A stretch of 64,000 nt of DNA, taken from Alphaproteobacteria bacterium. GTDB lineage: Bacteria > Pseudomonadota > Alphaproteobacteria > JAAXGF01. Below are positions 1 through 64,000 of the stretch, in pieces. A program made the translations under genes and the position numbers. The notes beneath the pieces are model-generated. The model was not told where the DNA came from. It did not search any database and saw only the letters and a list, made by a program, of their open reading frames with translations. Location of the stretch: positions 1,440,001 to 1,504,000 of the forward strand of contig CAUVXB020000002.1 of NCBI GenBank assembly GCA_963555825.3, read 5' to 3'. Each line of letters begins with the position of its first letter. The stretch's first letter is position 1.

Positions 1-1151
1 AGCGCCAACGCCGCACGACGCTCAAGACCCGCTACATCGCCGACGGCCAGCAGCTGTTGCGCGCCGACGACGAGACGACCGCGCCGATCGCCGCCGAGAC
101 CGCCGCCGAGATCGTCCGCATCGCCGGCGACATGATGGCCGGCTGCGACGTGGTGGTGCTGTCGGACTATGCCAAGGGCGTGCTGACCGCCGAGGTCGCG
201 CAAGCGGTTATCGGCGCCGCCAACGCGGCCGGCAAGCCGGTCGTCGTCGATCCCAAGGGCGACGACTACACGCGCTACCGGGGCGCCACGCTGCTGACGC
301 CGAACCGCGGCGAGCTGGCGGCGGCGAGCGGCCGGCCCGCCGACGACGACGCGGCGGTCGCCGTGGCCGCGGCGGCGCTGATTGCGACCTGCGGCGTCGA
401 GGCCGTGCTGGCGACGCGCGGCAAGGACGGCATGTCGCTGGTCGCCGGCGACGACGAGGCGCTGCATCTGCAGGCCGCGGCGCGCGAGGTCTACGACGTC
501 TCGGGCGCCGGCGACACGGTGATCGCGACGCTCGCCGCCGCGCTCGGCCGCGGCGTGCCGATGGCCGACGCCGCCCGGCTGGCCAACTACGCCGCCGGCA
601 TCGTGGTCGGCAAGGTCGGCACGGCGGTGGTCTACGCCGACGACCTGCTGCACGCGATCCACGCCAAGGAGTGGACGGCGATCGAAGCCAAGATCGTCAC
701 CCTGGCGGGCGCCGCCGAGCGCGTCGCGCGCTGGCGCGCGCGGGGTCTGCGCATCGCCTTCACCAACGGCTGCTTCGACCTTCTGCACCCGGGCCACATC
801 GCGCTGATCGGCCAAGCCAGGGCGGCCGGCGACCGGCTCATCGTCGGCCTCAACTCCGATGCGTCGGTGACGCGCCTCAAGGGCGAGGACCGGCCGATCC
901 AGGGCGAACAGGCGCGCGCCCAGGTGCTCGCCTCGCTGGCCGACGTCGATCTTGTCGTGGTCTACGAAGAAGACACGCCGATGGCGCTCTTGGAGGCGCT
1001 CAGGCCCGACGCGCTGGTCAAGGGCGCCGACTACAGCCGCGCCGAGGTGGTCGGCGGCGACCTGGTCGAGGGCTACGGCGGCACGGTCGTGCTCGCCGAA
1101 CTCACCCCCGGCCACTCGACGACCGAGACGATCGAGCGCATCGCGCGGTAG
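1..1151 (+). CDS. hldE: Bifunctional heptose-7-phosphate kinase / heptose-1-phosphate adenylyltransferase, 5' end outside window
   Basis: PfkB motifs (VVLSDYAKG, DVSGAGDTV) followed by a cytidylyltransferase-type domain (FTNGCFDLLHPGH, VGLNSDASV). Confidence 0.93.
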   Translation, partial: RQRRTTLKTRYIADGQQLLRADDETTAPIAAETAAEIVRIAGDMMAGCDVVVLSDYAKGVLTAEVAQAVIGAANAAGKPVVVDPKGDDYTRYRGATLLTPNRGELAAASGRPADDDAAVAVAAAALIATCGVEAVLATRGKDGMSLVAGDDEALHLQAAAREVYDVSGAGDTVIATLAAALGRGVPMADAARLANYAAGIVVGKVGTAVVYADDLLHAIHAKEWTAIEAKIVTLAGAAERVARWRARGLRIAFTNGCFDLLHPGHIALIGQARAAGDRLIVGLNSDASVTRLKGEDRPIQGEQARAQVLASLADVDLVVVYEEDTPMALLEALRPDALVKGADYSRAEVVGGDLVEGYGGTVVLAELTPGHSTTETIERIAR

Positions 1152-1304
1152 GGCGCTTGCCGGTCCCATTCGCCCAGCCAAATTCGACTAGCACGCGATG
1201 AGGCTGTGGGCTCTGACCCGACCTCCCTACAATCGCCCTGGCCCATCAGCGCTTGGGCATGAGCTCGGTTGCACGACGACGTTACGGCGAGACCGGAACC
1301 TTCG

Positions 1305-2111
1305 TTATTCGAAGTCGTGCATCCAGCCGCGAGCCTGCTGCTCACCCGCATCGCAGGGTGGACGAAGCCTTTCTGTGACGAGTCGCAGCAAGGGGTCTTG
1401 GGGCGCCATGCCGGCAATCTCCAGCAGCATCTTTCTTCGGATGGCGCGGGCGAAGTCCTTGAAGCCATCGGCGACGATGATGAATGAGCCGGGGCCGCCG
1501 ATGACGCAGTCCTCGTAATAGAGGTCGAGATTGGGCAGCGCCGGGAAGCCGTAAGTGGGTTCGGGACGATCGTTGACGATGGGCAGGCCGTTGATGACGA
1601 TGCCGCCGGCGACGGCGCGGTCGCGGGCCTCTACGACGTAGGCTCCTCTGTTGTTGGGCCCGTCGCCCGAGATGTCGATGATGCGCCGATATGCTTGAAA
1701 CCCATTGTCATCGAATCTGCGGGCCGCATAAGTGATCGCGGTGCTGATAGAGGTCCAATCCAAGGCCCTCAGCGCGGACCGCTCGATTGCCTCGGAAAAC
1801 GCGGTGGCGCTCTTCTCGCCGCCCACCTCGGTCCAGTCCACAAGCATGTTCTGGTAGTGGTCATCGGCCCACTCGATGTAAGCGATGGCGATGCGACCGA
1901 GCGGTCCCGACTGGATCGCCTCGATCACCCGGGGATGGCGGATGGCCAGGGCGAAACCGCGGCGCTGCAGGGCCGCTTCCTCGAGGTCCATGCTGGTGGA
2001 GATGTCGGCCGCCAGCACCAGCTCGAGGTCGACCTCGCGTTGCGCCGCCATCGCCCAGTTACATGTGACCATGAGGCACGCGCCGGCAGCGATCAGCACA
2101 GGGCTGATCAA
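1305..2111 (-). CDS. DUF1194 (vWA-like) exported protein; start uncertain (ORF open to 2255)
   Basis: VDLELVLAADISTSMD, RRIIDISGDGPNNRG and YYEDCVIGGPGSF motifs; hydrophobic signal-like N-terminus. Confidence 0.8.
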   Translation of the reverse strand: MISPVLIAAGACLMVTCNWAMAAQREVDLELVLAADISTSMDLEEAALQRRGFALAIRHPRVIEAIQSGPLGRIAIAYIEWADDHYQNMLVDWTEVGGEKSATAFSEAIERSALRALDWTSISTAITYAARRFDDNGFQAYRRIIDISGDGPNNRGAYVVEARDRAVAGGIVINGLPIVNDRPEPTYGFPALPNLDLYYEDCVIGGPGSFIIVADGFKDFARAIRRKMLLEIAGMAPQDPLLRLVTERLRPPCDAGEQQARGWMHDFE

Positions 2112-2361
2112 TGAACCCCTCTGTCGTTGCCGCCGCCGCCCATGTTGGCGTCGCCGAATCCCGACGCGAGGCAAGAGAACTCTTCGCGCAAGCCCCGCCG
2201 GCCCGAGCCCCGCATATTCAAAGTGGACGCCTGTTGCAAAGATCAGGCGCCGCATCGTTCCACCTCTTCATTGTTCGCGTGAAGTGCCGCCCCGAATGAT
2301 AAACGGGTTATCGCGTTAACGCCCTCATCGGGCCGACTCGGAATGTCGCAGGCGCGGCGCG

Positions 2362-3435
2362 TCAGTCGATCGGTTTGAAGACGCGAATCAGTTTGTTCTT
2401 GCCGCGGATTTCGAGTTCGCCGAGGGGTTCGACCACGCTTTGGTCGTTCAGCAATTCGACGGTCGATTCGGACATCAGGATGAGCGTGCCGTGCTCCTTG
2501 TTCATCTGCTCGAGGCGCGAGGCGAGGTTCACCGCGTCACCGTAGACCGTGTAATTGATCCGGTCGCCCGCGCCGACGTTGCCGGCGATCACGTCGCCGG
2601 TGTTGATGCCGATTCGCGTTCTCAGCTCGATGCCGGCGAATGTCCGCCCCTTGAGGACCTGCTGGATTTCCAATGCCGATTTGACGGCCATTTCCGCGTG
2701 CCGCGGATCCTCGACCGGGACGTTGAAGGTAACCAGCATGGCGTCGCCCTGGAACTGATTGACGACGCCGCCGTTTGCCGTAATCGGTTCGATCACAGCG
2801 GGGAAATACTCGCTCAGCATCTGCACCACCTGCTTGGGTGGGATGCTTTCCGCGGTGCCGGTGAAGTTCTCGATGTCGGAGAACAGTATGGTCGCCTTCA
2901 ACTGCTTGGGCTCGAGCGCCCCCTTGCTCGCGACGATCTGCTTGGCGACGCTTTCGGGGACGTATTTGCCGAAGATCTCGCGGATGAACTTGAGCTGCTC
3001 GACGACTTCGTCGCGCAGCCGCTTCTTCTCGAGACTGGCGCCGATGCGCGCGTTGAGCAGCACCGGGTCGAAGTCCTTCGGCAGATGGTCCTCGGCGCCC
3101 ATCTCGATACACTTCACGACGCTGTCCATTTCCTCGAGCGCCGAGATGACGATCACCGGCACGTCGCGCAATGTGGTGTCATCCTTCATTTCGCGCAGCA
3201 CCTGGAAGCCGTCGACCTCGGGCATCAGGATGTCGAGCAACACCAGATCGAAGAGCTCGGCGCGCAGCATTTCCAACGCCACGCGGCCATTTTCCGCCTC
3301 GCTTACGGTATGCCCCCGCTGGGTCAGGGCGCGGGAGAGTTTGAGCCGATTGATGCGGTTGTCGTCGACGACGAGGACATGGCCGAGCTTCCGGTCGGCG
3401 CCCGGTTCCGATGTCGTGACCGCCGGTTCGGTCAT
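2362..3435 (-). CDS. Response-regulator receiver plus class III adenylate/guanylate cyclase
   Basis: REC (VLVVDD, LLDILMP, LPK), then ILFSDIENFT, QFQGDA, RIGINTG, YTVYGDAVNLASRLE; ATGA overlap with the upstream gene. Confidence 0.9.
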   Translation of the reverse strand: MTEPAVTTSEPGADRKLGHVLVVDDNRINRLKLSRALTQRGHTVSEAENGRVALEMLRAELFDLVLLDILMPEVDGFQVLREMKDDTTLRDVPVIVISALEEMDSVVKCIEMGAEDHLPKDFDPVLLNARIGASLEKKRLRDEVVEQLKFIREIFGKYVPESVAKQIVASKGALEPKQLKATILFSDIENFTGTAESIPPKQVVQMLSEYFPAVIEPITANGGVVNQFQGDAMLVTFNVPVEDPRHAEMAVKSALEIQQVLKGRTFAGIELRTRIGINTGDVIAGNVGAGDRINYTVYGDAVNLASRLEQMNKEHGTLILMSESTVELLNDQSVVEPLGELEIRGKNKLIRVFKPID

Positions 3436-3818
3436 TGCGCCGACTTGTCGAGTATCTTTCGGACGCGGTCTTGCAAGACAGCGGGTTCCACGGATTTGCT
3501 CAGAAAATCGTCGGCGCCCGCCGCCATGCACCGCTCAACGCTTTTCATGTCTTCCAGCCCCGAGATGACGATCACCGGGATATCGCGCAAGCCCGCGTCG
3601 CCCTTCATCTCGCGCAGCACTTGGAAGCCGTCGACCTCGGGCATCAAAATATCGAGCAACACCAAGTCGTAAGCCCCGGACCGGAGCATGTCCAACGCCG
3701 CGCGGCCGCCGTCCGCCTGGCTCACGCTATAGCCGCCGCCTTCAAGCGTGCGCGCTAGCTTGAGCCGGTTCATGCGGTTGTCATCGACCGCGAGGATATG
3801 GATCGGTTGGTCGGTCAT
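3432..3818 (-). CDS. Single-domain response regulator
   Basis: ILAVDD...LLDILMPEVDG...DFLSK. Confidence 0.88.
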   Translation of the reverse strand: MTDQPIHILAVDDNRMNRLKLARTLEGGGYSVSQADGGRAALDMLRSGAYDLVLLDILMPEVDGFQVLREMKGDAGLRDIPVIVISGLEDMKSVERCMAAGADDFLSKSVEPAVLQDRVRKILDKSAQ

Positions 3819-3862
3819 GAGTTCATTCCGTTGCCGCATTCATTTACGGTGAGATTGTCCGG

Positions 3863-4240
3863 CTAGTCCCCGAGGGCCTTGGCGACGCACGCGTTGAGCG
3901 TCGCCGCGTCGACCGGTTTGGTCAGGTAGTCCTCGGCCCCCATCGTCATGCACTTCTCGACGTCTTCGGGGTTCTCGACCGCCGAGATGATGACAACCGG
4001 AATGTCGCGCGTCGCCTGGTCGGCCTTCATCTGCTCGAGCACCGCGTAACCGTCGACCTCCGGCATCAATATGTCGAGCAACACCAGATCGAATCGCTCG
4101 GATCGGAGCATGTCCAACGCCGCGCGACCGCCGGCCGCCTCGTTTACGGCAAAGCCGCCGCCCTCGAGGTCCCGGGCCAGCTTGAGACGTGTTTGTCGGT
4201 CGTCATCGACGAGAAGTATGCGACCGCTATTTTCAGTCAT
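3863..4240 (-). CDS. Single-domain response regulator
   Basis: ILLVDD...LLDILMPEVDG...DYLTKP. Confidence 0.88.
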   Translation of the reverse strand: MTENSGRILLVDDDRQTRLKLARDLEGGGFAVNEAAGGRAALDMLRSERFDLVLLDILMPEVDGYAVLEQMKADQATRDIPVVIISAVENPEDVEKCMTMGAEDYLTKPVDAATLNACVAKALGD

Positions 4241-6690
4241 TGTTTGCTCCGAATTTCAGGTTGTCCACGCGAGCATCCCGGTGCCGACGCGGTTTTCGCC
4301 ATACGTCGGTTCATACTTCGCTGCGCAGCGTCTTGAGTGCCGTCTCGACCGCCGCGTATTCCGACGCCGCCCGGGACACAAGGTTGTCCGCGCCATCGAG
4401 CTCGCCCATTTTCCCAAGCAACTCGGCCTGCTTGCACAGCTCGCGCAGCGTTTCGGCGCCGAAGTCGGCGCTGTTCGACTTGAGGCTATGGGCGGCGAGG
4501 CGCAAGTCCGCCGCGTTGCCCTGATCGACGCCCTTGCGCATATTCGCCACCAGATCGGGGGCGTCCTCGAGAAATGTATCGATGATTTCCGCCATGAATT
4601 CCTTGTCGCCGCCGGTCAGCTTCTCGAGGCTTTCGCGCAGCGTCGCTCCGAGCTCATCGGCGGCCGTGTCGGCCGCGCTTGCATCGGCGCCGCCCGCGTC
4701 GCCGACCGGGTCCGCTTGCGGCGCGTGTGATGGCATCTTGCCGTATATCTCGGAGTCCCATTTGACGTCGATGAGCGGACGACATTGGTGCAGCGCTTCG
4801 ATCAGCCTCTCGGTGCGAATCGGTTTGCTGACGTAGTCGTTCATCCCGGCTTCCAGGCACATTTCCCGATCGCCTTGCATGGCGTTCGCCGTCATCGCGA
4901 TGATGCGCGGCCGTTTCTCGACCGGCCACTCCGCAACGATATGTCCGGTCGCCTCCAAGCCGTCCATATCCGGCATCTGGACGTCCATCAGCACGACGTC
5001 GTAAGGCTGCCGCCGCAGCGCGTCCAACGTCTCGAACCCGTTGCCCGCGACGTCTGCGCGATAGCCGAGCCGCGCGAGCAAACGTATGCCGAGCTTCTGG
5101 TTGATGGCATTGTCCTCGGCCAACAGGATGCGCAGCGGCAGTTGTTCCGCCATCTCCCTGTCGAACGACGACACGGTCTGAATTGTTCGCCGCATGCCGC
5201 GCCCGTCTTCATCGCCGAATATTTCGGCAAGCACGTCGAACAGCTGCGACGGCTTGATCGGCTTGGCGAGTGTTGCGGCGAACGCGACGGGTTCGTCTTC
5301 GGCGTGACGCGTCGCCTCGCGCTCGGACAGCGAGGACAGCATCACCAAGGGGAAGTCGCCGACGCCCTCGGCACCGCTCGCCATGTCGGCGCTCACCCGG
5401 CGAATCTCACTTGCCAGCGTCAGACCGTCCATCTCGGGCATCTCCATATCGAGCAGCCCGATCGCGAATCGCTCGCCGGATCGGAGCCATGACAGCGCCT
5501 CGTTGGCGGACGCGGTCGCGCGCGGCACCATGCCCCAGGATTCGGTTTGCAGCGTCAGGATTCGCCGGTTGGTCTCGTTGTCGTCGACGATCAGGACCCG
5601 CTTGCCGTCCAAGTCGGGCTGCGTCTCGTGCAGATAATCATACGTGGCGTCGGGCGCGCCCGAGGCGTGGATGGTGAAATGAAACTCGGAGCCCTGCCCG
5701 GGTATGCCTTGGCTTGTTACCCACATGGCGCCGCCCATCAACTCGCAGAGTTGCTTGCTGATGGTCAGGCCCAACCCGGTGCCGCCGTAGCGGCGCGCCG
5801 TCGACGCGTCGACTTGGCTGAACGACACGAACAGCCGGTCCATGCGGTCCGCAGGAATGCCGATGCCGGTGTCCTTGACGACGAAGTGCAGCTCGTAGTT
5901 CTGCTCCTCGGGCGCCTCGCCCCCGCCGTCGAGCGGACGGCAGGTGAGCGACAGCACGACCTCGCCCACCTCGGTGAACTTGAGCGCGTTGTTCAACAGG
6001 TTGATCAGGATCTGGCGCAACCGGGTGACGTCGCCGACGACCGATTCGGGCATGTCGCCCTCGACGATGTACGCCAGGCTAATGCCCTTCGTCGCCGCCT
6101 CGTTGGTCAGCAGGTCGATCGCGCTCTCGAGGCAGTCGCGCATCGCGAAGGGCTGATTTTCGAGCTCCAGGCGGCCCGCTTCTATCTTCGAGAAATCGAG
6201 GATGGCATTGATGATGGTCAGCAGGGACTCGCCGCTCTCGCGAATGATTTCGGCGAACTCGCGTTACTCGGAATCCAGGCTGGTATCGAGCAGCAGGCCC
6301 GACATGCCGATGACGCCGTTCATGGGCGTGCGGATTTCATGGCTCATGGTCGCCAGGAATTCGCTCTTGGCGCGGCTCGCCGCCTCGGCCTCTTCCTCTC
6401 TTTGCTTGAGTTCGGTGATGTCGGTGTAGACCGCGACAGTGCCGCCGGTTTCGGTCTTGCGCTCGCTGATGCGGATCCAACTGCCGTCCTGGCGCAGCTG
6501 GAGGTGTGGCTCGTCGGGGTTGCGGTGCTGTGCGACGCGCTGGGCAACCCATTCGTCGATGCGACCCTCGGCATCGCGAATCAGGCCTTGTTCGGCGGCG
6601 GCCCGGATGATCGACTCGAATGGTGAGGTGGTCCCAGAAAATCGGACAGGGAGCTAAGGTGTATTCCACCGGATAACGGAGGAATACGAG

Positions 6691-6972
6691 ATGACGAATC
6701 GACGCCGGTTTACGGCGGAATTCAAGGCCCGGGTGGCGCTGGAAGCGCTGCGGGGCGACAAGACGATCCAGCAGATCGCGGCCAAGCACAAGGTGCATCC
6801 GAACCAGGTGAGCGCCTGGAAGCGCCAGGCGGTGGACGGTCTGGGCGAAGTGTTTTCGAACGGCGCCAACCGCGCTTGCCGGGATCATGAATCCGAGGTC
6901 CGCGACCTTCACGCCAAGATCGGCGAGCTGACGGTGGAACGGGATTTTTTAGCCAGAGGGCTCAAGCGATGA
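6691..6972 (+). CDS. IS3 OrfA (HTH)
   Basis: RRRFTAEFKARVALEA...HPNQVSAWK; T6A run near 6945-6951. Confidence 0.9.
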   Translation: MTNRRRFTAEFKARVALEALRGDKTIQQIAAKHKVHPNQVSAWKRQAVDGLGEVFSNGANRACRDHESEVRDLHAKIGELTVERDFLARGLKR

Positions 6973-7663
6973 GCCGGGGGGAGCGCAAGGCGATGATCAC
7001 ACGCGACGCCCCCGAGCTGAGCTTGAGCCGTCAATGCCGCCTGCTTTCGATCGGCCGGTCCTCGTTCTATTATGCGCCCAGGGGGGAGAGCCCTTCGAGT
7101 CTGGCGCTGATGCGTCGGATCGACGAGTTGTTCATGAAGTACCCGTTCTACGGCAGCCGCCAGATGGTCCGCCAGTTGCGGCGGGACGGCGTTTGCGTCG
7201 GCCGTCACCGGGTTCGCAGGTTGATGCGATTGATAGGCCTGGAGGCGATCTATCAGGCGCCGAGAACCAGCGTGCCGCATCCCATGCACCGGATTTATCC
7301 TTATCTTCTCAAAGGGATGGCTATCGACCAGCCCAATCGGGTCTGGTGCGCCGACATCACCTATATCCCCGTCCAGCGTGGCTTTCTGTACCTGGTAGCG
7401 ATCATGGACTGGGCGACGCGCCACGTTTTATCCTGGCGGCTGTCGAACACCATGGACGCTGGATTCTGCGCCGAGGCCTTGGGCGACGCGCTGGCCCGCT
7501 ACGGCCAGCCGGAGATATTCAATACGGATCAGGGCAGCCAGTTCACCAGCCTCGACTTCACCGGCGTGCTCAAGAACGCGAGCATCCGCATCTCCATGGA
7601 CGGTCGGGGCCGCTGCATGGACAACATCTTCATCGAGCGCCTGTGGCGGTCTCTCAAGTATGA

Positions 7664-8838
7664 TACCAGTGAGCGCCTGAATTGACTCTCGGGATATTCA
7701 TTGATGGCGGATGATGGCGGATTGTGATTCTATGGTCTCCCACCAGATGTGGGGGATGTCATGGGATCAGCACTCAAGATACGGGATGATTTGACGCCTT
7801 TGGAGCTTCGGCGCTGGGCTCGCGTGGAATCGTACGGTCGAGCGGCGGCGCGGGCCTATGGGATCGCGAATGCTTTGGAGGAGATGCCCCGGGCTGATGC
7901 CGCGCGGCTTGCGGGGATGGATCGCCAAACGCTTCGCGACGCGGTTGTTCGTTACAATGCAAAGGGATTGGAGGGGCTTCACGACCGTCCAAAGGGCTAC
8001 TCGCCGCGGCGGCTGACGGCAGACGAGGAAGCGGCGCTGGCGGCGGTCATCATCGCCGGGCCGGAGCCTGAGCGCGACGGGGTTTGCGCCTGGACCCGGG
8101 CCGATCTGTGCCGCTGGCTGGAGGAGCGCTTCGCCAAGACCTACCACCCCTCGAGCATGACCCGGGTTCTACGGCGGATGGGATTTTCCCGCCAGAAGGC
8201 GCGCCCGAGCCACCCGCGAAGGGACGCCGAAGCGCAGGAGCGCTTCAAAAAAGGGGGCTTCGCGACATCCTGAAGGCGACCGCCGCGGCGCATCCCGACA
8301 AGCGCCTACAGCTGTGGTTTCAGGATGAAGCGCGCGTCGGCAACAAGGGCCGGGTGTGTCACCGGTGGTGGCGCAGGGGCGAGCGTGCCCCCGGGACGCG
8401 TCAAATCGGCTACCAGTGGGCCTACATCTTCTCCGCCGTGCGCCCGGACACCGGCGACGACGTCACCCTGGTGATGCCGAGCGTCAACGCCAAGGTCATG
8501 GACCTGTTTCTCGCACACTTCGCCGATACCCTGGACCAGGATGCGCACGCCGTCATGATGTGCGACGGCGCCGGTTGGCACGACGAGCGCGCCCTCACCG
8601 TCCCCGACAACGTCACCTTGGCGCTGTTGCCGCCTTACAGTCCCGAACTCAACCCCGTCGAGCGGGTTTGGCTCTACCTACGCGAACGCTTCCTATCGCT
8701 CCGCGTCCTCGACGACACCGAGGCCATCATCGACGCCTGTTGCCAAGCATGGATCGACCTCATCGCAGAACCGGATCGTATGCGAACCCTCTGCGCCTAT
8801 CCATGGATCATGAAGGTGATTTCATAGGCTCACTGGTA
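7664..8838 (+). mobile_element. IS630-family element A, copy 1 (1175 bp)
   Basis: IR TACCAGTGAGC/GCTCACTGGTA; flanked by duplicated TGA; appears identical to 57245-58419. Confidence 0.93.
7749..8827 (+). CDS. IS630 transposase in two ORFs joined by a probable -1 frameshift
   Basis: HTH ORF 7749-8273; DDE ORF (WFQDEAR, CDGAGWH, LPPYSPELNPVE); slippery AAAAAAGGGGG at 8247-8257. Confidence 0.88.
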
Positions 8839-10075
8839 TGAGGCGGTCTACCTACACGAGCTCACCGACGGCTTCCACGCCGAACGGGTCATCGGCGAGT
8901 GGATCGGCTTCTACAACACCGAGCGGCCCCATTCGTCCCTCGACGGTCAAACGCCGGCCGAGGCCTACGGGGCCGGTCAACCTGTGGATATGATGGACAA
9001 GGCTCGCGCCTTGCCCACATCCCCACAGGCTCAACAACAGCGACAGGATGTGATAAAAAGGATTTTGGCAGCATGATCAAACAACGGAATACACCTTAAC
9101 CGCGCTGCCAAACTGTCCAACAAAGTGGGACCACCTCATGGTGCACCCTGCTGAACGACATCTGAAATGCTCGGGTACAGGAGAGTCTTATACCGGCTGT
9201 TGCAAACGACGAGGTTGTCATCGGCGTCGTATAGCGAGAATCCTTCGGAAATGCTTTCGATCGCGTTGGTCAGCCGGGTGCGGGCTTCGTTGATTTCGCG
9301 CAGATTCGCTTCCTCAAGCTCGACGGCGGTGTCGTGAAACACCTTGAGGGCGTCGGCCATGCCGGCAATTTCATCGGTGCCGCCGTACGGTATCTGGGCT
9401 TGGAGGTTGCCGCCGGCGATCTCGAGCATGCTGTTGCTCAACGCCGTCAGCCGCGCGACCAGGTTGCGCCCGACATAGAGCCAGACGATCAGGGTCGAGC
9501 TGACGATGCTGAGCACGACAACGGCGATCATGATGCCTGTGCTGACGCGCTGGATCGCGCCGGCCTCCAGGTTGGCGGTGTCGATGTCGCCCTTGGCGCG
9601 CGCCACGAGCCCGTCGACCGCCTCGGTCAGCCGGCGCGAAATGTCGGCGTTCGAGGCAAGCTGCCGCTTGGCCTCCAACAGCTGGTCGATTTCGCGTTTG
9701 CGGGCGAGAAAGAAACTGTCGCGTCCCTTCGTGAAGGACTCGAATTTTGCGGCTTGCTCAAGAAGATCGCGGCCGGTCTCGGGATCGAGCTCCTTCGCTA
9801 CCGCCTTGACCCCGCCGATCGACTTCTGCAGCAACAGCGAGAACGAGTCGAAATCGCACGACAAATCCAAGTCCGCATATTGCTGTTGTTCACATGCGGC
9901 GGCCTCGGCGGACGCGACTTTCAGCAGCGTGCCGTAGATGGCTGCCGCTTCCAATTGCGCGGTCTCGAGAGGCAAGACCAGATCTATCGTCGTCGACAAC
10001 TCGTTGGCCACGTCGCGCATTTGAACATCCGAGATGCCGGTGTATCGCACCCGGTTCCTTGGACACAAGTTTGTC

Positions 10076-10987
10076 TCATGCGGCGGGCCTGAGTGACATC
10101 GCGGTGTGCCACGCCTGACGAGCTTGAGCGGGGCTCAGGTAGCCGTTCTTCTCCACGATCCACTGGGCATTGTACTGTTCGACGAACCCGCGGACGGCGT
10201 TCCGCAGCTCCGCGATGTTGCGGTAGATGCGGCCATGGATGATCTGTTCCTTGAGCGTGCGATTGAACCTCTCGGCGACGCCGTTGGTCTGGGGCTGTTC
10301 GACGAAGGCGTAGGACGGCTGGATGCCCCAGAACTTGATCTGGTTGGTGAAGTGGTCCGACAGATACTGGGAGCCGTGATCCATCCGCAAGGCCAGCCCC
10401 CGCGCCGCACCGGCGGAGGTCGAGGCATACAGCCTCGCAAGCCCCATGGAGATCGGCTGAAGGGCGGCGAAGCGGTCGCCTCGCTTGCACACATGCCAGC
10501 CGACGCACTCGGCGTTCCAATGCTCGATGGCGGTGAATATCCAGCCCCAGCCGTCGTCCACCGTGAACACCCGAACGCCGTCCGTGCCCCACATGAGGTT
10601 GGGGGCATGGGTGATGATCTCACCGACATGGGGATTTCCGCCACGGCGGCGGCAGCGATGGGGCGAGAGCAGGTTGTTCTCGCGCATCACCCGGAGCCCC
10701 CGCTTGCGGGAAACACGGATGCCACGACAGACCCGAAGCCGAGCCCAGACCTTGCGGTGTCCCTCGCCCTCCCAGGGGGATGCCTCCAGGTCGGCCTCGA
10801 TGGCCACCAGCAGAGCCTCGTCCGAGATCGAGGGCTTCGGTCCCCGGCGCTTTGCTGGTGGGCGCTCAGCGGTGGCCTGCTGCCGGGATTTCATGGCGTA
10901 GAACGAGGAACGGGCAAAACCCCAGGCCGCACAGACCCGCTGGAGGCCGTAGGCCAAACCCGTGCCGGGAGAGGTGGCGGCACTCAT
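10076..10987 (-). CDS. IS integrase core (rve) OrfB
   Basis: WGTDG, RMDHGSQY, PQTNGVAERFNRTLKEQ. Confidence 0.88.
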   Translation of the reverse strand: MSAATSPGTGLAYGLQRVCAAWGFARSSFYAMKSRQQATAERPPAKRRGPKPSISDEALLVAIEADLEASPWEGEGHRKVWARLRVCRGIRVSRKRGLRVMRENNLLSPHRCRRRGGNPHVGEIITHAPNLMWGTDGVRVFTVDDGWGWIFTAIEHWNAECVGWHVCKRGDRFAALQPISMGLARLYASTSAGAARGLALRMDHGSQYLSDHFTNQIKFWGIQPSYAFVEQPQTNGVAERFNRTLKEQIIHGRIYRNIAELRNAVRGFVEQYNAQWIVEKNGYLSPAQARQAWHTAMSLRPAA

Positions 10988-11415
10988 CGCCGCGACCTCC
11001 GCCGCCCCAAAGGGCCGGACGTCTCCGTCTTGGCCTCCAGCAGTTCCACCTGCATGATCAACTCCCCGATCCGCTTCATGGCGATGTCCAGTTCCGCCTT
11101 CACCGGATCGCCCTTGCGTTCCTTGAGCGAGGCATCGATCCCGGCGATCGCCTTCTCACGCCACTGCTCGAGCCGGAAAATCTCCACGCCCAACTGCCGC
11201 GACAAAAGTTCCACCGGCTCGCCACGCAAAAGCCGCAGGGCAACCTCACGCTTGCGCGTCACCGTCCACCGCTGGCCAAGTCCCAGCGGGCCTGCCGGCG
11301 AAACCTGGCCCGGGGAAAACGTGGACGAGCCAAGCTCGCCCTCGTTTACCACAGGCCCATCAACAGCAACTTTGTTCTCAAAATTGTCGGTCATGTTCCG
11401 GTCCTCCTTGGACAC
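10984..11415 (-). CDS. IS OrfA (HTH)
   Basis: RKREVALRLLRGE...LEQWREKA; ATGA overlap with OrfB. Confidence 0.8.
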   Translation of the reverse strand: MSKEDRNMTDNFENKVAVDGPVVNEGELGSSTFSPGQVSPAGPLGLGQRWTVTRKREVALRLLRGEPVELLSRQLGVEIFRLEQWREKAIAGIDASLKERKGDPVKAELDIAMKRIGELIMQVELLEAKTETSGPLGRRRSRR

Positions 11416-11460
11416 TTCGATTAAGCCAATTCTGTGTCCAAGGAAATCGGGTCCGACTCA

Positions 11461-11732
11461 TGGCGTTGCCGAAGGACATGCAGGCGCGTTTTCTGCGTAT
11501 CTCCGATCTTGTCGAAACTTTTGGCCCGCATCAAGTTGGAATGCCCCACGTCCGACCGCTGCGCGACAAGCTCTGGGAGATGAGGCTTACGGGCAAATCG
11601 GGCATCGGCCGCGCTATCTACGTCGCGGCGCCAGGGAGGCGGCTGGTCATCCTCCATGCCTTCGTGAAGAAGACCGAAAAGACACCGAAACGCGCGATCG
11701 ATACGGCACTCGCTCGCATGAGTACGATGTGA
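11461..11732 (+). pseudogene. RelE/ParE (Gp49-like) toxin, N-terminus replaced by the IS end
   Basis: MPHVRPLRDKLWEMR...RAIYV...ILHAFVKKTEKTP; begins abruptly at the IS end. Confidence 0.75.
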
Positions 11733-11817
11733 TCGTGAGGCGACGGGTCCCGTGTCAATTTATAGCGCGGGCCAGTTCCCAGCATTAGAATCGCAGAGGC
11801 AGAAGGAGGGCGACGCC

Positions 11818-12486
11818 ATGGGCGAGACGATCGAACTGACCGCGGTCGACGGGCATTCACTCGGCGCCTACCGGGCGACGCCGTCCGGCGCCACGGTTGG
11901 CCGGCTGGTCATCGCGCAGGAGATCTTCGGCGTCAACGGGCATATCAGGGCGGTGTGCGACGGTTTCGCCGCCGACGGCTATGCGGTCATCGCTCCCGCC
12001 CTGTTCGACCGAACCGAGCGCGGCGCCGAGCTCGGCTACGACGAGACGGGTTTCGCACGCGGCCGCGAGCTGAGCAGCCAGACCGGCAACGACAATGCCG
12101 TCTGCGACCTCGCCGCGACGCTCGACGCGGCGCGCGATGGCGCCACGATCGGCGTCGTCGGCTATTGCTGGGGCGGCGCGCTCGCCTGGCTCGTCGCCAC
12201 CCGGCTCGATGTCGATTGCGCGGTCGGCTACTACGGCGCGCGGATCATCGCCTACGTCCACGAACGGCCGCGCTGCCCGGTGATGCTGCACTACGGCGAA
12301 CGGGACGCCTCGACGCCGGCCGACGACGTGGCTCGCGTGCGCGCAGCGCATCCGGACGCGACGATCCATCTCTACCCGGCCGGCCACGGCTTCAACTGCG
12401 ACCAGCGCACCGGCGATTACCACGCCGAAAACGCCGCCATGGCCCGCGAACGCACGTTGACCTTCCTCGCCGAACACCTTGGGTGA
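11818..12486 (+). CDS. Dienelactone hydrolase family protein
   Basis: QEIFGVNGHIR, GYCWGG nucleophile, AGHGFNCD; RBS AAGGAGG. Confidence 0.9.
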   Translation: MGETIELTAVDGHSLGAYRATPSGATVGRLVIAQEIFGVNGHIRAVCDGFAADGYAVIAPALFDRTERGAELGYDETGFARGRELSSQTGNDNAVCDLAATLDAARDGATIGVVGYCWGGALAWLVATRLDVDCAVGYYGARIIAYVHERPRCPVMLHYGERDASTPADDVARVRAAHPDATIHLYPAGHGFNCDQRTGDYHAENAAMARERTLTFLAEHLG

Positions 12487-12505
12487 GGCGTGGAATAAGT
12501 TTCTG

Positions 12506-12610
12506 AACCATAGAGACACAGAGACACAAAGAAGAGGAATCGAGGGCCGAAAGCGGCTCTCAATTGAACGTCTCTGTGTTGAAACTCTGTGTCTCTGTGC
12601 CTCTGTGGTT
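12506..12610. repeat. Palindromic ACAGAG/CTCTGT miniature repeat between convergent genes
   Basis: AACCATAGAGACACAGAGACACA...TGTGTCTCTGTGCCTCTGTGGTT inverted arms. Confidence 0.75.
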
Positions 12611-12615
12611 CGAAT

Positions 12616-13467
12616 TTAACCGCTGGTGAACTCGACGATAACGCCGCAGGCCTCGTCCGGCGGCACGACGAGGGCGCTTCCGGGGTTGGCTGCGACAGCG
12701 ACGCCGTTTGCCCCGATGACGCGCGCGGCCTCGGCGACATCCGCGACCACCACGGTCATGCCGGCGATGTAAGGCGGCGCGGGCGCGTCGTCCAAATCCA
12801 ACTCGGGGTACAAGTCGGCGAGGTCGCCGGGGCGCACGAAGAGCAGTGCGGCGCGGCCGACGCGCACGGTCAGCATCTCGTCGGTCGGCGTGATCGCGCC
12901 GGCCCCGAGCAGGCCGGCGTAGGCCCGGGCCAAGGCCGGCGGGTCTTCGACCACGACGGTGATCGCGCGCAGGCCGGTGGCGCCGTTCGGGTGCGCCAGC
13001 CATGCCGGCCGGCGCACCATCTCGGGCGTCAGGTGCCGGCAGATGAAGGCTGTCAGCTGCGGCGTCGCATCGGGCGGCAGGTGGACCAGCTTGAAGCGCG
13101 GCTGCACGGTGCCCTCGGGCAGTTCCAGGTTGCGCGCCAAGTCCCTGGGCGGCGCGGCCGCGATGCCGGCGGCGTGAAGCGCGGCATAGCCGCCGTCGTC
13201 ATCGTCGCTCGCCAGGGCGATGCCCTTGAGGCCCTCGCGGCGCTCGAGAAAACTGTCGAGGCCGTTGGTTTCCTTGGTCCGATCGACAACGCCGATCAGC
13301 TCGACGTAGTCATCCGGAAACATGATGCAGTAGTTCGCCGTGCCCCAACCGATGTGGCTGCCGCGCGGCGTGCAGGTGAAGCCGAGCCGCCGGTACCCCT
13401 CGCGCGCGGCCTCGAGATCGCGCACGCCGACCAGAAGATGGTCGATACCGGTGATCGGCGGGCTCAT
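12616..13467 (-). CDS. VOC/glyoxalase-like protein
   Basis: GIDHLLVGVRDL, GTANYCIMF, YVELIG, HPNGATGL. Confidence 0.85.
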   Translation of the reverse strand: MSPPITGIDHLLVGVRDLEAAREGYRRLGFTCTPRGSHIGWGTANYCIMFPDDYVELIGVVDRTKETNGLDSFLERREGLKGIALASDDDDGGYAALHAAGIAAAPPRDLARNLELPEGTVQPRFKLVHLPPDATPQLTAFICRHLTPEMVRRPAWLAHPNGATGLRAITVVVEDPPALARAYAGLLGAGAITPTDEMLTVRVGRAALLFVRPGDLADLYPELDLDDAPAPPYIAGMTVVVADVAEAARVIGANGVAVAANPGSALVVPPDEACGVIVEFTSG

Positions 13468-14573
13468 CGGCCGGCCGCCTCGGCCGCGCGTTCGGGATAG
13501 AGGCCCAAGAGCCCCTCGCGCGAGGCGGCGCAGACGCCGCGCTCGGTGATCAGCCCGCTGACCAGCCGCGCCGGCGTCACGTCGAAGCCGACGTTGAACG
13601 CGGTGCTCGCCTCGGGCATGACGCTGACCGTGGCCAGCGCGCCGGTCGCCGTGCGCCCGGTGACTTGCGCGACCTCGGCCGGGTCGCGCTCCTCGATCGG
13701 GATGTCGGCGCCGTCGGCGATCGACCAGTCGATCGTCGTGTGCGGCAGCGCGACGTAGAACGGCACCCCGTTGTCGTGCGCCGCGAGCGCCTTCAGATAG
13801 GTGCCGATCTTGTTGCACACGTCGCCCGCAGCGGTCGTCCGGTCGGTGCCGGTAACGCACAGATCGACCCGGCCGCGCTGCATCAGATGGCCGCCGGCGC
13901 TATCGACGATGACGCTGTGCGGCACGCCGTGCTGGGCCAGCTCCCAGGCGGTCAGCCCGGCGCCCTGGTTGCGCGGCCGCGTCTCGTCGACCCAGACGTG
14001 GAGCGGCACGCCGCGTTCGTGCGCGACATAGACGCAGGCGAGCGCGGTGCCCCAGTCGATCGCGGCCAGCCAGCCGGCGTTGCAGTGGGTCAGCAAGTCG
14101 ACCGGGGCCGACCGGCCGCCGCGCTGCCAGATTTCGGCGATCAAGCCGGCGCCGTGCTCGCCGATGGCGCGGCTGGCGGCGACGTCCTCGTCGCAGATCG
14201 CCCGCGCCCGGGCATAGGCCGCGGCTGCGCGCTCTGTGGCTGGCAGGGGCCTCAGCCGCGCCGCCATGTCGTCGAGTGCCCAGCGCAGATTGACCGCCGT
14301 CGGCCGGGTCGCGAACAGCCGCGCGTAGGCGTCGTCGAGACGCGTGTCCGAGGCGTCGTCGGCCATCGCGAGCGCCATGCCATAGGCCGCCGTCGCGCCT
14401 ATCAGCGGCGCGCCGCGCACGCGCATCACACCGATCGCCTCGCAAGCGTCATCCAGGGTCTCGAGGCGGCGCGTCTCGAAGCGATGCGGTAGCAGGGTCT
14501 GGTCGATGATCTGGACGGCGCGGCCGTCTTCGGCGAGCCAGATGCTGCGGTAAGGGTGTCCGTCGACCAGCAT
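13464..14573 (-). CDS. mtnA: Methylthioribose-1-phosphate isomerase
   Basis: VRGAPLIG, RPTAVNL, LTHCNAGWLA, VDETRPRNQG, NKIGTY. Confidence 0.95.
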   Translation of the reverse strand: MLVDGHPYRSIWLAEDGRAVQIIDQTLLPHRFETRRLETLDDACEAIGVMRVRGAPLIGATAAYGMALAMADDASDTRLDDAYARLFATRPTAVNLRWALDDMAARLRPLPATERAAAAYARARAICDEDVAASRAIGEHGAGLIAEIWQRGGRSAPVDLLTHCNAGWLAAIDWGTALACVYVAHERGVPLHVWVDETRPRNQGAGLTAWELAQHGVPHSVIVDSAGGHLMQRGRVDLCVTGTDRTTAAGDVCNKIGTYLKALAAHDNGVPFYVALPHTTIDWSIADGADIPIEERDPAEVAQVTGRTATGALATVSVMPEASTAFNVGFDVTPARLVSGLITERGVCAASREGLLGLYPERAAEAAGR

Positions 14574-14595
14574 GATCCGCGTCGGCCCGACGCCG

Positions 14596-15123
14596 TCAGT
14601 CGCCTTCGAAGACGCAGAGCGCCGCGATCGAATGGCCGAGCGCCTTGAGCCGGCCGCGCCCGCCGAGGTCGGGCAGTTCGATGACGAAGCTGCAGCCGAC
14701 CACCACGCCGCCGGCGGCCTCGACCAGTCGGATCGCCGCCTCGGCGGTGCCGCCGGTGGCGATCAGGTCGTCGATGACCAGCACTTGATCGCCCCGGGCA
14801 ATCGCGTCGGTGTGGATCTCGAGCCGGTCGACGCCGTATTCAAGCGCGTAGTCCTGGCCGATTGTGGCCCAAGGCAGCTTGCCCTTCTTACGCATCGGCA
14901 CGAAGCCGGTCGAGAGCTGGTGGGCCACCGCGCCGCCCAGGATAAAACCGCGCGCCTCGATACCCGCCACCTTGTCGATGCGCCGCCCGGCGTAGGGTTG
15001 GACCAGCTCGTCGACCGCCTTGCGGAAGCCGGCCGGATCCATCAGCAGCGTCGTGATGTCGCGAAACATCACGCCCTTTTCGGGGTAATCGGGGATCGTG
15101 CGGACGAGCGACTTGTAGGGCAT
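14596..15123 (-). CDS. apt: Adenine phosphoribosyltransferase
   Basis: [26 protein letters not shown]. Confidence 0.95.
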
Positions 15124-15141
15124 GACCGGCGCGCCTCCCGT

Positions 15142-16029
15142 TCAGCGGCCGAGCACGCGGCCGGCGACCGCGTCGAGGCGGGCGAGCGCTTCCGGGTCGC
15201 GCGCGTCGGGCGCCGTGATGATGGCGTGATCGAGCGCCGTCTGGCAGCCGCCGGCGCAGGGTCCGGCGTGATCGGCGAGCCGCGGCGCGAGGTCGCCGAT
15301 CAGGCCGCGCGCGGCCTGGGCGTTGGCCTGGATGACAGCGATCACGGTCTCGACGGTGACTGCGTCGTGGTCCGGGTGCCAGCAGTCGTAATCGGTCACC
15401 ATGGCGATGGTGGCGTAGCACATCTCGGCCTCGCGGGCGAGCTTGGCCTCGGGCATGTTGGTCATACCGATGACGTCGCAGCCCCACGACCGGTAGAGCT
15501 CGGACTCGCCGAGCGTCGAGAACTGCGGCCCCTCCATCACCAGATAGGTGCCGCCGCGCGTTGCAGGGATGCCGCGCGCCTCGGCGGCGGCGGCGATGTG
15601 GTCGCCGAGCCGGGCGCAGACCGGATGCGCCATCGAGACATGGGCGGCGACGCCGACGCCGAAGAAGGTCTTGGCGCGCGCGAAGGTACGGTCGATGAAC
15701 TGGTCGACGATGACGAAGCTGCCCGGCGCCAGATCCTCGCGCAGCGAGCCGACCGCCGAGATCGAGATCACGTCGGTGACGCCGGCGCGTTTGAGCGCGT
15801 CGATATTGGCGCGGTAGTCGATCTCGCCCGGCAGCAGGCGGTGGCCGCGGCCGTGGCGCGGCAGGAAGACCAGCGGCTGGCCGTCGAGCGCGCCGAACAG
15901 CAGCGCATCGGACGGCGCGCCGAACGGCGAGCCGATCTCGACCCAGCGCTTCTCCACGAGCCCGTCGATGTCATAGATGCCGCTGCCGCCGATGACGCCG
16001 ACGAGCGGCTTGGTTCCGGCGCTGGCCAT
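15142..16029 (-). CDS. mtnP: 5'-methylthioadenosine phosphorylase
   Basis: GVIGGSG, LPRHGRGH, EGPQFST, IGMTNMPEAKLAREAE, VTDYDCWH. Confidence 0.95.
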   Translation of the reverse strand: MASAGTKPLVGVIGGSGIYDIDGLVEKRWVEIGSPFGAPSDALLFGALDGQPLVFLPRHGRGHRLLPGEIDYRANIDALKRAGVTDVISISAVGSLREDLAPGSFVIVDQFIDRTFARAKTFFGVGVAAHVSMAHPVCARLGDHIAAAAEARGIPATRGGTYLVMEGPQFSTLGESELYRSWGCDVIGMTNMPEAKLAREAEMCYATIAMVTDYDCWHPDHDAVTVETVIAVIQANAQAARGLIGDLAPRLADHAGPCAGGCQTALDHAIITAPDARDPEALARLDAVAGRVLGR

Positions 16030-16069
16030 GCCGATGGCGCCTCTCGTGGCGGTGGCGCTGCGTGGCGGC

Positions 16070-16843
16070 CTAGTGGGTGTCGGCCCAGACCTTGCGTTTG
16101 GAGGCGTAGAACAGGGCGGTCAACACGATCAGGAACAGGATCGACTTTATGCCGATGCGCTTGCTGGCGTCCTGGTGCGGCTCGGCGACCCAGGCGAGGA
16201 AGTGGGTGACGTCGGCTGCCATCTGCTCGACGCTCGCCTCCGTGCCGTCGACGTACTCGACCCCATCCTCGAACAAGGGCGGCGGCATGGCGATCTGATT
16301 GCCGGCGAAGTAATGGTTGTAGTTCATGCCGTCGGCCAGCTCGAAGCCCTCGGGCGCCTCCTCCTCGTAACCGGTCATCAGCGCGAACAGGTAATCAGGG
16401 CCGTGCATGCGCGCCTTGGTGATGAGCGAGAGATCGGGCGGCAGGGCGCCGTTGTTGCTGGCCCGCGCCGCGTTGTCGTTGGCGAAGGGCGACGGGAAAT
16501 AATCCGACAAAATTGCCGGCCGCGTGAACATCTCGCCATCCGCGTCGGGGCCGTCCTCGACCTCGACCTCGGCGGCCTTCGCCTTGGCCTGGTCCTCGGT
16601 GGACTCGGCGTCGAGGAGGTTGCGGAAGGCGAAATATTTGAGGCCGTGGCAGCTCGCGCAGACTTCGGTATAGACCTGGAAGCCGCGCTGAATGGATGCC
16701 ATGTCATAGCGCCCGAAGACACCGTCGAACGACCAGCTCTGCTGCGGCAGTGCGGCCCCCTCGGCCGCGGCGGCTGGCGCCCGCGGCGCGATCAGGCCGA
16801 GGCCCAGAATGGCGGCGCAGGCCGCGATGGCAATGCTACGCAT
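16070..16843 (-). CDS. petC: Cytochrome c1
   Basis: CASCH heme motif, PPDLSLI, IAMPPPL, C-terminal TM. Confidence 0.95.
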   Translation of the reverse strand: MRSIAIAACAAILGLGLIAPRAPAAAAEGAALPQQSWSFDGVFGRYDMASIQRGFQVYTEVCASCHGLKYFAFRNLLDAESTEDQAKAKAAEVEVEDGPDADGEMFTRPAILSDYFPSPFANDNAARASNNGALPPDLSLITKARMHGPDYLFALMTGYEEEAPEGFELADGMNYNHYFAGNQIAMPPPLFEDGVEYVDGTEASVEQMAADVTHFLAWVAEPHQDASKRIGIKSILFLIVLTALFYASKRKVWADTH

Positions 16844-18153
16844 CACGCCTTCTCCATCTTCTGTGCCGCCGCGCCGCCGGGCGCCGGGCCGCCGCCCTTC
16901 AATACCGAGCCCGCGATGCTGTCGGGCAGCGGCTTGGTCCGCTCCAGCTTGCCGATCAGCGGCATGACGACGATGAAGTGTGCGAAATAGTACAACGTCC
17001 CCACCTTGCCAACATGCAGGAAGGTGATGGCAAAATCCTCCCCGACCTGCCACACGATGCCGTCGGGCGCGTTGGCGCCGACCCAGCCGAGCACGATGGC
17101 GTCGATCACGAAGAGCCAGAAGACCTGCTTGTAAATCGGCCGGAATTTTGCCGAGCGCACGCGCGAGGTATCGAGCCACGGCACGACGAACAGGATCAGG
17201 ATCGAGCCGAACATCAGCCCGACGCCGATCAGCTTTGCCGGAATGAACCAGATGTCGAAGTCGGCCGCGCGCAGGATCGCGTAGTAGGGCAGGAAGTACC
17301 ACTCGGGCACGATATGCGGCGGCGTGACCAGCGAGTTCGCCGGGATGTAGTTGTCGGGGTGGCCCAGGTAGTTGGGCGCGAAGAACACGAAGCCGGCCAT
17401 CACGAGCAGGAAGATGCCGAGACCGAACATATCCTTGATCGTGTAGTAGGGATGGAAGGGCAGCGTGTCCTGCGGCCCCTTGATGTCGATGCCCAGCGGG
17501 TTGCTCGATTTGTGCACGTGCAGCGCCCAGAGGTGGACGACGACGACGCCGACGATCGCGAAGGGTAGCAGATAGTGGAAGCTGAAAAACCGATTGAGCG
17601 TCGGGTTGCCGACGACGAAGCCGCCCCACAACCACTGGGTTATATCCTCGCCGATCCAGGGGATCGCCGTGAACATGGTGGTGATCACGGTGGCCGCCCA
17701 ATAGCTCATCTGGCCCCACGGCAAGACGTAGCCCGTGAAGGCGGTCGCCATCATCAGAAGCAGGATGACGATGCCCATCCACCAGAGGATTTCACGCGGG
17801 CTCTTGTACGAGCCATAGTAGAGGCCGCGCAGAATGTGAATGTAGACGACCAGGAAGAACATCGAGGCGCCGTTGGCGTGGGCGTAACGCAGCAGCCAGC
17901 CGTAATTGACGTCGCGCATGATGTGTTCGACGCTGTCGAACGCCATATCGACATGCGGCGTGTAGTGCGTCGCCAGGACGATGCCGGTGACCAGTTGCAG
18001 CGTCAGCACGATGCCGGCGAGCGAGCCGAAGTTCCACCAGTAGTTCAGGTTGCGCGGCGTCGGATAGGTGCCGACGCTGTGGTCGATAAAACTGAAGATC
18101 GGTAGCCGGTATTCGACCCACTGGACGATCGGGTTCTGCATGAACTTGTTCAT
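16843..18153 (-). CDS. petB: Cytochrome b
   Basis: [21 protein letters not shown] motif. Confidence 0.97.
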
Positions 18154-18161
18154 GGTGCGCC

Positions 18162-18710
18162 TCAGCCGATCTTGATGGTGGTGTCGTCGAGGTAGACGTA
18201 GGGCGGCACCTGCAGGTTCTTCGGCGCCGGGCCGATCCGGATGCGCCCCGCGGTGTCGTAGTGCGAACCGTGGCAGGGGCAGAACCAGCCGCCAAAATTA
18301 CCCTTCGGCTCGCCTGAACGCTGGCCCAGCGGGATGCAACCGAGATGGGTGCAGACGCCGACCAGGACCAGCCATTCGGGCTTCTCGGCGCGCGCGGCGT
18401 CGTCTTCGGGATCGCGCAAGTCGTTGACATCGACGCCTTGCGCGGCCGCGATCTCGTCCGCGGTGCGGCGACGGATGAACACCGGCTTGCCCTGCCACAC
18501 CACGGTGATGCTCTGGCCGACCTCGATCGGCGAGAGATCGACCTCGGTTGATGACAGCGCTAGAACGTCGGCCGCCGGTCTCAGGTTATCAGCCAGCGGC
18601 CAGGCGACGGCCGCCGCGCCGGCAATGGTCATCGCGCCGGTAGCGAGGTACAGAAAGTCGCGCCGCGACTCGTCGTCGCCGTGGTCGGCGGCGGGCGTTG
18701 TTTCAGCCAT
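18162..18710 (-). CDS. petA: Rieske iron-sulfur subunit
   Basis: Tat SRRDFL; CTHLGC and CPCHGS. Confidence 0.97.
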
Positions 18711-18890
18711 GCTTCTGTCTCCCCCTCGTCGCGCGGAATGCGGCCATTGTTCCCATCAATGTATCGCCGTGTCTAGGCCTTCCCGCGCGCTGCGCTATGA
18801 TGGCGCGGCGCGGCGCCCGCCACGGCGGCTCCCGCCTACGGGTATAGCCCAAAAGTTCATGGTGACGAAAGGCCGGAAGCCGGAAAATCG

Positions 18891-19364
18891 ATGCGTCTCG
18901 CGCTTTATCAACCCGATATTCCACAAAACGCCGGCAATTTGCTGCGCACGGCGGCCTGCCTCGACGTCGCGGTCGATATCATCGAGCCCTGCGGCTTCGT
19001 GCTCGACGACCGCGCGTTTCGCCGCGCCGGGCTCGATTATCTCGCGGGAGTGGCGCTCACCCGGCACGTTTCGTGGGACGATTTCATGGCCCGGCGCCGG
19101 GCATCGGCGGCGCCCGGCCGTCTCATCCTGTTGACGACCAAGGCATCGACGCCCTATACGCGGTTCGCGTTCCGCGCCGACGATTGCCTGCTACTCGGGC
19201 GCGAGAGCGCCGGCGCGCCCGACGCGGTGCACGCCGCGGCCGACGCCCGCGTCGTCATCCCGATGGCGGCCGGGCGACGTTCGCTCAACGTCGCCGTCGC
19301 CGGCGCGGTCGTGCTGGCCGAGGCGCTGCGCCAGACCGATGGGCTACCAGGGGAGACGCCATGA
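18891..19364 (+). CDS. trmL: tRNA (cytidine34-2'-O)-methyltransferase
   Basis: [30 protein letters not shown] (SPOUT). Confidence 0.9.
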
Positions 19365-20206
19365 CCGACGCGACAGAGGACCGCAAGGCCGCCGCCGAAG
19401 CCTGGTTCAAGGATTTGCGCGACCGCATCTGCGCCGCTTTCGAGGCGCTCGAGGATGCGCTTGAGGGCGACGAGCGGCCGGCCGGCCGTTTCGCGCGCAG
19501 CGAATGGCAACGCCCGGGCGGCGGCGGCGGGGTCATGTCGGTGATGCGCGGCCGCGTCTTCGAGAAGGTCGGCGTCAACGTCTCGACGGTTTCGGGCGAC
19601 TTCGACGAGAAGTTTCGCGGCCAGGTCCCGGGCACCGAGGCGAGCGCGGCGTTCTGGGCCGGTGGTATTTCGCTGGTCGCCCATCCGTGCTCGCCCAAGG
19701 TGCCCGCGGTGCACATGAACACGCGCCATATCGTCACCGGCAAGGCCTGGTTCGGCGGCGGCGCCGATCTCACGCCGATGGTGCCCGACGCGGCCGATAC
19801 CGCCGATTTCCACGCCGCGCTAAAGGCCGCCTGCGATGCCCACGACCCGGATTACCACCCGCGCTTCAAGGCCTGGGCCGACGAGTATTTCCACCTCAAG
19901 CACCGCGATGAGCCGCGCGGCGTTGGCGGCATCTTCTACGACTACGTCGACAGCGGCGACTGGGACGCCGACTTCGCCTTCACGCGCGACGTCGGCGAGG
20001 CCTTCTTACGGGTCTACCCACGGCTCGTCGCGCGCAACATGAACCAGAGCTGGACGGCCGAGGAGCGCGCCCACCAACTGGTGCGGCGCGGCCGCTACGT
20101 CGAGTTCAACCTGCTGTACGACCGCGGCACGCGCTTCGGCCTCGAGACCGGCGGCAACACGGAAGCGATCCTGATGTCCCTGCCGCCCGAGGTGACATGG
20201 CCATGA
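19361..20206 (+). CDS. hemF: Oxygen-dependent coproporphyrinogen oxidase
   Basis: [32 protein letters not shown]. Confidence 0.95.
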
Positions 20207-20868
20207 CCGACGCAGACCTCGTCACCATCCCGGCGGGCCGCGGCGCGGCGGCGCGGCTGCGCGCCGGCCAGCACGTCCGCGTGATCAATACGCGCGGCAC
20301 GCAATGCGTCGATACCTGGGCCTTCGTCGCCGACGACGTTTCGGAGTTCCTCTCGATGGAGCACAGCCGCTCGAACCTCGAGAAGATCCATTTCGAGACC
20401 GGCGACGTGCTCGCGACCAACCGCTACGCGCCGCTCCTCGAGATCGTCGCCGACACCTCGCCGGGCGGCCACGACACGTTGATCGCCGCCTGCTCGGAGG
20501 AGATGTATACGCGCGCCGGCCGCCCCGCCGGCCACGCCAATTGCGCCGACAACCTGCGTGCCGCGTTCGCCGTGCTCGGCGTCGACGCCGGGCGGACGCC
20601 GGCGCCGTGGAATCTGTTCATGCTGGCGCCGGTCGAGGCCGGCGGCGCGATCCGCTTCACCCGGCCGACCAGCGCGCCGGGCGACTACGTCGAACTCGCC
20701 GCGCTGCGCGACGCGATCGTCGCATTCTCGGCCTGCCCCGACGACGTCTATCTCACCAACGGCGGCGACGGCACGCCGACCGACGCCCACTTCGCGGTGT
20801 TCGATCCAGCGCGGCCAAGTTACAGTGCGGGCACGGACCGACCCGACAGAGGAGTGACATCATGGTGA
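20203..20868 (+). CDS. DUF1989 / urea carboxylase-associated family protein
   Basis: [28 protein letters not shown]. Confidence 0.8.
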
Positions 20869-21407
20869 GGCGTTTCCTGGCAGGGATCCTGATGCTCGCC
20901 GCTTTCGAGATTTCCACCCCGGTGGCGCGGGCCGCCGATCTGTCGATCAACGCCTTCGCCGGGCGCTATGTCGGCAGCGGGCTGGCGCGCGACGACGTCA
21001 GCGAATACTTCGACCTCACCGTGCGCGACCTCGACGTCACGATCACGCCCCAGGGCGCCGGCTTCAACGTCGCCTGGACCACCGTGCTGAGCGAAGGCGG
21101 CGATCCCGACAACCCGAAGGTCAAGCGCAAATCGTCGTCGATCGGCTTCGTGCCGGCCGGCCGGCCGGGCCTCTTCCGCGGCGCCCCGTCGGTCGATCCC
21201 CTGAGCGGTTCGGCCTATGCCTGGGCATACATCAAGGGCCAGACCCTGACCGTGCATTCGCTGGTCATCGACGAGACCGGCTCCTACACCATGCACAGCT
21301 ACGACCGCACGCTGACCGGCCTCGGCATGGAGCTCGAGTTCACCCGCGTGCGCGACGGCGAACCGACCAAGACCGTCACCGGCAAACTGACCAAGGCGTC
21401 CCAGTAG
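20862..21407 (+). CDS. Exported hypothetical protein
   Basis: Signal peptide, beta-rich sequence, RBS GAGGAG. Confidence 0.7.
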   Translation: MVRRFLAGILMLAAFEISTPVARAADLSINAFAGRYVGSGLARDDVSEYFDLTVRDLDVTITPQGAGFNVAWTTVLSEGGDPDNPKVKRKSSSIGFVPAGRPGLFRGAPSVDPLSGSAYAWAYIKGQTLTVHSLVIDETGSYTMHSYDRTLTGLGMELEFTRVRDGEPTKTVTGKLTKASQ

Positions 21408-21416
21408 GCCGGCGGT

Positions 21417-22643
21417 CTAGCCAGCATCGACCAGGGCCTTCAACCTCTCGAGCGTTTCCGCGCGGTCGGCGCGGTAGTCGCCGTCCTGCCACCACGCCTC
21501 GACGGCGGTGAGCCGGCGGCCGACCTCGGGTCCGACGGGCACGCCGAGCGCCGCCACGTCGGCGCCCTTGACCGGCAGCGCGGGGTCCTCCCAGGCGGCG
21601 GCGGTCGCGAGCATGGCGCGGATCGCGCCTGCGTCACCCGGCGCAGCCGCCCAGGCCATGGTGACCAAGTCGACGAACAGTGCCCGGCCGACGCGGTAGA
21701 GCGCGCGGCGCTGGACGCGGACGCTGTCGTCGGCGGCGATCGCGACGGCCGGCGTGGCCAGCGCGGCGAGGCGCTTGGTGTCGACCTTCGACAGGCGTAG
21801 CCGTTCGGCGGTCCGTTCGGTGCCACCTTGGCCGTCGCGCAACAAGCACGCCAGGCGGCGTAGCGGGTCGGCGGCGTCGCCCTCGATGGCGCAGAGCCCG
21901 GCGAGCGCGCCGACACCGGCAACCTCGGGCAGCACATGGCCGAGCACGCCTTCCTCGATCATCAACGCGACGACCGGCGCGGGCGCGGGCGCGGCCAGCA
22001 GCTTGAGCGTCTCGTCACGCAGCCGCTCGCCCGAGAGATTGGCCAGCAGAGGCGCCAATTCGCGGCAGGCGGCGAGCGCCGTGGCGTCCGCCTCGCCGCG
22101 ACCGTAATGGGCGTGGAACCGGAAGAAGCGCAACAGCCGAAGCGCGTCTTCTTCGATACGCGCGCGCGCATCGCCGACGAAGCGCACGCGGCCCCGGCGT
22201 GCATCCTCGATGCCGCCGACCGGGTCGTAGAGCGTGCCGTCGGCATCGCAGTACAACGCGTTCAGCGTGAAGTCGCGACGCGCCGCGTCGGCCACCCAGT
22301 CGTCGGTGAAGACGACCGTGGCGTGACGTCCGTCGGTCTCGACGTCATGACGGAGCGTCGTGACCTCGAACGGCGTGCCGTCGGCGACCGCGGTGACCGT
22401 GCCGTGTGCGATACCGGTCGGCACGGCCTTGAGGCCGGCCGCCTCGAGCAGTCGGGTAACGGTCTCCGGCGGGTCGGCGGTGGCGATGTCGACGTCCTTG
22501 ACGTCGCGCCCCAGCACGGCGTCGCGCACGCAGCCGCCGACGAAGCGCACGGTCGCGCCTTCGGCGGACAATGCCTCGGTCACCGCGCGGGTCGCGGGGG
22601 CCGTCATCCACGGCCGTGGCGCGATGCGATCGGCCGGCTGCAC
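21417..22643 (-). CDS. cca: CCA tRNA nucleotidyltransferase
   Basis: VGGCVRD, DVDIAT, RRDFTLNA, EDALRLLRFFRF. Confidence 0.9.
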   Translation of the reverse strand: MQPADRIAPRPWMTAPATRAVTEALSAEGATVRFVGGCVRDAVLGRDVKDVDIATADPPETVTRLLEAAGLKAVPTGIAHGTVTAVADGTPFEVTTLRHDVETDGRHATVVFTDDWVADAARRDFTLNALYCDADGTLYDPVGGIEDARRGRVRFVGDARARIEEDALRLLRFFRFHAHYGRGEADATALAACRELAPLLANLSGERLRDETLKLLAAPAPAPVVALMIEEGVLGHVLPEVAGVGALAGLCAIEGDAADPLRRLACLLRDGQGGTERTAERLRLSKVDTKRLAALATPAVAIAADDSVRVQRRALYRVGRALFVDLVTMAWAAAPGDAGAIRAMLATAAAWEDPALPVKGADVAALGVPVGPEVGRRLTAVEAWWQDGDYRADRAETLERLKALVDAG

Positions 22644-22647
22644 GCGG

Positions 22648-22932
22648 CTATTCCGTGTGGGAGGGGACGATTTCGCCGTCGACGATGCTGGGCGGAACGT
22701 ATTTCGACTCGGGCGGGCTCGAGCCGAGCAGCGCGAGGCTCACCAGGCTGGCGCCGAGCAGCGCGATGCCGCTGATGAACAGCCAGGTCCAGGGCGCCTC
22801 GCGCAGGCCCCAGCCCTCGGGCACCGCCTCGCCCGCGGCCTGTCGACGCCAGCGGTGTACGCCCAGCCAGATGCAGTACAGCAGCAGCGGCAGGATCAGC
22901 GGCAGGACGTAGTTTAGCAGAATACGGCTCAT
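22648..22932 (-). CDS. Small membrane protein (DUF6111-like)
   Basis: Two TM segments, YVPP..DG.IVP tail; typical position between nudix and cca genes. Confidence 0.7.
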   Translation of the reverse strand: MSRILLNYVLPLILPLLLYCIWLGVHRWRRQAAGEAVPEGWGLREAPWTWLFISGIALLGASLVSLALLGSSPPESKYVPPSIVDGEIVPSHTE

Positions 22933-23219
22933 GATGATGGGCTCAGGGTTTCGGCGAGGTCGACGATGATGCGGGCGGTCGCGCCCCAGATCATACGCCC
23001 GTTGTAGTCAAAGTAGAAATAATCGCGCATCCGGCCGCTGTATTCGATCTGGCCAATCTGGCGGTTGGCCGGGTCGAGCAGAAAGTCGAGCGGCACCTCG
23101 AACGCCTCGGCGACCTCGAACGCATCCAAGGTATAGACGATCGGCGGCGCGACGAAACCGATCACCGGGACGACGGCGAAGCCGGTCGCGATATCGTGCA
23201 GGCCGAGGCGCCCGATGAC

Positions 23220-24594
23220 GAGCTATAACCGAATCTTGTGTACGGCGTTGAAATGAAGGCGGCGTATCCTGGTGATTGTTGATGTCACCACTTGAGCTAA
23301 GCCAAGGAAGGATACGCCATGAAAGAGAATACCGTTGTTGCTTTTCAAAACCCATCTGATTTTCAGAAAGATCCGTTGACGGAAGTCCTACAAGCTGGAG
23401 CTCGCGAGTTGTTGGCCCAAGCCGTTGAGGCCGAGGTCTCCGTGTTTTTGGGTAGCCATGCGGCGCTTGTTGACGCCGCCGGCCGCCGCCGGGTTGTCCG
23501 CAATGGATATCTGCCGGAACGCTTCATCCAGACCGGGATCGGCCCGGTGAGCGTGCGCCAACCCCGTGTGCGGGACCGGGGGGACGGCGCCATCCGCTTC
23601 ACGTCGGCGATCCTGCCGCGCTATCTGCGCCGCGCCAAGAGCCTGGAAGACCTTTTGCCATGGCTGTATCTGAAGGGCATTTCCACCGGCGACTTCGGGG
23701 AAGCCTTGGCGGCGCTCCTGGGGAGCTCCGCGCCGGGGCTTTCGGCCTCCACGATCACCCGGCTGAAAGAGGTCTGGGGGGTTGAGGCGGAGCGCTGGCA
23801 ACGGCGCGACCTCACGGCCAAGCGCTACGTCTATTTCTGGGTGGACGGCATCTATTTCAGCGCCCGCATGGAGGAAGAGAAGCAGTGCATCCTGGTGATC
23901 GTCGGGGCCACGGACAAGGGACAGAAGGAACTGATCGCCATCGCCGACGGCTATCGCGAAAGTGAGCAGTCCTGGCTCGAAGTTCTGCTCGATCTCAAGC
24001 GGCGCGGCCTTGAAATGGGTCCGCAACTGGCGCTCGGCGACGGCGCGCTCGGCTTCTGGAAGGCGCTCCGCCAAGTCTACCCAGGCGCCCGCGAGCAACG
24101 CTGCTGGGTTCACAAGACGGGCAACGTCTTGAACAAGCTGCCCAAGGGTCTGCAAAAGAAAGCCAAGGGGCGCCTGCAAGACATCTGGATGGCCGAAACC
24201 AGGAAGGATGCCGAGAGCGCCTTCGACTTCTTCCTGGAAGCCTACGGGCCGAAGTACGACAAGGCCGCGGCCTGCCTGGCCAAGGACCGCGACGTCCTGC
24301 TGACGTTCTACGACTTCCCCGCCGAGCACTGGAAGCATGTACGCACGACCAACCCCATCGAGAGCACGTTCGCCACGGTTCGTCTGCGCACCTACCGGAC
24401 CAAGGGCTGCCTGTCGCGCAAGACGGCGATGGCCATGGTCTTCAAACTATGCCAGTGCGCTCAGAGAAAATGGAGAAAACTCGATGGATCGAACCATCTC
24501 GCCGAGATCATTCGCGGCGTCAAATTCGTAGATGGAGAACGCCAGGATCGCGCCGCCGCATGATCAGCCCATACACAACTTTTGACAATAGCTC
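23220..24594 (+). mobile_element. IS256-family element
   Basis: IRs GAGCTATAACCGAATCTTGTGTA / TACACAACTTTTGACAATAGCTC; 9-bp TSD CCCGATGAC. Confidence 0.95.
23319..24563 (+). CDS. IS256 transposase
   Basis: RNGY, WVDGIY, GDGALGFW, QRCWVHK, RTTNPIES. Confidence 0.95.
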   Translation: MKENTVVAFQNPSDFQKDPLTEVLQAGARELLAQAVEAEVSVFLGSHAALVDAAGRRRVVRNGYLPERFIQTGIGPVSVRQPRVRDRGDGAIRFTSAILPRYLRRAKSLEDLLPWLYLKGISTGDFGEALAALLGSSAPGLSASTITRLKEVWGVEAERWQRRDLTAKRYVYFWVDGIYFSARMEEEKQCILVIVGATDKGQKELIAIADGYRESEQSWLEVLLDLKRRGLEMGPQLALGDGALGFWKALRQVYPGAREQRCWVHKTGNVLNKLPKGLQKKAKGRLQDIWMAETRKDAESAFDFFLEAYGPKYDKAAACLAKDRDVLLTFYDFPAEHWKHVRTTNPIESTFATVRLRTYRTKGCLSRKTAMAMVFKLCQCAQRKWRKLDGSNHLAEIIRGVKFVDGERQDRAAA

Positions 24595-24893
24595 CCCGAT
24601 GACCTCGATCCGGTCGATCGCAAGGCCGATCTCCTCCTCGGTTTCGCGCAGCGCCGTCGCCGCCGGATGGTCGTCGCCCGGCTCGATCCGCCCGCCCGGG
24701 AAGCTGATCTGCCCGGCGTGGTCGTCGAGATGCTCGGTGCGCCGGGTAAGGATCACGGTCAGCCCGTCGGCGTGCGTAACCAGCGGCACCAGCACGGCCG
24801 CCAGCGTCGCGCCGCCGACCGGCGCGGGCCAGGCGCCGGTGCCATCGCCGGCGCTGCCGCGCGCCGCCAGCCGCGCGCGCAGCTGGTCGGGCG

Positions 24894-25481
24894 TCATGCC
24901 GCCTCGCTCAGCCGGCCGAGCGGGAAGAAGCAGCCTGCGCTCCAGACGCCGAAAAGCGTCTCGTCGCCGAGCGTCTCTTCGACGCCGATCTCGACGAGTT
25001 GATAAAAGACCGCGCGCGCGATCAACGCCTCCAGCCGGCCGCGCACCAGCACATAGGGCGACGGCTCGCCGGTACGGTCGTCGAGCGCGACGCGGATCGG
25101 GTGCTTCGCGTCGGCCGTCACCTCGTCGTCCAGATTGGTGCGAAAATGCAACGATTGCGCCGATCCCGCGCCCTCGACGTCGAGTGCGACGGCGACGAAC
25201 GGCGCGTCGTCGACCACGACGCGGCCTTTTTCGACCGGCGTGGTCAGCCAGAATTCACCGTCCTCGTCGCGGCTCAGGACGGTCGAGAACAGCTTGGTCA
25301 GTTTTTTGCGACCGATGGGCGAGCCGTGGTAAAACCAAGTGCCGTCGCGGGCGATACGCATATCGAGATCGCCGCACAATTCGGGCTCGCGTCGTTTGCC
25401 CGCGTCGGGCGTCTGTGGCTCGCCGGTATCTGTGCCGAGAGCGGCGGCGAGGTTGGCCGGGTCGATTGTTGGTCTGGTCAT
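24894..25481 (-). CDS. DUF1285 family protein
   Basis: MRIARDGTWFYHGSPIGR, LTTPVEK, FRTNLDD, PYVLVRGRLEA. Confidence 0.85.
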   Translation of the reverse strand: MTRPTIDPANLAAALGTDTGEPQTPDAGKRREPELCGDLDMRIARDGTWFYHGSPIGRKKLTKLFSTVLSRDEDGEFWLTTPVEKGRVVVDDAPFVAVALDVEGAGSAQSLHFRTNLDDEVTADAKHPIRVALDDRTGEPSPYVLVRGRLEALIARAVFYQLVEIGVEETLGDETLFGVWSAGCFFPLGRLSEAA

Positions 25482-25518
25482 CCTAAATTCTCTTGCAGCA
25501 GATCACGGAGCGCACCCC

Positions 25519-26529
<1,011 letters not shown>

Positions 26530-26539
26530 TGGCCGGCGC

Positions 26540-27421
26540 ATGACCCAGGCGACCCTGGCGCGCCGTCAGGAGGCGGAACAGCTCGCCGCGACCCTGCCGT
26601 CGCTGCTGGTCGCCGCCGAGCGCGTCGCCGCGATCGTCGCCCAGGGCGTCCACGGTCGCCGCCGTGTCGGCATCGGCGAGACCTTCTGGCAATACCGGCG
26701 CTATCAGCCCGGCGATTCGACGACGCAGATCGATTGGCGGCAGTCCGCCAAGCGCAGCCACGTCTTCATCCGCGAGAACGAGTGGGAGGCGGCCGAGAGC
26801 GTCTGGATCTGGTGCGACGCCTCGCCATCGATGCGCTATCAATCGGCGCTCGCGCGGACCACCAAGGAGGACCGCGCCGCGCTCATGGCACTGGCGCTCG
26901 CCGTGCTGCTAATCCGTGGTGGAGAGCAGGTCGCCTTGCTCGGCGGCGATAGCCGGCCGACGACCGGCAGCACCACGCTGACGCGTCTCGCGACCGAGCT
27001 CGAGCACGGCGAGGAGGACCAGCCCAGCCAGCCGCCCATGGCGGTCTTGCCGCGCTATGCGCAGGTCGTGCTGATCGGCGATTTCCTGTCGCCAACCGAG
27101 GAGACCGAGGCGCTCATCAGGCATTACGTCGGCGGCGGCGTGAAGGGCCATCTGCTGCAGATCGTCGATCCCGCCGAGGAGACCCTGCCGTTCAGCGGGC
27201 GAACGCGGTTCGAGGGGCTCGAGGACGAGGGCGACATACTCGTCGGACGTCCGGAATCGCTGCGCGACGACTATGTCGGGCGCTTCCTCGCGCACCGCGC
27301 CGAGATCGCCGCGTTCGCGCGCGCCGCCGGCTGGAACTTCGCCGTGCACCACACAGACCGCCCGGCACAGACCGCCTTGCTCGCGCTCTATGTCGCCATG
27401 TCGGCGCAATCGGGGTGGTGA
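26540..27421 (+). CDS. DUF58 protein
   Basis: GVHGRRR.G.GETFWQYRRYQPGD, IDWRQSA. Confidence 0.9.
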   Translation: MTQATLARRQEAEQLAATLPSLLVAAERVAAIVAQGVHGRRRVGIGETFWQYRRYQPGDSTTQIDWRQSAKRSHVFIRENEWEAAESVWIWCDASPSMRYQSALARTTKEDRAALMALALAVLLIRGGEQVALLGGDSRPTTGSTTLTRLATELEHGEEDQPSQPPMAVLPRYAQVVLIGDFLSPTEETEALIRHYVGGGVKGHLLQIVDPAEETLPFSGRTRFEGLEDEGDILVGRPESLRDDYVGRFLAHRAEIAAFARAAGWNFAVHHTDRPAQTALLALYVAMSAQSGW

Positions 27422-27425
27422 CGCC

Positions 27426-30152
27426 ATGATCGATCTCGGCGGCTTCGCCTTCGCGGCGCCCTGGATGCTCGCGGCGCTGGTCATCGTGCCGCTGATCTGG
27501 TGGCTGTTGCGGATCACGCCGCCGACCCCGGCGCGGGTGTTGTTTCCGGCGGTGCGTCTGCTGTTCGGCCTGATGCGCGACGAGGAGACGCCGGCCAAGA
27601 CGCCGCCCTGGCTGATCGTCCTGCGCATGGCGATCGCGACGCTCGTCATTCTCGCCCTCGCCGAGCCGCTACTCAATCCGGGCGTCCGGCTCGAGGGCCA
27701 GGGGCCATTGCTCATCGCGGTCGACGACGGCTGGGCGTCGGCGCGGCGTTGGGATCGACGCCAGGCGGCGCTGGCCGATCTGATCGACAAGGCCGAGCGC
27801 GCCGATCGGCCGGTCGTCTTGTTGACCACGGCGCCGACCGCCGCCGATGGCATGACGCCGCCAAGCGGCATCCTGCGCGCCGCTCAGGCGCGCGATATCG
27901 CCCAGGCGATGCAGCCCAAGCCGTGGCCGGTCGACCGCGACGCCGCCCGGGCCACGCTCGGACGCCTCTTGATCGGCGGTGGCGCAGACGTGGTGTGGCT
28001 GAGCGACGGGCTCGAGGGTGGTGACACAAGATTTGCCGCCGCGCTGGCCGCGCGTGGCCGCCTGCGCGTGTTCGTTGACGCCGACCTAGGGCGCACGCTT
28101 GTGCTCGCGTCGCCTGGCGCCGAACCCGGCGTCATGCGCCTGACCGTCAAGCGCCCCGCCGCCGCCGCCGCCGATGAGGTCTGGTTGCGCGCAAGCAGCG
28201 AGAGCGGCGCCGTGCTGGCGCGTCAACGGGTGCTATTCGCCGCCGGTGAGCACGACGCCGAGGTCGTCGTCGAGGCGCCGGCCGAGCTGCGCAACGATAT
28301 CGTGCGCCTCGATATCGAGGGCGCGCGCAGTGCCGCCGGCGTCGTCCTGATCGACGAACGTTGGCGGCGCCGGCCGGTCGGGCTGGTGTCGGCGAGCTCG
28401 GCCGAGGCCGACCAGCCGTTGCTGTCCGAACTGTACTATCTCGAGCGCGCGCTCAATCCCTTCAGCGAGGTCCGCAAGGGCGAATTGCGCGAGCTGTTGG
28501 CGCGGCCGCTCGCCGTGCTGGTTCTCGCCGACGTCGCCAAGGTGATCGGCGACGACCGGTCGGCGTTGGTCGACTGGCTGGAGGCCGGCGGCGTGCTGAT
28601 CCGCTTCGCCGGCCCGCGCATCGCCGATCGTACGGGCGACACCGACGACCTGGTGCCGGTCCGGCTGCGCGGCGGCGGCCGCGTGCTCGGCGGTGCGATG
28701 TCGTGGAACGAGCCGGCGCCGCTCGCACCCTTCGCACCCGGCACGCCGTTCGCCGGATTGGCCGTGCCCGCCGACGTACGGGTGCATCGCCAGGTGCTCG
28801 CCGAGCCAGCGCTCGACCTCGCTGCCAAGACTTGGGCGCGGCTCGCCGACGGCACGCCATTGGTGACCGCCGAACGGCGCGAGCACGGCTGGTTGGTGCT
28901 GGTCCACACGACCGCCAACACGGCCTGGTCGGATCTCGCGTTGTCGGGGCTCTTCGTCGAGATGCTGCAGCGCCTGGCGGCCCTGAGTCAGGGCGTCGCG
29001 GGCGAGGCCGGACAAGGTTTTCTCGCGCCGATCACGACGCTCGACGGGTTCGGGCGGCTGGCCGACCCGCCGCCGACCGCGCGGCCGATACCGACCGCCG
29101 ACATCGTCACGGCCTCGGCGGGACCGGCGAGCCCGCCCGGCTTCTACGGCGCCGACGGGGCGCGTCACGCGCTGAACCTGGGCGCCGGGATGGGCGCGCT
29201 GCGCGCCATCGGCGCGCTGCCGGAAAGCGCCGAGAAACGCGTCTATGGCGAGACCGGCGAGATCGATATCGGCGCCTGGCTGCTCGTCGCGGTCGTTGTT
29301 CTCGCATTGGTCGACCTGATTGCCAGCCTGGCGCTGCGCGGACTCGTCCGGTTGGGCGCCGCGGCGGCGACGGCGGGCGCCGTTCTGGTGGTCCTCGCCG
29401 CGCCGCCGGCGTACGCCCAACAGGACGACGACTTCGTTCTCAAGGCGACGCTCGAGACACGGCTCGCCTATGTGCGGACCGGCGACGACGGGCTCGACGA
29501 GATCAGCCGCGCCGGCTTGGTAGGCCTTGGCGCGACGCTGCGCGCGCGCACCTCGATCGAGCCGGCGCCACCGATGGGGATCGACATCGACCGCGACGAG
29601 ATCATCTTCTTCCCGCTGATCTATTGGCCGATGAGCGCGACGCAGCCGCCGCTCCGGCCGCGGGCGCTGGCCAAGGTCGACCATTACCTGAAGACCGGCG
29701 GCATCATCCTGTTCGACACGCGCGACCAGAACGCGCGCCTGTCGGGCAACATCGGCGGTGGCGGGCCGGGCGCCAAACAATTGCGCAAGCTGCTCGGCGG
29801 GCTCAACGTGCCGCCGCTGCAGCCGGTGCCGGCCGAGCATGTGCTGACCCGCGCGTTCTATCTGATGCAGGATTTCCCGGGCCGCTGGACCGGCGGGCCG
29901 CTCTGGGTCGAGCGCCACGAGGGCGGCGTCAACGACGGCGTCTCATCGCTCATCATCGGCAGCCACGATTGGGCGGCGGCCTGGGCGATCGACCAGCAGC
30001 GGCGCCCGATGTTCGCTGTCGTGCCCGACGGCGAGCGTCAGCGCGAACAGGCCTACCGCTTCGGCATCAACCTCGTGATGTACGCCATGACCGGCAACTA
30101 CAAGGCCGATCAGGTGCACTTGCCGGCGATCCTCGAGCGACTCGGCCAATGA
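27426..30152 (+). CDS. BatA / DUF4159 membrane protein
   Basis: N-terminal BatA TM pair, vWA-like VDDGW, C-terminal DUF4159 (FPLIYWP, RFGINLVMYAMTGNYKADQVH). Confidence 0.85.
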   Translation: MIDLGGFAFAAPWMLAALVIVPLIWWLLRITPPTPARVLFPAVRLLFGLMRDEETPAKTPPWLIVLRMAIATLVILALAEPLLNPGVRLEGQGPLLIAVDDGWASARRWDRRQAALADLIDKAERADRPVVLLTTAPTAADGMTPPSGILRAAQARDIAQAMQPKPWPVDRDAARATLGRLLIGGGADVVWLSDGLEGGDTRFAAALAARGRLRVFVDADLGRTLVLASPGAEPGVMRLTVKRPAAAAADEVWLRASSESGAVLARQRVLFAAGEHDAEVVVEAPAELRNDIVRLDIEGARSAAGVVLIDERWRRRPVGLVSASSAEADQPLLSELYYLERALNPFSEVRKGELRELLARPLAVLVLADVAKVIGDDRSALVDWLEAGGVLIRFAGPRIADRTGDTDDLVPVRLRGGGRVLGGAMSWNEPAPLAPFAPGTPFAGLAVPADVRVHRQVLAEPALDLAAKTWARLADGTPLVTAERREHGWLVLVHTTANTAWSDLALSGLFVEMLQRLAALSQGVAGEAGQGFLAPITTLDGFGRLADPPPTARPIPTADIVTASAGPASPPGFYGADGARHALNLGAGMGALRAIGALPESAEKRVYGETGEIDIGAWLLVAVVVLALVDLIASLALRGLVRLGAAAATAGAVLVVLAAPPAYAQQDDDFVLKATLETRLAYVRTGDDGLDEISRAGLVGLGATLRARTSIEPAPPMGIDIDRDEIIFFPLIYWPMSATQPPLRPRALAKVDHYLKTGGIILFDTRDQNARLSGNIGGGGPGAKQLRKLLGGLNVPPLQPVPAEHVLTRAFYLMQDFPGRWTGGPLWVERHEGGVNDGVSSLIIGSHDWAAAWAIDQQRRPMFAVVPDGERQREQAYRFGINLVMYAMTGNYKADQVHLPAILERLGQ

Positions 30153-32245
30153 CCGAGGCGATGACCACGATCGCCGCCGCGCCGCTCGTGCCGTGGCCTC
30201 TGATCGCGCTGCTCGCGATCGCCGCCATGGCCGGCATCGGCTTGGCGCTCAAGTGCCGGGCGCGCGGCGCCTGGTGGCGCGCGCTCGGCTTCGCCGCGGC
30301 GCTCGGCGCGCTGATCAACCCGGCGCTGGTCGAGGAGGTGCGCGAGTTGCTGCCCGACGTCGCCGTCGTCGTGATCGACGATTCGGCGAGCCAGTCGATC
30401 GGCACGCGGCGCGACCAGGCGGCGGCGGCGGCCGACGCGTTGGCCGCGCGCCTCGCGGAGATCCCCAATCTCGAGACACGCACCGTCGTCTTCGACGCGG
30501 CGGCGAGCGCCGCCGGCGCGACGCCGGGTTCGGGGACGCGGCTGTTCGAGCTGCTCGGCCGCACCCTGGTCGACGTACCGCGCCAGCGGCTCGCCGGCGT
30601 CGTCATGGTGACCGACGGCCAGGTGCACGACGTGCCGGCCGATGTCGCCGCGCTCGGCCTCGACGCGCCGCTGCACCTCTTGCTCACCGGCCAGCACGGC
30701 GACCGCGACCGCCGGCTGGTCGTCGAGCGCGCGCCGCGCTATGGCGTGGTCGGCAATACCCAGACCCTAGTCGTGCGCGTCGAGGATGCCGGCAACCCGG
30801 CGAGCAACGGCAGCCTTGCAAAAGTTACTGTACGGCGCGGCGCCGGTGCCGAGCAGTCGTACTTCGTGCCGGTCGGCGTCAGCCACGAATTGGACTTCGA
30901 TCTCGACCGCGCCGGTATGACGGTGATCGAGATCGATGTCGAGGATGGCCCCGGCGAGCTGAGCCGCTTGAACAACCGCGCCGTCGTCGAGGTCAACGGG
31001 GTGCGCGAGCGCCTGCGCGTGCTGCTCGTCTCGGGTGTCGCGCATGCCGGCGAACGCGTCTGGCGCAACCTCTTGAAGTCCGACCCGTCGGTCGATCTGG
31101 TCCATTTCACGATCCTGCGGCCGCCCGAGAAGCAGGACGCGACACCGATCCACGAACTGGCGCTGATTTCTTTTCCGATCCGCGAACTGTTCGAGATCAA
31201 GCTGAACGAATTCGATCTGATCATCTTCGACCGATACCGGCGGCGCGGCGTCGTGCCGGTCACCTATCTGGGCAACATCGCGCGTTATGTCGAAGAGGGC
31301 GGCGCGCTACTCACCGCCGCCGGCCCGTCGTTCGCCTCGACGCTCAGCCTGTTCCGCACGCCGCTCAACTACGTGCTGCCGGCGAGCCCGACCGGCGAGG
31401 TCATCGAGACCGGCTACCGCGCCGAGTTGACCGCGCTCGGCCGGCGCCATCCGGTGACCGCCAACCTGCCCGGCGCCGGCGCGGTCGGCGAGACGCCGAG
31501 CTGGGGCCGCTGGTACCGCCAGATCGACGCCGAGGTCGACCGCGGCGTCGCGCTGATGGAAGGCGTCGCGGACCGGCCTGTGCTGGTGCTCGACCGGCTC
31601 GGCGAGGGCCGTGTCGCGCAGCTCCTGACCGACCATCTGTGGCTCTGGGCGCGCGGTCACGAGGGCGGCGGCCCGCAGGCCGAGCTGTTGCGCCGTCTCG
31701 CGCATTGGTTGATGAAAGAGCCCGACCTCGAGGAAGAGGACCTGCGCGCCGTCTCGCGCGGCGGCAAGATCGACATCATCCGCCGCAGCCTGTCCGACGC
31801 GGTGGTGCCGGTCAGCGTCACGGCGCCGTCGGGCGCGATCCGCGAGGTCGACCTCGAGGACGCCGGCGACGGCCGTTCGGTGGCGACGATCGCGGTCGAC
31901 GAGCCGGGCATCTACCGCCTGAGCGACGGTGTGCACACGGCGATCAGCGCGGTCGGCGAGATCAACCCGCTCGAATTCGCCGATCTGCGCGCCAGCGCCG
32001 CCCTGCTGGCGCCGGTGGTGCGCGCGACGGGCGGTACGGCGCTCTGGCTGGCCGACGAGCCGGCGCCGGCGGTGCGCATGGTGCGTGCCGGCCGCGACAC
32101 CGCCGGGCGCGGCTGGATCGGCCTGGTGGCCAACAACGACTACGTCGTCACCGGCATCCACCAAGTCCCGCTGATGCCCGCGCTCCTGGTGCTGGCGCTC
32201 GTCCTCGGCGGCCTGATGCTCGCCTGGCGCGCCGAGGGAAGCTAG
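30149..32245 (+). CDS. Membrane protein with vWA and glutamine-amidotransferase-like domains
   Basis: DDSASQ, TDGQVHD, WRNLLKSDPSVDLVHFTILRPPEKQD; last gene of the MoxR cluster. Confidence 0.8.
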   Translation: MTEAMTTIAAAPLVPWPLIALLAIAAMAGIGLALKCRARGAWWRALGFAAALGALINPALVEEVRELLPDVAVVVIDDSASQSIGTRRDQAAAAADALAARLAEIPNLETRTVVFDAAASAAGATPGSGTRLFELLGRTLVDVPRQRLAGVVMVTDGQVHDVPADVAALGLDAPLHLLLTGQHGDRDRRLVVERAPRYGVVGNTQTLVVRVEDAGNPASNGSLAKVTVRRGAGAEQSYFVPVGVSHELDFDLDRAGMTVIEIDVEDGPGELSRLNNRAVVEVNGVRERLRVLLVSGVAHAGERVWRNLLKSDPSVDLVHFTILRPPEKQDATPIHELALISFPIRELFEIKLNEFDLIIFDRYRRRGVVPVTYLGNIARYVEEGGALLTAAGPSFASTLSLFRTPLNYVLPASPTGEVIETGYRAELTALGRRHPVTANLPGAGAVGETPSWGRWYRQIDAEVDRGVALMEGVADRPVLVLDRLGEGRVAQLLTDHLWLWARGHEGGGPQAELLRRLAHWLMKEPDLEEEDLRAVSRGGKIDIIRRSLSDAVVPVSVTAPSGAIREVDLEDAGDGRSVATIAVDEPGIYRLSDGVHTAISAVGEINPLEFADLRASAALLAPVVRATGGTALWLADEPAPAVRMVRAGRDTAGRGWIGLVANNDYVVTGIHQVPLMPALLVLALVLGGLMLAWRAEGS

Positions 32246-32250
32246 GGGTT

Positions 32251-32313
32251 CTTTGTACGGTCATCTTCAATTCATGAAGATGACCTGCGCTCAATTGCCG
32301 CGCAAGCCAATCT
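32251..32313. repeat. Dispersed intergenic hairpin repeat
   Basis: GGTCATCTTC..GAAGATGACC stem shared with 53980-54022; 29-nt tail is 27/29 identical to 57214-57242. Confidence 0.65.
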
Positions 32314-32408
32314 CACGGAATCAAAGCTGGCCGAACGGTCGGCGGCCCGCCTCTTGTCCCAATAAGGTTGGCGCGGGCTGGTAGATTCCGACCGATTCTG
32401 ATTGATCG

Positions 32409-33167
32409 CTACGTCCGGGTGGTCTCCATCGGGCAGCCGGGCGCACGTTTGCCGGCGATGTAGTCGTCGATCAGCTCGATCATGCGCGCGCGGCCGAAGC
32501 TCGGCCGGTGGCCGCCGTGGACGGTGGTAACGGGCAGGCCGCGCAGGCGCTCCATGGTCTCGAGGTAATCCGGGACGTTCGAGTGGTGCAGGCCGTCGAG
32601 CAGCTCGCCATCGTAGATCGCGTCGCCCGAGAACAGGATGCCCGTCGCCGCCTCCCACAGGCCGATCGAGCCCGGCGAGTGGCCCGGCAGGTGGATGACC
32701 TCGAAGGCGCGGTCGCCGAGGTCGATGACGTCGCCGTCGGCGACCACGCGTGTCGCCGGCGCCGACTCGATCGCGTAATCGGCGACGCGGTAGCCCGCGC
32801 GCGGCAGCGCGGTGATCGAGGCCTCGTCGACGTATCTCTCGATCAGCGTGTTGTCGCGCGTCGGCGCCGCCAGCACATCGGCCTCGCCGGCGTGCACCAG
32901 CCGTTCGTCGAATTCATGGTGCGAGCCGATGTGGTCGAAGTGGCTGTGGGTCGCGAAGGCCAGCACCGGCTTGTCGATCAAGTGGCTTATGGCGTCCTTC
33001 AAGGACGCCATGCCCATGCCGGTATCGATCAACAGGTCGCGCTCGCGGCCCGGCACGTGCCAAATGTTGCAGCGCATGAAGCGGATGACGTGCGGCTCCC
33101 AGATATGGCTGATGCCGTCGTCGAGCGTACGGTACTCGAACCAGCGGTCGGCGACCGGCAAGGGCAT
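32409..33167 (-). CDS. MBL-fold metallo-hydrolase
   Basis: THSHFDHIG, PGHSPG, FSGD, GGH. Confidence 0.88.
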   Translation of the reverse strand: MPLPVADRWFEYRTLDDGISHIWEPHVIRFMRCNIWHVPGRERDLLIDTGMGMASLKDAISHLIDKPVLAFATHSHFDHIGSHHEFDERLVHAGEADVLAAPTRDNTLIERYVDEASITALPRAGYRVADYAIESAPATRVVADGDVIDLGDRAFEVIHLPGHSPGSIGLWEAATGILFSGDAIYDGELLDGLHHSNVPDYLETMERLRGLPVTTVHGGHRPSFGRARMIELIDDYIAGKRAPGCPMETTRT

Positions 33168-33176
33168 GGCCTTCCC

Positions 33177-33467
33177 CTAAGCTGCTTCGTCCGCCGGATG
33201 CACGCGCGCGGCGATTTCCGCGCCGCGGTCGCGCTCGACGACGGCGATGTCGTACTGGCCTTGCAGGTCGAGCCAGAACTGCGCCCGATTGCCGAAATAG
33301 CGCCCGAGCCGTACGGCCGTGTCGGCGCTAATCGAGCGCCGTCCGTTGAGAATGTCGGTGATGCGACCCGACGGCACGCCGATGTCGAGTGCGAGCCGGT
33401 TGGCGCTGAGCGTCCGGGCTGCCAGCTCGCGGCCAAGCAGGCGGCCAGGATGCGCGATCGGGGTCAT
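33177..33467 (-). CDS. higA: HigA-family antitoxin
   Basis: HPGRLL, HTH, ISADTAVRLGRYFG..AQFWLDLQ. Confidence 0.9.
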   Translation of the reverse strand: MTPIAHPGRLLGRELAARTLSANRLALDIGVPSGRITDILNGRRSISADTAVRLGRYFGNRAQFWLDLQGQYDIAVVERDRGAEIAARVHPADEAA

Positions 33468-33471
33468 GGCT

Positions 33472-33759
33472 TCATCCCTTGTGATAGTCGACGATCTCGA
33501 CATTGTACGCGTCGCCCTTGCGGAACTCGAAGCAGATGCGCCACGGTCCATTGACCGTCATCGCCCACTGCCCCTTACGAATGCCCTTGAGCCTGTGGAG
33601 CCCGACGCTCGCCAGCGGACTAAGGTCGTGCACCGAACCGGCGACGTTGAGGGCAAGCAGTAGGTCGACGGCGGCTTGGTCGTCCAGACCACGAAACCGA
33701 TTGGGATGTTCGCCTTCCCAGACTTTACGGCTTGCCGCGTTCCGCCACGACTTAATCAC
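33472..33759 (-). CDS. higB: HigB-family toxin
   Basis: LHRLKG.RKGQWAMTVNGPWRICFEF...VEIVDYH; lies upstream of the antitoxin. Confidence 0.9.
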   Translation of the reverse strand: MIKSWRNAASRKVWEGEHPNRFRGLDDQAAVDLLLALNVAGSVHDLSPLASVGLHRLKGIRKGQWAMTVNGPWRICFEFRKGDAYNVEIVDYHKG

Positions 33760-33839
33760 GGCAAAAACGTACTACGTCATACGGTGAATTGCAACCGCCA
33801 TCGCAGAATTTTCTGCAGCCAATCGCGTGCCACAGCCGC

Positions 33840-34727
33840 CTAGCTCGCCACCTCGTGGTCGGCCATCAGCTCGAGCGCCTTGACCATCGCCGAGTGGTCC
33901 CAGTCGGCGCCGCCGTTGGCCGCGCAGGCGTTGAACAGCTCCATCGCGGTCGCCGTGTTGGGCAGGCTGAGGCCCATGGCGCGCGCCCCCGCGAGCGCCA
34001 GGCTCAAGTCCTTCTGGTGCAGGCGGATGCGGAAGCCCGGGTCGAAGGTGCGCTTGATCATGCGCTCGCCGTGGACCTCGAGGATGCGCGACGCGGCGAA
34101 ACCGCCCATCAGCGCCTCGCGCACCTTGGCCGGATCGGCGCCCGCCTTGGCGGCGAACAGCAGCGCCTCGGCGGCGGCCTCGATGTTGAGCGCGACGATG
34201 ATCTGGTTGGCCACCTTGCAGGTCTGGCCGTCGCCGACGCCGCCGACCAGGGTGATGTTCTTGCCCATCAACTCGAACAGCGGATTGACCCGCGCGAAGG
34301 CGTCTTCCGTGCCGCCGACCATGATGGTCAGCGCCGCCGCCTTGGCGCCGACCTCGCCACCCGAGACCGGCGCGTCGAGATAATCGCAGCCGAGATCGCC
34401 GATGCGTTCGGCGAAAGCCTTGGTCTCGATCGGCGAGATCGAGCTCATGTCGATCACGGTCTTGCCCGCCGAGAGGCCCTCGGCGACGCCGTCCGGCCCG
34501 AACAGAACGGCCTCGACGTCGGGCGTGTCCGGCACCATGACGATGACCACCTCGGCGTTCTCGGCGGCCTCGCGGGCCGACGCGCATTCGATGGCGCCGC
34601 CCGCCATCAGCGCCTCGGGCAGGTCGGCGCGGTGCTTGACGACGTAGAGCTCGTGGCCGCCGGCCTGCAGATGGCCCGCCATGGGCCGCCCCATGATGCC
34701 GAGCCCGATGAATCCGATCTTGGTCAT
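33840..34727 (-). CDS. glxR: 2-hydroxy-3-oxopropionate (tartronate semialdehyde) reductase
   Basis: GFIGLGIMG, DAPVSGG, GQTCKVANQ, FRIRLHQKDL. Confidence 0.9.
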   Translation of the reverse strand: MTKIGFIGLGIMGRPMAGHLQAGGHELYVVKHRADLPEALMAGGAIECASAREAAENAEVVIVMVPDTPDVEAVLFGPDGVAEGLSAGKTVIDMSSISPIETKAFAERIGDLGCDYLDAPVSGGEVGAKAAALTIMVGGTEDAFARVNPLFELMGKNITLVGGVGDGQTCKVANQIIVALNIEAAAEALLFAAKAGADPAKVREALMGGFAASRILEVHGERMIKRTFDPGFRIRLHQKDLSLALAGARAMGLSLPNTATAMELFNACAANGGADWDHSAMVKALELMADHEVAS

Positions 34728-34845
34728 GTGTCGCCTCCTCCGTCGCGCGATTGCTCGAACGCCCGCCGGCCGTCTCAGGCGCCGACGGGCACAGCGATCA
34801 TAGCGCGATCGAATGGGGTCGAGTAGCCCCGACGGCGGCCGACGG

Positions 34846-36060
34846 TCAGATGGGCGGCGGCGGACGGAAGCCCGGGCGCGGCACACGCACCCAGATCGGC
34901 ATGTGGTCGCTGACCGAGTTCTCGCAGTGCTCGAAGATAAACTTGCGATCGGCGTCGGAGAGGCCCTCGTCGACCTCGTTTCCCCTCAAGGCCTTCGCGA
35001 AGAGATCGGTAAACCGGAAGACTTGGAAGTCGAAGCCGTCGGGCTCCTTGCCCGCCCCCTCCCTCCACCGGTGGGTCGGAAGGAATTTCTCCTTGGCGCC
35101 CCGCATGAAGGCGATCTGGTCGAAGGTCTGGTTCTCCCGCGCGTTGCTGCGGTGCACCTTGCGCGTCGGCGGATAGGGGTCGATGAACGGGAAATAAACC
35201 CGGCGCGCCGCGCGGCCGAACACCGTCTTGTTGAGGTCGCGGAGGAACTCGTTCGTCACCGGCCCGTCCTTGTCGGGATTGTTGAAGTTCAGGTTGAGGT
35301 CGCCGAGCAGGATGAAGTTGGGCGCGACCATGCGCTTCTCCGCCTTCAGCCGGTTGACCATCCAGGCGACGAGGGCGCGGAACTCGGCGTCGCGCTCGGC
35401 TTGGCTGCCGTAGATGAGGTGGGCGTTGACCGCGATGAAGCGGAGCGACTTGTTCCCCTTGCCGGGCACCTCGAAGGCGCCGACATGCGGGGTCCGGGCG
35501 AAGCTCAGGAATTCGGGCAATCGAAACGTCGGCTTGCTCGTCCGCGTCCCGGCCTCGAACGCCGCCATCTTCTCCTGGTGCTCCCGCCACGCGGCGACGA
35601 TGGCGTCGCGCCCGGCCTCGAAGTTCTGCAGCATGTCGGAGCGGTCGACGGTCAGATCGGAGATCATGTCGGCCCGGTGCACACGGCTACGGCGGTAAAG
35701 GAAGGCCAGCCGCTCGGCCATGCCGCTCTTGCCCGGCGTCCTACCCGTGGTGTCGGACACCACGAGCCCGTATTCGCCGGCGCTCGACACGCGCTCATCC
35801 ACGCGCGCCTTCAGTTCGTGCAGACCATCGAGCCGATCCTGGACCTCCTGGATTGCGACCAGATCGCAGCGCGCGCAAAACCGCGCCATGAAGTCGATCT
35901 CGCGTTTGCGGCTCCCCGGCGCGCCGAGCTTGCGGATGTTGAACGAGGCGAGCACCACCGACTCCTCGCGCCCGCCCTCGGGCATGCCGTAGTGGGCGGG
36001 ATCACGCTCGAGCTCCGCCTCGATGAGATCCCATTCGCCACTCTTGAACCGCTTGGCCAT
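34846..36060 (-). CDS. Endonuclease/exonuclease/phosphatase family protein
   Basis: SFNI, AIQEV, NAHL, LGDLN, SDHMP. Confidence 0.85.
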   Translation of the reverse strand: MAKRFKSGEWDLIEAELERDPAHYGMPEGGREESVVLASFNIRKLGAPGSRKREIDFMARFCARCDLVAIQEVQDRLDGLHELKARVDERVSSAGEYGLVVSDTTGRTPGKSGMAERLAFLYRRSRVHRADMISDLTVDRSDMLQNFEAGRDAIVAAWREHQEKMAAFEAGTRTSKPTFRLPEFLSFARTPHVGAFEVPGKGNKSLRFIAVNAHLIYGSQAERDAEFRALVAWMVNRLKAEKRMVAPNFILLGDLNLNFNNPDKDGPVTNEFLRDLNKTVFGRAARRVYFPFIDPYPPTRKVHRSNARENQTFDQIAFMRGAKEKFLPTHRWREGAGKEPDGFDFQVFRFTDLFAKALRGNEVDEGLSDADRKFIFEHCENSVSDHMPIWVRVPRPGFRPPPPI

Positions 36061-36171
36061 GGCTGCCCCTCCGGCCTGATGTGATCGGCTTGAGGAGAAG
36101 ACTACCGCAAAAGTTGCAATTACTCTTGGTTAATTTTTTGGCTCGATCAGCGCAATCTATAGAAACGGATG

Positions 36172-36948
36172 CTAAAGATAGGGCGCGAGCCAGCCGAGGC
36201 CGTCTGTGGTGCCGGCGGCGGGCTTGTATTCGCAGCCCACCCAGCCGTCATAGCCGAGCCGGTCGAGGTGGTCGAACAGGAACCGGTAATTGATCTCGCC
36301 CGAGCCCGGCTCGTGGCGGCCCGGCGTGTCGGCAATCTGGATATGGGCGATGCGCTCGAGGTTCCGCTCGATGGTCGGCGCCAGATCGCCCTCCATGATC
36401 TGCATGTGATAGACGTCGTACTGGAGCCGCAGATTGTCCGCGCCGACTTCGTCGAAGATCGCCAGCGCGTCGGCCGTGTGGTTGAGGTAGAAGCCCGGAA
36501 TGTCGCGCGTGTTGATCGGCTCGCTGACCAGCGTGATGCCCGCCTTGGCGGTCTCGGCGGCCGCGAAGCGCAAATTGGCGACGAAGGTCTCGCGTAAGGT
36601 CGCCGGGTCGGCGCCCTCGGGCGCGACGCCGGCCAGGCAGTTGACGCGCCCGCAGCCGAGCGCCGTGGCATACTCGATGGCCAGGCCGACGCCGTCCTGG
36701 AATTCACCCTGGCGATCGGGCAGGCAGCCGATGCCGCGATCGCCGGCCTCCCAGTCGCCCGCCGGCAGGTTGTGCAGCGCCTGGGTCAGGTCGTGTTCGT
36801 GCAGCTTGCCGGCCAGCACTTCCTTGTCGTAGGCGTAGGGGAAGAGGTACTCGACCCCGGTGAAGCCGGCCTCGGCCGCCGCGGCGAAGCGGTCGAGGAA
36901 ATCGACCTCGTTGAACATCATCGTCAAATTCGCGGCAAACCGTGGCAT
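36172..36948 (-). CDS. hyi: Hydroxypyruvate isomerase
   Basis: MPRFAANL, EPINTRDIPGF, YDVYHMQIMEG, PGRHEPG, GCEYKP. Confidence 0.92.
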   Translation of the reverse strand: MPRFAANLTMMFNEVDFLDRFAAAAEAGFTGVEYLFPYAYDKEVLAGKLHEHDLTQALHNLPAGDWEAGDRGIGCLPDRQGEFQDGVGLAIEYATALGCGRVNCLAGVAPEGADPATLRETFVANLRFAAAETAKAGITLVSEPINTRDIPGFYLNHTADALAIFDEVGADNLRLQYDVYHMQIMEGDLAPTIERNLERIAHIQIADTPGRHEPGSGEINYRFLFDHLDRLGYDGWVGCEYKPAAGTTDGLGWLAPYL

Positions 36949-36974
36949 GGCGTATTCTCCTTGGTTCGTTGCGC

Positions 36975-38477
36975 TCAAGCGAGATAGCGCGCCTCGAGAT
37001 GTGATTTGAACACCGCGGTATCGAGCGGCCGGCCGGTCGCCTTCACGACCAGCGCTTTGGACGAGAGCGACGCGCCGAGGCCGTGGACGTTAGCGCGCAG
37101 CCAGGCGAACAACGGCGCGAAGTCGCCGCGGCCGATGCCGTCGACGATGTCGGGCTCGGCGCGCCGGGCGGCGTCGAACAACTGCGCCGCCGTCATCGCG
37201 CCCAACGTGTAGGTCGGGAAATAGCCGAACAGCCCGGCCGACCAGTGGATGTCCTGCAGACAGCCCAGGCGGTCGTCGGGCGGCGTCAGCCCCAGGCCGT
37301 CGCGCATCGCTTGCGCCCAGGCGCCGGGCAGGTCGGGGACCTCGAGGTCGCCGGCGATCAGCGCCTTCTCGAGCCGGTAGCGCAGCATGATATGCGCTGG
37401 ATAGGTCAGCTCGTCGGCGTCGACCCGAATGTAGCCGGGCGCGACGCGGATCGCCAGGCGATAGAGGTTGTCGGGCTGCCACGCCGGGCCGTCGCCGACG
37501 AACGCCGCGCGCATCAGCGGTGCGGCGAAGCCGATGAAGACGCGGCTGCGGCAGGCCTGCATCTCGAGCAGCAGCGACTGGCTTTCGTGCAGGCTCATGC
37601 TGTGGACGTGGCCGACCGGCTGCAGGCGCCACTCGGTAGGCAGGCCGTGTTCGTACATGGCGTGGCCGGTCTCGTGCAACACCGCCATCATCGCCTTGGT
37701 GAAGTCGTCCTCGGCGTAGCGCGTCGTGATGCGGACGTCGCCCGGCGTGCCGCCGCAGAACGGGTGATCGCTCTCATCGATGCGGCCGCGCCTGAAATCG
37801 AAGCCGACCGTCGCCATCAGCCGGCGGCCTAGCGCGCGCTGGGCGGCGATCGGGAAGGGGCCTTCGAGCTCGCGCGCTTCGCCGTCGCGCGCCTGACGCT
37901 CGATCGCGGCGGCGACGAAACCGGGCAGGAAAGCGCCGAGATCGGCGAACAGCGCGTCGATCTCGGCCGACCGGCCGCCTGGTTCGAAGTCGTCGAGCAG
38001 CGCGTCGTAGGGCGTCACGCCGAGCGCCTCGGCCTTGGCGGCGGCGCTCGCGCGCACCAGCGCGACGACGGCGGCGAGGCTCGGCGCGAAGCCGGCGAAG
38101 TCGTCGTCGGCGCGCGCGCTCCGCCAGCGCATCTCGCACGCCGAGGTCGCCTTGGACAGCGCCTCGACGAGACGCGCGTCGAGCGCGTTGGCGTGCACCC
38201 ATTGGCGCCGCATTTCGGCCAGGTTGGCGGCCTGCCAGGGGTCGAGCGCGCCGGCCTCGTCGGCCTCGGCGCGGGCCAGTCGATCGGCGAGCGCCGGGTC
38301 GGTCAGCGTTTCGTGGCAGACCACGGCGAGCGTCGACAGCTGCTCGGCGCGGTCGTCGGCGCCGCCCGCCGGCATCATCGTCTGGCTGTCCCAGTCGAGC
38401 ATCGCGCTGGCGCCGCGCAAGGCGGTGAGGCGCGCGAAGCGGCGCTCGAGGTAGCGGTAGGCGTCAGGCATGGGCAT
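36975..38477 (-). CDS. M32 carboxypeptidase
   Basis: HPF, HETGH, HESQS, GCLQDIHW, GYFPTY. Confidence 0.92.
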   Translation of the reverse strand: MPMPDAYRYLERRFARLTALRGASAMLDWDSQTMMPAGGADDRAEQLSTLAVVCHETLTDPALADRLARAEADEAGALDPWQAANLAEMRRQWVHANALDARLVEALSKATSACEMRWRSARADDDFAGFAPSLAAVVALVRASAAAKAEALGVTPYDALLDDFEPGGRSAEIDALFADLGAFLPGFVAAAIERQARDGEARELEGPFPIAAQRALGRRLMATVGFDFRRGRIDESDHPFCGGTPGDVRITTRYAEDDFTKAMMAVLHETGHAMYEHGLPTEWRLQPVGHVHSMSLHESQSLLLEMQACRSRVFIGFAAPLMRAAFVGDGPAWQPDNLYRLAIRVAPGYIRVDADELTYPAHIMLRYRLEKALIAGDLEVPDLPGAWAQAMRDGLGLTPPDDRLGCLQDIHWSAGLFGYFPTYTLGAMTAAQLFDAARRAEPDIVDGIGRGDFAPLFAWLRANVHGLGASLSSKALVVKATGRPLDTAVFKSHLEARYLA

Positions 38478-39402
38478 GGCTCGTTGGTTCGACATGGGGC
38501 CGTAAGTAGGCCGCGGCGAGTAGGGCAAAGACCAGGATGCCGGTGCCCTGATGGACGATCGCGATCCACAACGGCATCAGCAGGAAGACCACCGTGGCGC
38601 CGAAGACAATCTCGGTCGCGACCAGCGCGGCGGCCACCGTGAGGACGTGGTGGAAGCCGGGCGCGGCGGCGCGCCGCGCGCGGCCGGCGACGAACAGGGC
38701 GCCGATCAGCAGCGCCGTCGTGAGCGCCAGCAGCCGGTGCACGACGTTGGCGAGCACCAGCGGATCGGCGAGATCGGGCAGCAGCGTCTCGTTGCACAGC
38801 GGCCAGCTCGCGCAGGCCAGCGAGGCGCCGCTCTTGGCCATCATCGCGCCGCTCGCCATGGTCGCCATGGCGGCCAGCGCGGCGACCCCGGTGACCGTGA
38901 CGATGTGTTGCGGCAGGGCGTCGGCCGGCGTGCCGCCGTCGGGGCGCGCGGCGAGGAAGACGCGGATCAGCACGGCGAGGAAGATCAGGGCGACGGTCAA
39001 ATGCACGGCGACCGACCAGGGACTGTTGCGGTCGAGCACGGTGAAGCCGCCAAGCCCGGCCTGGACGACCACCAGCACGAGTGCTGCGACCATCAGCGGC
39101 GCTGGCGCGCGTGTCTGGCCACGCAAGCGGAAGGCCCACACCGTCAGCGCCAGGACGAGCGGCCCGACGACCAAGCCGGCGATCAACCGGTGGGTCCATT
39201 CGAGCATCACCTGGCCGTAGCTGTAGGCAACGTCGGGGAGCGCCGCGAAGACGCTCGGCGTCAACAGCCAGACGCCGTAGCAGCGTGGCCAGTCGGGGCA
39301 GGAGATGCCCGAATCGGTGGCGCGCACAACGGCGCCGAGCACGATCAGCGCGTAGCTGAACACGATCGTCAGGCCGGCCAGGCGGCGGAAACCGCGCATC
39401 AC
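38464..39402 (-). CDS. ctaA: Heme A synthase (COX15/CtaA, type-1-like)
   Basis: CPDWPRC, EWTHR, CASWPLC, conserved His residues, about 8 TM. Confidence 0.85.
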   Translation of the reverse strand: MMRGFRRLAGLTIVFSYALIVLGAVVRATDSGISCPDWPRCYGVWLLTPSVFAALPDVAYSYGQVMLEWTHRLIAGLVVGPLVLALTVWAFRLRGQTRAPAPLMVAALVLVVVQAGLGGFTVLDRNSPWSVAVHLTVALIFLAVLIRVFLAARPDGGTPADALPQHIVTVTGVAALAAMATMASGAMMAKSGASLACASWPLCNETLLPDLADPLVLANVVHRLLALTTALLIGALFVAGRARRAAAPGFHHVLTVAAALVATEIVFGATVVFLLMPLWIAIVHQGTGILVFALLAAAYLRPHVEPTSHAHA

Positions 39403-40115
39403 GCCGCGTCCTCGATCGCCTGGCGCCGCGCCAGGACGGCGATCACCAGCAGCGCCGCCGCCAGGCTGAACCAGAGGATGGCGTATTGCAGATGCTCGTT
39501 GCGCAGCTTGACCGCCATCTCCTTGCCGATCGGCAGGCCGCCCGGATTGGCCGTCGTGTCGGCTTCGATCAGGAGCGGCGGCGCGTCGACGCCGGCGAAC
39601 GCCGCCATCGCCGCGAGATCGCGCCAGAACCAGTAGTTGCGCGCCGGATCGTTGTCGGGCGTGAACCAGCCGCGCTCGCTGGCGCCGCGCAACAACCCCC
39701 GGACCGTTACCTCGTTGTCGACTTGGCCGGCGCGACGAAACGCCGGGTCGCGCGCCTCGTTGGGCACCCAGCCGCGGTCGATCAGAACGGTCGCGCCATC
39801 GACGCGGCGCAGCGGCGTGATGACACGAAAACCGAACTCACCGCGCCGCGTCGCCGCGAGATAGACCTCACGGTCGTGCAGGAAGGCGCCCGAGACCGTG
39901 ACCCGGCGGTGCGCCAAGGCGGCGAGTAGCCCGGCCGGATCGCCGCGCTCGGCGGGCAACGCGATGGGCGGCTCGGCGAGGCGCGTCTCGCGCAGCTCGA
40001 CCAGCGCCGTCTTCCAGGCGAGTCGCTGGAGCTGCCAGATGCCGAGGCCGAGCAGGATGCAGAGGGCGGCAAGGACGATCGCGATTGCCCAGGGGCCGGA
40101 GCGAAAGCCGCGCAC
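39399..40115 (-). CDS. SURF1 family protein
   Basis: LGIWQLQRLAWK, IDRGWVP, NEHLQYAILWF. Confidence 0.92.
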   Translation of the reverse strand: MRGFRSGPWAIAIVLAALCILLGLGIWQLQRLAWKTALVELRETRLAEPPIALPAERGDPAGLLAALAHRRVTVSGAFLHDREVYLAATRRGEFGFRVITPLRRVDGATVLIDRGWVPNEARDPAFRRAGQVDNEVTVRGLLRGASERGWFTPDNDPARNYWFWRDLAAMAAFAGVDAPPLLIEADTTANPGGLPIGKEMAVKLRNEHLQYAILWFSLAAALLVIAVLARRQAIEDAA

Positions 40116-40116
40116 G

Positions 40117-40494
40117 TCAGGCGTCGTCGTTGCTTTCGAACTGGACCCGGTGCTTGTACTGAAGCGCGATCATGATCGCCTTGAACGGCCGCAACAGGCC
40201 GATCGAACCGCCCAAAATCAGTGGGAACCAGATCAGGAGATGGAGCCACATCGGCGGCGCGAAGGTCGTCTCGAGCAGGAACGCGAGGCCGACCACGACG
40301 AAGCCGAGAATAAATATGATGAACACGGCCGGCGCGTCGCCGCTGTTCTGCTGGGTGAGGTCCAGGTTGCACACCGCGCAACGCTCGGCGACGTCGAGGA
40401 ACCCGGCGAAAAGCTTGCCCTCGCCACAGCGCGGGCAGCGGCAGGCAAATCCCGCCTTGAACGGCGATATCGTGCCGTAACAGGCCTCGCTCAC
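40117..40494 (-). CDS. DUF983 protein
   Basis: CRCPRCGEGKLF, CAVC, GDAPA, LRPFK. Confidence 0.85.
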   Translation of the reverse strand: MSEACYGTISPFKAGFACRCPRCGEGKLFAGFLDVAERCAVCNLDLTQQNSGDAPAVFIIFILGFVVVGLAFLLETTFAPPMWLHLLIWFPLILGGSIGLLRPFKAIMIALQYKHRVQFESNDDA

Positions 40495-40516
40495 GCGTGC
40501 CTCCGATGCTGCCCGA

Positions 40517-41320
40517 TCATGCGCCCCAAATGTAGACGCAGGAGAACAGGAACAGCCAGACGACGTCGACGAAATGCCAGTACCAGGCGGCCGCCTCGAA
40601 ACCGAAATGATGATCTGGCTTGAAGTGGCCCTGGTGGAGCCGCCACAGGCAGACTGCCAGGAAGCAGGTGCCGATGATGACGTGGAAGCCGTGGAAGCCG
40701 GTCGCCATGAAGAAGGTCGAGCCGTAAATGCCGCCGTCGATCGAGAACGACGCACGCGTGTACTCATAGGCCTGCAACGCCGTGAACGCGACGCCGAGCG
40801 TGACCGTGAACCACATGGCCTGGATCGCGCTCGGGCGGTTGCCGTCGAGGATCGCGTGGTGCGCCCAGGTCACCGTGGTGCCCGAGGTCAAGAGGATCAG
40901 CGTATTGAGGAACGGTATCTGGAACGGATCGAAGGTCTTGATGCCGACCGGCGGCCAGACCCCGCCGGTCGCCTCGGCGGGGAACAGGCTGGCGTTGAAA
41001 AAGGCCCAGAAGAAGCCGGCGAAGAACATCACCTCCGAGGCGATGAACAACGCCATGCCATAGCGCAACCCGAGTTGAACGACCCGCGAATGATGGCCCT
41101 GATGCTCGCCTTCGCGGATGACGTCGCGCCACCAGAGCGCCATCGTGCCGATCGTCATGAACAACCCGATGAAGAACAGGATATTGGTGACGTCGTGCAT
41201 CAACAGGATGCCGCCGGTCGCGAGAACGAACGCGGAGATCGCGCCGGCGACCGGCCAGGGGCTCGGGTCGACGAGGTGGTATTCGTGGTGTTTGGCGTGT
41301 GTGTCGGCCATTACCGCCAT
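40517..41320 (-). CDS. ctaE: Cytochrome c oxidase subunit III
   Basis: HLVDPSPWP, SEVMFF, TGFHGFHV, WYWHFVD. Confidence 0.95.
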   Translation of the reverse strand: MAVMADTHAKHHEYHLVDPSPWPVAGAISAFVLATGGILLMHDVTNILFFIGLFMTIGTMALWWRDVIREGEHQGHHSRVVQLGLRYGMALFIASEVMFFAGFFWAFFNASLFPAEATGGVWPPVGIKTFDPFQIPFLNTLILLTSGTTVTWAHHAILDGNRPSAIQAMWFTVTLGVAFTALQAYEYTRASFSIDGGIYGSTFFMATGFHGFHVIIGTCFLAVCLWRLHQGHFKPDHHFGFEAAAWYWHFVDVVWLFLFSCVYIWGA

Positions 41321-41376
41321 CCCCTCAAGAGCAATTTTTGCATCTCTTCGCGCGCCTGTCCTCGCCGGCCCATCGC

Positions 41377-41958
41377 TCAGTTGAGCGCCGGTTTCGCGGC
41401 GGCTCCCTCGGCGTCCGACGGGGTCTGCGTCTTCGCCGGGAAGAACATGTAGGACAGCGTGATGGTGTTGATTTCAGCCAGGTTCGGGTCCTCCAACATC
41501 ATCGGATCGACGAAGAAGGTGACCGCCATCTCGGCGCTCTCGCCGGGCGCCAGCGTCTGCTCGGTGAAGCAGAAGCACTCGACCTTGGCGAAATAGGGTC
41601 CGACCTTGTGCGGCGTGACGTTGAACGTCGAGGTGCCGACCAGGGTCTGGCCGGTCGGGTTCTCGGCGACATAGTGGATCAGCGCGGTTTCGCCGATGCG
41701 CAGCTCGATCTCGCGCTGCTTGGGCCGGAAGTTCCACGGCAGGCCCGACGCAATGTCGGCGTTGAAGCGCACGGTGACGACGCGGTCCGAAATCGCGTCG
41801 GGCACCGCGGTCGCGACCTGCGTCGTTCCGCCATAGCCGGTGATCTGGCAGAACATCCGATAGAGCGGCACCGCCGCGTAACTCAGCCCGGCCATGCCGA
41901 CCAGCAGGCCGGTCAGCGCCGCGACGGTGATCGACTTTCGTCTTTGCATTGTCGCCAT
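41377..41958 (-). CDS. ctaG: Cytochrome c oxidase assembly protein Cox11
   Basis: PLYRMFCQITGYGG, CFCF. Confidence 0.95.
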   Translation of the reverse strand: MATMQRRKSITVAALTGLLVGMAGLSYAAVPLYRMFCQITGYGGTTQVATAVPDAISDRVVTVRFNADIASGLPWNFRPKQREIELRIGETALIHYVAENPTGQTLVGTSTFNVTPHKVGPYFAKVECFCFTEQTLAPGESAEMAVTFFVDPMMLEDPNLAEINTITLSYMFFPAKTQTPSDAEGAAAKPALN

Positions 41959-41977
41959 GGTTGGTGCGCCCCGCCGC

Positions 41978-42883
41978 CTATGCCAGGCCCTTGTCGACGA
42001 TCAACAGGGCGAAGATCGCGAACAGGTAGAAGATCGAGAAACCGAACATCCGGCGCGCCGCGCGGTCCGTCTCATCGCGCATGACGCGCAGCGCCGAGAC
42101 CAGGAAGAGCACGCCGATGATCAGCGCGCCCGTCGCGTAGAGCCCGCCGGCGACGCCGAGCGCGACCGGCGCCAGCGTGACCGGCAACAGCGCCAAGGTG
42201 TAGATCAGCATCTGCCGCTTGGTCGCGGCCGCGCCGGCGACCACCGGCAGCATCGGCACGCCGGCGTCGGCGTAATCGTCCGCCCGGTAGAGCGCGAGCG
42301 CCCAGAAATGGGGTGGCGTCCATATGAAGATGATGGCGAACAGGGCGAGTGCCCCGAGCCCGACGTTGCCGGTCACCGCGGCCCAGCCGATCATCGGCGG
42401 AAAGGCGCCGGCGGCGCCGCCGATGACGATGTTTTGCGGCGTGCGGCGCTTGAGCCACATGGTGTAGACGAAGACGTAGAAGCCGATGGTCAGCACCAGC
42501 AACGCCGCCGCCACGGGGTTGACCGCAAGCCCCATTACGACGACCGAACCGATGGCGAAACCGACGCCCAGCGCCAGCGCGGCGCCCGGCGCGACGCGGC
42601 CGGCGGGCAGCGGCCGGCCGCGCGTCCGCGCCATGCGCGCGTCGATGTCGCGGTCGTACCACATGTTGATCGCGCCCGAGGCGCCGGCGCCGATCGCGAT
42701 GCACAGCATGGCGGTGACCGCGAGTATCGGGTGCAGCGTGCCGGGCGCGAGATAGAGACCGGCGAAACCGGTGAAGACGACCAGCGACATGACGCGCGGC
42801 TTGAACAGCGCGAGATAGTCGCCGACGTCGCCGGCTTCGGCGGCGGCGCCTTGCGGGCTGTATGTGATCGTGCGATCGGTCAC
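41978..42883 (-). CDS. ctaB: Protoheme IX farnesyltransferase
   Basis: [40 protein letters not shown]. Confidence 0.95.
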
Positions 42884-42911
42884 GCGCGTATTTCCCCCGT
42901 CACGCCGCGCC

Positions 42912-43175
42912 AGTGGATAGAATCCACCATATGGCACCCATACGACGGCGTCCCAAGGTCGCCCGGAAAGGCGCCCGATGTGCGGTGATGCTGGAGCATC
43001 ACAAGCATCGGGCAACGCATCCGGCGGCCTTGGGACGCCGCCCTTCGGGTGCCATGTCCCGGATTCTCGGGGCGTCGAACGCCCTTGCCGATGCCTCGGC
43101 ACCGCCGGCGGGCGCTCTCCTGCCGAGAAACCGGGATATGGGATCGTATGGGCACCATATGTTGGACTCTATCCA

Positions 43176-43177
<2 letters not shown>
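42912..43177. mobile_element. MITE-like element between ctaD and ctaB
   Basis: About 34-bp terminal IRs (AGTGGATAGAATCCACCATATGG...) with about 4 mismatches; no ORF. Confidence 0.75.
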
Positions 43178-45663
<2,486 letters not shown>

Positions 45664-45981
45664 TGCTTCGCCTCTCCCTGCTCGGATGGACAGCGTCCGC
45701 GCCGTGACCCACCGACACGCTCTGCCGACGGTCGCCCGCTAGGTCCGATAGGCCGTTTCGAACGCGCCTCCGGCCGCCGATATTCAGCGGCTGCCTGCTC
45801 GCCGGACCGTACAACAGGGGATATTGAATCACAAGCCCGTGAGGCGCCTGGAAGACTGTCTTCGGGTATCCGAGCGGCGGCTTCGCAAGCGCCGCGACCG
45901 GGCTGGTTCCGAACGCCACCGACAACGGCTGACGACGGCGATCGGCGCCGGGCAACCAGCCAACCCGAAGCCGCCGCAATT

Positions 45982-46086
45982 GGTGTGACGGCCGTCACAC
46001 CTAGCGGAAAATCGTACCAACATGTGACGACCATCACGAGGGTTTTCCCTTAGGGTCAGACGGCGTAAGTGACGGGCATCACTTAC
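45982..46086. promoter_or_regulatory. Three CRP/FNR-family-like boxes (GTGA-N6-TCAC)
   Basis: TGTGACGGCCGTCACA (45984), TGTGACGACCATCACG (46023), AGTGACGGGCATCACT (46068). Confidence 0.65.
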
Positions 46087-46130
46087 TTATTTTACTTTCC
46101 CCCCTAAATTCAGCATCGTCCAATTCCACA

Positions 46131-46442
46131 ATGGAGGACGATGAAATGCTGCGCACCGCCATTCTTTCGTTGCTCATCACGCTGCTGCCGACGCTCGCCA
46201 TCGCGGCGCCCTGCGCCGAGCGCGCCAAGTTCCTCGCATACTTCGACGACAAGTTCGACGAAGCGCCGGTCTCGATGGGCCTGACGACCGACGGCCGCGT
46301 CATCGAGGTGCTGGCCTCCGAGAAAGGCAGCTGGACGATCATCGTCACCAAGGCCTCGGGCGAGAGCTGTGGTCTCGCCTCGGGCGACGCCTGGATGAAA
46401 AGCCCGCCGCCCAAGACCATCATCGGCGAGGCGGGTTCGTAA
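46131..46442 (+). CDS. Small exported hypothetical protein
   Basis: Signal peptide, Cys pair, GSWTII..CGLASG.W pattern; the start may be a few codons downstream. Confidence 0.7.
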   Translation: MEDDEMLRTAILSLLITLLPTLAIAAPCAERAKFLAYFDDKFDEAPVSMGLTTDGRVIEVLASEKGSWTIIVTKASGESCGLASGDAWMKSPPPKTIIGEAGS

Positions 46443-46640
46443 ACCGGGCCACCGACGGCCGCCTCGCCGCTCGCGCGGTCCTTCGACGAACACCCCGATC
46501 GATCTCCGACCTCCCCAGCGCGTCCGCCTTGGTATAAGGTGGGCGCGTTCGTTTGCGCGCGGCTGGAAGACCGCGCGCGGCGCCCCATATGGCAAGGTGA
46601 GGCCGCGCGCCGCGCGGCGTCACGTCTAAGGAGATCGTCC

Positions 46641-48089
46641 ATGAGCGAGCCACACAGCGGCGGCAATCCGAGCCCCGACGAATTGTTCTTCACCCGCGCC
46701 GGGCTCGACCGCGCGCGCGTCACCGCGATCGTCGCCGACGCGCTCGACGGCTGCGACGACGGCGAGCTGTACCTCGAATACCGCCAATCCGAGAGCTTCG
46801 CGTTCGACGACGGCAAGCTCAAGAATGCCGGCTTTGACACCGCGCAAGGCTTCGGCCTGCGCGCCGTCGCCGGCGAGGCGACCGGCTACGCCCACGCCTC
46901 GGAACTGAGCGAGGCGGCGATCGAGCGCGCCGCAGCCACGGTCAAGGCGGTGCGCGCGGGCCATGCCGGCACCGTCGGCGAGACCCCGGGCCGCACCAAC
47001 CGCACGCTTTACACGCCCGACAACCCGCTCGACGGCGTCGGTTTCGCCGCCAAGGTCAAGCTGCTCGAGGACATCGACGCCTATGCGCGCGGGCTCGACG
47101 ACCGCGTCCGCCAAGTGATGGTCTCGCTGACCGGCATCTGGCAGGTGGTCGAGATCGTCCGCGCCGACGGCGCCCGCGTCGGCGACGTGCGGCCCCTGGT
47201 GCGGCTCAACGTCAGCGTCGTGGCCGGCGAGGGCGACCGCCTGGAGACCGGCGGCCATGGCGCCGGCGGGCGCGGCGGTTATGCGGCCTATTTCGAGCCC
47301 GAGCACTGGCAGGGCCAGGCCGACGAGGCGCTGCGCCAGGCGCTGGTCAATCTCGAGGCGGTGCCCGCGCCGGCCGGCGAGATGCAGGTCGTGCTCGGCC
47401 CCGGCTGGCCTGGCATCCTGCTCCACGAAGCGATCGGTCACGGCCTCGAGGGCGACTTCAACCGCAAGAAGACCTCCGCCTTCGCCGGGTTGATGGGCGA
47501 GCGCGTCGCGGCGCCCGGCGTCACGGTGATCGACGACGGCACGATCGCCGACCGCCGCGGCTCGCTCACCGTCGACGATGAGGGCACGCCGACCCAGCGC
47601 ACCGTGCTGATCGAGGACGGCGTGCTTGTCGGCTATCTGCACGACCGGCAGAACGCCCGGCTGATGGGCATGGCGCCGACCGGCAACGGCCGGCGCGAGA
47701 GTTATGCGCACAGCCCCATGCCGCGGATGACCAACACCTTCATGGCGGCGGGCGAGCGCGACCCGGCCGAGATCATCGCCGGCGTCGACAAGGGGCTCTA
47801 TGCCGTCAACTTCGGCGGCGGCCAGGTCGACATCACCTCGGGCAAGTTCGTCTTCACCGCCTCGGAAGCCTATCTCATCGAGGGCGGCAAGGTGACGCGG
47901 CCGGTCAAGGGCGCCTCGCTGATCGGCAACGGTCCGGATGTGTTGACCCGCGTTGCCGCGATCGGCAACGACATGGCGCTCGATTCCGGCATCGGCACCT
48001 GCGGCAAGAACGGCCAGGGCGTGCCGGTCGGCGTCGGCCTGCCGACGCTGCTGATCGACGGCCTGACGGTCGGTGGCACCGCGGCCTGA
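46641..48089 (+). CDS. tldD: Metalloprotease TldD
   Basis: GILLHEAIGHGLEGDFNRK, PRMTNT, CGKNGQ. Confidence 0.95.
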   Translation: MSEPHSGGNPSPDELFFTRAGLDRARVTAIVADALDGCDDGELYLEYRQSESFAFDDGKLKNAGFDTAQGFGLRAVAGEATGYAHASELSEAAIERAAATVKAVRAGHAGTVGETPGRTNRTLYTPDNPLDGVGFAAKVKLLEDIDAYARGLDDRVRQVMVSLTGIWQVVEIVRADGARVGDVRPLVRLNVSVVAGEGDRLETGGHGAGGRGGYAAYFEPEHWQGQADEALRQALVNLEAVPAPAGEMQVVLGPGWPGILLHEAIGHGLEGDFNRKKTSAFAGLMGERVAAPGVTVIDDGTIADRRGSLTVDDEGTPTQRTVLIEDGVLVGYLHDRQNARLMGMAPTGNGRRESYAHSPMPRMTNTFMAAGERDPAEIIAGVDKGLYAVNFGGGQVDITSGKFVFTASEAYLIEGGKVTRPVKGASLIGNGPDVLTRVAAIGNDMALDSGIGTCGKNGQGVPVGVGLPTLLIDGLTVGGTAA

Positions 48090-48132
48090 CGTTTCCAACA
48101 CGTTGGTAGGGTGGTCGCCGGCGCCGGGATTC

Positions 48133-48744
48133 ATGCGCCGAATTGCACGGTTTCATTTGGCTGCGCTTGCCGTGGCGATGATGCCCCAGCCGGCCTTGGC
48201 CGAGGCCATCGGCGGCACCTTTACGCTGCAGATCGAGAACGATCGGATCGCCAACACCAACCGGCATTACACCCATGGCACGCGTCTCGCCTGGGTCTCG
48301 GACAAGGCGTTCGACGGGCCGCAATGGGCCAAGGACGCGCTCGAATGGCTCTACCCGCTGGCCGATCTCCGCGCCGGCCGCGTCGGCCCGGTGCTCGGCC
48401 AGAACATATTCACGCCCGAGGACACCCACGCGACCGCGCTGGTGCGCGACGACCGGCCCTACGTGGGCTGGCTCTACGCCGGCATCTCGGTGCACGCCGA
48501 GACCACGCGGCAACGCAACGGCCAGACCATCGACGCCCTCGATTCGGTCGAGTTCGACCTCGGCATCGTCGGACCCGAGAGCTTCGCCGAGGGCGTCCAG
48601 GGCAGCTACCAGGACCCGATCGGCGCGGCGGTCGTCTGGCGCGGCATGCGGCTCGCCTTCACCGACGTCTTCCGGATCAAGGAATTCGACGGCCAGCACC
48701 GCGCCGACCGCTACGGCGCACGCTCGCTCTCAACCCGTCTCTAA
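48133..48744 (+). pseudogene. LpxR/DUF2219 lipid A deacylase with apparent internal deletion
   Basis: END...RHYTHG, GQNIFTP and DRPYVGWL are followed directly by the C-terminal strand; central barrel strands appear to be missing. Confidence 0.65.
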
Positions 48745-48769
48745 CATTTAACACATTGATATATAAGCG

Positions 48770-48930
48770 ATTTAATGGTGTATGACCCCTTTGTTGGAAA
48801 TCGGCCGACTTTATGGGTGTCAGCCGACTTTATGGGTGTCGGCCGGCTTTAAGAGCGGGGTCTACGCTTAACGGTGTCTGACACCGTTATTTTGATGAGA
48901 CGCCGCGAATTGGGTATGTCGCCCGATTAC
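48770..48930. repeat. REP-like cluster: 19-bp tandem repeat and palindrome
   Basis: TC(G/A)GCCGACTTTATGGGTG x2.7 (48801-48851); TAACGGTGTCTGACACCGTTA (48869-48889). Confidence 0.7.
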
Positions 48931-49317
48931 CGGCGGTCGCGGCGCAGGCGCCGCAGCACGGTCGAGCAGGTCATGATCGTCGTCTCGCCGACGGTCATCG
49001 CGCCGCGCACGAAGACCAGCGCGCCGGTGCGCCGGATCACCGCGCCGCGGCATTCGATCCAGTCACCGGGCCGCGCCGGCGCGACGAACTCACAGTTGAA
49101 CGAAATCGTCGCGACCCATTCCGCTTCCCGGTCGACGCCGCGCAACGCGAATGCGGTCAGCGCCGAATCGGCGAAGGCGGTCAGCGCGCAAGCCGGCCAC
49201 CAAGTCGCCGTCGTGTTCGCGGAAGTAATGCGGCCCGGCGTGCATCTCGAACGGCTCGTCCGCATAGAGCACGGCGAAGCCGGCCGGCACCGCGTCGTCG
49301 TCCCGACCGCCGGTCAT
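48927..49317 (-). pseudogene. PaaI thioesterase with frameshifting deletion
   Basis: N- and C-halves are in different frames; the N..G..HGG segment is absent. Confidence 0.7.
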
Positions 49318-49321
49318 CGGC

Positions 49322-49708
49322 TCACGCCGTGGCGGCCATGACGTCGATCTCGATGATCATGGCCGGATCGGCGAGGCCGGCGACCAGGATCAGCGTCGCC
49401 GCGCACATCGCGCCGCCCAGCGCGCTCTCGCGATGGCCGCGGCTGGCCACGATATGCTCGGCGCCGACCATGTAGATGGTCAGCTTGACCAGATCGTCGG
49501 GCGTCATGCGGGCCGCCGCGAGCATCGCCGCGACGTTGCGCCAGGCCTGGGCGATCTGGCCGTCGGCGTCCTCGACCAGGTCGCCGTCCGGGGTAATGCC
49601 GACCTGGCCCGCGGTGACCAGCCAGCGCGCGCGGTCCGGCACCTCGACCGCCTGGTAGTAGGCGGCGACGGGCGCGTAGACCGTGTCGGGATTGTATTTC
49701 GTGAACAT
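49322..49708 (-). CDS. RidA family protein
   Basis: YYQAVEV, AGQVG, TLILVAGLADP..IEID. Confidence 0.88.
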   Translation of the reverse strand: MFTKYNPDTVYAPVAAYYQAVEVPDRARWLVTAGQVGITPDGDLVEDADGQIAQAWRNVAAMLAAARMTPDDLVKLTIYMVGAEHIVASRGHRESALGGAMCAATLILVAGLADPAMIIEIDVMAATA

Positions 49709-49812
49709 GGCACGTGCCTCCTCGTTGCGGCCGTCTCGCGGCCCCTCGGGGAGTCATAGCACGCGCGGCCCGGCCATGGTGCCGCGTGGTTCGATAAGCG
49801 GCCTCGCCGCGC

Positions 49813-50560
<748 letters not shown>

Positions 50561-50674
50561 CTACAATCTAATGCCCGGCGGGCGGATGTCGAGAACGGGG
50601 CGCCTTGCAGTGGGCGCGCCGCTGGGCGACAATCGTCGGGCGGGGGAAGGTTTCAGTTCGGAGAGTTTGTCGCG

Positions 50675-52278
50675 ATGAGTTTTTTAACCGCTAGGCGCGC
50701 CGCGCCGGCGCTCGGCGTGCTGCTCGCGGTGCTGCTCGTCGTCGTCGCGCCGCATGCCGTCGCCGCTCAAGGCCAGGCGCGCATCGCCCTGGTCATCGGC
50801 AATTCGGGCTACGCCAACGCCCCGCTCGCCAACCCGGCGAACGACGCGCGGCTGATGTCGGCGACGCTGCGCCGCCTCGGCTTCGACGTCATCGAGCGCA
50901 TCGACGCCGACCAGAAGGAAATGAAGGTCGCCATCTTCGAGCTCGGCGATCGGCTCGAGCAGGCCGGCAAGGACGCGGTCGGCCTGTTCTTCTACGCCGG
51001 CCATGGCGTCCAGGTCGACGGCGAGAACTACCTGATCCCTCTGAAATCGGAAATCTCGAAGGAGCGCCACGTCGCCATCGAGGCGGTCGGCACGAGTTGG
51101 GTGCTGGGCCAGATGGAGTTCGCCGGCAATCGCATGAACTTCGTCATCCTCGACGCCTGTCGCAACAACCCGCTGACACGCAGTTTCCGCTCGGCGGTGC
51201 GCGGGCTGGCGCGCATGGACGCGCCGAGCGGCAGCCTGGTCGCATATTCCACCGGACCGGGCAAAGTGGCGCGCGACGGCGAGGGCGCGAACAGCGAGTT
51301 CACCGCGGCGCTGGCGCGCGAGCTGACGGTGCCCGGCGTGCCGGTCGAGCAGGTCTTCAAGCGGGTGCGCCGTTCGGTGATGGCGGCAACCAACGATGAA
51401 CAGGTGCCCGGGGAATCGTCGTCGCTGACCGGCGACTTCTACTTCAACGGCACGCCGTCGGGCGAGGGCCAGGTCGCCATCGCGCCGCCGCCGCCGGCCT
51501 CGGCGATCGCCGCGTCGAAGGTGGCGGCCGAAGTCGCCTTCTGGCAGTCGATCGAGGGCAGCCGGGACCCGGCCGACTTCAGGGCCTATATGGAGAAATA
51601 CGGTGAGAGCGGCACCTTCACGGTGCTCGCGCGCAACCGCGTCCGGTCGCTCGGCGACTCGTCGTCGACGCGTTCGACGACGCAGAACGAAGGCGGCATG
51701 TCGGACGCGCAGCTCGCCGCCGAGACCCTGGTCAACGCAAAGCAGATGCTGCTCGAGCTGACCGAAAACGCCGGCGCGGTGATGGGCTCGAAGGACGTGC
51801 CGATGATCGAGCGGCTCGCCAAGTTCCGCGGCATGCTCGGCCATGTCGTCGATTTCGAGCCGATGGCCCGCTTCGTGCTCGGCCGCCAATACGAGCGCGC
51901 GACGGCGGCGCAATGGGACAACTTCTTCCTGCTCTACCAGGAACTGTTCCTGACCGGCTATTCGTTCTCCAAGGCGAAATCCTGGGCCGGCAAATACGAC
52001 ATCAAGGAGATCCGGCCCTACGGCAAGGACCGCTGATCACGGTCGAGTTCATCGACGAGACCGGCGAGTCGCTGACCGTCGGCATCCGCATCCGGCGCAA
52101 GGTCGAGAGCTTCTTCGGCTTCAAGATCATCGACGCCATGACCAAGGGCATCAGCCTCTTGGTGACCCAGAAGGAAGAGTTCGCGCCGTTCCTGGCAAAG
52201 GGCGGCATCGACCGCCTGATCGAGGCGCTCGAGGACCGCGTCGGCAAGATCGCCAAGCCGATCGAGATCCCGGGCTAG
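50675..52278 (+). CDS. Exported caspase-like (C14) peptidase fused to an MlaC/Ttg2D-like domain; frameshift near 52030
   Basis: ALVIGNSGY, YAGHG, ILDACR; C-terminal VDFEPMARFVLG...KIIDAMTKGISLLVTQKEEF continues in another frame. Confidence 0.75.
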
Positions 52279-52716
52279 CGGCGCGGCTGCCCGGCCGCAT
52301 TTGACGCGAGGACACGCCATGGACCAGACGCTGCTGAGTGAGCTCGGCGACGAGACCGAGGGGCTGCGCGAAAGCGGGCTCTATAAGGACGAGCGCGTCA
52401 TCGCGACGCCGCAGGGCGCGGCGATCACGGTCGCGGACGGACCCGAGCTCAACTTCTTCTTCGGCTTCAACGCGCTGGATCGTACGGCTTCGGTTTGTCG
52501 TCGGTCGACGCCATGACCAAGGACGCAGCCTCAGCCTCTTGGTGACCCATCGAATGGAAGAGTTCGCGCCGTTCCTGGCATCAAGGACGCGGCTGATGGC
52601 CAAGCGACCGCCTGATCGAGGCGCTGTCGAGGACCGCGTCGGCAAGATCGCCAAGCCGATCGAGATCCCGGGCTAGCGGCGCGGCTGCCCGGCCGCATTT
52701 GACGCGAGGACACGCC

Positions 52717-53975
<1,259 letters not shown>

Positions 53976-53979
53976 GTTG

Positions 53980-54022
53980 TTTTGCACGGTCATCTTCGCG
54001 TAGTAAAGATGACCGTGCAAAA
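53980..54022. repeat. 17-bp-stem hairpin between kbl and tdh
   Basis: TTTTGCACGGTCATCTT...AAGATGACCGTGCAAAA. Confidence 0.75.
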
Positions 54023-54051
54023 AATGCCACCGCGCAGCCGGGAGGGCCGCC

Positions 54052-55077
54052 ATGAAGGCGCTGGTCAAGTTGAAGCCCGAGCCGGGCATCTGGATGGACG
54101 AGGTGCCCGAACCCAGCGTCGGCCACAACGACGTCTTGATCCAGATTCGCAAGACGGCGATCTGCGGCACCGACGTGCATATCTACAACTGGGACGACTG
54201 GTCGAGGAAGACCATCCCGGTGCCGATGACGATCGGCCACGAGTTCGCCGGCGAGGTCGTCGAGGTCGGCGGCGAGGTCGCCGGCTTCGAGCCGGGCGAC
54301 CGGGTCTCTGGCGAGGGCCACATCACCTGCGGGCATTGCCGCAACTGCCGCGCCGGGCGGCGGCACTTGTGCCGCAACACGGTCGGCGTCGGCGTCAACC
54401 GACCGGGCTGCTTCGCCGAGTATCTGGCGATCCCGGCGGTCAACGCCTTCCACCTGCCGCCCGAGATCGGCGACGACATCGCCGCGATCCTCGATCCGCT
54501 GGGCAACGCGGCGCACACCGCGCTGTCGTTCGACCTGGTCGGCGAGGACGTGCTGATCACCGGCGCCGGGCCGATCGGCGCCATGGCGGCGGCGATCTGC
54601 CGGCACGTCGGCGCGCGCTTCATCGTCGTCACCGACATCAACGACTACCGATTGGAGCTCGCCGCCAAGCTGGGCGCGACGCGCACCGTCAACGTCACGG
54701 GCGAGACGCTCGACGACGTCATGGCGGAACTCGGCATGGTCGAGGGCTTCGACGTCGGCCTCGAGATGTCGGGCAGCCCGGCGGCGTTCCGCGACATGCT
54801 GCGCGTCATGAACCACGGCGGCCGGGTCGGCATCCTCGGCATCCCGCCCGAAGAGGCGGCGCTCGACCTCAACGCGGTCATCTTCAAGGGGCTGACGCTC
54901 AAGGGCATTTACGGCCGCGAGATGTTCGAGACCTGGTACAAGATGTCGTCGATGCTGCAGAGCGGGCTCGACGTCACGCCGGTGCTGACCCACGGCTTCG
55001 GAATCGACGCCTTCCAAGAGGGCTTCGACGTCATGCGCTCGGGGAGATCGGGCAAGGTCGTGCTCGATTGGGCCTGA
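54052..55077 (+). CDS. tdh: L-threonine 3-dehydrogenase
   Basis: [33 protein letters not shown]. Confidence 0.96.
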
Positions 55078-55211
55078 TTCTCGGTCTGACTGTGACGGCT
55101 GCCGCTGCATCGCCGGCCAACATCTGACAACATAATCTCGGGGTATAATGTATTGTGACCGTATCATATGGTGGTCAGCCAAGAAGCGAGGGCTGGAGAA
55201 ATGCGCACTAG

Positions 55212-55988
55212 ATGGGTGAACTGCTGATCTTTCGGAAGGCCGTCGCGGACGCGCAGCCCGAAGTCTGCTTGCGTTCCGGCGTCAGCTACCCCGATTGGTC
55301 GGCGGTCGATTCCAACGCGGTGCGCGGTGCGCTCGGTGCGATGCTCGGCGCGGCCGACGTGACGCGCCGTTGGTCGGGCATCGCCGAGCCGGAGGACCGG
55401 GTGCGCCGGGCCGTCCTCGATCACTACGCCGAGACCGGTTATCCGCCGTCGGTGGCGCGGCTGACCGCGGCCACCGGCCTCGAGCCGGAAGACGTCCGGC
55501 ACGTGCTCGGCACGCTTGCCGCGCGCGACATGATCGCGCTCGGCGTGAGCGGCGTGACCATCACCGGCGCCGCCCCGTTCACCGAGAGCGATACGCCGAA
55601 CACGGTCTGCCTGGGCGGCCACGAGATCAACGCGACCAGCGCGATCGACGCGCTCGGCGCCGGCATCATGTGCCGGCGCGACGTCGAAATCAGCTCGCGG
55701 TGCCCGGCCTGTGGCGGCGCGATCCAGCTCGAGACACGCGACCGCGGCGCGGCGCTCGGCCGCGCCATGCCGCGCGGCATTGTCGTTTGGATGGACTCGG
55801 ACCCTGTCGGTGACCGCGCCGCGGCCCCGTCGGGCCGGACGACGGCGTTCTTCTGCGCGGCCGACCATCTCGCCGCGTGGCGCAAGTCGGCCGGCGCTGG
55901 CGCCGAGGGCGTCCGGCTCTCGCTCGACGAGGCGCTGCAGGCCGCCAAGGCCCTGTTCGGCCCGCTGCTGGCCCCCGCTCTTAACTAG
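55212..55988 (+). CDS. MerB-like (alkylmercury lyase fold) protein with N-terminal HTH
   Basis: APFTE, SAIDALG, ISSRCPACG, FFC...W, LSLDEA. Confidence 0.7.
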   Translation: MGELLIFRKAVADAQPEVCLRSGVSYPDWSAVDSNAVRGALGAMLGAADVTRRWSGIAEPEDRVRRAVLDHYAETGYPPSVARLTAATGLEPEDVRHVLGTLAARDMIALGVSGVTITGAAPFTESDTPNTVCLGGHEINATSAIDALGAGIMCRRDVEISSRCPACGGAIQLETRDRGAALGRAMPRGIVVWMDSDPVGDRAAAPSGRTTAFFCAADHLAAWRKSAGAGAEGVRLSLDEALQAAKALFGPLLAPALN

Positions 55989-57166
55989 TGTCCTGATCGA
56001 TAAATTGATATGATTATGTCTCTATTTGTTTTTAGGAGGCGCGATTGATGGCGAGAGTGGCGGTGACGATCTCTTTGAGCGATGACGAGCGCGCCGAATT
56101 GGAGGCGCTGTCTCGTCGTCGCAAGACGTCGCAGGGGCTTGCGCGGCGGGCTCGGATCGTCTTGGCGGCGGCGGAAGGGTTGGAGAACAAGGAGATCGCC
56201 GTTCGTCTCGAGGCGAGCGCGGACACCGTGGGCAAGTGGCGTCGCCGCTATGCGGCGGAGGGCCTCGACGGTCTGTACGACGAACCCCGCCCCGGCGCGC
56301 CGCGTCAAATCGGCGATGACGCCATCGCGGAAGCGGTCCGGCTGACGCTGGAAGAGACGCCGCCGGACGCGACCCATTGGAGCCTTCGCTCGATGGCGCG
56401 GGCGAGCGGCCACGCGCCCTCGACCATTCATCGCATCTGGCGGGCCTTCGGCTTGCAGCCGCATCGCTCGGAGACCTTCAAGCTGTCGAGCGATCCCTTC
56501 TTCGTGGAGAAGGTCCGCGACATCGTCGGTCTGTATTTGGCGCCGCCGGATCGTGCCCTGGTTCTCTGTGTCGACGAAAAGAGCCAGATCCAGGCCCTGG
56601 ACCGTTCCCAGCCCCTCTTGCCGATGCGCCCCGGGCAGGCGGAGCGGCGCAGCCACGACTACAAGCGCCACGGCACGACCTCTCTCTTCGCGGCCCTCGA
56701 CATCGCCACGGGAGAGATCATCGGCAAATGTTTCCCGCGCCATCGGGCCCGAGAGTTCCGCAAATTCCTCGACCTCGTCGAGGCGAACGTCCCTGCTGAT
56801 CTCGACATCCACATCGTCATGGACAACTACGGGACCCACAAGACCAAGGCGATCCGCGACTGGTTCGCCAAACGGCCGCGCTGGCAGGCCCATTTCACAC
56901 CCACCAGCGCCTCCTGGCTGAACCAGGTCGAGCGCTGGTTCGGGCTGCTGACCGACAAGCAGATCAGGCGCGGCGTCCATCGCTCCACCAAGGAGTTGGA
57001 GCGCACCATCCTCGACTACATCGACACGACAAACCAGAACCCCAAACCCTTCAAATGGACCAAATCCGCCGATGACATCCTCGGCGCCATCCAGCGCTTC
57101 TGCCTCCGAACAATCGAAATCGCTGAACAGCAGGCGAAAATCATGCGAACTTCGGAATCGGGACAC
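55988..57166 (+). mobile_element. IS630-family element B
   Basis: IR GTGTCCTGAT/ATCGGGACAC; TA duplication within CTAG. Confidence 0.92.
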
Positions 57167-57169
57167 TAG
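56048..57169 (+). CDS. IS630 transposase (single ORF)
   Basis: [27 protein letters not shown]. Confidence 0.93.
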
Positions 57170-57244
57170 GTTGGTTTCCGGTCACCTTTTGTGACGCAAA
57201 GCCTGCGGCTTTGCTGCGCTCAATCGCCGCGCATGCCAATCTTA

Positions 57245-58419
57245 TACCAGTGAGCGCCTGAATTGACTCTCGGGATATTCATTGATGGCGGATGATGGCG
57301 GATTGTGATTCTATGGTCTCCCACCAGATGTGGGGGATGTCATGGGATCAGCACTCAAGATACGGGATGATTTGACGCCTTTGGAGCTTCGGCGCTGGGC
57401 TCGCGTGGAATCGTACGGTCGAGCGGCGGCGCGGGCCTATGGGATCGCGAATGCTTTGGAGGAGATGCCCCGGGCTGATGCCGCGCGGCTTGCGGGGATG
57501 GATCGCCAAACGCTTCGCGACGCGGTTGTTCGTTACAATGCAAAGGGATTGGAGGGGCTTCACGACCGTCCAAAGGGCTACTCGCCGCGGCGGCTGACGG
57601 CAGACGAGGAAGCGGCGCTGGCGGCGGTCATCATCGCCGGGCCGGAGCCTGAGCGCGACGGGGTTTGCGCCTGGACCCGGGCCGATCTGTGCCGCTGGCT
57701 GGAGGAGCGCTTCGCCAAGACCTACCACCCCTCGAGCATGACCCGGGTTCTACGGCGGATGGGATTTTCCCGCCAGAAGGCGCGCCCGAGCCACCCGCGA
57801 AGGGACGCCGAAGCGCAGGAGCGCTTCAAAAAAGGGGGCTTCGCGACATCCTGAAGGCGACCGCCGCGGCGCATCCCGACAAGCGCCTACAGCTGTGGTT
57901 TCAGGATGAAGCGCGCGTCGGCAACAAGGGCCGGGTGTGTCACCGGTGGTGGCGCAGGGGCGAGCGTGCCCCCGGGACGCGTCAAATCGGCTACCAGTGG
58001 GCCTACATCTTCTCCGCCGTGCGCCCGGACACCGGCGACGACGTCACCCTGGTGATGCCGAGCGTCAACGCCAAGGTCATGGACCTGTTTCTCGCACACT
58101 TCGCCGATACCCTGGACCAGGATGCGCACGCCGTCATGATGTGCGACGGCGCCGGTTGGCACGACGAGCGCGCCCTCACCGTCCCCGACAACGTCACCTT
58201 GGCGCTGTTGCCGCCTTACAGTCCCGAACTCAACCCCGTCGAGCGGGTTTGGCTCTACCTACGCGAACGCTTCCTATCGCTCCGCGTCCTCGACGACACC
58301 GAGGCCATCATCGACGCCTGTTGCCAAGCATGGATCGACCTCATCGCAGAACCGGATCGTATGCGAACCCTCTGCGCCTATCCATGGATCATGAAGGTGA
58401 TTTCATAGGCTCACTGGTA
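57245..58419 (+). mobile_element. IS630-family element A, copy 2 (ORFs 57330-57854 and 57665-58408)
   Basis: Same length, IRs and ORF translations as 7664-8838; duplicated TTA. Confidence 0.93.
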
Positions 58420-58649
58420 TTAATCCCACAAGGCCATTCTTGATCCCACAAAGCCAATTGTCAATGGCGGAGCAAAAAGGGACCACCTCGGCGGTGTAAG
58501 AAGGGACCGCTTGGCGGCTGCGGGCTTGTCCCCGTAGTCCACGGGAGGGCCCCGCGCGCGACGCGGCGTGCCCTCAACAGGCTGACGCGGCGGCGCGCGC
58601 GGGAGGGACCTGTGGGCCCACGGGGTCAAGCGTGGGCTGGGTGGTCGGT

Positions 58650-59414
58650 TCAGTTAGCAGTCGGGGTTTGACGCCTGCGGCTCTGGTTGAGCCTGTAGCT
58701 GTCACCGTTCATCTCGAGGATGTTGACGTGGTGGGTGAGGCGATCGAGGAGCGCGCCGGTGAGGCGCTCGGAGCCGAACACCTCGGTCCATTCGTCGAAG
58801 GGCAGATTGGTGGTGACCAGGGTCGAGCCCCGCTCGTAGCGTTGGCTGAACACCTCGAACAACAGCTCGGCGCCGGTCTTCGACAGCGGCACGAAGCCGA
58901 GTTCGTCGACGATCAGAAGCTTGTAGGTGGCGAGCTTCTTCTGGAACCTCAGCAGCTGCTTGTCATCGCGGGCCTCGATGAGTTCGTGGACCAGCGCGGC
59001 GGCGGTGATGAAGCCGACCGAGAGGCCCTTCTGGCAGGCCGCCAGGCCGAGACCGAGGGCGATGTGGGTCTTGCCGGTCCCACTGTTGCCGAGCGCGATG
59101 AGGTTCTCGCGGCGCTCGATGTACTCGCAGCGGGCCAGCTCCAGGACCAGCGCCTTGTTGAGCGAGGGGATGACCTTGAAGTCGAAGCTGTCGAGGCTCT
59201 TGACCACGGGGAAGCGCGCCGCCTTGATGCGCCGCTCGACCATGCGGCGCTCGCGGTCGATCAGCTCGAGCTCGGCGAGTCTCAACAGGTAGCGGACGTG
59301 ATCGACGCCTTCCGAGGCGCACTGCCGGGCGATCTTGTCGTACTCGCGCAGGAAGGTCGGCAGCTTCAGCGTCTTGAGGTGGTGGGCGAGCAGCACTTGC
59401 GGTGTGTCGGTCAT
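58650..59414 (-). CDS. istB: IS21 helper ATPase
   Basis: GNSGTGKTH, LLIVDELGF, ALLDRLTHH. Confidence 0.95.
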   Translation of the reverse strand: MTDTPQVLLAHHLKTLKLPTFLREYDKIARQCASEGVDHVRYLLRLAELELIDRERRMVERRIKAARFPVVKSLDSFDFKVIPSLNKALVLELARCEYIERRENLIALGNSGTGKTHIALGLGLAACQKGLSVGFITAAALVHELIEARDDKQLLRFQKKLATYKLLIVDELGFVPLSKTGAELLFEVFSQRYERGSTLVTTNLPFDEWTEVFGSERLTGALLDRLTHHVNILEMNGDSYRLNQSRRRQTPTAN

Positions 59415-60119
59415 GCGCCGAGCCCCGACAGCAGGCTCATGTACGACTTGGCGGACGTCATCGCGACCCGGGCGCGCGGCAGATACGGATAGACGTCGAG
59501 GTTGAGCCTGGGCGGCCGCCGCTCGATGCGGCACAGTACCAGGTGCTTCACCGCATCAAAGCCGATTGCGCCGAGCCGCAGGGCGTCGCCGACCGCACCC
59601 TCGACCTCCTCGAGCCGGAAGGTCTCCAGTAGACGGAGCACCTGGACGTACTCGCGCTTGCCTGCCTTGCCCATACGAGCTTCGAGGAGCCGCCGCAGAG
59701 TGATGAAGGCCTCGGGCAGGTCCCAGCCCGCCAATGGCGCGGCCTGGTCGAGGGCGCCGATCTTCTGCTCGATCAAGGGCAGGTAATGCAGCGGGTCGAA
59801 GATCAGGTCCTCGCTGTCGTAGGACCGGCGGTGCCGGGCGATCACCTCGGCCCCGCAGCTGATCACCACCTCATCGACGTAGCCCCGGATGAGCACCTCA
59901 CGGTGGCCGTAGGCCACGGGCACGGAATAGTCGTTGCTGCGGTAACGCACCAGCGACAGCGAACTCGCCCGTCCAGGGCGCTTATCGCAGGCATCATAGG
60001 GAGCAGGCGGCAATGGCAAGAGAACTTGACGATCCCGCTCGAGACGCTCGCCGATGGTCTCCTTGTGAGGCCCCGCAAGCCGCGCCGCCTTCCATTGGCG
60101 CCAGGGCGGGTCGGCGTGT

Positions 60120-60323
60120 TTCGTGCGAGTGATCGCATCACCTTATATCCGGCAGCTCCGATCCGGCTTGATGCTGTATACATGGACCATCACAGGACGG
60201 GGATGGGACTAATCTTGTGGACGGCACCTTCGCCAAGGAGACATGCAGTCACACATCCAACCTGCCAACAAGCGTTCCCATCGGGGAATGAAGCCCGTTA
60301 GAACGCTGAGCTGATCCGCAGTC
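60120..60323 (-). ncRNA. Candidate bridge/seek RNA, copy 1 (boundaries approximate)
   Basis: Guide-like segments at 60235-60244, 60214-60220, 60170-60177 and 60142-60148 match target and donor. Confidence 0.75.
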
Positions 60324-61457
60324 CTATTCGACGACAGCACCCACCGGGATCAGCCCGGTTTCCAGATACCGCCAAAGCGCGATCGCCAGTTTGCGGGCCA
60401 GGGCGACGATCATGACGCGCCTGATGCGCCCCTTCTGACCTTGGGTGCGGTCATGGAACCACTGGGTCAGAGCGCTATCGGGTTGATGGCGGACCCAAAG
60501 CCATGCGGCTTCGATCATGGCAACCCGTGCCAGCCGATTGCCCGCCTTGGAGATGCCTTGGCTGCGGCGCCCGTCGCCGCTGTCATAGGCACTGGGCGTG
60601 ATCCCGATATAGCTTGCCACCTGTCGGCGATTGGCGAACTGGCGATAATAGACTTCCCGTGCGAGCGTCGTGGATAAGGCCGGGCCGAGGCCCTTTAAGC
60701 GCAGCAGCTGGTGACGCTTGCTTTCCGTGGCCACACACGGTGTCGGCGCTTGATCACGCTCACGCTCGACCTCGACGATCTGCGCTTGGACCTGGGCCAG
60801 TCTCGCGATCTCCCGCGCGATCTCGCGGCCGAGACGGTCCGGCAGGGGTCGGCCGTCTCCGGTGACCAGCGCCGCCGGTGTCAAGGTCTTGTAGCGCGCC
60901 TTGACATTGATGCCGCGAATGCCCTGACCGAATAGCAGACCCTTGATCCGGTTGATGTGGGCGGTTCGCTCGCGGACCAATCGGTCACGTTCCCGATGAG
61001 AGCGGCGAAGGTCCTCCTCCGCGACGCTCGGAATCACCACCATGGAGCAGACATGACGCTCGCCGCGGCACCAGGCGATCAGCGTATGAAGAATATTCTC
61101 GACATCGATGCGGTCGGTCTTCACCCGCCGCGCCCGGCGGTTGACCCGCAAGCTGGCCGGCTCCATGACCAGACACTCGATGCCGCGCTGCTCGAGGAAC
61201 CGCGCCAACCAGAAGCCGTCGTAGCCGGCCTCGTAGCACAGCGTTATCGTCGGCGTTCGACCCGTCACCTTGACCACCCGGTCCCGCGCCGCGTCCAGCT
61301 TGGCCATCAGTCCTTCAGCGTCGCCGCCCTTGATCGGATGCAAGCTCGGATTGCCCCGCCCCGGAGCCTGGATCGCCAAAAGCCAGCTGTTCTTGCTCAA
61401 CTCCAGTGCCGCATAAATAGCGTGTTCATTGGAGGTCGATACCGGAAACTGTGCCAT
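60324..61457 (-). CDS. IS110 recombinase (RuvC-like plus Tnp20)
   Basis: ALELSK, CYEAG, KTDRID, GITPSAYDSG, ISKAGN, VALARKL. Confidence 0.93.
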   Translation of the reverse strand: MAQFPVSTSNEHAIYAALELSKNSWLLAIQAPGRGNPSLHPIKGGDAEGLMAKLDAARDRVVKVTGRTPTITLCYEAGYDGFWLARFLEQRGIECLVMEPASLRVNRRARRVKTDRIDVENILHTLIAWCRGERHVCSMVVIPSVAEEDLRRSHRERDRLVRERTAHINRIKGLLFGQGIRGINVKARYKTLTPAALVTGDGRPLPDRLGREIAREIARLAQVQAQIVEVERERDQAPTPCVATESKRHQLLRLKGLGPALSTTLAREVYYRQFANRRQVASYIGITPSAYDSGDGRRSQGISKAGNRLARVAMIEAAWLWVRHQPDSALTQWFHDRTQGQKGRIRRVMIVALARKLAIALWRYLETGLIPVGAVVE

Positions 61458-62496
61458 CGTGTCGCTCCTTCTGATCGAGGTTGAAATAATCGAAGGAGCT
61501 TGAGGCTGCGTCCTTCAGCCTCATAGCATCTTGTGGCCCCGCAGCCGCGCCGCCTGGCGCCGGCGGCACTGTTCGGCGAGAGCATCGTTGAGGGCCGCGA
61601 AGCTCTCGGCACGCGGGACGGGGACCAGGAAGTTCCGCCGGATGAAGCCGACCAGTCCCTCGACCTTGCCCTTGTCGTTGCCCTTGCCCGGCCGGCCGAA
61701 CCTGTCCTCGAACAGATAGTGGGACTGAAGCTCCGTGAAGACGCGCGTTCGCTGCCGCTTCCCATCGCCCAGGATCCGGGCAACCGCCAGCTTGGTGTTG
61801 TCGTACAGGATGGATCGGGGGACGCCGCCGAAGAAGGCAAACGCCGCGTTGTGGCCATCGCAGAATGCTTCGGTCGTCTCCGCCGGATAGGCCGCAACAA
61901 AGCAACCATCACTGTGGGGAAGGTCGAAGGCAAGGAAGTGGATCTTCCGTAACGCGCCGCCGATCACCGCCATCGCTTCGCCGAAGTCCGCCTGGGCGTG
62001 ACCGGGGGAATGGGAGAGTGGCACGAACACCTCACGCGACCGAAGCCCCTGCTCACGAACGTAGTCCTTCACGATGGTGTAGCCGCCCGTGAAACCGTAC
62101 TCGTCCCGGAGGCGGTCGAAGATGCGCTTCGCAGTGTGCCGTTGCTTGCGGTGGCTGGTCCGATCGTCTTCCAAGATCCGATCGATGATTCCCGTGAACG
62201 GACCCAGCTTTGGCCGCCTCGGCGGCGCGCTTCGGCGATACCCTGGCGGCACCGAGAACGACAGCATCTTACGGACCGTCTTGCGGTCTACACCAAACAC
62301 CCGCGAGGCCTCGCGGGTGCTCATCCCCTCGACATGACACGCCCGCCGAACCCGTGCGTACAACTCCACCCGATACATCCCCCCCGCCTTCCAGTCAGAG
62401 CAACCCTGACAGAAGGCTATACGCGGTCCCATTTTGGTCCGCCGCAGCCGGATCGACCGGCCGCTTCAGTGGGGGATTATTGCTCTGCCGTTCTCA

Positions 62497-62733
62497 CCTA
62501 GCCGATTTCAACGGCGACTGGGCCGGGCGAGCATTGGAATTGGTGTCTGCTGGTTCAAGGCCGGCGCCGGCCAGCATATTGCGCGAATGCGTGAAATGTG
62601 CGGCGTTCTTGACGAGATCGGTTATCCAATCACTTGCTGCTGGACGGCGGAACCGGGCTGGCAGATTTATCAGGACGACTTTCAGATCGTCGCGCTCGAC
62701 CACAAGCGTCCGGCCAACGAATGCTGGATGTAG
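62497..62733 (+). pseudogene. 3' remnant of a hypothetical gene truncated by IS21
   Basis: Protein-like tail (CWFK..AGQHIARMRE...PGWQIYQDDFQIVA) starts at the IS end. Confidence 0.4.
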
Positions 62734-62895
62734 TGGACGTTGGGTTCTGGTTGCTTTCGGCGGGGCGCACCCGACGCGCGGTGCCCTTCTCGTCGTGGAT
62801 CGGACGGTGTGCGGCGCGTTGACGCGCCTGTCCATGGTAAGCACACCGGGCTAACATGGAGCGGACAGTCGGCAGAGCAGGGGAGCGCGCCACTC

Positions 62896-63276
62896 ATGGG
62901 CGTCATCGGCATCGAGGAGATATTTCTCAAGGTCAAGGACATGGAGAAGGCGCTCGACTTCTACCACGGCATCGTCGGTCTGCCGATCGACAAGCAAGAC
63001 GGCGAACGCACCTATCTGCAGGCCGAGCGCGGCCACATCGTGCTGCAGATCGAGAACCACACCGGTCGCCACCAGGGCGGCGGCCCACTGCACTTCGCCT
63101 TCACCGTCAGCGAGGAGACCTTCGACGAGATTTTGGCGAAGTTCGCCGGCGGCACACACTTCACCCGCGGCCCCTACGGCGAGCGCGGCGCGGGCCGGGC
63201 GTTCTTTATGATCGACCCCGACGGCAACGAGGCGGAAGTCAACACCCGCTACTTATACGGCGCGCCGATGCGCTGA
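62896..63276 (+). CDS. VOC/glyoxalase family protein
   Basis: VKDMEKALDFY, HFAF, DPDGNEAE. Confidence 0.85.
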   Translation: MGVIGIEEIFLKVKDMEKALDFYHGIVGLPIDKQDGERTYLQAERGHIVLQIENHTGRHQGGGPLHFAFTVSEETFDEILAKFAGGTHFTRGPYGERGAGRAFFMIDPDGNEAEVNTRYLYGAPMR

Positions 63277-63416
63277 GGCGCCGACGATTAGATCGATGGC
63301 CACCGGCTTTGCACCGCGCCTGAGTGCGCCCTAGAAGCAATCGGCTGCCCAATCGGAAAGCGATGTCCGCTCACCGCTTGGAACCGGACGTCGGAGACGA
63401 GGTCGCTCGATGTCTC

Positions 63417-64000
63417 CTTATATGAGGCGTTTGCTGTCAAGGTGGATTTAATCTACGCCACATGATCGTCTCTTCCATTGGTTATGGCTTTGTATCCAGG
63501 GCGGGTCTTGCGATGAGTTCCGTGTTTCGTGCGAGTGATCGCATCACCTTATATCCGGCAGCTCCGATCCGGCTTGCCACAATGCTGTATACATGGACCA
63601 TCACAGGACGGGGATGGGACTAATCTTGTGGACGGCACCTTCGCCAAGGAGACATGCAGTCACACATCCAACCTGCCAACAAGCGTTCCCATCGGGGAAT
63701 GAAGCCCGTTAGAACGCTGAGCTGATCCGCAGTCCTATTTGACGACAGCACCCACCGGGATCAGCCCGGTTTCCAGATACCGCCAAAGCGCGATCGCCAG
63801 TTTGCGGGCCAGGGCGACGATCATGACGCGCCTGATGCGCCCCTTCTGACCTTGGGTGCGGTCATGGAACCACTGGGTCAGAGCGCTATCGGGTTGATGG
63901 CGGACCCAAAGCCATGCGGCTTCGATCATGGCAACCCGTGCCAGCCGATTGCCCGCCTTGGAGATGCCTTGGCTGCGGCGCCCGTCGCCGCTGTCATAGG
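63417..64000 (-). mobile_element. IS110 (IS1111-type) element, copy 2, partial; recombinase 3' end at 63735-64000
   Basis: Near-identical to copy 1; clean end ATGTCTC|CTTATATGAGGC. Confidence 0.9.
63430..63734 (-). ncRNA. Candidate bridge/seek RNA, copy 2 (boundaries approximate)
   Basis: Guide-like segments at 63646-63655, 63625-63631, about 63582-63588 and 63548-63554. Confidence 0.75.

What the first reader, a model, noticed from the sequence alone, without database searches (positions are those of the whole stretch)
60055..64000. IS1111-type bridge-RNA recombinase with target and donor guides readable from the sequence
Seen: junctions on the + strand are ATGTCTC|CT|TATAT (63410-63423), ATAGCAT|CT|TGTGG (61523-61536) and TGGTCTC|CT (60055-60063). 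These reconstruct a target of about ATGTCTC-CT-TGTGG and a circle-junction donor ATAGCAT-CT-TATAT. The non-coding region 3' of the recombinase, read on the coding strand, contains four segments in order: ATGTCTCCTT (rc of 60235-60244); after a small GGC..GCC hairpin, CCACAAG (rc of 60214-60220); ACAGCATC (rc of 60170-60177); and after a CCGG stem, ATATAAG (rc of 60142-60148). Known: this is the left/right target-guide and left/right donor-guide layout, with a 7+CT+5 site, described for the IS621 bridge RNA, and IS1111-group elements carry the RNA downstream of the gene. Inference: this is a probably uncharacterised programmable RNA-guided recombinase with its own target specificity. The class of system is known; whether this member is new needs a search.
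Basis: partly seen in the sequence, partly recalled or inferred. Interest (0 to 1): 0.9.

Follow-up and report, generated by a model that had tools for sequence, protein, structure and literature searches.

The report
Bridge-RNA insertion sequence, IS1111-like layout
This is a recently active IS110-family insertion sequence whose 3' non-coding RNA carries readable guides for its own insertion site, a new example of the already known bridge-RNA (seekRNA) recombinases rather than a new kind of system.

Summary
Every string is at the stated coordinates.

- **The element.** It is 1522 bp between two CT cores. It has a 377-aa IS110-family recombinase, 8-bp subterminal inverted repeats, a 72-nt left end and a 316-nt right end.
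- **Copies.** The genome holds 11 near-identical full copies at 5 distinct sites. Their flanks give xxGTCTC-CT-T(G/A)TG(G/A), matching the RNA segments ATGTCTCCT and CCACAAG.
- **Guide covariation.** In relatives from the 80 fetched loci, these two segments change together with the flanks. No permutation of 10000 reached the observed match for either guide.
- **Fold.** A two-loop fold has 92% of cells paired and 31 of 41 pairs with compensatory changes. A model built on it hits downstream of the gene in 73 of 80 loci.

- The copy at 60064-61529 is aberrant. Its outer right end is replaced and 5 conserved bases are missing.
- Because of that deletion, the "ACAGCATC" donor guide exists only in this copy.
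- The "CCGG stem" is really a different hairpin.
- By protein sequence the clade is far from classical IS1111 members (24% identity to IS4321).

Verdict: a new member of a known kind, of moderate interest.

The parts
63419..64000 (-). Intact copy ('copy B'), right-end part. The element runs on past the window end to G000:C2:1504940. It is 1522 bp between CT cores.
   Evidence: 100% identical over 1522 bp to the reference copy. Flanks are CGATGTCTC|CT| ... |CT|TGTGATG.
63501..63673 (-). Bridge (seek) RNA core of the intact copy: target-binding loop followed by donor-binding loop.
   Evidence: Covariance model R1 scores 202.5 bits here. The fold is supported by covariation.
63647..63655 (-). Left target guide ATGTCTCCT (7 nt plus core), 5' strand of the target loop.
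   Evidence: Identical to the left flank plus core at 3 of 5 sites and 5 of 7 at the other two. It covaries with flanks in relatives. Column entropy is 1.71 bits.
63623..63631 (-). Right target guide CCACAAG (63625-63631) followed by AT (63623-63624), a possible handshake dinucleotide. This is the 3' strand of the target loop.
   Evidence: It is the reverse complement of CT+TGTGG. The AT equals the first two bases of the left end, but this is not conserved in relatives.
63582..63588 (-). Left donor guide region ACAGCAT, 5' strand of the donor loop.
   Evidence: 6 of 7 bases match the element end ATAGCAT. The G/C position changes together with the left end in 9 loci, with 4 exceptions.
63548..63554 (-). 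Right donor guide ATATAAG, 3' strand of the donor loop.
   Evidence: It is the reverse complement of CT+TATAT, the right-end terminus. It is nearly invariant in 58 distinct sequences, at 0.14 bits.
63421..63428 (+). Subterminal inverted repeat TATGAGGC at the right end. Its partner GCCTCATA lies at the left end (61518-61525 in copy A).
   Evidence: Read from the ends of all 11 full copies.
63362..63418 (+). REP-like repeat (hairpin CCGCTTGGAACCGGAC ... ATGTCTCCT) that supplies the left half of copy B's target.
   Evidence: The same repeat family occurs elsewhere in the genome, and site 5 lies in one too.
60064..61529 (-). Aberrant copy ('copy A') inserted in the istA gene of an IS21-family element, with CT cores at 60062-60063 and 61530-61531.
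   Evidence: It aligns to element positions 103-1522 at 99.6%. The outer right end is a mosaic that resembles the istA right flank, and 5 nt are missing.
60324..61457 (-). Recombinase gene, 377 aa. Acidic residues are E19, E76, D115 and D118. S293 lies in the G-x-x-P-x4-S-G motif.
   Evidence: Pfam and NCBIfam. S293 aligns with the SG of IS621 and ISCro4.
60095..60262 (-). Damaged bridge-RNA region of copy A.
   Evidence: Model R1 scores 130 bits here, against 202.5 for the intact copy. It lacks the 5' strand of stem P4 and the 3' strand of the basal donor stem.
61458..61529 (-). Left end, 72 nt, with a hairpin that can pair CTCCTTC with the ribosome-binding site GAAGGAG.
   Evidence: Sequence; the block is conserved in relatives. 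The pairing is my own reading and was not tested.
58650..62496 (-). Host IS21-family element. It comprises istB (58650-59534), the istA C-terminal piece (59411-60019) and the istA N-terminal piece (61521-62432). It extends left of 58500.
   Evidence: Pfam IstB_IS21, Mu-transpos_C_2 and rve. About 80 copies are in the genome, mostly 100% identical.

Best explanation
This is an insertion sequence of the IS110 family with the IS1111-type layout. It has a short left end, the recombinase gene, then a long right end that encodes a bridge RNA (seekRNA) on the coding strand.

The RNA has two modules.
- **Target loop.** It is closed by stem P1 and split by a small hairpin P2. Its 5' strand (ATGTCTCCT) has the sequence of the left half-site plus the CT core, so it pairs with the bottom strand. 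Its 3' strand (CCACAAG) is complementary to the core plus the right half-site on the top strand.
- **Donor loop.** It is closed by a long stem P3+P6, with a distal hairpin P4 and a side hairpin P5. It presents (A)CAGCAT and ATATAAG, which match the two element ends as joined in a circle (ATAGCAT-CT-TATAT).

The recombinase-RNA complex would synapse the circle junction with a target close to ATGTCTC-CT-TGTGG and exchange strands at the CT core. That inserts the element without a duplication beyond the shared core. In this genome the commonest near-cognate target lies inside the istA gene of an ~80-copy IS21-family element.

**Shown here:** family membership of the protein, element ends, 5 target sites, guide/flank covariation and stem covariation.

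**Inferred from relatives studied by others** (IS621, ISEc11 and others): that the RNA is made, binds the protein and directs recombination; the circle intermediate; and a junction promoter.
For: **Protein.**
- Pfam DEDD_Tnp_IS110 + Transposase_20.
- NCBIfam NF033542 'IS110 family RNA-guided transposase', 204 bits against a cut-off of 140.
- The C-terminal domain aligns to the IS621 and ISCro4 structures, with S293 on their catalytic SG.

**Activity.**
- 11 full copies are 99.87-100% identical.

**Target.**
- Flanks of the 11 copies fall into 5 sites: TGGTCTC-CT-TGTGG (7 copies, in istA), ATGTCTC-CT-TATGG, ATGTCTC-CT-TGTGA, TCGTCTC-CT-TGTGG and ATGTCTC-CT-TGTGA.
- An empty paralogue of site 4 carries a single CT.
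- 69 empty istA sites exist, and no empty perfect 14-mer.

**Guide covariation.**
- Left guide against left half-site: 21 distinct guide/flank pairs match 5.14 of 7 when cognate and 2.29 when not. No permutation of 10000 reached this.
- Right guide: 23 pairs, 4.96 against 2.62, again 0 of 10000.

**Variability.**
- Guide columns are hypervariable (1.71 and 1.49 bits).
- The right donor guide is nearly fixed (0.14 bits).

**Fold.**
- On 58 distinct sequences 92.3% of cells pair, and 31 of 41 pairs have changes on both sides.
- The covariation score is 0.352, against 0.037-0.075 when partners are slid.
- G-U pairs, for example U-G in 36 sequences at one pair, fit only the coding strand.
- The guides lie in the unpaired strands.

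**Distribution.**
- The model finds the RNA downstream of the gene in 73 of 80 loci.

**Layout rule.**
- The match to the top strand (in gene orientation) lies 5' of the bottom-strand match, as reported for IS1111-type seekRNAs (read in PMC11187229, section 9).

**Circle junction.**
- Joining the ends in a script gives TTGACA-17 nt-GATGCT across the junction.
Against: - There are no expression data. No public run holds more than 0.21 of the sampled words.
- No sigma-70-like promoter or intrinsic terminator is found in the right end.
- Single-sequence folding is no better than shuffles, with z = +0.87 and +1.72.
- Rfam 15 has no match.
- The stem counts come from an alignment fitted to my own structure, which leans towards it.
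- The homologues are related, so the permutation counts are not true probabilities.
- Donor-side pairing is weaker than target-side. The left donor guide matches 6 of 7 with no clean core pairing, and 4 loci break the one covarying position.
- Handshake dinucleotides do not covary in relatives.
- The first acidic catalytic residue is Glu, not Asp.
Confidence: 0.9

Rival explanations
1. Only the first module is a guide (a short seekRNA). The second, highly conserved module is a protein-binding scaffold. The element ends are recognised by the protein through the subterminal inverted repeats, not by RNA pairing.
For: - For ISEc11, a short 82-nt seekRNA supported movement better than the long form (passage read in PMC11187229).
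- The donor-side segments here hardly vary (0.14 bits), so covariation cannot prove pairing.
- The left donor guide is imperfect, and 4 loci break its one covarying position.
Against: - ATATAAG is the exact complement of core plus right terminus, 7 of 7.
- The left-end change ATGCT to ATCCT is matched by AGCAT to AGGAT in 9 loci.
- The same two-loop logic is shown experimentally for IS621 (PMC11208160, passages read).
- Both segments lie in unpaired strands of a loop whose flanking stems covary.
Confidence: 0.2
2. The matches between the non-coding region and the flanks do not act through RNA. They reflect DNA-level recognition, or sequence captured from flanks.
For: - No RNA data are available for this element.
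- No promoter was found in the right end.
Against: - Stems covary with G-U pairs that fit one strand only.
- The guides change with the flanks in relatives, while the rest of the module stays fixed.
- The protein belongs to a family for which RNA guidance is shown.
Confidence: 0.03
3. The copy at 60064-61529 is a working variant with new donor specificity (right end TGTGA..., donor guide ACAGCATC).
For: - Its recombinase frame is open, at 377 aa.
- ACAGCATC matches ATAGCAT-C one base further than the intact form does.
Against: - It is a single copy, against 11 of the standard form.
- It lacks bases that are conserved across the aligned relatives: T103, G104 and G105 are invariant in all 27 aligned sequences.
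- It lacks the 3' strand of the basal donor stem.
- It scores 130 bits against 202.5 for the intact copy.
- Its right donor guide is still ATATAAG, which no longer matches its own terminus.
Confidence: 0.04

Closest known systems
IS1111-type elements with a downstream seekRNA (ISEc11, ISKpn4, ISPa11, ISPst6; Siddiquee et al. 2024, PMC11187229)
   Same: - Long non-coding region downstream of the gene.
- Subterminal inverted repeats.
- Two short target matches, with the top-strand match 5' of the bottom-strand match.
- No target duplication.
- The ends can form a -35/-10 pair when abutted.
   Different: - The protein is 377 aa. That paper gives 330-350 aa for IS1111 transposases.
- It is only 24% identical to an IS4321-family transposase.
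- The inverted repeat is 8 bp rather than the usual 11-13 bp.
- The first catalytic acid is Glu.
IS621 / ISCro4 bridge recombinases (Durrant 2024, PMC11208160; Hiraizumi 2024, PMC11208158; PDB 8wt6, 9t56)
   Same: - Two-loop RNA.
[quoted passage not shown]
- CT core.
- 7 + 2 + 5 site.
- Catalytic SG motif.
   Different: - The RNA lies 3' of the gene, and the element is inverted relative to the core.
- Only residues 218-369 align, at E about 1e-8.
- The donor loop is a three-way junction with an extra hairpin.
- Handshake pairing is not supported by covariation.
ISRel9-family transposase (name given by the record's annotation, Agrobacterium plasmid NZ_CP039694.1)
   Same: - It is the closest named relative found, at 44% identity over the full length.
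- It has the same Glu in the first acidic position.
   Different: - Model R1 finds no match in that locus.
- Its downstream spacer before the next gene is only about 135 nt.
ISEc21, an IS110-family element that targets a conserved site inside IS3-family transposase genes (PMC11187229, section 12)
   Same: It is an RNA-guided IS whose preferred target lies in the transposase gene of another IS.
   Different: - ISEc21 has its RNA upstream of the gene and the opposite guide order.
- The host here is an IS21-family istA gene.

Membership tests
IS110 family (RNA-guided DEDD recombinases) | RuvC-like N-terminal domain plus Tnp C-terminal domain, passing curated family models | tested here: met
   PF01548 and PF02371 both score above their cut-offs. 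NF033542 scores 204.4 bits against a cut-off of 140, covering residues 15-368.
IS110 family (RNA-guided DEDD recombinases) | Four acidic catalytic residues (D-E-D-D) and a catalytic Ser in an SG motif | tested here: met
   E19, E76, D115 and D118 were placed by alignment with an IS4321-family protein. S293 aligns with the SG of IS621. The first residue is Glu rather than Asp, here and in most of the 80 loci. That is a conservative departure.
IS110 family (RNA-guided DEDD recombinases) | Site-specific insertion at a core dinucleotide without further target duplication | tested here: met
   An empty paralogue of site 4 has one CT where the filled site has one on each side. The same holds for the 69 empty istA sites.
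IS1111 group | Subterminal inverted repeats (7-17 bp in PMC11208160; usually 11-13 bp in PMC11187229) | tested here: met
   TATGAGGC / GCCTCATA, 8 bp, lies 2 and 4 nt inside the ends. This is at the short end of the range.
IS1111 group | Longer non-coding region, with the RNA, downstream of the gene | tested here: met
   The left end is 72 nt and the right end 316 nt. The RNA model hits downstream in 73 of 80 loci.
IS1111 group | Top-strand target match 5' of the bottom-strand match in the RNA | tested here: met
   In gene orientation the 5' segment is complementary to the flank AGGAGACAT, and the 3' segment is identical to the flank CCACAAG.
IS1111 group | Transposase related over its full length to that of IS1111, 330-350 aa | tested here: inconclusive
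   The protein is 377 aa. It is 24% identical to an IS4321-family protein over residues 58-362. No IS1111 reference or ISfinder tree was available.
Bridge RNA / seekRNA | Guide segments in unpaired loop strands that match both strands of the target around the core | tested here: met
   The flanking stems P1 and P2 are 96.7% and 97.1% paired, with compensatory changes.
Bridge RNA / seekRNA | Guides covary with the target across relatives | tested here: met
   0 of 10000 permutations reach the observed match, for either guide.
Bridge RNA / seekRNA | A second loop pairs with the donor (joined ends) | tested here: inconclusive
   The right donor guide matches 7 of 7 but is invariant. The left donor guide matches 6 of 7. 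One position covaries in 9 loci and fails in 4.
Bridge RNA / seekRNA | The RNA is expressed, binds the recombinase and is needed for recombination | not testable with these tools
   No run holds the sequence. This needs bench work.

The most novel reading that the evidence does not exclude
The clade to which this element belongs may be a separate deep lineage of bridge recombinases, neither classical IS1111 nor IS110/IS621. Its features are:
- Glu in place of the first catalytic Asp;
- proteins of about 375-390 aa;
- 24% identity to IS4321;
- only C-terminal similarity to IS621;
- an IS1111-like layout;
- a three-way-junction donor loop.

It would offer an orthogonal, naturally IS-targeting programmable recombinase.

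A bolder side reading concerns the two damaged copies, in which istA right-flank sequence replaces the right end. They could be scars of failed RNA-guided excision repaired from empty IS21 copies, rather than assembly errors.
Probability: 0.25. Interest if true: 0.55.

Novelty: new member of a known kind. Interest (0 to 1): 0.35.

Why it matters
Bridge and seekRNA recombinases are being developed as programmable tools for inserting, deleting and inverting DNA. New orthologues with clean, readable guides are useful starting material.

This one comes with an unusually complete natural data set:
- 11 identical copies;
- 5 natural target sites that show which mismatches are tolerated (left positions 1-2 and right positions 2 and 5);
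- an empty-site control;
- dozens of relatives whose guides have drifted with their targets.

It also shows one mobile element homing into the transposase gene of another. Ten occupied istA sites stand against 69 empty ones.

It does not change what is known about the mechanism.

Tried and rejected
- **Rfam 15**, permissive threshold over 59000-64000: no match. No curated family covers this RNA.
- **Single-sequence folding** of 314 nt and 161 nt: no better than shuffles. The fold came from comparison instead.
- **A handshake-style reading of TGTGG.** In intact copies TGTGG follows the left donor guide and equals the right half-site. I rejected this reading because the same bases are conserved in relatives with other targets, and TGGC pairs with GCCG in stem P4.
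Rejected. Many relatives have CCGT on the 5' side. The change A to G with T to C in L022 supports AGC/GCT pairing instead.
- **Homology between the intact right end and the istA right flank.** The local alignment score is weak (26). Only the aberrant copy resembles the flank.
- **A break point in the left-guide DNA as a pseudo-target.** I considered this for two fragments. One covers about element positions 1-232, at G000:C1:1251402-1251632. The other covers positions 236-283, at window 52951-52998. The joined sequences do not look like element ends or targets. This stays unexplained.
- **Whether the aberrant copy is an assembly artefact.** Undecided.
  - For an artefact: the mosaic takes each aligned column from either the right end or the empty istA sequence. 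The second damaged copy differs from the reference almost only by deletions.
  - Against: of the long IS21 hits listed, most are 100% identical to the query with no gaps.
  - Reads could not be consulted. No run holds more than 0.21 of the sampled words.
- **Literature.**
  - 'ISRel9' gave 0 papers.
  - 'IS110 / IS21 / istA / bridge RNA' gave nothing on an IS110-family element that targets istA (listing only).
  - ISfinder cannot be queried. The supplementary tables of PMC11208160 and PMC11187229 are closed and may already list this element or a close relative. ISAzs32 and ISHne5 are named in a legend.
- **Papers, and how much of each I read.**
  - PMC11187229: outline, sections 6, 9, 12 and 13, and passages.
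  - PMC11208160, PMC11208158 and PMC13626964: passages and outline.
  - PMC12288879: abstract and outline only.

Full report
**What is in the region.**

The stretch 58650-62496 is an IS21-family element on the - strand. It holds istB, and an istA gene split into a C-terminal piece (59411-60019) and an N-terminal piece (61521-62432). The split is caused by an inserted element at 60064-61529. That element encodes a 377-aa protein with Pfam DEDD_Tnp_IS110 and Transposase_20. The protein matches NCBIfam NF033542, 'IS110 family RNA-guided transposase', at 204 bits against a cut-off of 140.

A second copy of the same element begins at 63419 and runs off the window. Between the two lie a glyoxalase-family gene (62896-63276) and a REP-like repeat (63362-63418).

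**The observation.**

**Copies and ends.**

The window is G000:C2:1440001-1504000. The genome holds 11 full copies of 1522 bp that are 99.87-100% identical. It also holds the window's first copy (positions 103-1522 only), a copy truncated at position 273, and smaller fragments.

All full copies read CT|TATATGAGGC...GCCTCATAGCAT|CT. There is an 8-bp subterminal inverted repeat.

Seven copies lie at one site in istA (GATGGTCTC|CT|TGTGGCC). The other four lie at TATGTCTC|CT|TATGGC, GATGTCTC|CT|TGTGAT, CTCGTCTC|CT|TGTGGA and AATGTCTC|CT|TGTGAC. Whether the seven istA insertions are independent events cannot be told, so I count five sites.

An empty paralogue of the fourth site has a single CT. The genome has 69 empty istA sites (TGGTCTCCTTGTGG) and no empty perfect ATGTCTCCTTGTGG.

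Two of the five sites lie in a REP-like repeat, right next to the ends of other repeated elements.

**The guides.**

On the coding strand of the intact copy, the right end reads:

...GGATGTGTGACTGC-ATGTCTCCT-T-GGCGAAGGTGCC-GT-CCACAAG-AT-TAGTCCCATCC...

and further on:

...TATACAGCATTG-[hairpin]-GATATAAGGT...

- ATGTCTCCT is the left half-site plus core.
- CCACAAG is the complement of core plus right half-site.
- ATATAAG is the complement of core plus the right-end terminus.
- ACAGCAT matches the left-end terminus ATAGCAT in 6 of 7 bases.

This follows the IS621 rule: the 5' strand of a loop pairs with the bottom strand, and the 3' strand pairs with the top strand, each including the core (PMC11208160, passages). 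In gene orientation the order is top-strand match first. That is the order reported for IS1111-type seekRNAs and the reverse of IS110-type (PMC11187229, abstract and section 9).

**Relatives.**

A scan of one genome per species returned 80 loci at 49-89% protein identity, mostly Alphaproteobacteria. A protein search also found many metagenomic relatives at 85-90% identity.

In loci L001-L032 the ends (AG|ATGCTATGAGG... and ...CTCATATA|AG in gene orientation) and the donor module are conserved. The two target segments differ.

I took every locus where a flank could be read and dropped duplicate guide/flank pairs.
- The left guide matches its own flank at 5.14 of 7 positions, against 2.29 for other loci's flanks (21 pairs, 15 distinct guides).
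- The right guide matches at 4.96 against 2.62 (23 pairs, 14 distinct guides).
- No permutation of 10000 reached either observed value.

Poor cases are included in these means. L025 matches 0 of 7, and L021, L022 and L027 match 3 of 7. The sequences are related, so these counts are not probabilities. Even so, many different guides are involved.

**The fold.**

From the alignments I wrote a structure with these parts:
- P1 closes the target loop.
- P2 is the small hairpin between the two target guides.
- P3+P6 form a 14-bp basal stem of the donor module.
- P4 is its distal hairpin.
- P5 is a side hairpin after the right donor guide.

A covariance model built on 8 close sequences hits both window copies. 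It also hits 73 of 80 loci, always downstream of the gene on its strand. It gives a second hit in two loci, and 7 loci have none.

On the resulting alignment of 58 distinct sequences:
- 92.3% of cells pair.
- 31 of 41 pairs change on both sides.
- The covariation score is 0.352, against 0.136 for shuffles and 0.037-0.075 for slid partners.

The alignment is fitted to the model, which favours the structure. Frequent G-U pairs fit only the coding strand. The guides lie in the unpaired strands.

Guide columns are hypervariable (1.71 and 1.49 bits), while ATATAAG is nearly fixed (0.14 bits).

- Its first ~100 bp of right end are replaced by 51 bp that read like the istA sequence to the right of the target, with a few right-end bases left in.
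- Five bases are missing next to the donor guide.
- Those five bases are conserved across the aligned relatives (T103, G104 and G105 are invariant) and form the 5' strand of P4.
- 'ACAGCATC' is therefore a product of the deletion.
- The copy also lacks the 3' strand of the basal donor stem. It scores 130 bits against 202.5 for the intact copy.
- Its terminus no longer matches its own ATATAAG.

It is most likely immobile, if it is real. A second copy (G000:C2:1618223-1619456) has ~105 bp of empty-site sequence in place of the right end. It differs from the reference almost only by deletions.

I cannot say whether these two copies are polishing artefacts or repair scars. The ~80 IS21 copies are otherwise almost all identical without gaps, and no reads are available.

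**Placement.**

The layout is IS1111-like. The protein is only 24% identical to an IS4321-family transposase. It aligns to IS621 and ISCro4 only over residues 218-369. The closest named relative is an ISRel9-family protein at 44% identity.

The first catalytic acid is Glu (A-L/I-E-L-S-K) here, in the ISRel9-family protein and in most of the 80 loci.

**Expression.**

No promoter or terminator is predicted in the right end. Abutting the ends gives TTGACA-17 nt-GATGCT. That fits the junction promoters described for this family (PMC11187229, introduction passage). This is inference only.

**Verdict.**

This is a real, recently active bridge-RNA insertion sequence with a readable target. The class has been known since 2024. 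It is a new member, or possibly an already listed one. Its interest lies in its clean natural data set and in its somewhat separate clade.

Noticed in passing
window 60064-60114 and 60170; G000:C2:1618223-1619500: Two copies of the element in istA have their outer right end replaced by sequence identical to the empty istA site beyond the target (about 27 and 105 bp). Clustered small deletions lie near the join. Either this is a polishing artefact at a repeat junction, or it is repair templated from empty IS21 copies.
   Followed up: partly
window 52951-52998: A 48-bp piece, 100% identical to element positions 236-283 (between the stop codon and the left target guide), sits alone inside unrelated sequence. 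A separate fragment at G000:C1:1251402-1251632 ends about 4 bases away on the other side of the same point.
   Followed up: partly
recombinase residue 19 (window about 61401-61403, - strand); loci L001-L080: The first residue of the catalytic acidic tetrad is Glu (motif A-L/I-E-L-S-K) in this protein, in an ISRel9-family protein and in most of the 80 related loci. IS4321 has Asp at the aligned position.
   Followed up: partly
window 58500-62496 and genome-wide: The host IS21-family element is present in about 80 copies across both contigs, most 100% identical. That is a very recent expansion. Ten of its copies carry this element or a remnant at the same istA position.
   Followed up: partly
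window 63362-63418; about two dozen places in G000: There is a REP-like repeat: a hairpin ACCGCTCCGAAGCGGAC, then about 20 nt, then A-x-GTCT(G/C)CT. Its 3' motif abuts the ends of at least two other multi-copy elements (about 15 and 30 copies). Several site-specific elements in this genome therefore seem to home to the same repeat.
   Followed up: partly
just beyond the window, G000:C2:1504941-1505200: The intact copy is inserted about 110 bp upstream of another gene. That gene starts MEVTTIGVDLAKNVFQVHG..., which reads like a second, different IS110-family transposase.
   Followed up: no
window 61458-61510 (- strand): In the left end, CTCCTTC can pair with the ribosome-binding site GAAGGAG just before the start codon. 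Both blocks are conserved in relatives. This is a possible translational brake.
   Followed up: no
L018-L032: In one group of relatives the right junction reads ...CATATA|AA| while the left junction reads |AG|, and the left target guide ends in TT. This suggests a target core (AA) that differs from the donor core (AG).
   Followed up: no
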